The position numbers were made by a program, and so were the translations under genes. 64,000 nt of DNA, taken from NCBI GenBank assembly GCA_951406725.2, contig OX597821.1, positions 42,842,001 to 42,906,000 on the forward strand, written 5' to 3'. The notes below the pieces were generated by a model that was not told where the DNA came from, ran no database searches, and saw nothing but the letters and a program-made list of their open reading frames with translations. This document shows, piece by piece, positions 1 to 64,000 of this stretch; the first letter of the stretch is position 1; each line of letters begins with the position of its first letter. The DNA is from Octopus vulgaris. Lineage: Eukaryota.

Positions 1-120
1 GATAACATATGTTGCAGTTATTTAAATCGATATTTAAGGAAACAATAGTTTTAAAGTGACAGTAGTCAGTATAAAAATATAAATAAACAGTAACATGAAA
101 CCAATATAAATAGAATAATA

Positions 121-745
121 TACAAGGGTTGGCTGAAATATCATAGGCAGACTAAGATATTCTCATTGAATGCAACCACAAAAGGTTTATTTTTCAACAT
201 AATCCCCTTTGCAGTCTACACACTTCTATTATGATCATCTCGGTGTACTTTTGACCATGTACCCGAAGACAGGGCAGCTACTGAGCAGAAACCTTCATCA
301 TGCCAAATTCATTGAGCAGAATATTCTCAACTCTCTCACAGAATATGTTAATAGCATAGGTTATTTGATCAATAATCAACCACATGTCATCCATCACCAT
401 GTGGTAAACACAATCAATATTTCTGTCAGTGGTAGCAGAAACGTTCATCATGCCTAGTGCATAGTGCAGAATATTCTCAGCTCTGTCACGGGACATGCTA
501 GCAGCAGCAACTATTTGATGACAGTTGCCTGTCATCCATTACCATGTGGTGAACACGATCAATGTTTTCTCTAGTAATGACAGCTGTAGGATTTACAGAC
601 CTTGGGACATCTTGAAAACTCTCCTTTCCACTCACTTTTGCACTTTTGATGAAGTTGGAATGTCATCCCCTAATGAAGCAACCATGTGGGTATGAATGTC
701 CTTCAGAGCAAAACCTTTTTCTGCAGATACTTGATAAGTGGCATT
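121..745 (-). mobile_element. Degraded Tc1/mariner transposon (N-terminal HTH region of transposase, with internal duplication)
   Basis: TA+CAAGGGTTGGCTGAAA mariner-like terminus at 121. Minus-strand frames read IKYLQKK..., ENIDRVHHMVMDD and RVENILLNEFGMMKVSA, like mariner N-termini. The NID..HMVMDD..LGM..VSA block occurs twice. Confidence 0.75.
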
Positions 746-990
746 TGTTGTCGGGGATCACTTAGCTTAATGATACAGAGAACTGAATGGGAATTTGAGC
801 GGTACTAGGTTCAATTCTTTGTAGTGTCTTGTTAGACACATTTTTCTGTCTTCTAAGGGTATTTACTCTATCTTCTAAGCTGATTTCATTGCTATTCTGT
901 GTTCAAGGTTTACATTTTTATTGTAATATATATACATACATATATATATATATATACATACATACATACATATACACACACATATATATA

Positions 991-1390
991 TAAGCAAAAT
1001 TTAGGTTAGTTAAAATATGCTTGTAACATATTTCAACTGCTAAAAGGCACTGCATTTACTGTAGAGAAAGATTTTCTCTTAAGGTAAAAAGGTGTTCAGT
1101 GTCGCCATCTATCGGGATTCCCAGAAATTGATGTTTCTAACTCCTTAGCTTATATCAATGGGAAATACCTAAGAGGGGCAATGCTGAACAGATCTTATAA
1201 AATTAAAACTTTAAAATACAGCCAACAACATTGACTGATTTGTGTCAGTAGACTGCTAGGTCCTGGAAATTACCAAAACATTAGCATGAAGCAGTGTTTA
1301 GCCATAAGCAAAGTTTAGGTTAGTTAAAATATGTTTGTAATATATTTCAACAGCTAAAAGGCAAATTAAGTTAGTTAAAATATGTTTGTG
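991..1390. repeat. Direct repeat of ~59 bp (991-1049, 1306-1363) plus a partial third copy
   Basis: taagcaaa(a/g)tttaggttagttaaaatatg(c/t)ttgtaa...aaaaggca is repeated 315 bp apart. Confidence 0.8.
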
Positions 1391-1568
1391 ACAATGTAAG
1401 TCTCTAGGGTAAAATCCCAGTTGTTTTCTCTTGAAGCACATCTGCTTATTCCATTATTGCAATCCAATATGTATAGTTACAAGTTACATATTAAAGTTGA
1501 AGATTCTGGAAATATTGCTTGCAGAGTTATTGTGTGTGTGTGCGTGCATGTGTGTGTATGTGTGTATA

Positions 1569-1715
1569 TCATCATCATCATCATCATCATCGTTTAGCGT
1601 CCGTTTTCCATGCTAGCATGGGTTGGACGGTTCTACTGGGGTCTGTGAAGCCAGAAGGCTTCATCAGGCCCAGTCAAATCTGGCAGTGTTTCTACAGCTG
1701 GATGCCCTTCCTAAC

Positions 1716-1717
<2 letters not shown>
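1569..1717 (-). mobile_element. RTE-LINE/SINE 3' end fragment with (GAT)n tail
   Basis: Reverse complement of ttaggaagggcatccagctgtagaaac...aacccatgctagcatggaaa..cg(atg)n, shared with the RTE copies at 56.4 and 62.5 kb. Confidence 0.85.
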
Positions 1718-1766
<49 letters not shown>

Positions 1767-2989
1767 CAAACATATATACTTGTATATATGAGTATGTTTG
1801 TAAATATCTAAATACATAGACTTGTTTATAACCATCTGAATCTGTACATGATTCTGTATACATTACCCAATATATGTATAGTTATGTGTGTGTGTGTATG
1901 TATATTGTCTATGTATGTATGTATACATATCTATGTATATATTTATGTATGTGTGTGCATGCGTGCACATGTGTGTGTGTGTCTTTTTGTATGTGTGTTT
2001 TGTATCACCTTGTCTTGACATCGCATAATAGTTGTAAATAATTGAAAATGTCATTCATTTCTAATGTTCTGCAAGAACATGATTGGCCATGGGGAAATAT
2101 TAACTTACTTGGAAATAGACAGAGGTTGGCATCAGGAAAGGGCACTGAACCTTGGAAAATATGCCTCAACAAATTCCATCCAATTCATGCAAGCATGGAA
2201 AGCTGGACATTAAAATCACAACAATGATGATAATATTTATTATAAGGATTTTAATATAAAAGTATCTCTCTATATTTCACTTTCATCTCACCACCGACCA
2301 TACCCTCTGTAACTCATACATAGTTTGAGATGAAGAGAAGAAAGGAGATAGAGAGAAAAGAAAAGAAACAGTTAGAGGAAAAAAAATCAGACAAGTGTGC
2401 GTGTGTGTGTGTGTGTGTGAGGGAGAGAGAGAAAGAGATGTTTTCTGTTGTATCTCTGCCTAACAAGATAGTGTTACTATATATCATCAGGTCTCAATGT
2501 TCATCAATGGAGCTTCTACATGGCCACACCAGCTGCTGGAAATAAAAGCTAAATATCCCTCAAATTAATCTTACAGATACACATAAAGGATATATTGTAC
2601 AATGTCATTTCTGATATACAAAAAGCCATGATGGTAACAACTAGAATATGCTTTCTCATAGATCTACAGTCATATACAGAAAGGATATATTGAGCAATGT
2701 TCATTTTCTCCCCTGTTGGTGGCCTTCACTAACTGATTTCCCCTTGGAGAATGCTGGAATTTATAACTATGCTAACCAGCTAGAATGATGGACATACCAT
2801 TCTGAAAATGGTTAAATTAATGAAGGTCACTCCATACCTATTTCAACTTTTCATGGCATAGAAAAAGTTAAGAGTCAAGCAGAAAGCACATATATCAGAG
2901 TTTATCCCTGACAGAACAATAAGGTCGTATGGCTAGGGAGAATTTACAGATTCGGTTTCGAATCTGGCATAACTACTGATGTATTTCCC

Positions 2990-3182
2990 ACGTCACTGAT
3001 TGGTTAAAATTACCCAAATACGACAACTTTAACACGAAATAACTTCTAAAATACAAAATTTTGTCAAAAACGTTAAGAGTAAATCCTGTTCTACGCGACA
3101 CATTCAACCAGTATCCGAAGTTTCAAAGTGTTTAGTTTTAAAAAATTAATTAAAAAATCTGTACTTGAGATGGAAAAGATCC
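2990..3182. mobile_element. Partial MITE related to the 6632-7041 element
   Basis: Aligns by eye to the reverse complement of 6632-6830 and ends in the same terminus ...GAAAAGATCC. Confidence 0.6.
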
Positions 3183-3341
3183 CACAAGCGTAGTCCTTTG
3201 CTGGGATATAAGCAAAGGAAAATAAAATGGTAATTTGAATTTTTACTCGCGCCCCAACCAAGCGAGGCCGTGTATTTTCGGTAAATTTCGGGAAGTACAC
3301 CCGCACGCGTTTCACTAAGAAAACGGTACATTTGGAGGCCA

Positions 3342-3576
3342 AGGCGGCGAGCTGGCAGAAACGTTAACACGCCGGGCGAAATGCTTACCGGTATTTCGTC
3401 TGCGTTACGTTCTGAGTTCAAATTCCGCCGAGGTCGACTTTGCCTTTCATCCTTTCGGGGTCGATAAATTAAGTACCAGTTACGCACTGGGGTCGATGTA
3501 ATCGACTTAATACCTATGCCTGTCCTTGTTTGTCCCCTCTGTGTTTAGCCCCTTGTGGGTAATAAATAAAGAAATA
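3342..3576 (+). mobile_element. tRNA-derived SINE family A, full length, 17-bp TSD
   Basis: A-box-like GAGCTGGCAGAA and B-box GAGTTCAAATTCC; TSD ggtacatttggaggcca at 3325-3341 and 3577-3593; near-identical copies at 17.2 and 37.1 kb. Confidence 0.9.
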
Positions 3577-3949
3577 GGTACATTTGGAGGCCAGGGTACT
3601 TGATTACCCACAAAAAATCTGAGGTTTTTCTCCCCAAATGTACTCTATTTTATAACAGAAAATTATGCTATCAATATAAATCATCTTTTAGAATTGAAAT
3701 CAATCCGGATAAATCCCAGCAATAATCTCAGGCTCTCCAATATTTTAGAATTATATAAACAGAAAAAATTGGGAACAGGGAGTGGGGTCAAAAACATCAT
3801 AAATTAAAAAAATTTCCTTTGTTTTATTAGCATGAATGTTTTTAGGGGAAAATATTGAAAACATTAATACATATATGAGTGAGAAACAAATAAGGAAAGT
3901 GGTTTTGCGATGTGCTAGAAACAACAGCCAAATCTCCTTTAACTCACAC

Positions 3950-4270
3950 AATTTTTCTTCGCCCCTTCCAAAGAATTTTGCCTACAAATTTCTTTGTAAT
4001 CGTAACTTATACCGTTTGAAAGGTATGTGTATAAAATTTCATTAAAAAATACCCATTTTCCTGAAAGTTACGAGCGGGAAAATATCGGGTCGTGTGAATT
4101 TTCCGAAACTCCTCTACCCAACCCCTCGGAAACATTTTTTCCCAACAAATCTATACATACACTCAATCTACAGAATGTAGGCGATTATTTGTTGAAAGTT
4201 TCATAAAAAAGTATCAATTTTCTCAAAGTCACGAGGCAATAAAAGTATCAAAATTTACCAATTTTTTTAG
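3950..4270. repeat. Unclassified interspersed DNA-type repeat (homologues at ~8880-9114 inverted, 10940-11088, 12500-12820)
   Basis: Shared blocks such as tttgaaaggtat.tgtataaaatttcattaaaaa and tacactcaatctaca. Confidence 0.7.
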
Positions 4271-5000
4271 CAACGCAAATCGTCGCATGTCATTGGTTTT
4301 TAAAACGTCTAATTCACGTTTCTATAAAACATAAATATTGTCAAAGAAACAAACTGCTGTTTATAGTTTAAAAAATATTACCTTTGGAAAATAGTTTCTT
4401 GTTTTAAAGATTCTTTGAAGTGTGTCTTTAACTTGTTTGATCGCTATTAGGTCGTATTAAAAACATTTAAAACTTCAGCTAACATTTAATACATCTCCAA
4501 CCGCCAAACATTTTTCGCTCGCTTACCAGACAATTCCAAAAGTAGGCCACTACTAAAGTGCATTATTTTGCTCCCAATTGGACCTCATGCACGTTAAATA
4601 TCCCTCGAAGGCATGAGTGTCACCCGTTTTCATTTCAGTGAACAAGTTTTAGTTAATTTCTGATTTGCTATTTTAAAGAGCACAAATTATCCTAGTTAGG
4701 AGAGAAATTGTAACTTAATTTCCCTTTAACAGAAAAATTTTATCATTTAGTCTTCGTATGAATATAAACTATTTACGAAGTATTTTTGGCAAACGGATGG
4801 TTGTTTAACCCAATATGTCCTTCCTTTTCTTATGGTGGTAGGGGATGGCTGAGGTGTTGCTTTTCACAAGAAAATAGTCGAACTACACAGAGGTTCTGTT
4901 GTTGGATGGTAGATTTTTCAGTTGTCCCTTTAACTCCTCCTGTAAAATGTTATGGTGGGGATATTTCAGACAATTGCCTCCACGGTACTTTATATATATA

Positions 5001-6019
5001 CCGTAAATCCTCGAGTATAGTCCGCCCTTGAGTATAATACGTAGGGGATTTTTAGGGGGTTGTACCTCTGAGAAACCTAAACCTTGTGTATAATACGCAC
5101 CCCTTCTCTAACTTGAGTCAAGGAGGTCTATATAACGTCCTTGGTTTGTAAAAATGTATACGGTAACATCCTTTATTATTGCCTTCTTTATCTTTGGTAT
5201 CTGTTTAATTTCATCTTTATTTTTTCTCCATAACCTGACATTGCTTTCGTCAACATCAAATTTTCTTCCGGCGGCCCTATTACCATGCTCTTCAGCATAT
5301 GATATAACTTCAAGTTTAAACATAGCTGAATAAGATTTACAAGGCATTTTATGGGCATGTAATGTATAAAATGTTTTATTGGAGATTAATGTACAGGTTT
5401 AAGTCCCGCTTATAAAAAACCCTACTAAAGACTCACGATAGTTCAACGTACAGGTTTAAGCCCCGCTTATAAAAAACCCTACTAAAGACTCACAATAGTT
5501 CAAACATTTAATACTGGTATTTAATTAAGTATCTATTGTTTGCCACGATAATGATGCAAGCTGCCAATACAAACAGCAGGATGAACTATTTAGCGCTAAA
5601 CTATTAAGCACAATTCATGTGTAATTAAGCCAGTAGCACCTAGTCGAACAAACACTTTCGCGCATGCGTAATACAATAATGGTGATGTTCTTAACTGTTA
5701 TATGGGAATGTAAATATGTTTGCAAATTGTTTTTGTTACATGTTATTCTGTGTTCTGAATACTTTTATTTTAATAAATGTTGCTTACTGCAAGTTATGGG
5801 TGAGTCTTTTATGACTTCATTGCTTTCAGGCTTAGCTTAAGGTATTTTCGTGCCTGACATCACAAAATGCATCTGAATGAACATTGCCGGACAACAAATA
5901 GAGACTCGGACATTGCTTAGAAAATATTTTTCATTTTTAACCTCGCATATAGTACGCACTAGGGATTTTGATCTTTAAATTTTGGGGAAAAAATGCAGAT
6001 TATACTTGAGGATTTATGG
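5001..6019 (-). mobile_element. Internally deleted pogo-family DNA transposon with ~25-bp TIRs and TA TSD
   Basis: Left end CCGTAAATCCTCGAGTATAGTCCGC matches the reverse complement of the right end CCATAAATCCTCAAGTATAATCTGC; TA flanks on both sides; internal 57-bp tandem duplication at 5391-5504. Confidence 0.85.
5108..5347 (-). pseudogene. Truncated pogo transposase N-terminal Brinker-type DNA-binding domain
   Basis: SYSAMFKLEVISYAEEHGNRAAGRKFDVDESNVRLWRK is the BrkDBD-like HTH of POGK-like transposases; the DDE domain is absent. Confidence 0.8.
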
Positions 6020-6118
6020 TATATATATTTATATATCTATCTATCTATATATTCATACATATATCTCCCCCTCTCTTTCTCTCTCTCTCTCTATATATAT
6101 ATATCTATACATCTATAC

Positions 6119-6152
<34 letters not shown>

Positions 6153-6284
6153 GTGTATATATATATATATACACATACATATACATATATATATATATAC
6201 ATACATATATGTACATATATATATACATGTATATATACATATATATATACATGTATATACATACATATATATATACATATATAT

Positions 6285-6326
<42 letters not shown>

Positions 6327-6367
6327 GAATATATACATATATATACATATACATATATATATACATA

Positions 6368-6419
<52 letters not shown>
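6020..6419. repeat. Compound (TA)n/(TC)n/(TACA)n microsatellite
   Basis: Direct reading. Confidence 0.95.
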
Positions 6420-6421
<2 letters not shown>

Positions 6422-6631
6422 GTAATGGAAGTCTGTCGGGGTTCGACAATGGTATCAGTGCAACCCAAAGGCAGATGTGCAGACACACCCACATGTTGGG
6501 CACATAACGAGTTTTACCTACAAATATTTTCATTTTAACCTATTTTAAGTCTGATGTGCGAATTTGAAAGTGATACTCCAGAAATTAGATACCCTGGCAC
6601 TTATTAGGTTAAAGTAACAAAAAAAAAAAAA

Positions 6632-7041
6632 GGATCTTTTCGGTTTGATCAGCAGTTTTTAAAAATAATTTCCACGTAACTAAACATTTTAAAACTTCGT
6701 ATACTGGTAGAATGTGTTCATAAAACATCTTTTTCTCTTGGCTTTATTGAGAAAATTCTATAGTTTGTAAGATATTTGTTGTTTTTTTTCTTCAATTTCT
6801 GCAATTTCAACCAATCAATGACGTCTATTGAGGTGAAACCATTCTGTGACGTATGAATATGTCCCTCGTTTAAGAAACAGATTGGGTTTATTTATATTTG
6901 TGAAGAAAAAGGATACCCTTCCCCCACCCCTAACCCTAAAACAGATTGAAATGCAATAGATTGATACTAGGGTCATAATTATGGGTGACAATTTTCATAT
7001 GACACCGCTAGAAAAAACTGCCGTTCAAACAGAAAAGATCC
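6632..7041. mobile_element. MITE with ~29-bp TIRs (GGATCTTTTCGGTTTGA...)
   Basis: Left GGATCTTTTCGGTTTGATCAGCAGTTTTT and right AAAAACTGCCGTTCAAACAGAAAAGATCC; inserted in an A-run so the TSD is ambiguous. Confidence 0.85.
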
Positions 7042-7179
7042 AAAAACAAATTTAAAAGAATGATAGAATCTGTCGGACAATCAAAGGTTGTCAATGAACG
7101 GAGAGTTCATATCTAACCAAGATAATAAGTTTTTACTTTTCTAGCATATCCAGTATAACAACTCTCTGTTGGAGATTAT

Positions 7180-7537
7180 TTTTAGCTTTTGTTTCAGTGA
7201 TTAGACTACGCCCATGCTGGGGCCTCACCTTGAAGAATTTTTAGTCGAATGAATTAACCCTAGTACTTTTTTTTAAAGCCTGGTACTTATTCTGTCGCTC
7301 TCTTTTGCCGAACCGCTCAGTCACGAGGGTGTCAACACACTGACATCGGTTGTCAAGCGGCGGTGAGGGGCAATTACAAACACACATACGACGGGCTTCT
7401 TTCAATTTCCGTCTACCAAATCCACTCACAAGGCTTTGGTCGTGCCGCGGCTATGATACAAGACACTTGCCTAAGGTGTCTCGCAGTGGAACTGAACCCG
7501 GAACCATGTAGTTCTTATCACACGGCCACGCCTGCGT
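7180..7537 (-). mobile_element. tRNA-derived SINE family B
   Basis: Reverse complement of the 8412-8830 element (ccgggttcagt..cactgcg, gccttgtgagtggatttggtagacggaaa). Confidence 0.85.
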
Positions 7538-7682
7538 CTACATTCCTATTTGTTTGAAAATTTCCATTTTAAAAATGCATTTAAGTGGGAGAAATCGGTG
7601 TAAAAATGCAAAACAGAAAACGGTTAAGTGACATTAATTTTAAACAATCAAGCAAAATGAGAATAAATAACATTAATAAGTA

Positions 7683-7760
<78 letters not shown>

Positions 7761-7827
7761 TTAGGGAATAAATCCAAATTTACAGGGAAAAATCAGATTT
7801 AGGATTGGATCCAATTTTATAGTAAAA

Positions 7828-8007
7828 TATTATATTATATTAAATTAGAGACAAAACCACTATTATGCAAATCAAACAAAGAAAGACTTAAGCCAATACA
7901 TAATATTTTAATTGTTAAATTTTAATTTATATAAATTATTTTATGTATTGGCTTAAGTCTTTCTTTGTTTGATTTGCATAATAGTGGTTTTGTCTCTAAT
8001 TTAATAT

Positions 8008-8012
<5 letters not shown>
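7828..8012. repeat. Inverted repeat (~65-bp arms) between (TAA)n and (TA)n tracts
   Basis: ttaaattagagacaaaaccactattatgcaaatcaaacaaagaaagacttaagccaatacataa and its reverse complement. Confidence 0.85.
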
Positions 8013-8038
<26 letters not shown>

Positions 8039-8411
8039 GGAGAGAGCTAGTGTTGTAATTATACCAACCAGAAGAAAGGAGTAACACCAACTGTCACGTA
8101 ACTCGTTCTGTCAGCTAATAAAATTTCTTATATAGATATAAAACCGAAACTGTGACTTGCTAAATAGTTTATAAGATTAAGTTTGTATATACCTTGGTGA
8201 TATTCTCATAATAACTGTAAATGACAAGATATGCGGGAGTACTGCCTACGCCTACTTTTTCAGTTGCATTTTTTTTTAATGTTTAATGTTACGTTGTAAA
8301 ACAATTTGTTATGCACATTCATATTACTTCTGTAAAAAAAAAGGTTAACGTTAACTTTAACCCCCGGTCACCAAAACAAACAAACAAAAAAAAAAAAAAC
8401 AAACAAGTTTT

Positions 8412-8582
8412 GGCGCAGGAGTGGCTGTGTGGTAAGTAGCTTGCTAACCAGCCACATGGTTCCGGGTTCAGTCCCACTGCGTGGCATCTTGGGCAAGTGT
8501 CTTTTGCTATAGCCCCGGGCCGACCAATGCCTTGTGAGTGGATTTGGTAGACGGAAACTGAAAGAAGCCTGTCGTATATATG

Positions 8583-8615
<33 letters not shown>

Positions 8616-8830
8616 TTGTGTGTCTGTGTTTGTTCCCATAGCATTGCTTGACAACCGATGCTGGTGTGTTTATGTCCCCGTCACTTAGCGGTTTGGCAAA
8701 AAGAGACCTATAGAATAAGTACTGGGCTTACAAAAAGAATAAGTCCCGGGGTCGAGTTGCTCGACTAAAGGCGGTGCTCCAGCATGGCCACAGTCAAATG
8801 ACTGAAACAAGTAAAAGAGTAAAGAGTAAG
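8412..8830 (+). mobile_element. tRNA-derived SINE family B, full length
   Basis: GGCGCAGGAGTGGCTGTGTGGTAAG (A box) and GGTTCAGTCCC (B box), internal (TA/TG)n, (AAAGAGT)n tail; partial copies at 16.5, 17.6, 31.4, 38.7, 47.6-48.2 and 49.0 kb. Confidence 0.9.
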
Positions 8831-9148
8831 TGTAATATATGTAAAAAAAAATGTGTATTTAAGCGAATATGAAACAAAAATTTGCGCACGCGAACCTAAG
8901 GGTGGGAAGACTTTCGGAAAGTTCACAAAATTCGATTTTTTCCCTTATAACATTTAGGAAAATGGATATGTTTTCATGAAATTTTATATAAATACCTTTC
9001 AAACGGTATAGATTACAATTATAAAGAAATTTGTGGGGAAAATATTTTCAGGGTGGGAGGTGGGGAGAGGACTTTCGAAGAGAAAGCAATTCATAAATTC
9101 TTTTTTTGCTTGAGGTCACCTCTAATTAGTTTGAAAAAAAAATTAGAG

Positions 9149-10187
9149 GGCAATCTTTCGTCTCTAGTAGACCTTTCCGTCGACTTCCGTAAAAAACTTT
9201 TTTTTTTACATATGGGCTTGCTTTTGAAGTAATGAGAGCGAAAGAGACAAAGAGAAAGCGATTGTATGACGAGGGAAGTTCTTTTGAAGTTACCGTCCAG
9301 GGGAAAGCATTGATGTACATGTGTGTGTGTGTGTGTTTGATGGGGTGTGGGAGACAGACAGTATGTTGTGTAAGTGAAGTGCTTCTGTTAGTGTGTGTAA
9401 AGAGACAGAGAGAGTAATGTGTGAAAGAGAGAGATAACTGGAATTTTTTACTCGGTGTATGTGTATATGTATGTATGTGTGTGTGTGTATATGTATCTAT
9501 GTATGTGTGTGTGTATGTATGTATGGCCGATTCAGTGTTTACATTATTTCGAGTTAAAACGAAAGATTACCTTTGCTGTTTATGTAACGGTCTGTTATGT
9601 AGAAAATAATGAGGTTGACTCAATGGAATAATGACAGTGATCGAAGATATAGACAAATTTTTTTTTATTTAATCGTTATACATGCCTTGTCGACTGCTAC
9701 TGTGCAGCCTTAATGTCTCTGTTGATGTGACGATGGTGAAATGGTAAGAAAAAGACGGGAGAGTTATAAAAGGAGGAGGAGATATTCTTCTCATGAATAG
9801 ATATTCTTCTCGGCCATACATACACACACACATATACATACATACACACACACACATACATACATATATACATATACCGAGTAAAAATTTTCAGTTATCT
9901 CTCTCTTTCACACATTACTCTCTCTGTCTCTTTACACACACTAACAGAAGCACTTCACTTACACAACATACTGTCTGTCTCCCACACTCCATCAAACACA
10001 CACACACACACATGTACATCAATGCTTCTCATGCACGGTAACTTCAAAAGAATTTCCCTCGTCATACAATCGCTTTCTCTTAGTCTCTTTCGCTCTCATT
10101 ACTTCAAAAGTTCCCGCAAGCCCATATGTAAAAAAAATTTTTTTTACGGAAATCGACGGAAAGGTCTACTAGAGACGAAAGATTGCC
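9149..10187. mobile_element. GG-terminated foldback/composite MITE (~380-bp inverted arms)
   Basis: GGCAATCTTTCGTCTCTAGTAGACCTTTCCG ... CGGAAAGGTCTACTAGAGACGAAAGATTGCC; arms 9149-9530 and 9810-10187. Confidence 0.9.
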
Positions 10188-10220
10188 GTCACCTCTAATT
10201 AGTTTGAAAAAAAAATTAGA

Positions 10221-10682
10221 GGTGATCTTTCGTTTTAACCCGAAATAAAATAAACATTAAATTCGGTCATTTCCGTGACCACATGTTGTCTTGTCAATTG
10301 TCAGTTGGGAAGAGAAAGCTAATGGGTTGTGCGTGCGTGCTTGTTCCTCTGTGTGTGTGTGTGCGCGTGCTTATTCTTGTTTGTGTGTGTGCTTGTTCTT
10401 GTTTGTGCGTGCGTGCTTGTTCCTCTGTGTATGTGTGTGTCTGTTCTGTTTTTTTTTTTTGGTATTAATATGTTGTGGAATGTAGAAATAACGCACAGAG
10501 GAACAAACATGCACACACATACGCACGCACAAACAAACAAGCACACACACAGATAGGAACAAGCACGCACGCACGACCCATTAGCTTTCTCTTTCCAACT
10601 GATAATTGACAAGACAACATGTGACCACGGAAATGACCGAATTCAATGTTTACATTATTCCGAGTTAAGCCGAAAGATCGCC
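10221..10682. mobile_element. GG-terminated MITE with long TIRs and 8-bp TSD (Merlin-like)
   Basis: GGTGATCTTTCG ... CGAAAGATCGCC; TSD AAATTAGA at 10213-10220 and 10683-10690. 5'-GG termini with an 8-bp TSD fit Merlin, but hAT is not excluded. Confidence 0.8.
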
Positions 10683-11089
10683 AAATTAGATTCATTTATT
10701 TTTCGTTTGAGTAATAGCAAAAAAGTTTTTAAAAAAGATCCCAACGGTGGAGATGTGCTAAAAACAACAACTAAATTGCCCTTACCTTTTTTCCCCATAG
10801 TGAAACCATATTCAACACCGTATTTATGAATTTGTTTCTCTCACCATGATACATGGGTTCTTTTTTAAAACCTTTTTCTATTACTCAAACAAAATATAAA
10901 CGAGTCGGAAAAAATTTTTAAAAACTTTTTCCCATTACACTCAAGCAAAAAAATAATTTAAGAATTTCCTTCTCTTCGAAAGTCCTCTCCTCACCCCCTT
11001 GGAAAATTTTTCCCCATAAATTTCATTATAATCATAATCTATGCCATTTGAAAGGTATTTTTATATAAAATTTCACTAAAACATATCTG

Positions 11090-11811
11090 TATTGGATCTT
11101 GCATGCATGAAGTGGATTTGATCCACCACTGCCAAATTTAAATTAACGCTGCAACAGAACTGTTCCCACGGTGGAACAATGGTTTTTCTCTGACAGCAGT
11201 TTTACATTTTCCAGGCCGAAATAATGTCTTCACCACTTGACCCTTTCTAACCTCTTCTACTTCACCAAAAGCTAGAATAGAGATAACAAGATCACCAACT
11301 AAATATATTGTTCTCAATGATATGTCTATCCTTCTGGATAGTTATATAAGCAAGCATACCCAAAGCAAAAACCAGTTAGTCACCAGCCGGTGACTACTCA
11401 ACCAAGTTCGTCACATCGTGACAACTCAGTTAGTTAGGGAACGGACTGCTAGAATCATAATCACAAGGAATACCTCTACTAAATATAATGGTCAGCGAGA
11501 GAAATGAAATTTACTGCCAGCAGCTGTGAGACAACACCCTACAATTCTCTCTAGTCCTAATTCTGTTCTCTTACAACATCATTCTATCTCTCTCAGTAAT
11601 TACTACTACTAAACAATGAAGAGGACACAAACACAAACTTTACTTCGCATACTTTTGGATTTATCATAACTTGCCCGTCGAGGCACGGTATTTGTAACGT
11701 AACAGTAAATAAATATTTCCTTAAAACTCATGCATTGTTCATCTTCCACTTCTTACAATTTGCCGTCATAACAACAACAAATCTTTATCGTCATTCCAGC
11801 TGACTCCAACA
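11090..11811 (+). mobile_element. Possible solo LTR
   Basis: Interrupts the foldback arm; short inverted ends TATTGGA...TCCAACA; AATAAA ~100 bp from the 3' end; no clear TSD. Confidence 0.4.
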
Positions 11812-11989
11812 TTTTTTAATATTGTTTACTAACCAATATCTGCCATTACATATCTCTTATGCCAGATTGCTAATGCTATGAAGAAACCAACACCATTTGT
11901 CAAACAGTAGTGGGGAACAAACACAGACATACACACACATATATATGTATGTACAAAAGCACCCATGCTGGAGCCATGTAGAAAAAGTG

Positions 11990-12210
11990 CCCATGCTGGT
12001 GCTATATAAAGTGCCATTTCCACATAAAAGCACCCAGTACACTCCGGTTGGCATTAGGAAGGGCAGCCAGTCATAGAAACCATTCCAAAACAGACAAATG
12101 GAGCCTGGGCTGCTCTCCAGCTGGCCAACACCTGTCAAACCATCCAATCCATGCCAGTATGGTAAATGGATGTTAAAAGATGATGATGATGACGATGATG
12201 GTGAGGATGA
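11990..12210 (+). mobile_element. RTE-type 3' tail fragment
   Basis: ggttggcattaggaagggcagccag...atccatgccagtatgg..(gat)n. Confidence 0.7.
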
Positions 12211-13074
12211 TATGTATATACAATGAAATTCTTTCAGTTTCCATCTACCAATTCCATTCACAAAAGTTTCTCTCAAAGGTTTTAAGAGTGTAGTGAAAAA
12301 AAAATTGGCTAAGACCAGTCCGGACTGGGCTGGAGTGAAAAAAAAGCATAAATTTTCAAACTTTTTTTCATTTTTTTGTGAAAAGATGCCTCACATCATT
12401 CTGATGAGTGTGCAGAAAAAAAATTGGAAAAAATCCCTATCAACACAGAGAAATTCCAACTTATATGGGCCATCTGATATGAAACTCTACTATCCAGAAC
12501 CCCCCCCCCACCACCACCACGCCCTCCTCCAAAAAAATTTTACCTACAGATTTCTTTGTAATTGTAATCTACACTGTTTGAAAGGTATTTGTATAAAATT
12601 TCATTAAAAAAGTACCCACTTTCTTGAAAGTTATGAGGGGGAAAATGTTGGGTCATGTGAATTTTCCAAAGCTCCTCTCCTCAGAAAAAAATTTTTGCAA
12701 CAAAGCTTTACGTACACTCAATCTACACAAACTAAGTGATTATTTGTTGAAAGTTTCATTAAAAAGTATACATTTTTCTGGAAGTTATGAAGCAATAAAG
12801 TCTGTAGTTATGCCCATTTTTTAATCTCTTTCATAGTTGTAAAACATGTGCACAGAAACACTCATGTAGGGGAAACATGTATTTGATAACAGTTCTTGGC
12901 AAGTTTTGTGGTTTTTGACATAGTAAAAGGTTACTTTTCATAATTTCATGGTTCCTGACATAATAAAGGGTTACTTTTTATATTTCTTTTAGTTCATGCA
13001 AATTGTAAGTATGCAAGTAATGGAATCTTGTGTAAAAGAATGGTATTACCTGATCAATTTCATGATCATGATGA

Positions 13075-13460
13075 TGATCATCATCATCGTTTAACATCTG
13101 TTTTCCATGCTAGCATGGGTTGGACGGTTCGACCGGAGTCTGGGAAGCCAGGGGGCTGCACCAGGCTCGAGTCTGATCTGGCAGTGTTTCTACAGCTGTG
13201 AGCACTTCCTAACACCAACCACTCCGTGAGTGTAGTGGGTGCTTTTTACGTCCCACCGGCACAGGTGCCAGGGGAGTCTGGCAGCGGCCACGATTGGTTG
13301 GTGCATTTTACGTGCCACTGGCACAGAAGCCAGACAATGCGGCACTGGCATTGGCCACGTTCAGATGGTGCTTTTTACGTGCCACTGGCACAGAAGCCAG
13401 CCAAGGTGGCGCTTGCATCGGCCACGTTTGGATGGTGCTTTTTACGTGCCACTGGCACTC
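13075..13460 (-). mobile_element. RTE-LINE 3' UTR with tandem subrepeats
   Basis: (ATC)n tail on the plus strand followed by four tttacgt(g/c)ccac.ggcac units. Confidence 0.85.
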
Positions 13461-14043
13461 ACTAATATTAAGAAGACAGAAATTTTATGTCAGCTTTTAT
13501 GAGAAGCACTTACAAAAGTCTTATATGAACTGAGAAATACCTCAGGATTGTTTATTTCTATTTTTGTCTTTTTAAAGTTTAATTCCTTTAGTGATTGCTG
13601 AAATACAAGTAAAATAATTGCAGTAGTGTACATATTTCCTGGGTACTCCAACCATGTATGAAAGAGATATTCCACAAATTGCTCTTTACTCTATATTGAG
13701 GAACTTCTTCCACTGGATTCATCACATTTTGTTTGTGCTGTCTGATTGAAATTTGATGACTTGTAACCCTGTAGCAGTATTTGCTAAAAAAAAAAAGTTA
13801 TATTTCACATATCTTCACTTTTATAGAAAACTCAATAATACTGTACTGAGTTCTCTTAAAATTTGTTTGGTGAAGATATGAGATATCTATATTCTCATTG
13901 TAGAATCAATTCAGAAACTACAGTAGATTCAGTTATGAATATGAATTGTTATATTTTCTAAATAAACTTGTAAATCTTCTTTAATTATACCTATATTTTT
14001 TGAATGTTTTAAACCTGGAATTATTACTAAAATATTGTTATTA

Positions 14044-15155
14044 CTAGTGGGACCCATGAATATTTCACGGAATTAATAGTAAACCTATTGGGTTAATTCT
14101 GAAAACTATCCAAAAAGTTTGAAAGCGTAGCCTGTGTTGTGTCTGTATCAAAAGATAGTTGTTCATCTACTACTCATTGAAAAGTGAAGGAAACTGGAAT
14201 ACGATGATTACTTAATGCACTTTATATATATATACTTTATATATTTTACGCACAATTTTATAGACTTAATGCACAGCATTCATAAAATAGATATTCACTC
14301 TTATTTTCCTATTTTTCACACAAACAGAAATATTACATTTTAAAATTTACATGGTCATAATTTCATATCTAGAAAGCAAAAAATTTATTATAAAAAAAAT
14401 TATTTTATATGTAAAATATAGGGATCACAATTTCACAGGGGTAAAAATTTAATGCAACATGGCATACTTTGTAAACCACATCATCAGTAACTTATAAGCC
14501 ATGGCAAGGGATCGGATCCAATACACATTTCAGTTTGCATCCATCTTTCAATCCAATACTTCTTTACAGACTATGTTCTTGATGTAAGTTTTCCCTCTTC
14601 TTTTCCTTTGTTTGTTGGTGTTGATAACTTTAACCCTCACATCAGATAATTTGTGAGCTCTTGAGAATGCAGCATGTTGCTGACCATGGCCGAATACAGG
14701 CTCAGGCTAGACCAATCCTACTTTATCAAATGTCTGCCCTTGTGATTTATTGATAGTCATTGTATATGACAGGCGAATGGGAAACTGGTTTCTTTCTGAA
14801 GTGAATGGCACTCACCATCGACACCCCACATCACCACCACTCTCCCCTCTCTCTCTATCTCTCTTTAATCTCACAATCAGAACATCACTCCTCTGCTAAA
14901 ATTATATTCCTAACTCTCCTCTATATCACTACTTTCAACTAACTATTTTAGCCATGTAATAAATATTATGTTCTCCCTAACACATGTCATCTCCATCTTT
15001 TCTCTCTCTCTCTCTTTTTCTTTCTCTCTTTCTGCCTCATTCTTTGCCTTATCCTCTTTTTCTCTCTCCCTCTTCTTTCTCCCTCTTTTCTCTAATCACA
15101 CGAAAGCATTACCAACAGGCTAAGTAACGTAATGACAAGCAGAATTATTTCAAGA
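14044..15155 (-). mobile_element. Internally deleted Helitron
   Basis: Minus strand: subterminal hairpin CCGTGAA-ata-TTCATGG then GTCCCA-CTAG|T at 14044; candidate A|TC 5' end at 15155; carries the helicase C-terminus. Confidence 0.8.
14548..14811 (-). pseudogene. Helitron PIF1-like helicase C-terminal fragment
   Basis: [44 protein letters not shown]...KNIVCKEVLD*, corresponding to PIF1 motifs V/VI. Confidence 0.9.
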
Positions 15156-15199
15156 TAAATATAACTTCATGAGTCACAGCTGTCGTTGTTGTTGTTAAA

Positions 15200-15370
15200 G
15201 GCTGTGAGCTAGCAGAATCATTAACACATGGTGGCAAGTTGGCAGAAACGTTAGCATGCCGGGCGAAATGCTTAGCGGTATTTCATCTGCTGTTATGTTT
15301 TGAGTTCAAATTCCGCCGAGGTCGACTTTGCCTTTCATCCCTTTGGGGTCGATAAATTAAGTAACAGTTA
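15200..15370 (+). mobile_element. SINE family A, 3'-truncated, with duplicated head
   Basis: Two consecutive head motifs (gagctagcagaatcattaacac, aagttggcagaaacgttagc) then gagttcaaattccgccgaggtcgac. Confidence 0.8.
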
Positions 15371-15939
15371 TATATATGTATATCATATATCATATATTAG
15401 CGCTTTCTTCCACTCTAGAGTGGATGAAAGTACTAATATATGATATATGACTTATGATTTATAAAAACATGTAACCTACTAATAAATATCTGTAAATATA
15501 AAACCATCCAGATTTCTGAGTACCTCATTTCTTCTAATATATAACACACACACACACGATACATATACATACATGCACACACATACTTCAAACTAGTAGT
15601 ACCTACTACTGACTTGGGTAGAGACAAAAAGAGCCACTCCCAATTCCTTCTTCCTTGACCTTAAACAATACTAAGCCCTACAACATGCAAAGATTAACAA
15701 CCACAACCACACACACACACGCACACACGTGTTATCATTGCACACATACACGCACATGCAGACCTTTGCGCACGCACATATCCACACTTACACACACATA
15801 CCTCCTCCTGCACTCTCCTGTCTTTGAAAGAACTTTTTTTCACCCATTCCCTTCCGGTCATTCAAAATGTGACCGTGTGTGTACCGTTGGTGATTTTTTT
15901 TCCTCTGTCTTCCCTTCTCTGGATCTTTCCTTCTCCTAT

Positions 15940-15974
15940 GTTTCCGACGAAGAGCTCCGCTCGAAACGTTAAAC
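15940..15974 (+). ncRNA. Minimal type-I hammerhead ribozyme motif (U4>C variant), Penelope-like pLTR context
   Basis: GTTT-CCGACGA-a-GAGC(tcc)GCTC-GAA-ACGT-T-AAAC: stem I GTTT/AAAC, stem II 4 bp, palindromic stem III ACGT. Confidence 0.7.
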
Positions 15975-16444
15975 CCTCCTTCTTCCCTTCCTTCCTGAAC
16001 GTCCAATAATACTATATTTGTTCCACGTCCTCGCGTTGTTGTGTTTTCTCTTTGTGTTTTCATGTTTGGATTAACTTTATATATATATACACACACAAAT
16101 GCATGCCCCCACACAGAGAGAAATAAGGTCACTACATAAACATAATTAAACACCACAGAAAGAATGCAGGAAAGATTTGTTAGGAAAGAAAACTCAAGTT
16201 CACAAATATAAAGATAAAATAAACAACACATAATGTCAATGAGACATAATTGAAATTTTTTATTTTTCAATTCTAAAATTTTATTATTGATTACAAATTA
16301 ATGACTATCATTGAAACAATATATATATATGTGTGTATATATAATTATACATATATAAGTGTGTGTGTGTGTATGTGTCTGTGTGTATATATATATATAT
16401 ATATACACACACACATATGTATGTATGTATTATTTTTTTTTTTG

Positions 16445-16678
16445 CCTTTTTCTCGTTTCAGTCATTAGACTATGGCCATGCTGACGTACAACCTTGAAGA
16501 ATTTAAGTTGAACAAATCGAACCCAGTACTTGTTTCTGCCTACCAAATCCATTCACAAGGCTTTGATCAACCTGAGGCTATAGCAGAAGGCAGTTGCCCA
16601 AGGTGCCATGCAGTAGGATTGAAACCAGGACCATGTGGTTGAAAAGCAAACTTCTTACCACACTGTCATGCCTGCACC
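16445..16678 (-). mobile_element. SINE family B, internally deleted
   Basis: Reverse complement of family B tail and head. Confidence 0.75.
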
Positions 16679-16764
16679 TACACACACACATACACACGCA
16701 CACGTATTTGTGTTTATTTCATATCTAAAGTTGCAGATTATAAGTTTTCTAATGAAAAGTTTAT

Positions 16765-16816
<52 letters not shown>

Positions 16817-17201
16817 CATCATCATCATCATCATCGTCATCATCATCATCATCATCATCAATTACTTTTATTATCATTATTTGTCTGAAATGTTTTCAAA
16901 GACAATATCATATAAAATATAAATTCTTCAAATATGTCAGTAAAAAATACATATCTTTAAAAATACCCACTCCATAATTTCTTGTTAATAGATTGTAAAG
17001 AAAATGCTTCAGTTTAGTTCTAAATATATATTTGAGGTGAGAGTGTCATTATAATTTGATATTTTGTATTATTACAAAATATTCTTGTCTAAGGGCATTT
17101 ATTTATTGTACTTACGAGAATCCAATATTTTTATTTATTTATTGGGAGGTGGACATTAAATGATGATATTACAACAATAGCATTACTTCACAGTAAATAC
17201 C

Positions 17202-17432
17202 TATTTCTTTACTACCCACAAGGGGCCAAACACAGAGAGGACAAACAAGGACAGACAAACGGATTAAGTCGATTATATTGACCCCAGTGCATAACTGGTA
17301 CTTATTTAATCGACCCCGAAAGGATGAAAGGCAAAGTCGACCTCAGCGGAATTTGAACTCAGAATGTAACGGCAGACGAAATACGGCTACGCATTTTGCC
17401 CGACGTGCTAACGTTTCTGCCAGCTCGCCACC
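17202..17432 (-). mobile_element. SINE family A, full length, 19-bp TSD
   Basis: Reverse complement of 3342-3576; TSD ttacttcacagtaaatacc at 17183-17201 and 17463-17481. Confidence 0.9.
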
Positions 17433-17599
17433 TTTTATTATCATTATTTGTTCTGAAACAATTTACTTCACAGTAAATACCATTGATAGCAGTCAGTGGT
17501 AAGCCTGGATCTAGCATATCTAATCAATATTTTGAAATTGCCATTAAAATATTAAAGGTTGACTACATCAATTTGTCACTGATCTACTTATAGTTTACT

Positions 17600-17985
17600 A
17601 TTTTACTGGTTTCAGTTATTTGACTGTGGCCATATTGGAGCACCGGCTTTAGTCAAGCAAATCGATCCCAGGACTTATGCTTTGTAAGCCTAGTACTTTT
17701 TCTATCGGTCTCTTTTGCCGAACTGCTAAGTTACAGAGAAGTAAACACACCAGCATCGGTTGTCAAGCGATGTTGGGGGTACAAACACAGACACACAAAC
17801 ACACACATATATATATACATATATACGATGGGCTTCTTTCAGTTTCTGTCTATCAAATCAACTCACAAGGCTTTGGTCGGCCTGAAGCTATAGTAGAAGA
17901 TACTTGCCCAAGGTGCCACGCAGTGGGACTGAACCCGGAACCATGTGATTCGTAAGGCAAGCTACTTACCACCCAGCCACTCCTA
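17600..17985 (-). mobile_element. SINE family B
   Basis: Reverse complement of 8412-8830. Confidence 0.85.
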
Positions 17986-18305
17986 TCTCAAGAAATAAAT
18001 TAAACATTTCATTACATCATCTACATTAGTATCATCATTGTTGTCATCATTATTGCTGCCACCACTGCTGTTGTCACTGTTTTCCTCCTCCTCTTCCTGG
18101 ATTGAGCAGAGAAGAACTGGCTTGGATTGCAACAACTCAACTAACCCAAGCCAGCATGGTAGTTTGAGAAAAATGGTGACAACTCAAGAAATAAATGGGA
18201 TGTGAGTAGAAGAGCTTATTTATTCTTAAGTGACTCTTCTCTGATATAACATAAAAACCTAACAATTTGAAATGGTGAATATTAAAATATGTTCTAGATA
18301 TATAG

Positions 18306-18307
<2 letters not shown>

Positions 18308-18345
<38 letters not shown>

Positions 18346-20320
18346 TGTGTACAGTGCTCAGGTGCACTACAACTCATCTAAAGTGTATATATAATCAGGT
18401 GAAGTTTCGGCGGATTTCGGAAAGCATGAGGGCCTTAAAAGATGCAGTGTCATGGCAGTCAACAACTGACGCAGGCAGTTTATTCCATGCTTCAGCAACT
18501 CTGAGCGTGAAAAAATGTTTCCGAAAGTCATGGGAGCTGTATTGTTTTCTGACTTTGTAGGCATGTCCACGTGTGTTAGACACATGGAGATCAAAAAGGT
18601 GTTCAGTGTTGTTGTTGGTGAGGTGGTTGATAACTTTGTGGGTGTTTACCAAGTCCGTCGCCAAACGCCGGAGCTTCAGTGAATCCATGCCCAGGGAAAC
18701 AAGGCGCTCAGAATATGGTAGGTGTCTGATGGAGGGTATGCGTTTGGTTGCACGTCTCTGGACAGATTCCAGGAGGTCAATGTTCTGTGCAAGATAGGGG
18801 TTCCAAACTGATGATGCGAATTCCAAGTGTGGTCGTACCATAGCTGTATACAGTTTTAAATAGATGGCTGGAGAGCGGCTAACAAAAGACCTGCTGAGTG
18901 ATGCCAAGACACCCTCGGCCTTCCTGACAATCTTAGAGATATGCTTTGACCAACGCAAATCACTGCTGACAGTGATGCCTAGGTCACGCTCGCAAGAGGA
19001 TTTCTTGATATCAGTGTTGTGGAGGGAGTATGTGAACGCAGGGTTTTTTCTCCCAAAATGCATGGTGGTACACTTGTCCACAGCCAGTTTCAGTTGCCAG
19101 TCTGTGATCCATTGCTGCATTGTGTCTAGGTCTGATTGCAGGAAAGAGTTGTAGACATCAGGATCTGTCCTCTTGATTTCAAGGTACAGCTTGATGTCGT
19201 CTGCATATTTCAATACTGTGGCATTCTTTAAATTGGCATCTATGTCGTTAATGTATGCCACAAACAAGAGGGGGCCAAGGACAGATCCCTGTGGTACACC
19301 CGATGACATCTCATATGGTGTAGAGTGCTGTCCTAGAACTGTGACTACCTCCTTTCGGCTGAGGATGAAGGATTTCAACCAGTTAAAAAGGTCATCCCCC
19401 ACACCCATTGCAGAGAGTTTCACCATAAGCCTTTTGTGTGGCACAGAGTTGAAAGCCTTAGCAAAGTCAAGGTAGACAACATCCACCCATGAGCCACTGT
19501 CAGTAATCTGAGTAATGTCCTCAAGGAACTCGACAAGCTGGTCACTGCAGCTGGAGTTAGGGACAAATCCATATTGTGAGGGTCGGATGAGACTGTGAGA
19601 GCTCCAGAAGTTCCAGAGTGTTTCTCTGACACACGATTCCATCAGTTTTGCAATACAGCTAGTGAGACTGACTGGGCGATAGTTGACAGGTGATGTGCGG
19701 TCGCCCTTTTTGAACAGAGGAATGACACTGGCAGTTTTCCACTGCTCCGGAGTAGCACCATTGTTGAAACAGTACTGGAAGAAAATAGAAAGCTGGTGTA
19801 AAAGGAAGTGCCTGCCACGTTTGAGAAGCAGGTATGTAACTCCATCGAGACCAGGGGAGGCATAGTTGCGCTTATTTTGAAGGTGACGTCGCAGCATTGC
19901 AGGTGTAAATTCCATAGTTGTTATGGAGTTTGCTGTTAGTGATGGTGAAGATGGTACATTTTGACTTTCAACAGTGAATATGTTTGCATAGCACTCGGCA
20001 ATGAGTTCTGCGCATTCCTTGGGGTCGTCAGTGATCTGGTTTGTGTGAGGGTTGCGAAGAGGGCCCACTGGAGAGTGAGGTCTCTGCTTTGAGTGCACAT
20101 ATTTCCAGAAAACCTTGCTGTCAGGATTGGCTGCTATGCACTGTTCAAATTCAAGCACTGCTTTTTTTGTCACTTGCTTGAGATGGTTGGAGGATTTATT
20201 CCGCTTCTTCCTGTTGGTGTCTGATTTATGCAACCTGTATTCCCGTTCAGCAGTCCGACGTTCCCTCCTGGCAAGTCGGACCGCTGAAGTTTCCCAAATT
20301 GCCCTTTTGGAAGTAAGTAA
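18308..20320 (-). mobile_element. 5'-truncated CR1-clade LINE with (TTA)n tail
   Basis: Uninterrupted RT ORF, short 3' UTR, then a (TAA)n tract on the plus strand. Confidence 0.9.
18395..20233 (-). CDS. CR1-type ORF2 reverse transcriptase (N-terminally truncated, frame intact)
   Basis: SPGLDG, NYRPVSLTS, YLDFAKAFNSVPH, SGVPQGSVLGPLLF, YADD, and the CR1 C-terminus TRGHAYK..RKHFFTLRVAEAWNKLP. Confidence 0.92.
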   Translation of the reverse strand: MHKSDTNRKKRNKSSNHLKQVTKKAVLEFEQCIAANPDSKVFWKYVHSKQRPHSPVGPLRNPHTNQITDDPKECAELIAECYANIFTVESQNVPSSPSLTANSITTMEFTPAMLRRHLQNKRNYASPGLDGVTYLLLKRGRHFLLHQLSIFFQYCFNNGATPEQWKTASVIPLFKKGDRTSPVNYRPVSLTSCIAKLMESCVRETLWNFWSSHSLIRPSQYGFVPNSSCSDQLVEFLEDITQITDSGSWVDVVYLDFAKAFNSVPHKRLMVKLSAMGVGDDLFNWLKSFILSRKEVVTVLGQHSTPYEMSSGVPQGSVLGPLLFVAYINDIDANLKNATVLKYADDIKLYLEIKRTDPDVYNSFLQSDLDTMQQWITDWQLKLAVDKCTTMHFGRKNPAFTYSLHNTDIKKSSCERDLGITVSSDLRWSKHISKIVRKAEGVLASLSRSFVSRSPAIYLKLYTAMVRPHLEFASSVWNPYLAQNIDLLESVQRRATKRIPSIRHLPYSERLVSLGMDSLKLRRLATDLVNTHKVINHLTNNNTEHLFDLHVSNTRGHAYKVRKQYSSHDFRKHFFTLRVAEAWNKLPASVVDCHDTASFKALMLSEIRRNFT

Positions 20321-21138
20321 TTATTAAATATCAATGAAGATATTAAACATATTGGTTTCAGATTTTGATACGAGGCCAGCAATTGTGGAGGAGGGTGCAA
20401 GTCAATTACATCAACCACAATGCTCAACTGGTACTTATTTTATAGGCCTCAAAATGATGAAAAGCAAACTCAACGCTAGTGGCATTTGAACTCAGAATGG
20501 AAAGTCTGAAGAAATGTCAGTAAGCATTTTCCCAGTGAGGCAACAATTCTGCCAGCTCATCACCTTTATATCACATGAGATATAAAAGAAATATAAGAGT
20601 TTGTTCTTAATTATCTTTTCCATTAACATTTTTTTTTCAAATTCAAAAGTGTTTAATAAACGCCTTGTAGCAGTTGTTTGCTGTCAGGACATTGCATTCT
20701 TCAAAAACTCCATTCTTCCCGAATTTCCCCTGCACTACTCCTGACATGCCTATAAACCCGTTCCTCTTTACGACTCTTTTGCTGTTTACTTATCTGTCTT
20801 CTTGAGTTTTACTCTGTGTGTTATGCATACACTTTTGCTTGTCATTCATGTCTTTCTTTACTTGACTTATTGTTGCTTTTTGCCTCCTTTTTTATCCTTC
20901 TCTGATAAGTTGTAGTGTATCTGAGCTCTGTATACAATAAGCACATCATCATCACCACAATCACCACCACCACCACCACTACCATCATCATCATCATCAT
21001 TAAACTAAGAATTTTAAAATATTTTCAATATATATAGTAATGAAGCGATTTTTGAGATGTCAGTAAAGATATTAAACATATTAACACATGCAATATAAAG
21101 GTGTTTATGAGAAACTCATAACAATACTAAAGTGATAT

Positions 21139-21248
21139 TTAGTACTTTGTACTAAACAACGTAGACTGCTTGTCAAATTTGTCACATTCCACTTGGAACC
21201 TCTCATTCTGAGAAACTGTGAACCAATTCTTCCAGTCACCAACAACAC
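21139..21248 (-). CDS. Cytosolic sulfotransferase, coding exon 5 (last)
   Basis: Acceptor ttttacag; (G)VVGDWKNWFTVSQNERF...KY*; completes the RKGxxGDWK motif and carries the KxxxTVxxxE dimerization motif. Confidence 0.92.
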
Positions 21249-21905
21249 CTGTAAAATACAAGAGACTTTAACTGTAAGAATTTCATGTCTATAATAAGTA
21301 GAAACTGTCTTTTATACACCTTCTCTAATATGAACTCAGTTGCCAATCAGAGTAATATTAAATACTGTAATATGGTCAATACCAAAAGGTTGGTTGGTTG
21401 GATGGATGGATGGATGAATGGATAGATGGATGGATGAATGGATGGATGGATGGACTGGTGATTCTCCATTAGTTTTTATGATGAGGATTCAGTTGTTTGA
21501 TCAAGTGAATTACATGTCTGCTGAAATGTAAGTGGCTGAGTATTCCACAGACATGAGTACCATTAGTGTAATTCTCTGGCTGAAATCAATGTGAGCATTG
21601 TGACAAAACTACCTTTGAATTAGAGGCACAATCTGCCCAACAGGCTTCTATAGGGTTTCAATCAATCCAAGAGGGGAAGCAGTACCGTTAATGCTGTAGA
21701 ACTTAAACTGGCCATGTCTGGCCCAAATATTCTACCTGTTTTATGTTCAGACTGGCCAAATCTGGCCTTTCACACCTACCCTACAATGTCTTTCTAAAAA
21801 TAAACAATCACATCACCAAACTCTCAAAGTTATGAGATAATGCAGGATAAATTCAAAACAATGTGAATAAATAAGCATTGCATTTGGCAGAGTAATCTGA
21901 ATGCT

Positions 21906-22357
21906 AAAATGTGTTATACCCTCTGTACTACCTAAATCTCTCAGTAAGAACAAGACAAAATTAAAATGGGCAAATCACAGCCTAACAAAACTAAACATCA
22001 GATCAAATGCCTTGGGTTATTTGCTGCAGCTCTCTAAAGCTAAAGTCTGAAGCTTGGAGGAAAGAAAGAAGAAGCTGTCCTCAAACTGGAAAACTTGACT
22101 GAATACTTACACTAGAGTGGAATCTGCTAAAGTGACTGACCCAAGGTGCTTCGTGACGGTGTTAGACTGGATAGTGGATTAATTCTACTATCTGAGTGGG
22201 CTATGTTAGGATTTGAACACAGAATTTAGAGATCTGCAGCAAATAACCCAAGGCATTTGATCTGATGTTTAGTTCTGTTAGGCTGTGATTTGTCCATTAT
22301 AATTTTGTCTCGTTCTTACTGAGAGATTTAGTTAGTACAGAGGGTATAACACATTTT
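21906..22357. repeat. Inverted repeat with ~133-bp arms in sulfotransferase intron 4
   Basis: 21906-22038 matches the reverse complement of 22225-22357 with few mismatches. Confidence 0.9.
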
Positions 22358-22622
22358 CTAGACATCACATGTTGATTGTAAACAAGCATCAATATCAGAC
22401 AAATAATGTTGTTTGCTTCTAGTTTTCTATGAAAAACATGTCTGGCTATGGGGAAATATCATTTGCTTGGAAACAGGTGAAGACTGTTGATAGAAAGGGC
22501 ATATGACTGTTGAAAACCTTATCTCAATAAATTCCATTTAACCTACACAAGCATGGAAAAAGAAATGCTAAAATGATGATGATGATAATAAATCTAGTGA
22601 AAATATAAAGCAAAGATTGTAC

Positions 22623-22788
22623 CTTTACGAAACAATGTTTTTGTCGGTGTTCGAAGGAATTCAAGCTGAGAATGTTTTGCTGCCTTCATTTTGCCAAAAG
22701 TACATTTGTCAGCAATATCTTTAAAAAGTTGGTCATTTTTAGGAAGGCCTAAAAACTCGGACACTTTAGCCACATTGCCAACTAAATC
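22623..22788 (-). CDS. Cytosolic sulfotransferase, coding exon 4
   Basis: tttag|DLVGNVAKVSEFLGLPKNDQLFKDIADKCTFGKMK...LFRK(G)|gt; 166 nt, phases 0/1 consistent. Confidence 0.92.
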
Positions 22789-22955
22789 CTAAAGTAAATA
22801 TAAAAAAAAAAAACATTACACATACAAACACTATGAAATATCAGCAAAGTAACTATTTTAGTACAGTTTTAACATATAAATTGTAAAAAGATACACACAC
22901 ACACCATGAAACAGCAAAATAAATTTCAGTTTTTAGTAAACAAAAGATATTTCAC

Positions 22956-23059
22956 CTTTTTGAGGTCTTCATATTTAACTATCAAAATGGGTAGTTCAGG
23001 ATGGTCATTAATGTCCTTCTCCCACTGGAGCATATATTCAAACCAGTTACCACAATTCA
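22956..23059 (-). CDS. Cytosolic sulfotransferase, coding exon 3
   Basis: tttcag|VNCGNWFEYMLQWEKDINDHPELPILIVKYEDLKK|gtgaa; 104 nt. Confidence 0.92.
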
Positions 23060-23184
23060 CTGAAACAATGAAACATAGATTTTCAGTGAGTGTGACTAGA
23101 TGTGTACTTATTCATTTATGTGTGAGGATATTCATGTATTCATCAAATTGTGTATATATTGAGTCAGATGTACTTTTGTGTGTA

Positions 23185-23231
<47 letters not shown>

Positions 23232-25854
23232 CTATATTTCTGTGTATTTGTCTGTTAGTGTACAAGTTAATCTGTTTCTGTATGAATATATTATCTGTGC
23301 CTGTATCTGTCTTTATATTTTGCCTCTTCTTTTTAAATTTTATCAACCCTTTATTCCTATTCTATATAAACTGACTTTGCTTTACCAATATGTCAACTCT
23401 TTCTAATATTGCTCTTTTTTTTTAGTCACTCTCTTCTCAGATATAATTCATGAACCAGTCATTATAATTCATTCACTCCTTTTCTTGAGTGAATGGATTA
23501 TAATTGTGTCCTTTTGTCTATGTTTCAACTATGCAGAAACAATATTTAGATATTTCCATGAAGACTATTGTCATTCCAAACTGACAAGTTCATTACAGAA
23601 AATCACTGACTTCATTAAACATTAAGTTTGGAGGGAAACAGTTCTTTTCCCCAAGATCTACACAGCAAGACCAAAAATATAGAGAATTCTAAGGCTATTC
23701 ATATACAATCAAATAAGACAGTTAATTTGTACCATCTTGATAAAGAATCATACCATCCATTTGTCTTTGAAGCATTAACTAAAGATTAAAACAAATAAAC
23801 CAGAACCTACCACAATTGACAGGATCAATTAAATTTCCTGAATTTGACACTCAGCCTTTATAATGGTTTATATTACAAAAATAATAAACCTAATGAATTT
23901 CTAATCTCTCTAAATGTGTTATCAATAATTATCATTTCATATTTTAAAATGAGTTTTTAAAAGATCATTCTCACTATTGTTACAATGCTGTAGCTCATAG
24001 TGTATATTGTGAAAAATTTCAATATGGTTTTAAAATTGATAGAACAAAAGATAGCATAGACTGTGTTGGGATAATTCTTCTTTCAGTCTGTTTCTTGCCA
24101 ACATTTTTCTTTTCTAACCTAAAAAAAAAAAAGGATTTCTCTTTGAGCATTTATACCCATGTACCTTTAAAAATAATTAAAAAAGAAAGTTAAACTGACT
24201 CATTCTGCTCCTTTCACTTTATAAATAACATTACATCTTCAAACTTGTCTAAACTTTACTCTGTTAATAATCCTCCCACATTGAACTACAATTGTAATGG
24301 GTATCTAGTCTATACTCACTCGATTCTAATTGTTTAACTAAGAATGTCCTTTATAAGTGTAATCTTACCATTGTTAGCACTTTTAAAGTTTATATCAGTC
24401 TCACTAACAATGCATTTAAAAATTAGCTTTATTTTCATGAATATTCATTATTATTTAGTGTCTGCTTTCCATGGGTTAAATGGTTTTGACTGAAACTGGT
24501 AAGCTAGAGAGCTGCACCAGGTCCCATCTGATTTAACATGGTTTCTATGGCTGGGTGCCCTTCCTAACACCAACCACTCAAAGAGTGTAATGGATGCTTT
24601 TCTCCACATCCTTTTTTGTTTATACCTAGAAATTGAAGGAGGGTTTTATTTTTTTCAATATTAAATGGAATTGAGTGGAAGATGCCTCTCTTGGAATTGC
24701 TGACATAAAGGTGTCCAACTTATGGACTGGAGAAGACTAATGCTATTCTCTAAAAAACTTTCTTCTTTTCATTTCATTTTAGCCAACAATGATACCCATT
24801 GGTCCATCTTCCCCAGTAGCATACCACAGTTAGGTCTGCAGTTGCTGATTCATCTGGTAGGAGTCCAATTGTATCACAAGTGACCACTATAAATAGCAGT
24901 CGTATCACCACCTGCCACCCATTCTTTAGAAGACCAGCTCTGCATAGAAACATTGGATCCAAATCCATTTTAACTGTAGAGTGGATAATTATATTTTTAC
25001 TATTTCAATGTATTTAATTGACATATGAACTTGAATCAAAGTCCATATATCAAAATATCTTAGAATGGGTGGAACATAATTACATTATGAATATATAGAT
25101 GGTGTTTTATGGAATAAATAGTAACATAACATGACAATCATTGAGACATGAATCTGTTTTAGCCGTTGATAATTGAAGAACAGTTAAAAGAATTGAAGCA
25201 TATCAAAAGAGATAAGCCAAACATCTTTAACACTAATACATATCATTTAAGAAATAGATTGGATTGGGTGGAACATATGTAAATTATGTATTTATATAGA
25301 GTTATTGTTCTATAGAGAAATGAATTTAACATTCCTGAGACTGAGTAAACTTACATGTCATTCTTTGGCATGTATAAGGTGTGTGGATTGACATTAAAAT
25401 CACATTCATTTATAACTGACTTAGAGAGAAGATAGAAAAATCATTGACTTGTTAATTGCTAACCAGTATAAAGCAGTTACCCTACTAGACCAGAAAATAT
25501 CAAAGGCAAGGGTGACAAAAAATTTGGGATGTTTTCAATCCTAAATATCCAGACTGACCTCAAAGAAAGAAGAAATTATAACAACAGATCAATGTAATGT
25601 AAATCAAAAGAGAAAAGGTAAATATTTGGAAAAGAAGCTGGTATAAAGGCGGAGAGTAGAATCATAACAATTCACCAACATTAGGTCCAGAGACATTCCA
25701 TTATCTGAACTGATTCTGTTAGAGAAAATCAGACATAATAATACATATAACCAGAGAAGAGTTTAACTATTGAGTGAATGGTTGTCCAGTTGTAAACTAA
25801 CACATTCAAGAAGCTTCATTATGAGATAAAAAAATTCAAATCTAAATGTGTTGG

Positions 25855-26030
25855 GAAGCGCAGTTGTGGCCTGGTGATTAGAGTGTTGGGCTCATGAACA
25901 TAAAGTTGTAAGTTTGATTCCTGGAATGGGTAGCACACTATATCCTTGAGCAAAGCATTTCATTTCACGTTGCTCCAGTTTATTCAGCTTAAAATGAGTC
26001 ATCCCTCCAGCTGTCCCGTCCTGGATGTTC
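25855..26030 (+). mobile_element. Old tRNA-derived SINE
   Basis: tgtggcctggtgattag (A box), gtttgattcc (B box), then tccttgagcaaagcatttcat, resembling SINE central domains. Confidence 0.6.
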
Positions 26031-27960
26031 TACTGAGCCAAGGGTGAGAGGACTGTGAAGGAGTCTATGTCTTCTCATGATTAGTTAGGCATCTAAAACA
26101 ATTAGCAAAATCATGGTATATGCAACCAGATTGTATTCACCTGCATGTCATGGCTTTGGTTTCTTTTCTTTTCTATTGCATTATCAGAAATTCAAAGGAT
26201 CTACAACCATTATGTCATCTACAATACAAATGAAATTGGAGAAGTGTGGAGCCCTTCCAGATAGCACTGTTGCTCCAAGATAGAAAAGACAAGTGAAAGC
26301 AAAAAAAGTATTGTTACAATGATTCCAACATAGCAATAAATAATAAAAGAAAATTATTGATGTTGTAGGTGGGAGAATTTTGTAAAAACCAGCAGCAATT
26401 TATTCCTATGGAATAAAATCAAGGAGATATTAGAGGCAAACAATAGATATCGCTGCCTACAAAAAGGATGAGAGAAAACTTGAGTTTTCACATTAAACAG
26501 TACAACAAGCTCTTCAGGAGAAATTCTCTCAACTGAAAAAAAAAATAATAATAAATAAAAGCTATGGCACTTTTGTGGTGCATTTAAACCTAAAAGCACA
26601 GCCAAAACACAGGCTTAAATTAAAAAAAAACATACCTCTGATTATACATTTATGCCAGAGTATATAGGTCAAACAAATACAAGAGTCTCAATAAGAGACA
26701 ATGGAAACAACTTAGATCCATGGCTAGCCATGATTTTGTATTGCAGTAAGGACAAGTGGTCAGAATCAGCCAACAAAGGCAAGATGCTGTTAGGGGACAT
26801 CAAAATGAATTTGCAAGTCCTAATGTTCCTTGAAAGTCACAGAAACATAGCAGAGCTACGTCCAGTAGAAGGTGCTGAGACAAAGGGTGTGATATTAATG
26901 ATACAGGGTAGAAAGCCTAGTTATATAATTGTTAGAGTAAAAAGCTCTGAAGAACTGTGAAGAAGACTAAGCAAAAACAAAAAGAGGACATCATAAATAA
27001 CGGAAATCAGCAGCAATAGTGTAAAAAATAGAGGAACAAAAACAGATGAACAAATACCTCATCCTTTGATGTTACCAACATGTCATACAGCATCTTCATC
27101 ATGTGATGAGGAAGAAATAATTACAGATGAAAATATGAAGAGAAAAAGGAGAAAAAATTGTAAAATGGTTTTGACGTAAAACAATAAAAACACGTGAGGA
27201 GAAACAATTTTTTCTAAACAGCTATGAAATCTCTCCTCAAGAAGATGTAGATGAAGATAAACTAGAATTCCTTGTTCTTTGAAAATCAAATAGTTATACA
27301 TCCAAATTACACATCAGTGATACCACAACTCACTGAAGGGATTAAATGACAAAAATATAATTAAATTCAGAACTGAAACCAGATGCAAAAGAAAAATTTT
27401 CTAGTAAAATTAAAATTTAGACATCATTTCAAACTAAAAAAGCAATGCTCTCAAGAAATTGTTGTCTTTCAGCATCAAATGCTTATTTGCATATTTGGTT
27501 GCACTCAAATACAATTTGAGAAATGGTTAGGTGAATGGGTGTAGTACTTAACTCAAATTAACCAGAAAATCTTTCAATATTTCTTCAATTTTAGTTTTAA
27601 ATATTGTGTTTTATTGTACTCTTATTTATTTCCGTGTAAATATGTGTGTGAATATGTGTGCATGTAATCGTGTGTGTGTAACAGTGACATTGCTATAACC
27701 CTATCTAGGTTGATGGATGAATTTCCAGCCGTTGATAGAGCTAAAAATAAAGTGTTGTGTCACAAGTGTATGTTAAAGATAACTAAGATAATTTGTCAGC
27801 TTATCCCAAATGAAGGACAGAAATCTACAGTAAGTGATATAAACGACAATGAGATGATAATGATGAGAGTGGTAGTTGTGGTGGTGATGATGATGATTTG
27901 CGAAATAAACTTATCTTCAGAAAAATTTTTTTAAATGACTGAACAAAACATTATACTCAC

Positions 27961-28284
27961 CTTTCCCTTCAAAAAACAATTCAAAGAAGCCATTCCAATC
28001 TCCATCATATTCATATAGTTTCTTAAGCTGAAATGTATGGTAGTAGGCAGAGGCAGCAATATCACGAGGGTTGCGTGTCATGAAAATCATTTTAGGTTTT
28101 TTGGTAAATATCTCTCTAGGTAAATGATGCAAGAACAGGTGGTTGTTTAGAACTCTGGGTGATGGAAGCTGGTCTAGTTGGTCGCGGCTTGCACATTCTA
28201 TCATTGCAGTCAACTTGCTATCTGGGTTATATTCAGCAGAACCATTAACTAACATTCCAGCAATTTCCCACATCCAGTGGCAAC
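27961..28284 (-). CDS. Cytosolic sulfotransferase, coding exon 2
   Basis: acatag|(G)CHWMWEI...SPRVLNNHL (catalytic His)...RNPRDIAASAYYH (3'-PB motif)...FFEGK|gtgagt; 324 nt. Confidence 0.93.
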
Positions 28285-28327
28285 CTATGTTGGAAAGATT
28301 GAAATATCAAGGGTGAACATCAAATCA

Positions 28328-28510
28328 TACAAGGGGGTGGTGGAAAGTTCTTGGGTTTGGGTAAAATGAAATACAGGAGTATTAGGAAATTATGATTTTA
28401 TTCAACATATTCCTCTCTCAGATTCTCACACTTATTGTAGCTATCCTTCAGTTTTTCTAAGTCCTATAAAAGAACTCAGAAAGTTAGGCCTCCAATCAAG
28501 CATTTTGCCT
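28328..28510. mobile_element. Mariner-like terminal fragment
   Basis: TA-CAAGGGGGTGGTGGAAAGTTC resembles the terminus at 121. Confidence 0.5.
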
Positions 28511-29519
28511 GATTTTTTAAATGGATATAACTTTTAATATATTAATTGATTAATATTTTACAAATAATTATTTATCCTGGGTATTTTGACTCTGTCATTC
28601 TTTTGATTTAAGGTTTTCTTCGATTTTATAATAAGATGATTTTATACCAAAATTTGTTCATTGCATGCAACCGGTCATTGTAAAAACCGTTAATTGAAAG
28701 GAGCAATGAAAGAAAACCATTTTCCAATGTGTATCCATTAAACTAATTGTATATGTTTGCTTATAAACTTATTCTTGTTCCATACTAAATAAAACTGTCC
28801 GACGAACAGTTTACATACATAGATATATGTACATACATAGATATATGTACATATATAAATACACACACACACACACATTATATGTATGTATATGTATGTA
28901 TTCTTTTTCATTGTTATGTCTGTGTTTCCACTCTCACATGGATCACATAAGTATGCTATTGTGGCGATGTTTTACAACTGGATGCCCTTCCTGTTGCTAA
29001 TCCTTACCTATTTCTTACTTCACTCATCTTTGAAGGTAAAAATCAGTGATTTAGTGGCAGACAGTGAAAATGAATGAGAGATCAGTAATTCTCTGAGAAG
29101 CAGAGATATAAACGCAGAGATACATCCCGCTTCTCACACACCCACCTACCCACCCACACACATGCGCACGCATGCACACGCATGCACACACACGCACATC
29201 TATAAAATGAAAGATGGACAAGCCATTGTTTATGGTATCAAAGTGTTTACAACAAAGTCACTCAAACATGCATACAAATATGATTAAACAGAAAGCAGTA
29301 TGTTACAACTTTTGTCTGTCATCAATGCTCTCTGCAATGGAACTGAAGAGTCAAATGAGAGGTCATGGCTGGCAAGTCAGAAACACTGTTGACAATGAGG
29401 AAGCACAAAGAGACAGCGGTCATTTCTGAAAAGGGAACAATCACCATGTATGTATGTATGCATGTGTGTATATGTAAAGTCAACAAGTGAGATCCAGGGA
29501 TTCTCATTATAGAAGACAC

Positions 29520-29743
29520 TTAGTAGTGCTCAAATGATTCAAACTTAAACTCTGGTGTCTTTACAGGAGATCAATTCCACAGGATAAAGAATGACTATAA
29601 CAGGGATCAAGTTGAGCAGATGTGGAGGTAATTGCCTCTGTATCTGCTCAACTTGATCCCTGTTATAGCAATTCTTTACCCTGTAGAATTAATCTCCTGT
29701 AAAGACATTAGAGTTTAAGTTTGAATCATTTGAGCACTACTAA
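29520..29743. repeat. Spacerless palindrome (112-bp arms) in sulfotransferase intron 1
   Basis: Centre at 29631/29632; arms pair throughout with scattered mismatches, mostly transitions. Confidence 0.95.
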
Positions 29744-30091
29744 ATCTGTGTGTGTGTGTATGTGTGTGCGTGTGTGTGTGTGCATGTGTGTGTGTGTGTG
29801 CGTGCGTGCATGTGTGTGTGTGTGTGTGTGTTTGTGCACGTGTGTGTACGTATGTATGTATGTTTAGGAATACAGGATTTTGGTAGGGTACAGTGAAATA
29901 TAGTGATGATAGAAAAATCAGTCAGAAGCAATGTAGATATCTTGTCTATAGAGATATAAAATGTCTAAAATTTCCTGAGGCAATGCTGAAGGATTAATAT
30001 GCATAAAAGGAGATGGAGGAAGATGAAAGGGAAGATACAGAACAAATAGAAAACTCAGAGACTACAACAAAATAAAAGAGTTAAATTTATA

Positions 30092-30346
30092 ATGGAAGCT
30101 AGCAGCAAAGGACTACCATTCTTGGACATCCTCATAAAATTATCAAATATTAGGATTACAAATTACATATTCTATATAAAAAAAAGAAACAAAACAGAAA
30201 ATCTTGCATATTGTATAACCTGCCCTGACTGTAAGGAAAATTACATCAACCAGACCAGAAACTCCCAATGTGAACAAGTGAGGATACATAAGCAACAAAT
30301 AAGTCATCCAGAATTAAAGAAAATCCCTCTTAGTGGTAACAACTAA
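30092..30346 (+). pseudogene. Penelope-like element remnant: RT C-terminus fused by deletion to GIY-YIG endonuclease
   Basis: E..SKGLPFLDILIK (PLE RT motif) joined to NLAYCITCPDCKENYINQT..VRIHKQQISHP (GIY-YIG with CxxC). Confidence 0.8.
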
Positions 30347-30671
30347 ACCTACATTAATTCATATCTGTAACAATACTTAGATTAAATACAAAAAATAAAT
30401 ACATTAGATATTAACTAAATGTGAATAAATTTCATTTTGAATTTAGGTAAGGTTTGTTACAGTTGATGATGTTAATGAGGATAAAATCCATTTGAATTCA
30501 AGGTGTGTTTATCAGTTGTTGAAAGGAGATCATGGAAAAAAACTCAGAAGATGAAGCATTAGAAAAATATTGAAAATGTGATCTGAGAGCTAAGATAATA
30601 GCAGAGACAATTGAACTAAGAGAGAAACATGTATGATTGTGGGATGTCCTTACTGATAAAAAAATACCTAC

Positions 30672-30837
30672 CTGCTTTAAAATAGCCTTGAAGTAAAACA
30701 TCATCATCTCTTATTGGCATATCTGGAAGTCTGTCCATATTTTCTTGAATATTTGGAAATGAAGGTAGCAAAAATCCATTGTAATCATAGTTGAGTAATT
30801 GAAATCCAGCAGAATCTTTGTAGTAAACTTCTGACAT
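30672..30837 (-). CDS. Cytosolic sulfotransferase, coding exon 1 (gene total 870 nt = 289 aa + stop)
   Basis: MSEVYY...PIRDDDVLLQGYFKA(G)|gtaggt; joins exon 2 to give the 5'-PSB loop GYFKAGCHW. An acceptor ttttcacag 20 nt upstream of the ATG implies a further 5'-UTR exon. Confidence 0.9.
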
Positions 30838-30899
30838 GTTGTAACTCTATGGAATCTCTGTGAAAATACAATATTTCATAAAGGAGTCATAAATACATA

Positions 30900-31270
30900 T
30901 CATCATCATCATCATAGTCGTCATCGTTGTTGTCGTCCTCATCATCATTTAACATTAGTTTTCCATGCTGGCAACAGTTGGACAGTTTGACAGAACTTGG
31001 CTGGGTAGAAAACTGCACCAAAATTCACTGCCTGTTTTGACATGGTTTTTGCAGCTGGATGCCCTTGAAAGTGCCAACCAGTTTACAGTGTGGACTGGAT
31101 GCTTTTTTATGTGACACAAGGATTGGCGGGGTCACCAAGTAACTTGGAAAATAAAGATCCTTTGAGAGGAGGGGCATTGGAGGTGATGAGATGTTAGAGT
31201 GTGACAGAGGGAGAGGAACAGGTGTCTTGCTGTGGAGAAGGTACATGGTTACCAAGTCAGAAGGAGAGAG
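30900..31270 (-). mobile_element. RTE-tailed SINE/LINE 3' fragment (related copy on plus strand at ~46000-46456)
   Basis: (ATC)n tail, cagctggatgccctt motif, and a shared ccaagtaactt..aaagatcc segment. Confidence 0.75.
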
Positions 31271-31323
31271 CAAGAGAAAGGAAGAGAAACTGAGAATACA
31301 TATACATATATATTATATATATA

Positions 31324-31360
31324 CTAGTAGAGATACCCAGCCTTGCTCGGGATTAAAATG
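31324..31360 (-). mobile_element. Isolated Helitron 3' terminus
   Basis: Minus strand: hairpin CCCGAGC-aag-GCTGGG, then TATCTCTA-CTAG|T. Confidence 0.65.
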
Positions 31361-31609
31361 GCATGGTTTTTTATTGTTTTACTTGTTTCTGTCATGTGAC
31401 TACGGCCATGCTGGAGCACTGCTTTTGGTTGAAAAAATTCGACCACAGGATTTATTTCTTGTAAGCCTAATACTTATTCTGTCAGTGTCTTTTGCTGAAC
31501 CACGAAGTTATGGGAACGTAAACATAGTAACATTGGTTGTGAAGCAATGGTGAGGGTACAAACACAGACACAGACAGGTAGTTACACACACTCACACATA
31601 TATATATAT

Positions 31610-31651
<42 letters not shown>

Positions 31652-31668
31652 CCATATATATACATATA

Positions 31669-31704
<36 letters not shown>

Positions 31705-31709
<5 letters not shown>

Positions 31710-32169
31710 AGATAAGAAAATGGAGAAATACATCTAAATCAAATATCAATTACCAGATAATACTCAATCACATACTTTATTCACCACATAAGAGACTGTA
31801 GGGTTAAACATTAAAAAGCAGAACAAATCAGTGTACATAAAGGAATGTACATAAAAAGAGTAATGTTGTATAATAAGTAGAATATATATAAAAAAGAGAA
31901 TATAAATATAAGTAAATATAAATAAATAATATACTTATATTTATATTTACTTATATTTATATTCTCTTTTTATATATATTCTACTTATTATACAACATTA
32001 CTCTTTTATGTACACTTGTTTATGTACATTCCTTTATGTACACTGATTTGTTCTGCTTTTTTATGTTTAACCCTACAGTCTCTTATGTGGTGAATAAAGT
32101 ATGTGATTGAGTATTATCTGGTAATTGATATTTGATTTAGATGTATTTCTCCATTTTCTTATCTTGTAT
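31705..32169. repeat. Near-perfect foldback (~225-bp arms) between (TA)n tracts
   Basis: atacaagataagaaaatggagaaatacatc... inverted at ...gatgtatttctccattttcttatcttgtat. Confidence 0.95.
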
Positions 32170-32338
32170 TAGTAATTTGTGGTAAATAATTTTACCTTTG
32201 CCCATATAATATAGTAAATGAATTGATTGCATCGCAATCCTTAACATTTATGTATTAACTTTGTTGGGTACTTCACTAGCAGTATATTGGATATATGTTA
32301 TCCCATGGAGGGTTGCATTAACAACACCTATCTCAATT

Positions 32339-32528
<190 letters not shown>

Positions 32529-32717
32529 GCAATAAGAAAATGAAAGGGATCAACTTATAGACCTTATATTATGTCTATTTATTTATTTTTTAAAAAAGAC
32601 AATTATAACAATATACATACATGTATAACATCTTATGCTTTACATAAATAATAATTGAAATATAAAAATACCAGTAATTATTAAAATATAACATAGAGCA
32701 ATAGAAATTGGGAAGAT

Positions 32718-32843
32718 AACTTACAGCTGTTTCAGCCAAGAGGCAATAATACCTCATTCTACTTTTATCCTTCCAGTGGACTGAAGTAATTAGTAGATGA
32801 AATTGAGGTGCTTGGGTGTTTCTCTAGGCTTCGTCAGAGAGTT
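32718..32843 (-). ncRNA. Type-I hammerhead ribozyme motif with long stem II
   Basis: Minus strand: aactct-CTGACGA-AGCCtAGAG...CTCTtGGCT-GAA-ACAGCTGT-A-agtt; perfect palindromic stem III, GUA site, weak stem I. Confidence 0.7.
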
Positions 32844-32969
32844 TAGAAAGTTCATAAGGCTAAGCTATAAATATAAATACGTGCATACACACACACACAC
32901 ACACATATATATATATGCACATGTATAAACACACATATATATCCATATATATATATATATATATATATA

Positions 32970-33433
32970 TGACCTTCGAACGTTGGGCCTCACGGAGGCA
33001 ATGACGAAAGACCGAGACCTCTGAAGATATTCTGTGACTGCGAAGACCTGGCAGATAACGTGAGTTCATGGCTGTTTCCTGCCCCAGCTTCACATATAAG
33101 CCCCGGCCCTTCCAAAGTACTTTGGATCACAGGACGGCCTGCTGTGTTAACCTTGGATCGTAGGGCGACCTGCTGTGCTTGAGGAGACCTATTGAGTCAA
33201 GTACATCAACATCAAAAAAATCAAATGGAAATTGTACCTGTGATACCTGCGCCGGTGGCACGTAAAAAGTACCCACTACACTCACGGAGTGGTTGGTGTT
33301 AGGAAGGGCATCCAGCTGTAGAAAGTCTGCTAGATCAGACTGGAGCCTGGTGCAGCCTCCTGGTTTCCCAGACCCCAGTTGAACCGTCCAACACATGCTA
33401 GTATGGAGAACAGGCGTTAAATGATGATGATGA

Positions 33434-33434
<1 letters not shown>
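32970..33434 (+). mobile_element. 5'-truncated RTE LINE (end of ORF plus 3' UTR)
   Basis: gaccttcgaacgttgggcctcac (DLRTLGL) through to a (GAT)n tail. Confidence 0.85.
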
Positions 33435-33495
<61 letters not shown>

Positions 33496-33498
<3 letters not shown>

Positions 33499-34745
33499 TC
33501 GTTTAACGTCCGCTTTCCATGCTGGCATGGGTTCGATGGTTTGACTGAGGACTGGCGAGTCAGATGACTGCACCAGGCTCCAATCTGATCTGGCAGAGTT
33601 TCTACAGCTGGATGCCCTTCCTAACGCCAACCACTCCGAGAGTGTAGTGGGTGCTTTTACGTGCTACCGGCGCAAGGACCAGTCAGGTGGTACTGGCAAT
33701 GCTCAAATGGTGTTTTTTACGTGCCACCTACACAGGAGCCAGTCCAGCGGCACTGGCAATGACCTCACTCAAATGTTGTTTTTTATGTGCCACTGGCGCA
33801 CGTACCAGTAAGGCGATGCTGGTAATGATCACGCTCGAATGGTGCTTTTTACGTGCCACCGGTACAGGAGCCAGTATGTGGCCCTGGTAACGATGACTCT
33901 CAGATGGTGCTCTTGATGTTCCACTAGCACGGATGCCAGTCAGGCGGTGCTGTCATTGGCCATGTCAGCGAATTTGATTTCGATTTCACTTGCCTGAACA
34001 GGTCTTCGCAAGCAGAGTTTTGTGTCCAATGAAAGAAAGGTACACATAAGTGGGTTTGTTACACCACTGGCATAGGCCACGGGTTATGGTCTCACTTGGC
34101 TTGCTTTGTCTTCTCAAGCACAGCATATTTCCAAAGGTCTCGGTCACTAGTCATTGCCACGGTGAGGCCTAATGTTCGAAGGTCGTGCTTCACCACTCCA
34201 TTCCAGGTCTTCCTGGGTCTACCTCTTCCACAGGTTCCCTCAGCCGCTAGGGTGTAACACTTTTTCACACAGCTATCTTCATCCATTCTCACCACATGAC
34301 CATACCAGCACAGTCGTCTCTCTTGCACACCACATCTGATGCTTCTTAGGTCCAACTTTTACACTCTGTTGTGTATGCACACTCGCATTACACATCCAGT
34401 GGAGCATACTCGCTTCATTCCTTGCAAGCTTACGCATGTCCTCAGCAGTCACAGACCATGTTTCACTGTGATGTAGCATGGCTGTTCGTACACATGCGTC
34501 ATACAGTCTACCTTTTACTCTGAGCGAGAGGCCCTTTGTCACCAGCAGAGGTAGGAGTTCTCTGAACTTTACCCAGGCTATTCTTATTCTAGCAGCTACA
34601 CATTCACCACCTCCGCTATGACTTGGTCACCTAGGTAACAGAAGCTGTCAACTACTTGTAGTTTTTCTCCCTGGAATGTGACAGAAGTTGTTCTCTGCAC
34701 ATTTTCAGTGTTTATTGTTCCTGAGCATCTGCCACATACAAAACC

Positions 34746-34750
<5 letters not shown>
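33496..34750 (-). mobile_element. 5'-truncated, degraded RTE LINE
   Basis: TKGLSLRVKGRLYDACVRTAMLH..ETW and RRLCWYGHVVRM..GRGRPRKTW; same 3' UTR as other copies. Confidence 0.9.
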
Positions 34751-34803
<53 letters not shown>

Positions 34804-34955
34804 CAAACATATGTATATAATTTTGAGAAAAACCTCTATTAAGCAAATTCAATAATGAAAGACGTTATTCACACCATATAGAAAAAATTAAATATACTAT
34901 AAAAACCATTATTCTAAAAATCAATAAAGTACATAAACAATAAATAAATAGTAAA

Positions 34956-35062
34956 TAGACTACGCGTGTTTCATGTTTATATCTTCAAATCGAAAATAAT
35001 AATAAAATAAAATCGATCTAAAATTAATATTATTAAAAAAATATTGTCACTCATCAGGTCTA
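34956..35062 (-). ncRNA. Type-I hammerhead ribozyme motif (canonical core) in AT-rich pLTR-like DNA
   Basis: Minus strand: TAGAC-CTGATGA-GTG..(~70 nt AT-rich)..CAT-GAA-ACACGCGT-A-GTCTA; 5-bp stem I, near-palindromic stem III, GUA site. Confidence 0.75.
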
Positions 35063-35249
35063 ACATAATAGTAAGAATAATAACAATAAAATAAAATAAA
35101 TTTACGTATCTTAACTTATAATAATTAACAAATAAATATAAAAAAATACGTGTTTTAACAATAAAAATTCAACAATATTTCTAAAAATCAAAAATATAAC
35201 TTATCGAAGAAATTCTGTTAATTAAAATCATCTGCAGATAAGATAATAG

Positions 35250-37040
35250 AATTCTCTCATAGGCCCGTTGCGGCTGATTCGGTTATTGCTTGATCGTCTT
35301 CTCAACAACAACCTGATAATAAAAATGGAGACACCATGTTGAAGGCTATCGATGGTTTAACGCGCCAAATAGCTCAATTCTGTCATGTTAGACGGTGTTC
35401 GCGAAGCCGTTCTTTCTTTTCTCGACAACGTAGCAGTTTTTCAACCAACAATTCTTCGGTGTGCTGGTATCACGCACGTTTTCACGACAAGGCACGTCAT
35501 TGTAACAAGCCTTGTGCTTTTAAAGTGTCGGAAAACTGAATCTAGAGAGCCTAGGTACACATCAGACCTCTCTCACAACTTTTCAGCTAATTGTGCTTTC
35601 TTCATTAGGGACCTAGTCTCAAACAGGTCGTTCATGGTCGATACAGGATCTAGTTGCAGTATTTTGTCATTACAGTTATCCAGTATTTCCTTATACGCGG
35701 TGAACCAGTCTCCCATCAAAACCTACGGTCTGATATCTTTAACTCTAGACCTTGCCTTGCGTCAAGATTTTAAATGGATTTTTGTCACCACCGACCTGCC
35801 TCATCCTATCCTCGGGGAGGACTTCTTACACCACTATTCACTCTTGGTAGATGTCAAGAAACAGACTTATGGATACTACCTCATCTTTATCTACGTCTGC
35901 ATGTGAATCTACCGCTGCTATCCTCAGCCCACCATTTTTTGTAGCCTCTGCCAGTAACAAGTTCCATACTCTTCTTGCCTCGTTTCCTGAGTTAGCAGAT
36001 CTCTCATTTAAGCCTACCCAGACACTCCACTCGACTCAACATTTTATTACAACAACTGACCCACCTGTTTTCTAAAATGGATGCTATTCAGAAAATTGCT
36101 CCCCCTACTTCATTGAGACAAGTACGTCACTTTTGGGGGACAAGTTGTTTCCTCTTATACAAATTCTGAAATCCACAAAGAAGAAAGACTCATTTATTTC
36201 CCATTCTGTTGACGTCATGCAAGCTTTCGACTCCGTAAAGTCTGAATCAGCTAAAGTTTCCTTTCTCGCACATCCTGCTGTAAACGCGAAGCTATCCCTA
36301 ACTGTCGACGTGTCCACGATCGCTGTTGGCACCGTTTTAGCACATCATCAACCAGAAATCTCAACCGCTTGTCTTTTTCTCACGTCAACTCAAGCCAGCA
36401 GAACAGCGTTTCAGTACTTTTGACAGAGAGCTCTTAGCTGTTTATCTTGCTGTGAGACACTTGTGGCTTCTGGAAGGTCGGGAGTTCATAGTATTCACAG
36501 ATCATAAACCTCATACATTCGCTCTTCAATCCAGGTCTGATAAATACTCGCCGAGGACATACAAACACTTGGATTTAATCTCGCAATATACCTGCAACAT
36601 TCGTCCTATAGCCGGATCTGCAAACATAACTGCTGTTGCATTATCCAGACTTCCTGTGTGTTCACTTTCGTCTCCTGCACACATCGATTTGGCTGCTATC
36701 GCCACAGACCAATTCATTTTTTTTTTGCCGTCCCATCAGACATCTTTGAGTAGACACAAGTTTTTATTCGGAACGATTCCGTTAAAGGACCTCTTACATC
36801 ACTTTATTCTGGACCTTATCGTGTACTGTTGCACTCACAAAAAACCTTCATAGTCGACGTTAATGGTCGAAAAGAAACAATATCCATCTACAGAATAAAA
36901 AAGGCTTTCTCAGAAAATCTCATTCCAGAACCTGACATACCACGCACATTCATTCCTACACCAACACCACCACATGCACCGCAAACACAACATACCTCTA
37001 AACCTTATATCACAAGAAGTTGCAGAACAGTACATTAGCC
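35250..37040 (+). mobile_element. Heavily deleted Ty3/Gypsy LTR-retrotransposon relic
   Basis: gag CWYHARF..KARHCNKPCAF; protease FMVDTGS; RNase H LTVDVSTIAVG, FDRELLAVY and FTDHKP; integrase C-terminus GPY..KTFIVDVNGRKETISI and TRSCR; RT core and integrase core missing. Confidence 0.9.
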
Positions 37041-37091
37041 ACAAAATTATCCAGAACTATTTATATTTAATGTTGTGTTACAAAACAAACT

Positions 37092-37322
37092 TATTTCTTT
37101 ACCCACAGGGGGCTAAACACAGAAGGTACAAACAACGACAGACAAATGGATTAAGTCGATCACATCGACCCCAGTGCGTAACTGGTACTTAATTTATCGA
37201 CCCCGAAAGGATGAAAGGCAAAGTCGACCTTGGCGGAATTTGAACTTAGAACGTAACGGCAGACGAAATACGGCTACGCATTTCGCCCGGCGTGCTAACG
37301 TTTCTGCCAGCTCGCCGCCTTG
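37092..37322 (-). mobile_element. SINE family A, 11-bp TSD
   Basis: Reverse complement of 3342-3576; caaaacaaact at 37081-37091 and 37323-37333. Confidence 0.9.
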
Positions 37323-38660
37323 CAAAACAAACTGTTTACTATTTCCTTTACTATTTCCTTTACAAAAGAACGTTTGTTCAAAAACATTTTTCCCACGCAT
37401 TCACAAAATCGACCAAAATCAATCCATGATTTTTTCAATCAGCTTTCAATTACAAAAAAAGTTTATGTCTTTCTAAAAGGATGTCCCCCATCCTTTCCAA
37501 GAGTACCATAAAAAATAATCTGAAAAATCCATGTCAAAACAGAGAAATTCCAACTTAGGTGAATGATTTATCCCTGACATCCACTGGGAGTGGAACAAAA
37601 AAGAAAAAAATTGTCTTTGGAAAAAAGGGAGAAAAACGTTTTGGTAGGCACCTGTATGAAGGGGCTCTTCACTATATTTTTTTCTCAGCCAAGCAGAGTT
37701 CACACCTCCTACAACTGTTGAAGTGCGGTTAGCACTTTTCTAGTATCTCCATGCGATGTCATAATGTTTTCCTTCAGAATGATGTCGTAATGCTTTCCTT
37801 CAAAGTCTATGTTATGTCTCGCAATAGAGTTGCAACAGTGCCCCACAATTAGATGTTAATTGAGGACCTGTAGTTTCTTTTTAATCTGGTACAGAAGGAA
37901 TATTCCATGATGTCAACGTATATCTGCTCCTTTGTCGCCCAACTGGGATTCTATGACATGACTTCCACATCATAGACATCAGTTTCTGCTGTAACGAGGC
38001 TTAGATTCAAAATCACATCAGCTCAGTAATGAACATTAGGTGATCACAGCCTAATTGTTAGCCAATAGTATTTCAGCTTTCATAATTCGATTGTATAATT
38101 TCGAACAGAAATTTCCATGTATTTCCACCAAAATATGGTCATAGATAGAGAAGCATAAGACAATAAGTGCAGAAGTTGAGAAGTCCCAAAGAAGACAGGT
38201 TAACATGATTCTTGGTTGGCTGCTCAACCTTGGATTAAAAAGAACCACTATCACTTTATCTACATCAGTGATTCTTAACCAGGATCCATATGGCCCCTGA
38301 GGGTTTATATAAGATTTTGGGAGATCAATGCCACAAAATAGAAAATTGGGGGTCCATAATAGTATTTTTTCTTTAGATATATGTATTGGTATGCTTTTCA
38401 AGAAAAGAGCAAAGTTTCTTTCTCTAATATTTTACATAGTTCAACCTACACAAGTTAATGTGTGAAAAAGAAAAGAAATTTTGAAAGAGGTTTCTATATA
38501 ACTAGTTTTTAAATATCAAATAGCTATGGCTGTCCACCTGAATAAAATAATAATCAGAGGCGTACTTTTGCGCGACGGAAAATACACCTTTTATGGCAGT
38601 TATAACGAAACTGCTTTCTTATATCAGAGTAATAAGGCGTTTCAATAGAACGTCTTTTTC

Positions 38661-38688
38661 CCCAGGAATTACCGGGTACACTAGCTAG
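38661..38688 (+). mobile_element. Helitron-like 3' terminus
   Basis: CCC(A)GG-aatta-CCGGG hairpin then TACACTAG-CTAG|T. Confidence 0.55.
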
Positions 38689-38809
38689 TATATGTGTGTG
38701 TGTGTGTGTCTGTCTGTCTTTGTTTTCTACCTATTACTGCTTGACAACCGGTGTTGATGTGTTTGCGTCCGCTTAACGTAGCGGATCGACAAAAGACACC
38801 AATAGAATA

Positions 38810-40650
38810 TATATATATACATTCGATCATCAAAAGTTGGAAGGTATATAAATGTGAAAAATATGCTGACGTTCATTCTAAATGGATTTCAGTAGCTGCA
38901 CCCATACTCCCTCGTAAGTATCCAATTAAGGAAATTGTAGGCGAACCAGAGAAGGAAACAAAATTTCGATGGGAGCTCACTATGACAAAATTCAGGACCG
39001 ACATCTCCATTATCCTATGTAAACAATCTCATTACAAAGAGAAGTTATTGATGATTGAATTGTTAATGAAATATCAAAGCTGGCATTATAGCCGAAAAAA
39101 TGTGAGAACTTTGGATCAGGAACATCTCAAAAGAAGAAAACAGATCTAGACGGTTATGGCAGTGGAAACAATTATTTCTCAATAAATATGCTGCAAATTA
39201 CGGTAAAGACTCTACAAAACTGAGAAATAGAATTAAAAAGAAACAACCTCGTCAACGCAACAGATGCTAGGACACGTGGCAACAAAATCTAACACTAACT
39301 ACGGTAAGAACTTTTCGTTACTATTACAAGAACACCCTCATGCACATAACATGCACAAAAAAGCACAAACAAAACAGATATTCGTTGGATCAAACCATTA
39401 GGGTTGATAGAAAAACTGGAAGGAGTTCATGGCGATCTTTCATCTCTAGTAGACCTTTCCATCGATTTCCGTAAAAATTTTTTTTTTTTTTACATATGGG
39501 CTTGCGGGAACTTTTGAAGTAATATACATACATATACACATACACCTAGTAAAAAATTTCAGTTATCTCTTTCTTTCACACATTACTCTGTCTCTTCACA
39601 CACACTAACAGAAGCACTTCACTTACACAACATACTGTCTGTCTCCCACACCCCATCAAACACACACACACACACATGTACATCAATGCTTCACATGCAC
39701 GGTAACTTCAAAAGAACTTCCCTCGTCATAAAATCGCTTTCTCTTAGTCTCTTTCGCTCTCATTACTTCAAAAGTTCCCGCAAGCCCATATGTAAAAAAA
39801 TTTTTTTACGGAAATGGACGGAAAGGTCTACTAGAGACGAAAGATTGCCGAGTTCATTCTCAAGATCTCAACAAACATTACCTATAAGGAACTAAGCAAA
39901 AAACAAACGGTCTAGATCTCGAAGTGAACCTAGATCATTTTTCCAGATTGTTAGAAATAGTACTAACAATAAATTGAAAAACAATATAATAGGACAGAAA
40001 ACATAACGAAACCAAGTGAAATGCACTATAGTGCATATAAAGGGGATGAACCGGAGGTCCCTGACTGCCACATCATCTAGAAGTAAATTGGAAGCTTCTA
40101 GAATGTTCGAGAATTTTAGAGAAGGTCGAGGGAGGTTACTCTCGTTAAATCCCTTTTTCGTTTTGCTTTCCTGCTTGACTGTCAGGATTCACTACATAAC
40201 TCACTCATCAGATGATCAGTCAATAAATAAATCCGTTGTAGTGATCCAGGGCAGATACGAAGCAAAACGAGGTCGCAGAAGCATGTACGTGCAAAACAAG
40301 CTGTAAAATAGGAGAAAATCAATACATGCATCATGATAGGTACTGACTATAATTGCAGAGTTTGGTGCAGCAAACCTTTAGCTAAACAGCTATGCACATC
40401 AAGCTAAATGCAAAACATAGCAATATGAAAAATACAATGGTAAGGTTGATTCACGATCATTTGATAACTTCTTTGGGATCTTTTCTGTTTGGCTGCAACT
40501 CTCAATATTTCAAAAGTTCAAAAGATATTATATATATAAAAAAAATACGTGTGTGTGTTGTGTCTGCATGCATGAATTTGAATACAATAGATGAAGCAAT
40601 GAAAGATTCTGGCCAAAAGGGAGAAATTCCAACTTATGTGGGACGGATAT
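38810..40650 (+). mobile_element. Very degraded Tx1/L1-like LINE relic
   Basis: tctagatctcgaagtgaa at ~39911 resembles the APE-coding tctggatctcgaagtaaa at 52803; A-rich broken frames. Confidence 0.35.
39431..39849. mobile_element. GG-terminated MITE (same family as 9149-10187) with 8-bp TSD
   Basis: GGCGATCTTTCATCTCTAGTAGACC ... GGTCTACTAGAGACGAAAGATTGCC; TSD GAGTTCAT at 39423-39430 and 39850-39857. Confidence 0.9.
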
Positions 40651-40905
40651 TCCAAAAATCGAACAACGTAACAATAAACATTAAATATCAAAAAGCGAAA
40701 ATAAATAATTTTGTTCCGTTGGCAAAAACCTGGTTTTAGTAGTCTGAATGACAGAAGGGATCTGACTGTCAAAGAATTTTGGAAGGACTGGAATTGTTTC
40801 TATTTTTAAAGTTAGTACATTTTCATTGAAGTTAAATGGTCAGGTCCATTCAACCATCTCGATAGTCTTTAGCGACACCAAATACACAGTAGTAACCAAG
40901 AGAGG

Positions 40906-40971
<66 letters not shown>

Positions 40972-41124
40972 GAGAGATAGAGAGAGAGAGAGAGAGATAC
41001 AAACCTTTATGTCTGTTAAATTCACGTCCTGGAAACTTCTTCAACAACCTTTGTCAACTTTCTCAGTCTCCAATAAACTCATTAAAAGAAAGAAGCGAAG
41101 TATTAATGTTCAATTAAATAATTT

Positions 41125-41535
41125 CTAGCATTGGTACAAGGCCAGCAATCTATGGCAAGGAGGGATAAGTCAACAATTAAATATTGGTTTCAAAATTTAG
41201 CACAAGGCCAGCAATTTTAGGAGGTGTAGGTCGATTACATTGATCCCAGTAGCATTTGAACTCATAATGTAAAGACAGATGAATTGCCACTGAACATTCT
41301 GCCCGGAATGCTAATGGTTCTATCAGCTTGCCACCTTAATCAATAACTAAAATTTCGGGAGTAGGGTAAGATGATTACACCCACCCCAGTGCTCAACTGG
41401 TACTTATTTTATTGACCCTGAAACGATTACAGGCAAAGCCGACCTCTATGGACTTGAATCTAGAAGGTAAAGACTGATGAACTGCTACAAAGCATTTTGC
41501 CCAGCATGCAAATGATTATGCCAGCTCATTGCTTT
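41125..41535 (-). mobile_element. Cluster of old SINE-A-related fragments (similar pieces at 20350-20565 and 42930-43100)
   Basis: caaggccagcaat, actggtacttatttt, tttgaactca and gccagctc motifs. Confidence 0.7.
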
Positions 41536-41572
41536 AATCAATGATTAAATATTAAATGCAATTGTTTTCACA

Positions 41573-42115
41573 TCTATAATAATAAAAGCAAAATTCTGTC
41601 TGTCCGTCTGGGACCCCAGTATCTCACTCTACATTTGCTCTACATAGACATATACCTTTCTGGAATCAGGATGATCCCGAGATTGAAAATCTGCTCTTCA
41701 TTTGGTTCTTGAACATCCAGCATTGGGATCTGATTTAAAAGCATTTGGGTTGCTATTTCTAGCTGGTCAAGCTTGGCTGATTCAAACCGTCTTAGTTGGC
41801 TTTTGTCCGATGACGTCAGGAATCAAGGAGAGATAAATGACATTCCCTTCGTTAATTTTGCGTCAAGATAAGAACTCTGAGACAAATTGGCCAATGGTTG
41901 GAATTCAACTTGGGACTGGAACAATAGAATGATTGCATTACAGAATTAATTTTCATCCGTCTTTAACCTCTGATCAAACACCATCTGGGCATATAGCCAT
42001 TATAGACGTATTATAGTCATGCTATTTAGCTCTCTATAGTTTTGGGCCGCGGGGCCAATTAGCCCTCTGCCAGAGTTAACTTAAAAATCTGCACGGAGCG
42101 CGGCTATTAAGTTAG
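41573..42115 (+). mobile_element. Non-autonomous Helitron
   Basis: A|TCTATAATAATAAAAG 5' end; 3' hairpin CTGCAC-gga-GCGCGG followed by TTAG|T (decayed CTAG). Confidence 0.7.
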
Positions 42116-42158
42116 TCTTCAATAAAACGATCAGCATTTACAAGTAGCTTTCTTTTAA

Positions 42159-42780
42159 GGGACGTAACTCTGCTAACTTTGCAGCTTTTTCATGCACCTA
42201 TACTTACAGAGTGTGAACTTTTTGGGGAAGACGTGGCACCCTTTTCCTCTGGGTTTTACATGGCAAACAGAAAGTCTCGAACTGTTGATATGTTCGTTAA
42301 TTGATGTATACTTGACGTATTGTAATTACAGAGCTGAATGAAGTATTGACTGTAGAGTGGATAAACATGGAACTGCCTGTTGTTGATAATTTAATTAAAT
42401 CCATGCCTAATCATTGAAAGTCATGACATTAACTTTAGGAGTGCATGAAAAATACCGAATCATAACTTCATTCATTTTGAATAGTTTTCCATAAATTTCA
42501 GCACAGCAGTTTGTTACCCACGTTACAAAGTTAATGTGGAACAATGTAAATATTTGTTACTAAATGCCACAAAGTATTTTACCAGATACTCGAACGAAAG
42601 GAATAGCAAAGCAGGAAAAATATTTTAATATATTTTTAAGTATAAAGCATAAGTGAAAATGTTTTTTAAAAAAAACTTATTTTCAACAAGTTTATGAAAT
42701 AGAAACAGAGTTCATTCCCTTGGATTGCAAAACTACAAAACAACATTAGATGCAGGTTATTTGATACAATATAACGTCCC
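42159..42780. mobile_element. Possible TTAA-type (Kolobok-like) non-autonomous DNA element
   Basis: TTAA|GGGACGT ... ACGTCCC|GTAA; the TIR is only 7-9 bp. Confidence 0.4.
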
Positions 42781-43971
42781 GTAAATTTTTCTTAAAAAGG
42801 TTTATTGTTGGAAATTTTTTTTACCTTTAACACTTATTTTAACTGTACTGTCTATAATTTTGTGAGAGATGAGAATTGCGAAAATAAATATCACTTGGTT
42901 TTCTAAGTTAGTAAAGAGCCACATATCTGGAGGTGAGTAAAGTTGATTAAGTGGACCCTAGTACCTCTCTGGTACTTATTCTATTAACCCCAGAAAGAAG
43001 AAGGGCAAGTTGACTTAGGCGAGATTTAAACTCAGAACGTAAATGGCTGTATGTAAATTGTACAAAATATTTTCCAACATTCTAACTATTCTGCTAATAA
43101 AATCTATTTTCTTCTTTCAAAAGATGAACATGATAAGTTTATATATTTTACCGGTTTCAGTCATTAGACTGCAGCCATGCTGGGGCACTGCTTTGAATAG
43201 AATGTGAGATGAAGAAAGTACAGACAGTACATGATACAATAGAAGAGTCTGACAGGAAAGTTACAATTCATGAGAAGAGAGAAATACATAGAGCACTTTG
43301 CTACATAGTAGTGAGACAGCTGTGCTTCACAACTGTGAAAATGGCAAAGAGACAGATGGAATACTTCATCAATTATGACACAGAGTGATGACTCAGGTAG
43401 GGAGTAAACAACAGAGTTTAGTAGAAGTTTTGTAGTTTGAGAAAGACAGACAGAGATATGTAGGAAGATGGTTACAATTAGTCACTTCGCTATGCCAGAT
43501 TGGTCAGGTGGCATGAATATATATATCTCACAGATTTATAAATGTGTGTGTGTGTGTGTTTGTATATATATATATATATATATATATACATACATACATA
43601 CATACATACATACATAATACATACATACATACATACATACACATGGAGATAGATAGTATATATGCATATATACATACATATGTAAAAGCTAAAACTTCCT
43701 TTTTCTGAGCTGAGATTCGAAACCAAATTTAAGGATTCTCACTTGTCTGATCCATCACTGACCAAACAGGTGCGAAAGAAATTTCTTTGTCCTGTCAAAA
43801 AATGATGGATTGTTTCCCTTCAACCTTAAGTCGCATCCATGTCAGTTAAGGTTCAACTGGACAGGAGCCAATCGACATAGGTAGGAATTTCTCCTGTGGT
43901 ATATCTGTCCTTCTAGCTGTCATGACCATCATAAATTCAGCAATTCATCAAGGGACGGACAGTCAGAGACA

Positions 43972-44025
<54 letters not shown>

Positions 44026-44125
44026 GAGAGATAGCCATGAGATAGCCAGCCAGTAACTTTATCAGTTAAACAGGCAGCACAGATTCAGATATTCAATATG
44101 AACGACAGTTGCAGTCACAGAACAT

Positions 44126-44290
44126 AAACAGACACCACTGAATGACTTTTGCATGCACAGACACAAAACAGACACCACTGAATGACCTTTGCATGCACAG
44201 ACACAAAACAGACACCACTGAATGACCTTTGCATGCACAGACACAAAACAGACACCACTGAATGACCTTTGCATGCACAGACACGAAACA
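44126..44290. repeat. 40-bp minisatellite, ~4 copies
   Basis: aaacagacaccactgaatgacctttgcatgcacagacaca repeated with no spacers. Confidence 0.95.
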
Positions 44291-44526
44291 TATCCAGTTC
44301 TACCCTATCATGTCAACACATTATTTATTCTGTTAATTTCTTTGCCAGCTTGAAGTAGTTGGTAATGTGATATAGTGAAATATTTGGTTTATTCAACAAG
44401 AAAATTCAAGTGTTATTTAAATAAATTATTTAAACTACAACCCAATGTTTTTACATTGCTTTACTTTGAAGTCACCCACATGCTTATTTCATCTGCTACC
44501 TTAACATCTTTTGCTACAACTTTTCC

Positions 44527-44618
<92 letters not shown>

Positions 44619-45203
44619 TATGCATATTCAATTTCTTTTAAAATAGTAATTTTTTCTTCAAAGAAAAGTATCAGCTTGGACAGAATAGAATTACAGCATG
44701 CTATCTGTATATTCTCATTAAATAATTTTTTCAAAATTGACAACTAATCCAGGATGTTATTTCTTCTCTTTAAGGCAACTGTAGAGATGTTACATCTATC
44801 ACACAACCTGACAGATACAGAAACGGTTTGGTGGGTGCTGAAATAGGAGGTGAGAAAGAAACCAGGGGTGTTAGGAGAGTCTGCCATATTTGTGCACAAA
44901 AGATGAACTTAATGGATGCAGAGTGGAGGATTGATTGCAAAAGTTCCAGTTTTTGTACTTGCAACATTAATAATGTGGTATGAGCGTGAGAACTACATAG
45001 AATTGTTGAGTGTGGACTTCAGAGAGGTATGAGTTGAGATAACTGTCCTTGATGAAGGAGGAGATATGGTCAAAACAGGGCCAGTAGAATGTAGTGGTAA
45101 TTCAATAATTCAAGCACTCATACAGAACACCAGTTGTAAATGTGTGCTAATTTGCTATCATATAATACCTTATTCATGGTCACATTTATAAAATGTGACC
45201 ATG

Positions 45204-45289
<86 letters not shown>

Positions 45290-46805
45290 TAGTTAGCCAA
45301 AGCTAGTACAAATATGTCTACAGTTGTCTTGACATTTACTCTAAATGATAAGAAAATGATATGTACACATTTGCAAGTCTAAAGTTTAGAAAAAATGCTT
45401 TAGTTAAAGTAATGTATATTTCTTAGTGTTTGTTGTTTTGTTCGTATTCTGATATGGGTGGGTTTACTCAAGAACCTCATATCACCAGAAGCATGTAACA
45501 AGAAAACTTTTCATATACCCTACCCCAACAAACCAAACTGCATCTCTTCTTTTCCTCACATCTTTTCTTTCAAGCACTATGCTTACTTCTCACTCCATAA
45601 TCCTGTCCTCGTGGCCTTGTGCACTGTATCATTGCTATCAGGCAGCATCCCCTCACTCTCTCTATATACCAGGTTTTTACTAGTCACTACATTCCTCTCC
45701 CCTAGTCTCTACTCATGCTGCTTTGGCAGTGTCCTGCCACTTATATTATTACCTCTGTACCTCAAGAGTATGCCCTGGCACTTGACACCATCTCTCTCTC
45801 TCTCTCTTCTTTTACTCGACCATCCCATTTATATTCTGATCCCCATCCCTTGTGAGTATGCCTAGTACTCTGCCACCATATCTCTCCTGCTCTCTTGCTG
45901 TTTTCCACTCACTCCTTCTGCTCTTCCCTCAGGCTGGGTAACTATGTATCTAATTTACATCTGTTTCTGTCCTCATTCCTGATCTCTCTCACTCTTTCTT
46001 TAGCCAGGTAACCATATGTACTGCCTCTACAGCAAGACACCTGTTTCTGTCTCTGTTTCACTATCACCTTTCATCATCTGACACAAGATCACCTCCTCCA
46101 ATGTCCCCTCCCCTTTCAAAGGATCTTTGTCTTGCAAGTTACTTGGTGAGCCTGTCAGTGCTGGTGCCACATAAAAAGCATCCAGTCCACAATGTAAAGT
46201 GGTTGGTGCTTGGAAGAGCATCCAGCTGTAAAAACCTTGCCAAAACTGACCTTGCCTGTGCTTGTGCCACGTAAAAAGCACTCAGTCCACTCTGCTGAGT
46301 GGTTGGTGTTAGGAAGGATATCCAGCCATAAAACCCCTGCCAAAACAGACACAGAGGTCTGGTGCAGGTACCTGCTTGGCCAGCTCCTGTCAAACCATCA
46401 ATCCATATCAGCATGGAAGGTGGACGTTAAACAATGATGATGATGATGATGATGATAAATATTCATCACATCTACCGTAAAACAACAACACACTTTGGAG
46501 TTTCCCTCATCCACTCATCTACTTAGTTTTTGTAACAAAAATGTTGGGATCATTATTAATCACTTGAAACTGTGATTTGGTGTTTGGACTTTTCAGAGTT
46601 TCTAGATTGTAATAAACACTTTATCCTTGAATATTGGTGTTTCTCTCTATATGTGAACATAATCCATACCAGAGCCTTATTTGCTAACCAAGTTGTTCAT
46701 TACATAAGTAATTGAAATACACAAACAATTGCAGCGTGGAAGGTGTTTATAAGCCATTTAAGAAACACACAAAACCGTTAGATTCACTTCAACATTTAAA
46801 TTTAA

Positions 46806-46856
46806 TTTGTCAAAATATTTTCGTCACTTTGAGACTGCGACCTGTTCACTGACAAA
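46806..46856 (-). ncRNA. Minimal type-I hammerhead, G3-C8 variant
   Basis: TTTGTCA-GTGAACA-g-GTCGC(9 nt)GTGAC-GAA-AATATT-T-TGACAAA; 7-bp stem I and palindromic stem III. Confidence 0.72.
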
Positions 46857-46865
46857 ATTCTGTGC

Positions 46866-46908
46866 TCAGTGAACAGGTCGCAGTCTCAAAGCAACGAAAA
46901 TATTTTGA
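46866..46908 (+). ncRNA. Minimal type-I hammerhead, G3-C8 variant (stem I truncated to 3 bp)
   Basis: TCA-GTGAACA-g-GTCGC(9 nt)GCAAC-GAA-AATATT-T-TGA. Confidence 0.6.
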
Positions 46909-47900
46909 CAAATTAAATTTAAATGCTGAAGTGAATCTAACGGGTTTGTGCGTTTCTTAAATGGCTTATAAACACCTTCCACGCTGCAATTGTTTTCGTT
47001 CCAGCACACGATCTCACATCAAGTCACTCGCTATGCAAGTACATCTCCGTAATTCTGAAATACATACAAATAGGGGTAATCTGTTTCAAGCCACATCTAG
47101 ACTCCACATAAAGGTATGAAATGATGTGGTATTTTAATCAATTTTGTTATGCAATCATAATATACTACTAAGTATATTAAACACTTTATAAGTCAATACT
47201 GTGACTTACCATATTAGCAGAGCTATTAAATCATTTTTTTAAGGTTATCCCTACAGATTTTCTGTCGAAATTATAGCCAGTACTGATTTATTATGACATT
47301 TTATATCCGAATAAATCTAATGTAAACAATGTGATCGAAAACAGAAAAATAAGCAATGGGTGTAAAAGCATAATTCAAGAGTTTTTGTTCCTTCTTCAGC
47401 ACCAAATCCACCCCTTAACCATCCATGAACTCATTGCTTAAACAGCTACTAAATGTGGTGCTGAATTACTTGTAGCAAATTGTATCCTTTTATTACATTT
47501 TATGGACAACCTTCTCTTTGGGACACATATTTAAAAAATCAAATTCATTTTTCCCAAGGATGCACCGTTTCAGAGCCATTTGGGGCTAAACACACATACA
47601 CTTACATTTATATTGTAGCAACTTGGGCAAGTGTTTTCTACAAAAGCCTCAGCCCGACCAAAACCTTGTGAGTGGATTTGATAGACAGAAACTGAAAGAA
47701 GCCATTTGTATATATATTTTCCGGGTGTTTCATCTTTCAGATGTTCTCCCTGGAGGTAAGACGGTTTTTTTTCTCTATTTTGTTGCACACACGCATTTTT
47801 GCTAATACATACGCGGTGAAGCTACACATTAGCGTTGTATTTTTACGTTCGCTATTTCCAGTAAATATCGGTACTTAGTTGTTACATTTATTTACTAATT

Positions 47901-47957
<57 letters not shown>

Positions 47958-49745
47958 ATATGTTTGTGTATCTGTGTTTGTCCTCCCACTATCACTTGAC
48001 AACTGATGTTGGTGTGTTTATGTCCTTGTAACTTAGCAGTTTGGCAAAAGAGACTGATAGCATAAGTACTAGGCTTACAAAGAATAAGTCCTGGGGTCGA
48101 TTTGTTTGACTAAAGGTGGTGCTACAGCATGGCTGCAGTCAAATGACTGAAATAAGTAAAAAAAAGAAAAAGAGAATATAAATACACACACACACACACA
48201 CATGAGGGGTACCCAAAAGTAACCAAAAATGTACTCTGTGGGGCAAGCCCGTTGTAGTTCAGGCTGCTGCAACTAGAAATCACTTGATGCGACCCTCAGG
48301 CATCAATCTGCCAACCAGCATATTCAACCAGCACTGTTTCTGGCATTAACCACATGGCTGTGATGGACAATTAAATATAATATATGCACGGGAAATGCAT
48401 GTATATATTGCTATCTGTACGCAGAAATTTATCAGCATGTATCTGTATTTCTCACTTATATATTGTCAATGTACTTCTACTGAAAAGTAAAGTAAGTTTT
48501 ATTACAAAACACGAAATCATAAGATATAGAGTTATCCAAAATTTTATAACTCTTGTCCATTCCCTCACATTCAGCCTTGTGTTAAAAAGAGAACAAACTT
48601 AGAGTGGTTTGTAGACATTTGACATCTACTTCTAGTATATTGACATTGGCCCTCCAGCACCCTTAATTATAATATTTTTATAATTATATACTTAAAAATT
48701 AATTTTACCGATATGGTGGTTTTTATATGCTAGTCACTGATTTAATTATTTTAATGGTTATGTACTCAATTTATATATATATATAAAGAAAAGAGAGACA
48801 GAGACAGGCAGAAACAAGGGAAATGCCCCTTGTTTTAAAAACTTTTCATTTCATTTTTTCATAATTTTATTTTTTTTAGTGACTGAAACTAGTACTAAAA
48901 TGTTTTTCATGATAAAATTACTTTAGCATTTTCTACTTTGACTTATTTTCCTTATATATATCAACTCGTGTGTTCCTTTTCAACATTCTACATATATATG
49001 TATATATGGCATGGCATGGCATCTTGGTATCTTCTGATACAACTCCAGGCAAATCAAAGCCTTTTGAGTGGATTTTGTAGATAGAAACTGAAAATAGCCT
49101 GTTGTGTGTGTGCAGTTATTTTGTAGAAGACAAGGTTATCACTCATTTTTGTCTCAGTCAAGAGGGAGAAATTAGCGTAAACAAGAAAATAATTAGATGA
49201 CATTAATATGAACAAAATCATTCAAAATGAGAATATATAACATCAATAAGCAGAGATAGATAGATAGATAGATGGATGAAGAGAGAGAGAGAGAGAGAGA
49301 GAGCAGTAATTATACCAACCAGAAGGAGAAATAACACCCACTCTGAAAGTGTACCTTGTTCTGTCTGTAAATGACGATTACTTGTATTTATCTCAACTTC
49401 TAAACTGGAGAATGTGACTTGTTAGACACTCTAAGTAGATCAACATTGCAGGTTTCAGATAACTAGACCTTATTACAAAAGAGTACTTACATAATAGTTA
49501 TGAGTGCTAAGATATGTGGGATTATTTTTCAAGTTGCATAACGTAATATTAGGTTAATAGCATGCCAATGTTATCAAAAGATGCAGACAATATGATTAAT
49601 GACAGAAAGTGGCATAAAATAATTAGAGAATTCATTAAAAAATGTCAGTAATCAGATAAAGATATGTATATACACAGAATTGAAGTATTAGAAAAATCAG
49701 ATATGCATGTAATGTCTTAGTTGAAAATTCATATATATCTATTTA

Positions 49746-49789
<44 letters not shown>

Positions 49790-50352
49790 GATCGGACACT
49801 AGTCAAATGGGCTCAACCCGTTAAAAGGAGGGCTGGGCATGCCATGGTTGATGATGTGCAGACATGCGCTGAGACTGCGACATCTCTGGCTCTACAAAGA
49901 CAACGGTGAACAGGTGTGGCCACTGTTTGTGAGGCGCGCTTTCCCACAGCTCGTCTCCATGACCGAACTGCAGTCGTAGATCAAAAAGTGGCCGAGGAAG
50001 GGTGAATGGCACCGCGAGTGTTGTGTTGCTCTCAAGCGAAAAAGGAAAAAAGCGAGCCACTTACTGTGATGTGTTTTCTTTTTGCATGACACTATTGTTC
50101 AAAGTTCCCGTGGTCTTTTCCATTGGCTTTTCTATCCACGGACAAACATAATCTGTTTTCCTCTTTTACATTGACATTTCTGTGATACACGATCCCTGTT
50201 GATTGTTGATTGGCCCCACTTTTTTTTTCACGATCCCTTTTGATCGGAATTCCCCCCCCTTTTTTTTCCTCTTCTCTTCTTCCCAAAAAGAAAAGCCCTA
50301 CTTTGTATTTTGTCCCTTCTGTGTTCAGCCCTGCGTGGCCAATAAAGAAATC
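49790..50352 (+). mobile_element. Tx1/L1-like LINE unit 1, massively deleted, at (TC)n
   Basis: 25-nt 5' end gatcggac.ctagtcaaatgggctc shared with 50405; post-RT motif PLKGGLGMPWL..RHALRLRHL; 3' UTR repeated at 55031-55280. Confidence 0.8.
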
Positions 50353-50651
50353 TATTTACCTATCTCTCTCTCTCTCTCTTTCACTCTCTCTCTCTCTCTC
50401 TCTCGATCGGACGCTAGTCAAATGGGCTCCACGTAAGTTGGCCATTTTTACGTTTAAAACTCTTTATTGTGAAATATTTTGTTTTTAAAAGTTGTGCAAG
50501 ATCATTCACTGAAAAACCTGAGAAATATTTACGTAGAATTTCGCCCGTGTGGGCGAAATTTCCCAAAGTTTCAAAACTTTCGTGGTTTCATTTTAGCCAT
50601 TTTTCATTTTGAAAATAGCGACTGGAAACCACGTGGCCAGTGCACAAGTCA

Positions 50652-52549
50652 TGTGGAACGCTAGCGAGGCACCACTGCTGTCATTAGCTGATAAACCTCA
50701 CAGCTTGAACACCGCTGTCACCACCAATACCACCACCATCCCCACCACCAACAGCAAAACTAATGCCGCAAGACCATTACCGCCACCAAAGACATTAACT
50801 TAAATTTCCCCCACTCTTTACACCACATGTCAATGAAAGAAAGACGGGGGAAGGGATTTTAAAACAAATGAATACAGACGCAAGCATGAATGCCAGTACC
50901 ACCACTATTAACAACGAAATTAGCACAAAGCCACCCACCGAAGACAGCACCGCCAACACCAATACTACTACTACTACGACTTCAATGCTACAACTAATAC
51001 CTCTGCTACCAACACCACCACCACCACCAAAGACAAAACAAACTTCGCAGAAGCGATAAAAGAAAAGAACAATCATAAAATTCACTGCACAATAAATAAA
51101 CAACAGAAAGGCACTTCTAACCAAAGAAGGAGATAATTTATATCTCCACATTCTACAACACATCATGGAAAACACGCACACACACAAAAAAAGAAAAACA
51201 ATCATATACAAAGCTATCAACAAGAAGACAAGACGACTGAAAGTGCACCGCAGCAAAAAATCAAAAAATGTCTTCGTCCTGTTTGGGCTCACAAGGAATA
51301 CGTCAATTGGTATCATAAATTTGGCACAGTCGAAGTACGTTTCCACAATGAAAATCTAGCAAAACGATTTTCCACATTAGATCTGCATACAGATGACTTA
51401 GTGATGATATTAACTTATTTAGGCCAAAGGGTGACGAAAGTTACAATAAAAAGTGTGACACCTGAAGTAGAAACACAATGGTTAGTCTCTGTCATCTGCT
51501 TTGAAACGGCAGAGACAAACATTCTCGAAATCGCTCTTCTTGAACAGCAAAACTGGGCGGGAAAATCAATTCAATTACTCCTTCAAATGGAAGAAACAAC
51601 AACAGAAAAGATACCCACCACTATAGAACTGCTAGAAGGCTACAAACTCTATGTAGTGGTGGAGGGCAGGCGACCACGTTGCTATCTGTGCGGCAGCGAA
51701 ACACATTTGAAAAAGAAGTGTCCAACCGCCGCACAACAAAAGCAACAACAACAACAACCACCACCACAACCAAAACACACCGAGAAAAAAGTACTACTAC
51801 TCACACCACCATCAACACAGAAGCACACCAAGCAAATCCATCAACAATCGAAAATAATACAACACCTGAGAAAATACCAACACCACCAACAACAGCAAGA
51901 ACTAAAGGAACAGAAAAACAAAAAATAATACAAAAACTGATTCCCCATCCCCTATACCGCACACACCATACACACACAGCCAACAACCAACATCAACGAA
52001 AATAACAACACAACCACTTACACAAACATACATAGGAGCTTACAACATGCCCCTACCCACTTCTGATTCCTCAGAAATTTCGTCGGAAGACGAAAGCAGT
52101 GAGGAATGGCAAATAGCCAGAAAAGGAAGGAGGAAGAGAAGCAAGAAAAGAACCAAACCAAATGCAAATGGGAACAAAGCAGAGGGATATAATCCCCCGA
52201 AGACATTTTGAAAGCTACCACAAACAACAGCAACACCACCACCACCACCACAAAAATATATACAGCAAACATGCGCACAGCTATAGACACTAAAAACACA
52301 AATTTGATGGAACACATCAAATCAAAAACAAACTTAACAAAAGATGACATAAAAACAAACAACCACCCATACACAACACCACCGGAGCACATCAAAATAC
52401 TACACATCTCACGAAGTCTACAGTACACGCTAAAAGGCATTTCTCCCAGTGCGGTTGGTAAATGCCAAAAGTACCTCACGAAGAAACTGTATTGGGATCT
52501 CCTCGACGACAAACCAAATGAGGAGAAAGCAAAAACTTTCGAGCAGTAA
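50652..52549 (+). pseudogene. Tx1-type ORF1 (gag-like, zinc knuckle), frameshifted
   Basis: VVVEGRRPRCYLCGSETHLKKKC (CX2CX4HX4C) with T/Q-rich low-complexity flanks; paralogue at 55574-56348. Confidence 0.75.
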
Positions 52550-52593
52550 GTAACCCTCTGTTCCTTTCGTTTGTGTTTTAATTCACTAGGATT

Positions 52594-52861
52594 ATGATCA
52601 AGATTGGTCGTGTGAATGCGCGTGGCTTGGTGTCCCCTTGAAAACAAGGGTACCTCTTAAATGACATAAAGTCGCACAAGTTAGAAATCATAGCCATGAG
52701 ACCAGACTCCATAATCCACAGGCCCTAAAGTCCATGTTTGGCGGACAATTTAACATATATTTTTCTCCCTGTCTGTGGCACCGCGGTACTTTTTCGCAAG
52801 AGTCTGGATCTCGAAGTAAAAAATATTCGTATACCCGGAGGGTAGACTGGTCGTCCTAGAT
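52594..52861 (+). pseudogene. Apurinic endonuclease (APE) N-terminus of Tx1 ORF2
   Basis: MIKIGRVNARGL..., ETRL and PEGRLVVLD motifs, with a stop and frameshifts. Confidence 0.75.
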
Positions 52862-54594
52862 GCACGGACTGAAGAAACCACCTGAACCAAGAGTACCATT
52901 TGATTTGAGCGACATCAAACGGAAAGAAATGGATGAATTCATAAGGAAAGCAAGAGCAGAATGTGCACCAGGGAACGATGGAGTGAGCTACAAGGTATAC
53001 AAATATTGCCCAAAATTACGTTTGCAGCTGTTTGCACTGATAAGAGAAATGTGGAAGAAGAAAGATGTAGCGGAGCGATGGTGTATAGCCGAAGGTATCT
53101 ATCTACCTAAAGAAAAAGAGGCAAAAGCACTAGGCCAATTAAGATCAATTTCACTACTAAATACAGACGGGAAAATCATGTTCGGAATAATTGCTAGACG
53201 AATTATAAGATTCGTACAGCATAACGGATACATTAATGAAGCGATTCAAAAAGCAGGAATCCCTGGGTGCATAGAACACGCATTTTCCATCTGGGAAGCC
53301 ATCACTTGTGCAAAACAAAAGAAGACAAACCTGTATATTGTTTGGCTAGATGTTGCCAATGCCTATGGATCTGTTCCGCATGCAATAATAAAAACAGCGA
53401 TGGACGTCTTTTGGATTCCAAAAGATGTTCAACGAATGCTCATGTCGTACTACGACAACCTGAAGATGAAATTTACAGCAGGTAAGTTCACAACGGAGTG
53501 GCAACGGCTTGAAATAGGTATTGCAGCCGGATGCACGATATCAGTCATCTTATTCGTGCTAGTCATGGAAATGCTACTCAGATCTACAAACTGTGAGAAA
53601 GCGACGCAAGAAGCTAGAACCGGCCTAGCATCGCAAAACTTCAGGCCATTTTGCAAGAGAAAAAGAGATGAAAGAGGCAGTGGTATACGAAGTGAGAAAG
53701 GAGGAAGAAAGGCGAAATGTACATTTGGTGCAATGCAGTCAACAGGGACAGTGCATGAGATGGGAGGAATATGTGATCAACCGCAGAATATCATGGAAGG
53801 AACTTTGGGCTTGGGAACAAGCAAGAACATCCTTCCTGATCAAGTCTACCTTCGACGTTCTACCCTCACCGGCGAACTTAGTCCGGTGGAACATAAAAAC
53901 AACCGACGAGTGTATATGCGGAGAGAAAGCGACGGTTAGACATGTTCTGTCAGGTTGCAGACTAGCAATTGAAAGATATACATGGCGGCATAATCAAGTC
54001 CTCGGCGTCATAAGCGCAACACTCAAAGATAAGATCGAGAGGTACAATAGGGGAGAATACCCAAAAGTAGAAAAGCGCAGGAGAGTGTACTTCCACAAGG
54101 AGGGAAAAGGTTATAAAACCAGGCCTACAAGTAAAGTATACGAGATAGACGAAAGATGGAAGGGATACTGGGAGGTGGCCACGGACTTGGAAAGACAAGT
54201 AATATTTCCACTAATAAAAACAACAAAAAGACCGGATTTAGTTCTTTGGAACAGAGACCTGAGAATGGGAATTTTACTAGAACTGACAGTACCTTGGGAA
54301 GAGAACATCGGCAATGCAGAGGAACGAAAGGAGAAGAGGTATGAAAAGCTAATCGAAGAATGCAGAGAACAGGGATGGAATGTCGAATATTATCACCTGG
54401 CAGTGGGGGCTAGAGGCTTCATTGAAAAAAAAATGATAACGCTTTTCAAAAGAAGATTTGTTTTTTCTAGCCCCGAGCTGCGTAAACTAATAAGGAGAGT
54501 ACAGGAGGCGGTCGAAAAAGCCAGCTTCTATATATGGCTGAAGCGGGAAGACCGAAAATGGCTTGAAAGTCATAAACATGCCGACGGGAAATAA
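52860..54594 (+). pseudogene. HERO-clade RT plus restriction-like endonuclease, internally deleted
   Basis: APGNDGV, IQKAGIPGCIEH, WLDVANAYGSVPH, GCTISVILF; deletion near 53598 removes the catalytic DD motif; then DVLPSPANL, CICGEKATVRHVLSGC, RYTWRHNQVL, RPDLVLW and ELTVPWEE (RLE). Confidence 0.88.
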
Positions 54595-54894
54595 CATCAT
54601 TAGGTGAGACCAGCTGACTGACAGGTGACGGTCGTTTAGAAAAAGCGCGGGCTAAAACTACGCGCCTTCACTAGTCAGTTAAGGTGAGACAGTGTCACAT
54701 GACAACTTGCTGGGGCTGCCTGCTGGAGACTATGCGGCAGGTATTTAAAAGAAAAAATTTGACAAGACAGTCAGTCACCGGCTGACACTCGCTGACATTC
54801 GCTGACGATACATCGAAGAGGCCAGGGAACAGAAGAAAGAAGACATGCACCCAACACCAGAGCTGAAGACACCTCCGAAAGGGGGGGGGGGCCG

Positions 54895-54957
54895 CCACGT
54901 CAAAACGGTAGAGGAGTAGGGGCCGAAACCGGACGTGGTTCCTCCTGATGATGTCTT
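54895..54957 (+). ncRNA. Non-circularly permuted hammerhead-like ribozyme motif in the HERO 3' UTR
   Basis: CGGT-A-GAGGAG / GGGGCC-GAA-ACCG / TTCCTC-CTGATGA-TGTCTT; stem I 6 bp; stem III 4+7 bp (CCACGTC/GACGTGG); stem II GU-rich. Confidence 0.65.
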
Positions 54958-55278
54958 GAGCTAACTGGATCCTGTAAAGGAGCTGTTGTGGTAGCAGACC
55001 ACGAAACACGGTTGTAATTCCTCTTTTAGTATGACACTATTGCCCAAGGTCCCCGGGGTCTTTTCCATAGGCTTTTCTATCCACGGACAAACCTAATCTG
55101 TTTTCTCCTTTTACATTGACATTTCTGTGATACACGATCTCTATTGATCGGCCTCACTTTTTTTTCATGATCCCTTTTGATCGGAATTCACCCTCCCCTT
55201 TTTTCCCCTTTACTTCTTCCCAAAAAGAAAAGCCCTACTTTGTATTTTGTCCCTTCTGTGTACAGCCCCGTGTGGCCA

Positions 55279-55342
<64 letters not shown>

Positions 55343-55361
<19 letters not shown>

Positions 55362-56430
55362 GACTGACATGATGTCGCATCGGCTCCGCAGGTAATTCCT
55401 TTTTTTTACCTTTTATTGCACACATTTTGTTCCAATTTTTGCACACAAGGTGTGTAAAGCACCCAGCCTTCATTTGAGTGTACTTTCAAGGGAGGAATTG
55501 ACACTTTGGGTCAGTTTCAAACTTATTTCCATTTCCATTTTCTTCGATTTCCTTGCCATAGTTCTAAACAAATATGGCTCAGCGAAATGATGAGGCCGAC
55601 TTCCTGCCTCTACCAATACTAGAGGTGAAGGAAGCTGAAAGTAAAACCGTTGCATGTGAACACACACAGGCCTTAGAAATCAGGAATGCTTCTGCTACTA
55701 CAATCACTGGCTCTACCACTGCTACCACCACTACTGCCATCACCACCACAACCAACATGGATACCGGAAACAATTTTGCCGCAGCTTTAAAGCTAAAGAA
55801 AACAATCGTGTGCTTTTCCAAAGATGAACTGTTTGCCTGTAAAGCAATGTTAAAAATGATGACCTCAGCATACAACTACAAACACCACAAGACATCACGG
55901 AAAAAATCGAAAAAATTTGCCACGATCAAAGTTCGATTCGATAGTGAAGAAAGAGCCAAGGACCTCTCCACAAAGTCCTTCCAATTTGAAAATTTATTGA
56001 TGATTCCCTACATACCTTGGTCGTAGGGTCACAAAAATTAAAATAAAGAATGTGCATCCTGAAATAGAAATAAAGTGGCTCGTGTCTGCCATTTGCTATG
56101 ATATCGAGGACAAAATCCATATTTTGGAAATCGCTGTCGTGGACCAGCAAAACTGGATTGGCCAAGAAATCAAAGTTCTTGCTCAGATTAATTCAATGAT
56201 TTACGAAAAAATTCCACATCGAATCCAATTGAGAGAGGATTCAAGTTTACATGTGGCTATCGAAGGCAGAAAGCCTTGTTGCTACATTTGTGATAGCAAC
56301 ACACACTTACAAAATACGTGCCCAACAACAGCAACAACAAGATCATGAAAAACAACAACAACCACAAGAAAACCAAAAACTGGGCAAAAAACCAGCACTA
56401 TTACCCACACCGCCATATGCACAACTAATC
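55343..56430 (+). mobile_element. Tx1-like unit 3 (divergent ORF1), truncated by an RTE insertion
   Basis: HPEIEIKWLVSAICY..ILEIA..QQNWIG..EGRKPCCYICDSNTHLQNTC is paralogous to 51401-51928; follows (TCTA)n. Confidence 0.8.
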
Positions 56431-58132
56431 CCCCAATCCCTTATCTAGTGGTCAATGAGAAAACTAGGGATAGATGAATGGTTAGTGAGAGCTGAGCAAG
56501 CCATGTACAAGGATGCTTTCAGTAAGGTGAGGGTTGGCAACGAGTACAGTGAAGAATTCCAGGTAGAGGTAGGGGTCCACCAAGGTTCAGTCCTCAGCCC
56601 CCTCCTATTTATCATAGTGCTCCAGGCAATAACAGAAATTCAAGATAGGATCCCCTGGGAGCTCCCATATGCTGATGACCTTGCTCTAATTGCCGAGTCA
56701 CTATCAGAACTAGAGGAGAGGTTTCAGGTGTGGAAACAAGGATTAGAATCGAAGGGCCTTAGAGTCAACCTAGCTAAAACCAAAGTCCTAATAAGTAGGA
56801 AGGCAGGCAAACCACAAGTCCCTTCAGGTAGATGGCCCTGCTCAATCTATAGAAAAGGCGTAGGTAGAAACTCTATAAAATGTACCCAGTGTAAGCTATG
56901 GACACATAAGAAGTGCAGCGATATCAAAGGAAGGTTAACTGGGAAGATAGTTTTTGTGTGTGGCAGATGCTCAGGAGCAATAAATAACGCTGAAAATGTG
57001 CAGAGAACAACTTCCGCCACATTCCAGGGAGAAAAACTAGAAGTAGTTAATAACTTCCATTACCTAGGTGACCAAGTCAGTAGCAAGGGAGGGTGCGCTG
57101 AAAGTGTAGCTGCTAGAATAAGAATAGCCTGGGCAAAGTTCAGAGAGCTCTTACCTCTGCTGGTGACAAAAGGCCTCTCGCTCAGAGTAAAAGGTAGACT
57201 GTATGATGCATGTGTACGAACAGCCATGCTACATTGCAGTGAAACATGGGCTGTGACTGCTGAGGACATGCATAAGCTTGCAAGGAATGAAGCCAGTATG
57301 CTCTGATGGAAGTGTAATGTCAGTGTGCATACTCGACAGAGTGTAAGTAACTTGAGAGAAAAGCTGGACCTAAGAAGCATCAGATGTGGTGTGCAAGAGA
57401 GACGAATGTGCTGGTATGGCGAGAATGGATGGGGATAGCTGTGTGAAAAAGTGCCACACTCTAGTGGTTGAGGGAAACTGTGGAAGAAGTAGACCCTGGA
57501 AGGCCTGAGATGAAGTGGTGAAGCATGACCCTTGAACATTAGGCCTCACCAAGGCAATGACTAGTGATCGAGACTTTTGGAAATATGCTGTACTTGAGAA
57601 GACATGGCAAGCCAAGTGAGACCATAACATCGTGGCCTATGCCAGGGGTGTAACCAGCCCACTTATGTATACCTTTCCTTCATTGGACACTAAACTCTGT
57701 TGAGGCAAGTGAAATCGAAATCGAAATCAAATTTGATGACTGGCATCTGTGCTAGTGGAGTGCTAAGAGCACCATCCAAGCATGATCGTTGCCAGCATTG
57801 CCTTACTGGCACTTGTGCCGGTGGCATGTGAAAAAACATTCGAGCGAGGTTGTTGCCAGTGCCACTGGACTGGCTCCTGTGTAGGTGGCTTGTAAAAAAC
57901 ACCATTTGAGCGTGGCCGTTGCCAGTACCGCCTGACTGGACCTTGTGCCAGTGGCACGTAAAAGCACCCACTACACTCTCGGTGAGGTTGGCGTTAGGAA
58001 GGGCATCCAGCTGTAGAAACTCTGCCAGATCAAAATTGGAGCCTGGTGCAGCCGTCTGGTTCGCCAGTCTCAGTCAAATTGTCCAACCCATGCTAGCATG
58101 GAAAGCAGACGTTAAACGATGATGATGATGAT
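56430..58132 (+). mobile_element. 5'-truncated RTE LINE
   Basis: GVHQGSVLSPLLF, YADDL, embedded Cys/His finger, FHYLG, RTE C-terminus; 3' UTR with subrepeats and (GAT)n tail. Confidence 0.92.
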
Positions 58133-58716
58133 ATATATAAGTAATGTTTATCGCCACTTCAACATGGCTGTTCTGTAGGAACCAACATTACTGCTTTTAA
58201 CTTCGTGGACAATTCTTCCAGTTGATTATTGATGAAATCTACACCTGATATATATTTCAAGCAGGGGAGTGTACCCCACCCCATCTCCTAGTGATGATAA
58301 GACCACCAGACTGTCTGGTTTTGAGCTATTTCTGCTCATCCTCAGTGGTGGACACCTATCCACTAGAGATAGCAGTAGTTTGCTCCACCTCACAATATGT
58401 AGAAAAATCAGTGACCGGTTGTCACATATATATTGCAAGCTTCCCTGTTTGCAGTATGCATTGGGTGCAGATTGCATCAATAACCAGCTGGAGTAGGTGT
58501 TCTCCTGGGTTTAAAAATGGTAATAATGTCATTACAAGGTTGACAAGGTTGACAAGGTTGCAAAAGTAACAAGAATTTTGGGAGAAAAAATATAAATAAA
58601 AAATGAGTAGAAATCGAACTGGTGGGTGTACAATATGACTCTCCCCAGACACTATAAAATTTGCTTTAAGACATGAATTCACATAAAGAATCTTGCAAAC
58701 TACATACCAAAACGAA

Positions 58717-58756
<40 letters not shown>

Positions 58757-59201
58757 TAAGGGCATTACTATACATAAATGCCTCATACTAGGAGGGACTC
58801 TTAAAGTCAAAACTACCATAATAAACATTTTACCGAACGTGTGGGAATGTAACTCTCGAAGCAAGCCTTTTAAAAACAGATTCAGTTGCAGATCATATGA
58901 TTTCATAGTTAGTTCATAAAATGCCCTTTTTAATCGTCATGCATGCATAATCAAGACGCATAAAAAGGAACAAAAAATCAACATACCAGACGAACATCAA
59001 ATGTATCCAGCATAGTACATAGAATTGTTCACACTTATATGTCTATGTAAGAGGTGAGCTTTTCCAATTGCATCTCAGTACAGGTGTTTATTCAGAATAA
59101 AATTCAGCACTGAATATATTCCGGTTTTTCATACTAACTACTTGATAATTTCTTATAAAGATTTTATCCTATTTTTAAATTGTAAATTTAACTGGAATTC
59201 T

Positions 59202-59270
<69 letters not shown>

Positions 59271-59271
<1 letters not shown>

Positions 59272-59620
59272 CTGTGTCTGGGGAGAGTTATTCTCTTTTA
59301 GTGCCTTATTACTTAATGCACTCACTGGTTCAATTTTCACTCATTTACTTATTTATTTTTCCTAAAATTTTCATTGAATCTTGCAACCTTTTCAATATTT
59401 GTTGACTCAACAACTATTGAGTGTCAATGACTATTGAAAAAGTTGCAAGGCGCAACGAAAATTTTAGGAAAAATAAATAAGTAAATGAGTGGAAATCGAA
59501 CTGGTGAGTGTGTTAAGTAATAAGGCATGAAAAGAGAATGACTCCCCCCAGACACAATAGAATAGGCTTCAACACAAGAATTCACATAAAGAATGTTGCA
59601 AACCAAATGCAAAAACAAAA
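59271..59620. repeat. Foldback of a pLTR-like repeat (third copy at 58545-58720)
   Basis: 59271-59398 is inverted at 59432-59558. Confidence 0.85.
59431..59467 (+). ncRNA. Minimal type-I hammerhead, U3-A8 variant
   Basis: CTA-TTGAAAA-a-GTTGC(aaggc)GCAAC-GAA-AATT-T-TAG; degenerate copies on the minus strand at ~59362-59398 and at ~58549-58582. Confidence 0.65.
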
Positions 59621-59910
59621 AAATATATATAGACGTATATGAAACATCCATTTTTCCATGCTCATATGGATCAGACACATTTTGTAAGACTGGATACCCT
59701 TCCTGATACCAAACCTTACCTATTTTCAAGCTATATTTTACCGTACTCATTCATGTTTACAAGGCAGACTGGAAATAAAGAACAACTTTTGCATGACAGT
59801 GACACTTGCTTACTACTATTGCCTGAATCCAAGGTAAAGAGGCAATAAAACAAACACACAGACATGTATATATATTTATACATATACATACATGCATATA
59901 GACATATATG

Positions 59911-59948
<38 letters not shown>

Positions 59949-60072
59949 TGTATATATATATATATGCATGCTTGCATACATGCATACATACACACACGCA
60001 TACATACATACAGACAGACAGACATACATGCATGCATGCATGCATACATACATACATACATACATACATACA

Positions 60073-60106
<34 letters not shown>

Positions 60107-60399
60107 CAACACCACTAATATAAGTAAAGAACCCAGTAAATTAGAATTAGAGGCAGTAAACGAGATTGTAAACAAATATTTGAAGACCATACAATCTAGA
60201 GGTATGAAAACAACCTATGAAATCATAAACCTTTTGATATATGTTTCAGCTATTCAAGTTTTAGCATATTACAAAGAGCTGAAGCCAAACATTCAAGTAT
60301 GCTAAACAAATGCTCAAGTCAACAAACAAGCTGTAGTATTAAAAGAACTGGAACAGAAAAACTGCAGACTGTCCAGCCAAAACAATATAAAATAAATGG

Positions 60400-61420
60400 C
60401 AAAATACTGGAAACAGTTTATAGCTGTTCAAGTGTGTGTTATTAAATAGAAAAACAGTTAGTACGAATCACCATAAGACATTTTTGTGTATAAATATATT
60501 GTCTATTCTGTGTTCACCTTTTGTGGTGAAAGCATGTAGTATGATACAAAAACATGTATGTTTACATACAAAGAGAGATTTGATTTTTGCTTTTGCAACA
60601 ACACCTTGTGACACACATAACACTTATTTTGGCTATACTTCTTAAAACCCAACCCAACAGGTATTTTGTTGTCCAGATATTTTTACATGATTTGAAGGTT
60701 TTTTGATATTCTGAGTCCGAAAATAGAATCCATTTTTTTGGCTGTTGTGTCTAGATTTTAAGATACACCTCACCAATCATCAGTGGGTGATATGTGTGAA
60801 CTTTAAGAAGGTCAATATGCTCTTGGGGCAACAAAGTGGATACACCAAATATCCATGCTTTTTATGTATGTGGAGCAGCAGAACCAAGGAAACACATATA
60901 TGAAGGATATGAGATGCTGGTAGTTGAGTTGAGTTCTGACTACTTATAATGAATGGACAATAAAAGAATTTTATTTCAGCACAAAAATATTTTCCCTATT
61001 AGTCATGAATTAAAAATGTGACAACAAAGTCTACACACTGAAAAGGACAATTCTATAGCTCTTACAAATAGTTGATTAAAAAGGCTCTTTAATTATGCTG
61101 TCAATATAGGAGAAAATATACACACTAGATTCATGTTGGTGAACTAGAGCTGCTGTCTTGGTTGAGTAAAGAGTCATGAAAACAACTGTTAAAAGCAACA
61201 AAATGAGAATGTAGTTAGCTTAGCTGCAGGTAGCCACAAGCTGAAGTTTGGTGCTCAAAACATGTTGATTTGTAATCTTTGTAAAGGAATATTATAGCAG
61301 CCTCTAGAAAGAAGATTCACATGACATCGTAATGCTGATGGGTCCATAACTCTGCTGATCACAGGAAAATGCTATTGTTAAGCCATGATTTTGACTTGGT
61401 GGTTTGTTGATTCAGTTTTG
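60400..61420 (+). mobile_element. Degraded Chapaev3-like DNA transposase relic
   Basis: HQWVICVNFKKVNMLLGQQSGYTKYPCFLCMW at ~60779-60873 and a weak RFH.DI-like remnant near 61310; boundaries approximate. Confidence 0.6.
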
Positions 61421-61547
61421 AATCTTGCTATACATGTAAAAAAAATGCAGCAAAGAAATATTTACAGAATGTTTTTATCACCATATTAATATGCTTTGGT
61501 CAAATGTGTGATATTGTCATGTGGTTCATTAATAGGTGAGTTGAAAA

Positions 61548-61616
<69 letters not shown>

Positions 61617-61648
61617 GAGTGTTAGTGGTGGAGAGCTTGGTGAAAGGA

Positions 61649-61746
61649 ATTGCTATTACATTATCTAATTATTTAGTTGTAGGAAGATATCTATATATAT
61701 CTATATATCTTCCTACGACTAAATAATTAGATAATGTAATAGCAAT
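61649..61746. repeat. Short near-perfect palindrome with (TA)-rich centre
   Basis: attgctattacattatctaattatttagt(t/c)gtaggaagatat and its reverse complement. Confidence 0.9.
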
Positions 61747-61838
61747 ATATATATATATCATCATCATCGTTTAACGTCAAGTCATCTAAGAGTCCATACA
61801 TCAGGAAAAATATACTTGTATATCTGTCAATAGACTGC

Positions 61839-62457
61839 GTATATTATCCAAAGTGTACAGTATTATATATTCATTATGGCTGATCTTATGAATCAGGTTC
61901 ACGCTAGGGATTCAATAGCATTAGATAACAACCTGATTATGTAACCCTACATTCATCAGAGGTAGCTGATATGGAATGAAATATGGCGACTGTTCTCTAT
62001 TGTTGGAGGTGAATATACACATCCAGTTTGTGCTTGCTTGCCCACACCCCCTGAAAGATTATACATATACTACCACTACACAAATTCTATTTCTACAAGA
62101 ACACCAACCTTAAGTACATGCATGTTTTCCACAAGCACTTCAAGATAACTCTTATCGACTTGCAACATACCCACCCCAGTGGTGATGTTTTGGTACTGAG
62201 GGACATATCTCTTAACTCAATGCCGTTTTCGTTTCGCTTCATCATCTTTTTCACAGCAACCACAAACTGCATTTGTCTATTCACCTTCAATAATAGAGAG
62301 CAGTTGCTATATTTCATTCCATATGGGCTATCTCTGACAAGTGTTGGGTTACATAATCGGATTGTTACCTAACACTCCATTGAATCTCTAGTGTAAAACT
62401 AATTGGTAAGATCAGTTGTAATGGACATATAATACTGTATACTTAAGATAATATATA
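61839..62457. repeat. Old inverted repeat (~200-bp diverged arms), probable MITE
   Basis: 61839-62039 matches the reverse complement of 62254-62457; the right end abuts the RTE insertion. Confidence 0.75.
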
Positions 62458-62460
62458 TAT

Positions 62461-63601
62461 AAGTAGTTGATAGCTTCCGTTATCTAGGTGACCAAGTCAG
62501 TAGTGGGGGTGGGTGCGCTGAGAGTGTAACTGCTAGAATAAGAATAGCCTGGGCAAAGTTTAGGGAGCTCTTACCTCTGCTGGTGACTAAAGGCCTCTCG
62601 CTCAGAGTAAAAGGCAGACTGTATGATGCATGTGTACGAACTGCCATGCTACATGGCAGTGAAACATGGGCCGTGACTGCTGAGGACATGCGTAAGCTCA
62701 TGAGGAATGAAGCCAGTATGCTCCCATGGATGTGTAATGTCAGTGTACTTACTCGACAGAGCGTTAGTTCCTTGAGAGAAATGTTGTACCTAAGATGTTG
62801 TGGTGTACAAGAGAGACGATTGCGCTGGTATGGTCATGTGGCGAGAATGGATGAAGATAGGTGTGTGAGAAAGTGCCAATCCCTAGCAGTTGAGGGAACC
62901 CGTGGAAGAGGTAGACCCAGGAAAACCTGGGACGAGGTGGTGAAGCACGACCTTCGAACGTTAGGTCTCACCATGGAAATGACTAGAGACCGAGACCTAT
63001 GGAAGTATGCTGTGCGTGAGAAGACCCGGCAAGACTAGTGAAGCCATAACCCGTGGCCCCTACCTGGGACGTAGTCAGTCCACCTGTGCATACCTTCCTG
63101 CTTGTGACACTTGTGAAGACCTGTTGAGGCAAGTGAAAATCAAATCAAATCAAATCAAACCAAATCAAAATAGATGAACATCAATGGAATTTGTATCCTT
63201 GTGGTACCAGTGCCGGTGGCACATAAGAAAACCATCTGAACGGGACCGTAGCCAGTACCGCATCGACTGGCCTCCGTGCTGTGGGCACGTAACAAACACC
63301 ATCCGATCGTGGCCGTTCGCCAGCCTCGTCTGGCACCTGTGTCGGTGGCACATAAGAAAACACCGAAAACACCATCCGAGCGTGGCCGTCTGCCAGCCTC
63401 GTCTGGCACCTGTGTCGGTGGCACATAAAATCACCCACTACACTCTCGGAGTGGTTGGCGTTAGGAAGGGCATCCAGCTGTAGAAACACTGCCAGATCTG
63501 ACTGGCCTGGTGCAGCCTTCGGGCTTGCCAGACCCCAGTTGAACCGTCCAACCCATGCTAGCATGGAAAACGGACGTTAAACGATGATGATGATGATGAT
63601 G
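62461..63601 (+). mobile_element. 5'-truncated RTE LINE
   Basis: VDSFRYLGD..ARIRIAWAKFRELLPLL..RRLRWYGHVARM..GRGRPRKTW; tandem 3' UTR units and (GAT)n tail. Confidence 0.92.
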
Positions 63602-64000
63602 TTTGTATGTACAGAGAGAGAGAGAGAAAGAGAGAGAGAGCGAGACAAAGTGGGGTAATTTACTGCAGGGAATGCAGGAGACACATGCATCTCTACAAGC
63701 CTCACTTACACACTGTATATCCATCATTTGATTATTATTGGCACGTTCAAATCATTATAGCCATTACATGGTTATAATCGGCACCTTCGAATTATAATTA
63801 TTACACCTTACACATGAACAATGATATTAACTTATTAAAAATCATCAACTTATTTTAAATTACATTTGCGAGATAATAAATTATCAATATCACTTTGAAT
63901 ATTACATATTTTTTTTCTAAACTCTAGAAATGATCTTTTTTACTTCACTTTTTAGCAATAGCATATTACCATCATTGGATTATTATTGGCGTGTTCAGAT

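What the first reader, a model, noticed from the sequence alone, without database searches (positions are those of the whole stretch)
46723..46995. Foldback with divergent G3-C8 hammerheads on both strands
Seen: the core reads GUGAACA instead of CUGANGA, so positions 3 and 8 have swapped together (C-G to G-C). Stem II, GAAA, a palindromic stem III (AATATT) and, on the minus copy, a 7-bp stem I are intact. The two copies diverge from the foldback centre. Established: the 3-8 tertiary pair tolerates compensatory swaps. Penelope-like elements carry minimal type-I hammerheads whose palindromic stem III forms by dimerization, and they often insert with an inverted truncated LTR. Inference: this is a small non-autonomous PLE/retrozyme-like unit whose transcripts could self-cleave in either polarity, reminiscent of viroid-like RNA layout.
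Basis: partly seen in the sequence, partly recalled or inferred. Interest (0 to 1): 0.75.

Follow-up and report, generated by a model that had tools for sequence, protein, structure and literature searches.

The report
Penelope hammerhead with naturally swapped core
This hairpin is one of thousands of short, inverted copies of the front end of a Penelope-type retrotransposon; its hammerhead-shaped RNA has two paired core letters swapped (G3-C8) relative to sister families, which likely keeps it weakly self-cleaving, while the two-strand layout is likely only a by-product of how the element inserts.

Summary
The foldback is real (130-nt arms, 96%) and both arms carry a type-I hammerhead shape reading GUGAACA. 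It is not a stand-alone retrozyme or viroid-like unit. 31 of 64 sampled loci are foldbacks, each with its own centre. G3-C8 is the family state (95 of the first 100 of 6,024 matches); five related families keep C3-G8 in the same fold with compensatory stems, so the swap is a natural covariation. I found only U3-A8 reported as natural and G3-C8 as an engineered partial rescue, but could not read one key paper. Cleavage in both polarities is unlikely: the plus copy is damaged, and in either direction the antisense arm is made first and buries the ribozyme (67-70 kcal/mol). Activity is untested. New variant of a known kind.

The parts
46713..46721 (+). left copy of the target-site duplication (9-nt exact core; about 12 nt with a 2-nt indel)
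46723..46865 (-). inverted arm: PLE 5' leader with hammerhead, ending at the first (short) 3' end, about 35 nt into the ORF
46806..46856 (-). intact G3-C8 minimal type-I hammerhead motif (7-bp stem I, 5-bp stem II, AATATT helix III, U17; predicted cut after 46813)
46853..46866 (.). inversion junction (5' ends of the two arms meet; differs from copy to copy)
46866..47051 (+). direct arm: truncated leader with hammerhead, running to the second (long) 3' end, about 90 nt into the ORF
46866..46908 (+). damaged G3-C8 hammerhead copy (3-bp stem I, C-A mismatch in stem II)
46961..47050 (+). first 30 codons of the PLE RT-endonuclease ORF
46996..47051 (+). 56-nt PLE tail, present on one arm only
47056..47064 (+). 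right copy of the target-site duplication

Best explanation
The locus is a short copy of the front end of a Penelope-like retrotransposon, likely made when its reverse transcriptase primed inside the start of the ORF and copied only the 5' leader, once on each target strand, leaving a foldback with a tail on one arm; the leader holds a hammerhead whose 3-8 pair is swapped to G3-C8 and which is predicted to cleave weakly, as a dimer or with help from the element's protein, in the parent's single-stranded RNA and not in this foldback. Shown: parent element, ORF continuity, two 3' ends, fixed 5' end, variable centres, target duplications, family-wide G3-C8, C3-G8 in relatives. Inferred: internal priming (from the published anole PLE biochemistry), that the 5' pile marks the RNA's 5' end, selection on the pair, catalysis.
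For: Parent L157: 1,025-aa frame with RT motifs and GIY-YIG (Pfam PF01541, E 1.8e-5, above cut-off; homologues named RT-domain proteins), the same motif about 1 kb downstream and a 1.78-kb inverted copy at its 5' end. L364 and L365 run from the hammerhead through the ATG in frame into the ORF. 3' ends: 54 of 95 arms at +176..+183 and 37 of 95 at +120..+130 from G3; the sister family has two ends 56 nt apart at the homologous places. 31 of 64 loci are foldbacks, 27 with one long and one short arm. 5' ends: 32 of 89 arms in an 11-nt bin, p 2e-13 against a flat null. Duplications of 9-14 nt in 30 of the 43 foldbacks not flagged as TA runs, of 60 examined. G3-C8 in 95 of the first 100 of 6,024 matches, in old and young ORF lineages. 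14 copies of 6 families: 3-8 pair CG 11, GC 3, unpaired 0; 7 of 12 pairs with double changes; 88.7% paired against 22-46% when slid. In one arm stems I and II form with p 0.64-1.0; in the foldback the hammerhead fold costs 67-70 kcal/mol. PMC11167929: priming at two sites inside the ORF start gives the tail, both strands are extended, C3G/G8C partly rescues a PLE hammerhead.
Against: No cleavage assay and no raw RNA reads. The 3-8 swap is one evolutionary event, so it counts once; the 14 rows were picked by a pattern that demanded C or G at 3 and 8, and kin inflate the shuffle test. G3-G8 copies exist (86 of the first 100 of 260 matches; 4 of 9 old ORF-bearing copies with a readable motif), and the sister family reads C at position 9 in 96 of 100, so intact cores are not strictly needed to spread. 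Most copies contain the uncut motif; only 2 of 95 arms start at the cut site and both have other explanations. The helix III dimer is worth only -0.2 kcal/mol and cofolding did not give the dimer. Pfam's RT model did not hit the parent.
Confidence: 0.85

Rival explanations
1. Same PLE origin, but the G3-C8 motif is catalytically dead or irrelevant and is kept only as a protein-binding or translation-control structure, or by drift.
For: Hammerhead mutants did not change insertion in vitro and no RNA-seq ends were seen at the cut site in the anole PLE. G3-G8 and C9 lineages spread. Nearly all copies come from uncut RNA. U17 after UU is a poor site (recalled).
Against: A double change that restores exactly the 3-8 pair is hard to get by drift; core and stems are the same in old and young subfamilies while both loops changed (not significant alone). 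Weak hint of starts at the cut site: 7 of 28 TA-flanked truncations at 0..+2, p 0.08.
Confidence: 0.35
2. The foldback is a non-autonomous retrozyme or viroid-like unit whose two strands both self-cleave and circularise.
For: Motifs on both strands; thousands of copies; retrozymes derive from PLE pLTRs (bioRxiv 10.64898/2026.07.22.740005).
Against: 0 of 64 loci have a second same-strand arm in the fetched flanks, no tandem array here, centres vary, ends map to ORF priming sites, plus copy damaged, and the antisense arm precedes the ribozyme in both directions.
Confidence: 0.05
3. The foldback is a MITE or foldback DNA transposon and the hammerhead look is chance.
For: Long near-perfect inverted repeat, high copy number, no Rfam hammerhead hit, z -1.13.
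Against: 33 of 64 loci have a single arm, arms are unequal, the sequence is contiguous with an RT ORF, and stems covary across families.
Confidence: 0.02

Closest known systems
Minimal hammerheads in pLTRs of metazoan Penelope-like elements (Cervera and de la Pena 2014, PMC4209133)
   Same: Type I, extra base between 9 and 10.1, G10.1-C11.1, palindromic helix III, mostly solo truncated copies, some pairs on opposite strands 100-700 bp apart.
   Different: The core covariation reported there is U3-A8 (Schistosoma); here it is G3-C8, which that consensus (CUGANGAH) would miss.
Poseidon element PAc of the green anole (Frangieh et al. 2024, PMC11167929)
   Same: Hammerhead at the pLTR-ORF junction; two 3' ends inside the ORF start that bound a tail; AT-rich targets.
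   Different: Tail 56 nt against 30-40; hammerhead lies wholly upstream of the ATG; zinc-finger linker present; G3-C8 is natural here and an engineered rescue there.
Neptune and Nematis clades of C-terminal EN+ PLEs (Craig et al. 2021, PMC8557442)
   Same: CX2-5CxxC linker, two cysteines between GIY and YIG, inverted 5'-truncated copies, tails, frequent (TA)n targets.
   Different: Clade placement against reference elements was not tested.
Metazoan non-LTR retrozymes (PMC7229834; bioRxiv 10.64898/2026.07.22.740005)
   Same: Short, non-coding, type-I hammerhead, PLE-related.
   Different: Retrozymes are head-to-tail tandems that give circles; these copies are solo or head-to-head and end inside the ORF.

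Membership tests
Penelope-like element, C-terminal EN+ | single ORF with RT followed by GIY-YIG | tested here: met
   Parent L157, 1,025 aa; PF01541 E 1.8e-5; RT motifs read by eye; homologues named RT-domain proteins; Pfam RT model itself did not hit
Penelope-like element, C-terminal EN+ | pLTR with hammerhead, formed by partial tandem before the ORF | tested here: met
   L365/L176, L364, L393
Penelope-like element, C-terminal EN+ | inverted 5'-truncated copy and a tail at one end | tested here: met
   27 of 64 loci with long plus short arm; L157
Penelope-like element, C-terminal EN+ | spliceosomal intron in the pLTR (some PLEs) | tested here: inconclusive
   Branch-point and acceptor-like motif at the 5' pile but no exon 1 in 73 copies
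Neptune/Nematis clades | CX2-5CxxC linker and CCHH | tested here: met
   Read by eye; definition
Neptune/Nematis clades | RT phylogeny against reference elements | not tested
   No reference PLE set on hand
Minimal type-I hammerhead | core boxes with a Watson-Crick 3-8 pair, stems I and II, A15.1-U16.1, H17, palindromic helix III | tested here: met
   Minus copy; covariation. Plus copy fails stems
Minimal type-I hammerhead | self-cleavage at N17 | not testable with these tools
   Genomic 5' ends give only a weak hint
Non-LTR retrozyme | head-to-tail tandem units each with a hammerhead | tested here: not met
   0 of 64 loci with a same-strand second arm
Non-LTR retrozyme | circular RNA | not testable with these tools
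   Only assembled contigs were offered
MITE / foldback DNA transposon | fixed unit bounded by terminal inverted repeats | tested here: not met
   33 of 64 loci single-armed; unequal arms; variable centres

The most novel reading that the evidence does not exclude
This is the first natural, selected, catalytically active G3-C8 hammerhead lineage, invisible to CUGANGA and U3-A8 descriptors and present in thousands of copies; the genome's PLE families (C3-G8, G3-G8, G3-C8, C9) form a natural mutational series that tests whether PLEs need self-cleavage, and the short copies are a fossil map of the element's RNA ends, including cut ends at U17.
Probability: 0.35. Interest if true: 0.62.

Novelty: new variant of a known kind. 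Interest (0 to 1): 0.43.

Why it matters
The role of PLE hammerheads is open: they are widespread, cut poorly, and were dispensable for insertion in vitro. A natural compensatory swap of the 3-8 pair, so far an engineered rescue in the papers I could read, argues that the catalytic fold is under selection in the transposing RNA, and shows that standard descriptors miss whole families. The copies also confirm, genome-wide and in an invertebrate, the internal-priming model for the PLE tail and add a fixed 5' end. About half of the sampled loci are long hairpins that would make double-stranded RNA if read through (inference).

Tried and rejected
Rfam: no hammerhead hit, only hairpin miRNA models below gathering score. 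Same-strand pairs at C2:10.49 Mb and C2:171.24 Mb were not full elements. G3-G8 as the preserved intermediate between C3-G8 and G3-C8: not supported; the four ORF-linked G3-G8 copies are not one clade (p-AU 0.014) and sit among G3-C8 copies, root weakly supported (two rows under 600 columns left out). Cap-derived G at the 5' end: G at -24 in 26 of 73, C in 14, T in 18; not decisive. Spliced exon 1: none found. RNA: no RNA holder listed; contigs cannot show ends. PDB sequence search of the RT part: 0 hits. Protein atlas gave no answer. Earlier scan findings: none. Lunse et al. 2017 and Przybilski and Hammann 2007 were not held. Whether the locus lies in a host intron was not determined.

Full report
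Observation. The inverted repeat is there: arms 46723-46852 and 46866-46995, 96% complementary. Both arms read GTGAACA where a hammerhead has CUGANGA. The minus copy (46856-46806) has a 7-bp stem I, an extra G after A9, a 5-bp stem II closed by G10.1-C11.1, GAA, the palindrome AATATT and U17. The plus copy keeps 3 bp of stem I and has a C-A mismatch in stem II. Rfam does not call it and its folding z-score is only -1.13, so the case rests on comparison.

A large family. The window lies in a 2.8-Gb genome; the closest named homologue of the parent protein is an Octopus vulgaris RT-domain protein at 62%. A 30-mer from the arm matches exactly 3,338 times and the core pattern 6,024 times, reversed-pattern controls 0. 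The sequence is also held under three other species labels, with the same ends and no variant at positions 3 or 8 listed at 3% depth (absence of a row is not proof). The 22 loci from the foldback search all differ at the centre, and the shared sequence runs on about 55 nt beyond one arm only. In the window this tail is 46996-47051.

The parent. Copies that extend upstream pass through about 1 kb of microsatellite-rich sequence into a GIY-YIG frame. L157 has a 1,025-aa open frame with RT motifs, a CxxxCxxC linker and GIY-YIG, the same hammerhead downstream, and a 1.78-kb inverted copy at its 5' end. L364 and L365 run from the hammerhead through an ATG in frame into this ORF, and window 46961-47050 encodes its first 30 residues. 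The window copy belongs to an older subfamily (9-nt loop II) linked to decayed ORFs 81-92% identical to L157.

How the foldback arises. I sampled 64 loci from the first 100 matches (long inverted pairs fetched separately and the last few were left out, which biases against long copies). Of 95 arms, 54 end at +176..+183 and 37 at +120..+130 from G3; 31 loci are foldbacks, 27 of them long plus short; 33 are single; none has a second same-strand arm within the fetched flanks. 32 of the 89 arms that do not run upstream start at -29..-19 (p 2e-13); starts between -18 and +6 are imprecise because loop I varies. Target duplications peak at 12-13 nt. Frangieh et al. showed for an anole PLE that RT starts at two sites inside the ORF start, that these bound the tail, and that both target strands are extended (PMC11167929). 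Applied here (inference): priming at the first junction of the RNA copies only the leader, up to the RNA's 5' end near -23, and two cDNAs joined head to head give the foldback. The -23 site fits both an initiator-like and a splice-acceptor-like motif (consensus recalled); no exon 1 was seen in 73 copies, which favours a start site.

The swap. G3-C8 is the family state: 95 of the first 100 matches, 157 of 173 distinct instances in my loci, in young and old ORF lineages. A sister family (53-60% protein identity over thumb and endonuclease; N-termini align at E 4e-34) has a hammerhead at the same place with C3-G8 in 98 of the first 100 of 3,313 matches and the same two 3' ends. A generic search gave 18,988 canonical cores against 2,479 controls and more families with this stem II; one has the same stem I and stem II start and differs in the core only at 3 and 8. 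In 14 hand-picked copies of 6 families the 3-8 pair is CG 11, GC 3, never unpaired, and 7 of 12 pairs show double changes. Limits: the rows were chosen by a pattern with C or G at 3 and 8, kin inflate the shuffle test, and the swap is a single event.

Against strict need for catalysis. G3-G8 copies number about 220 (86 of the first 100 of 260), are enriched in one loop-II variant (9 of 100 against 1 of 100, p 0.02) and occur in 4 of 9 old ORF-bearing copies. They are not one clade and do not branch basally, so I cannot call them the intermediate. The sister family has C at position 9 in 96 of 100. Only 2 of 95 arms start at the cut site; among TA-flanked truncations 7 of 28 distinct loci (counted by eye from the first 100 rows) start at 0..+2, p 0.08.

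Both polarities. The two motifs are one ribozyme copied twice, facing outward. RNA read through the locus in either direction makes the antisense arm first and folds into a 130-bp hairpin; forcing the hammerhead costs 69.6 (plus) and 67.4 (minus) kcal/mol, whereas a single leader forms both stems. No tandem units exist here. The viroid and retrozyme reading fails.

Literature. PMC4209133 (parts 1-2 of 4 read; supplement file 2 searched, file 1 not available) reports PLE minimal hammerheads, U3-A8, opposite-strand pairs and low activity; no octopus entry. PMC3088659 (passages) reports natural U3-A8. G3-C8 appears as an engineered variant in PMC11167929 (parts 1-2 of 4), PMC8495972 and PMC3884650 (passages). 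Passages only: PMC8557442, PMC6765202, PMC2377424, PMC6155905, PMC7229834; bioRxiv 10.64898/2026.07.22.740005 part 1 of 5 and passages, supplements closed. Searches showed no natural G3-C8 family. Lunse et al. 2017, which catalogues PLE hammerhead variants, was seen only as a reference and may hold prior examples.

Verdict. Real; an ordinary PLE insertion product carrying an unusual, probably selected core variant. New variant of a known kind, interest 0.43.

Noticed in passing
L161:8384-8433 and G000-wide: Sister PLE family with many open 1,310-aa frames carries a hammerhead with C instead of A at position 9 in 96 of the first 100 of 3,313 matches; a second fixed core variant.
   Followed up: partly
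L172, L173, L350, L393 and L277-L306: Recurrent G3-G8 mismatch copies, some on both arms of a foldback, enriched in old ORF-bearing copies and one loop-II variant; not one clade. Unexplained.
   Followed up: partly
L248-L276: About 19,000 canonical hammerhead cores genome-wide; most of the first 100 belong to one further abundant family that also forms outward-facing pairs.
   Followed up: no
L161, L270, L271 upstream of the hammerhead: A GTAAGT splice-donor-like motif lies about 25-40 nt upstream of the hammerhead in two related families; in the sister family 7 of 28 5' ends fall about 35-45 nt before it, recalling the short first exon of Drosophila Penelope.
   Followed up: no
L040:1478-1500 type copies (406 exact matches): The 5'-end pile coincides with a branch-point, pyrimidine tract and AG motif that also reads as an initiator.
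   Followed up: partly
window 18395-20320 (-), 52860-54594 (+), 56449-57306 (+), 62463-63038 (+), 35373-36853 (+): Frames that look by eye like LINE reverse transcriptases and LTR-element protease and RNase H remnants; not scanned.
   Followed up: no
window 46158-46350: Two 100-nt tandem copies, 79% matching, about 370 nt left of the element; unrelated to it.
   Followed up: no
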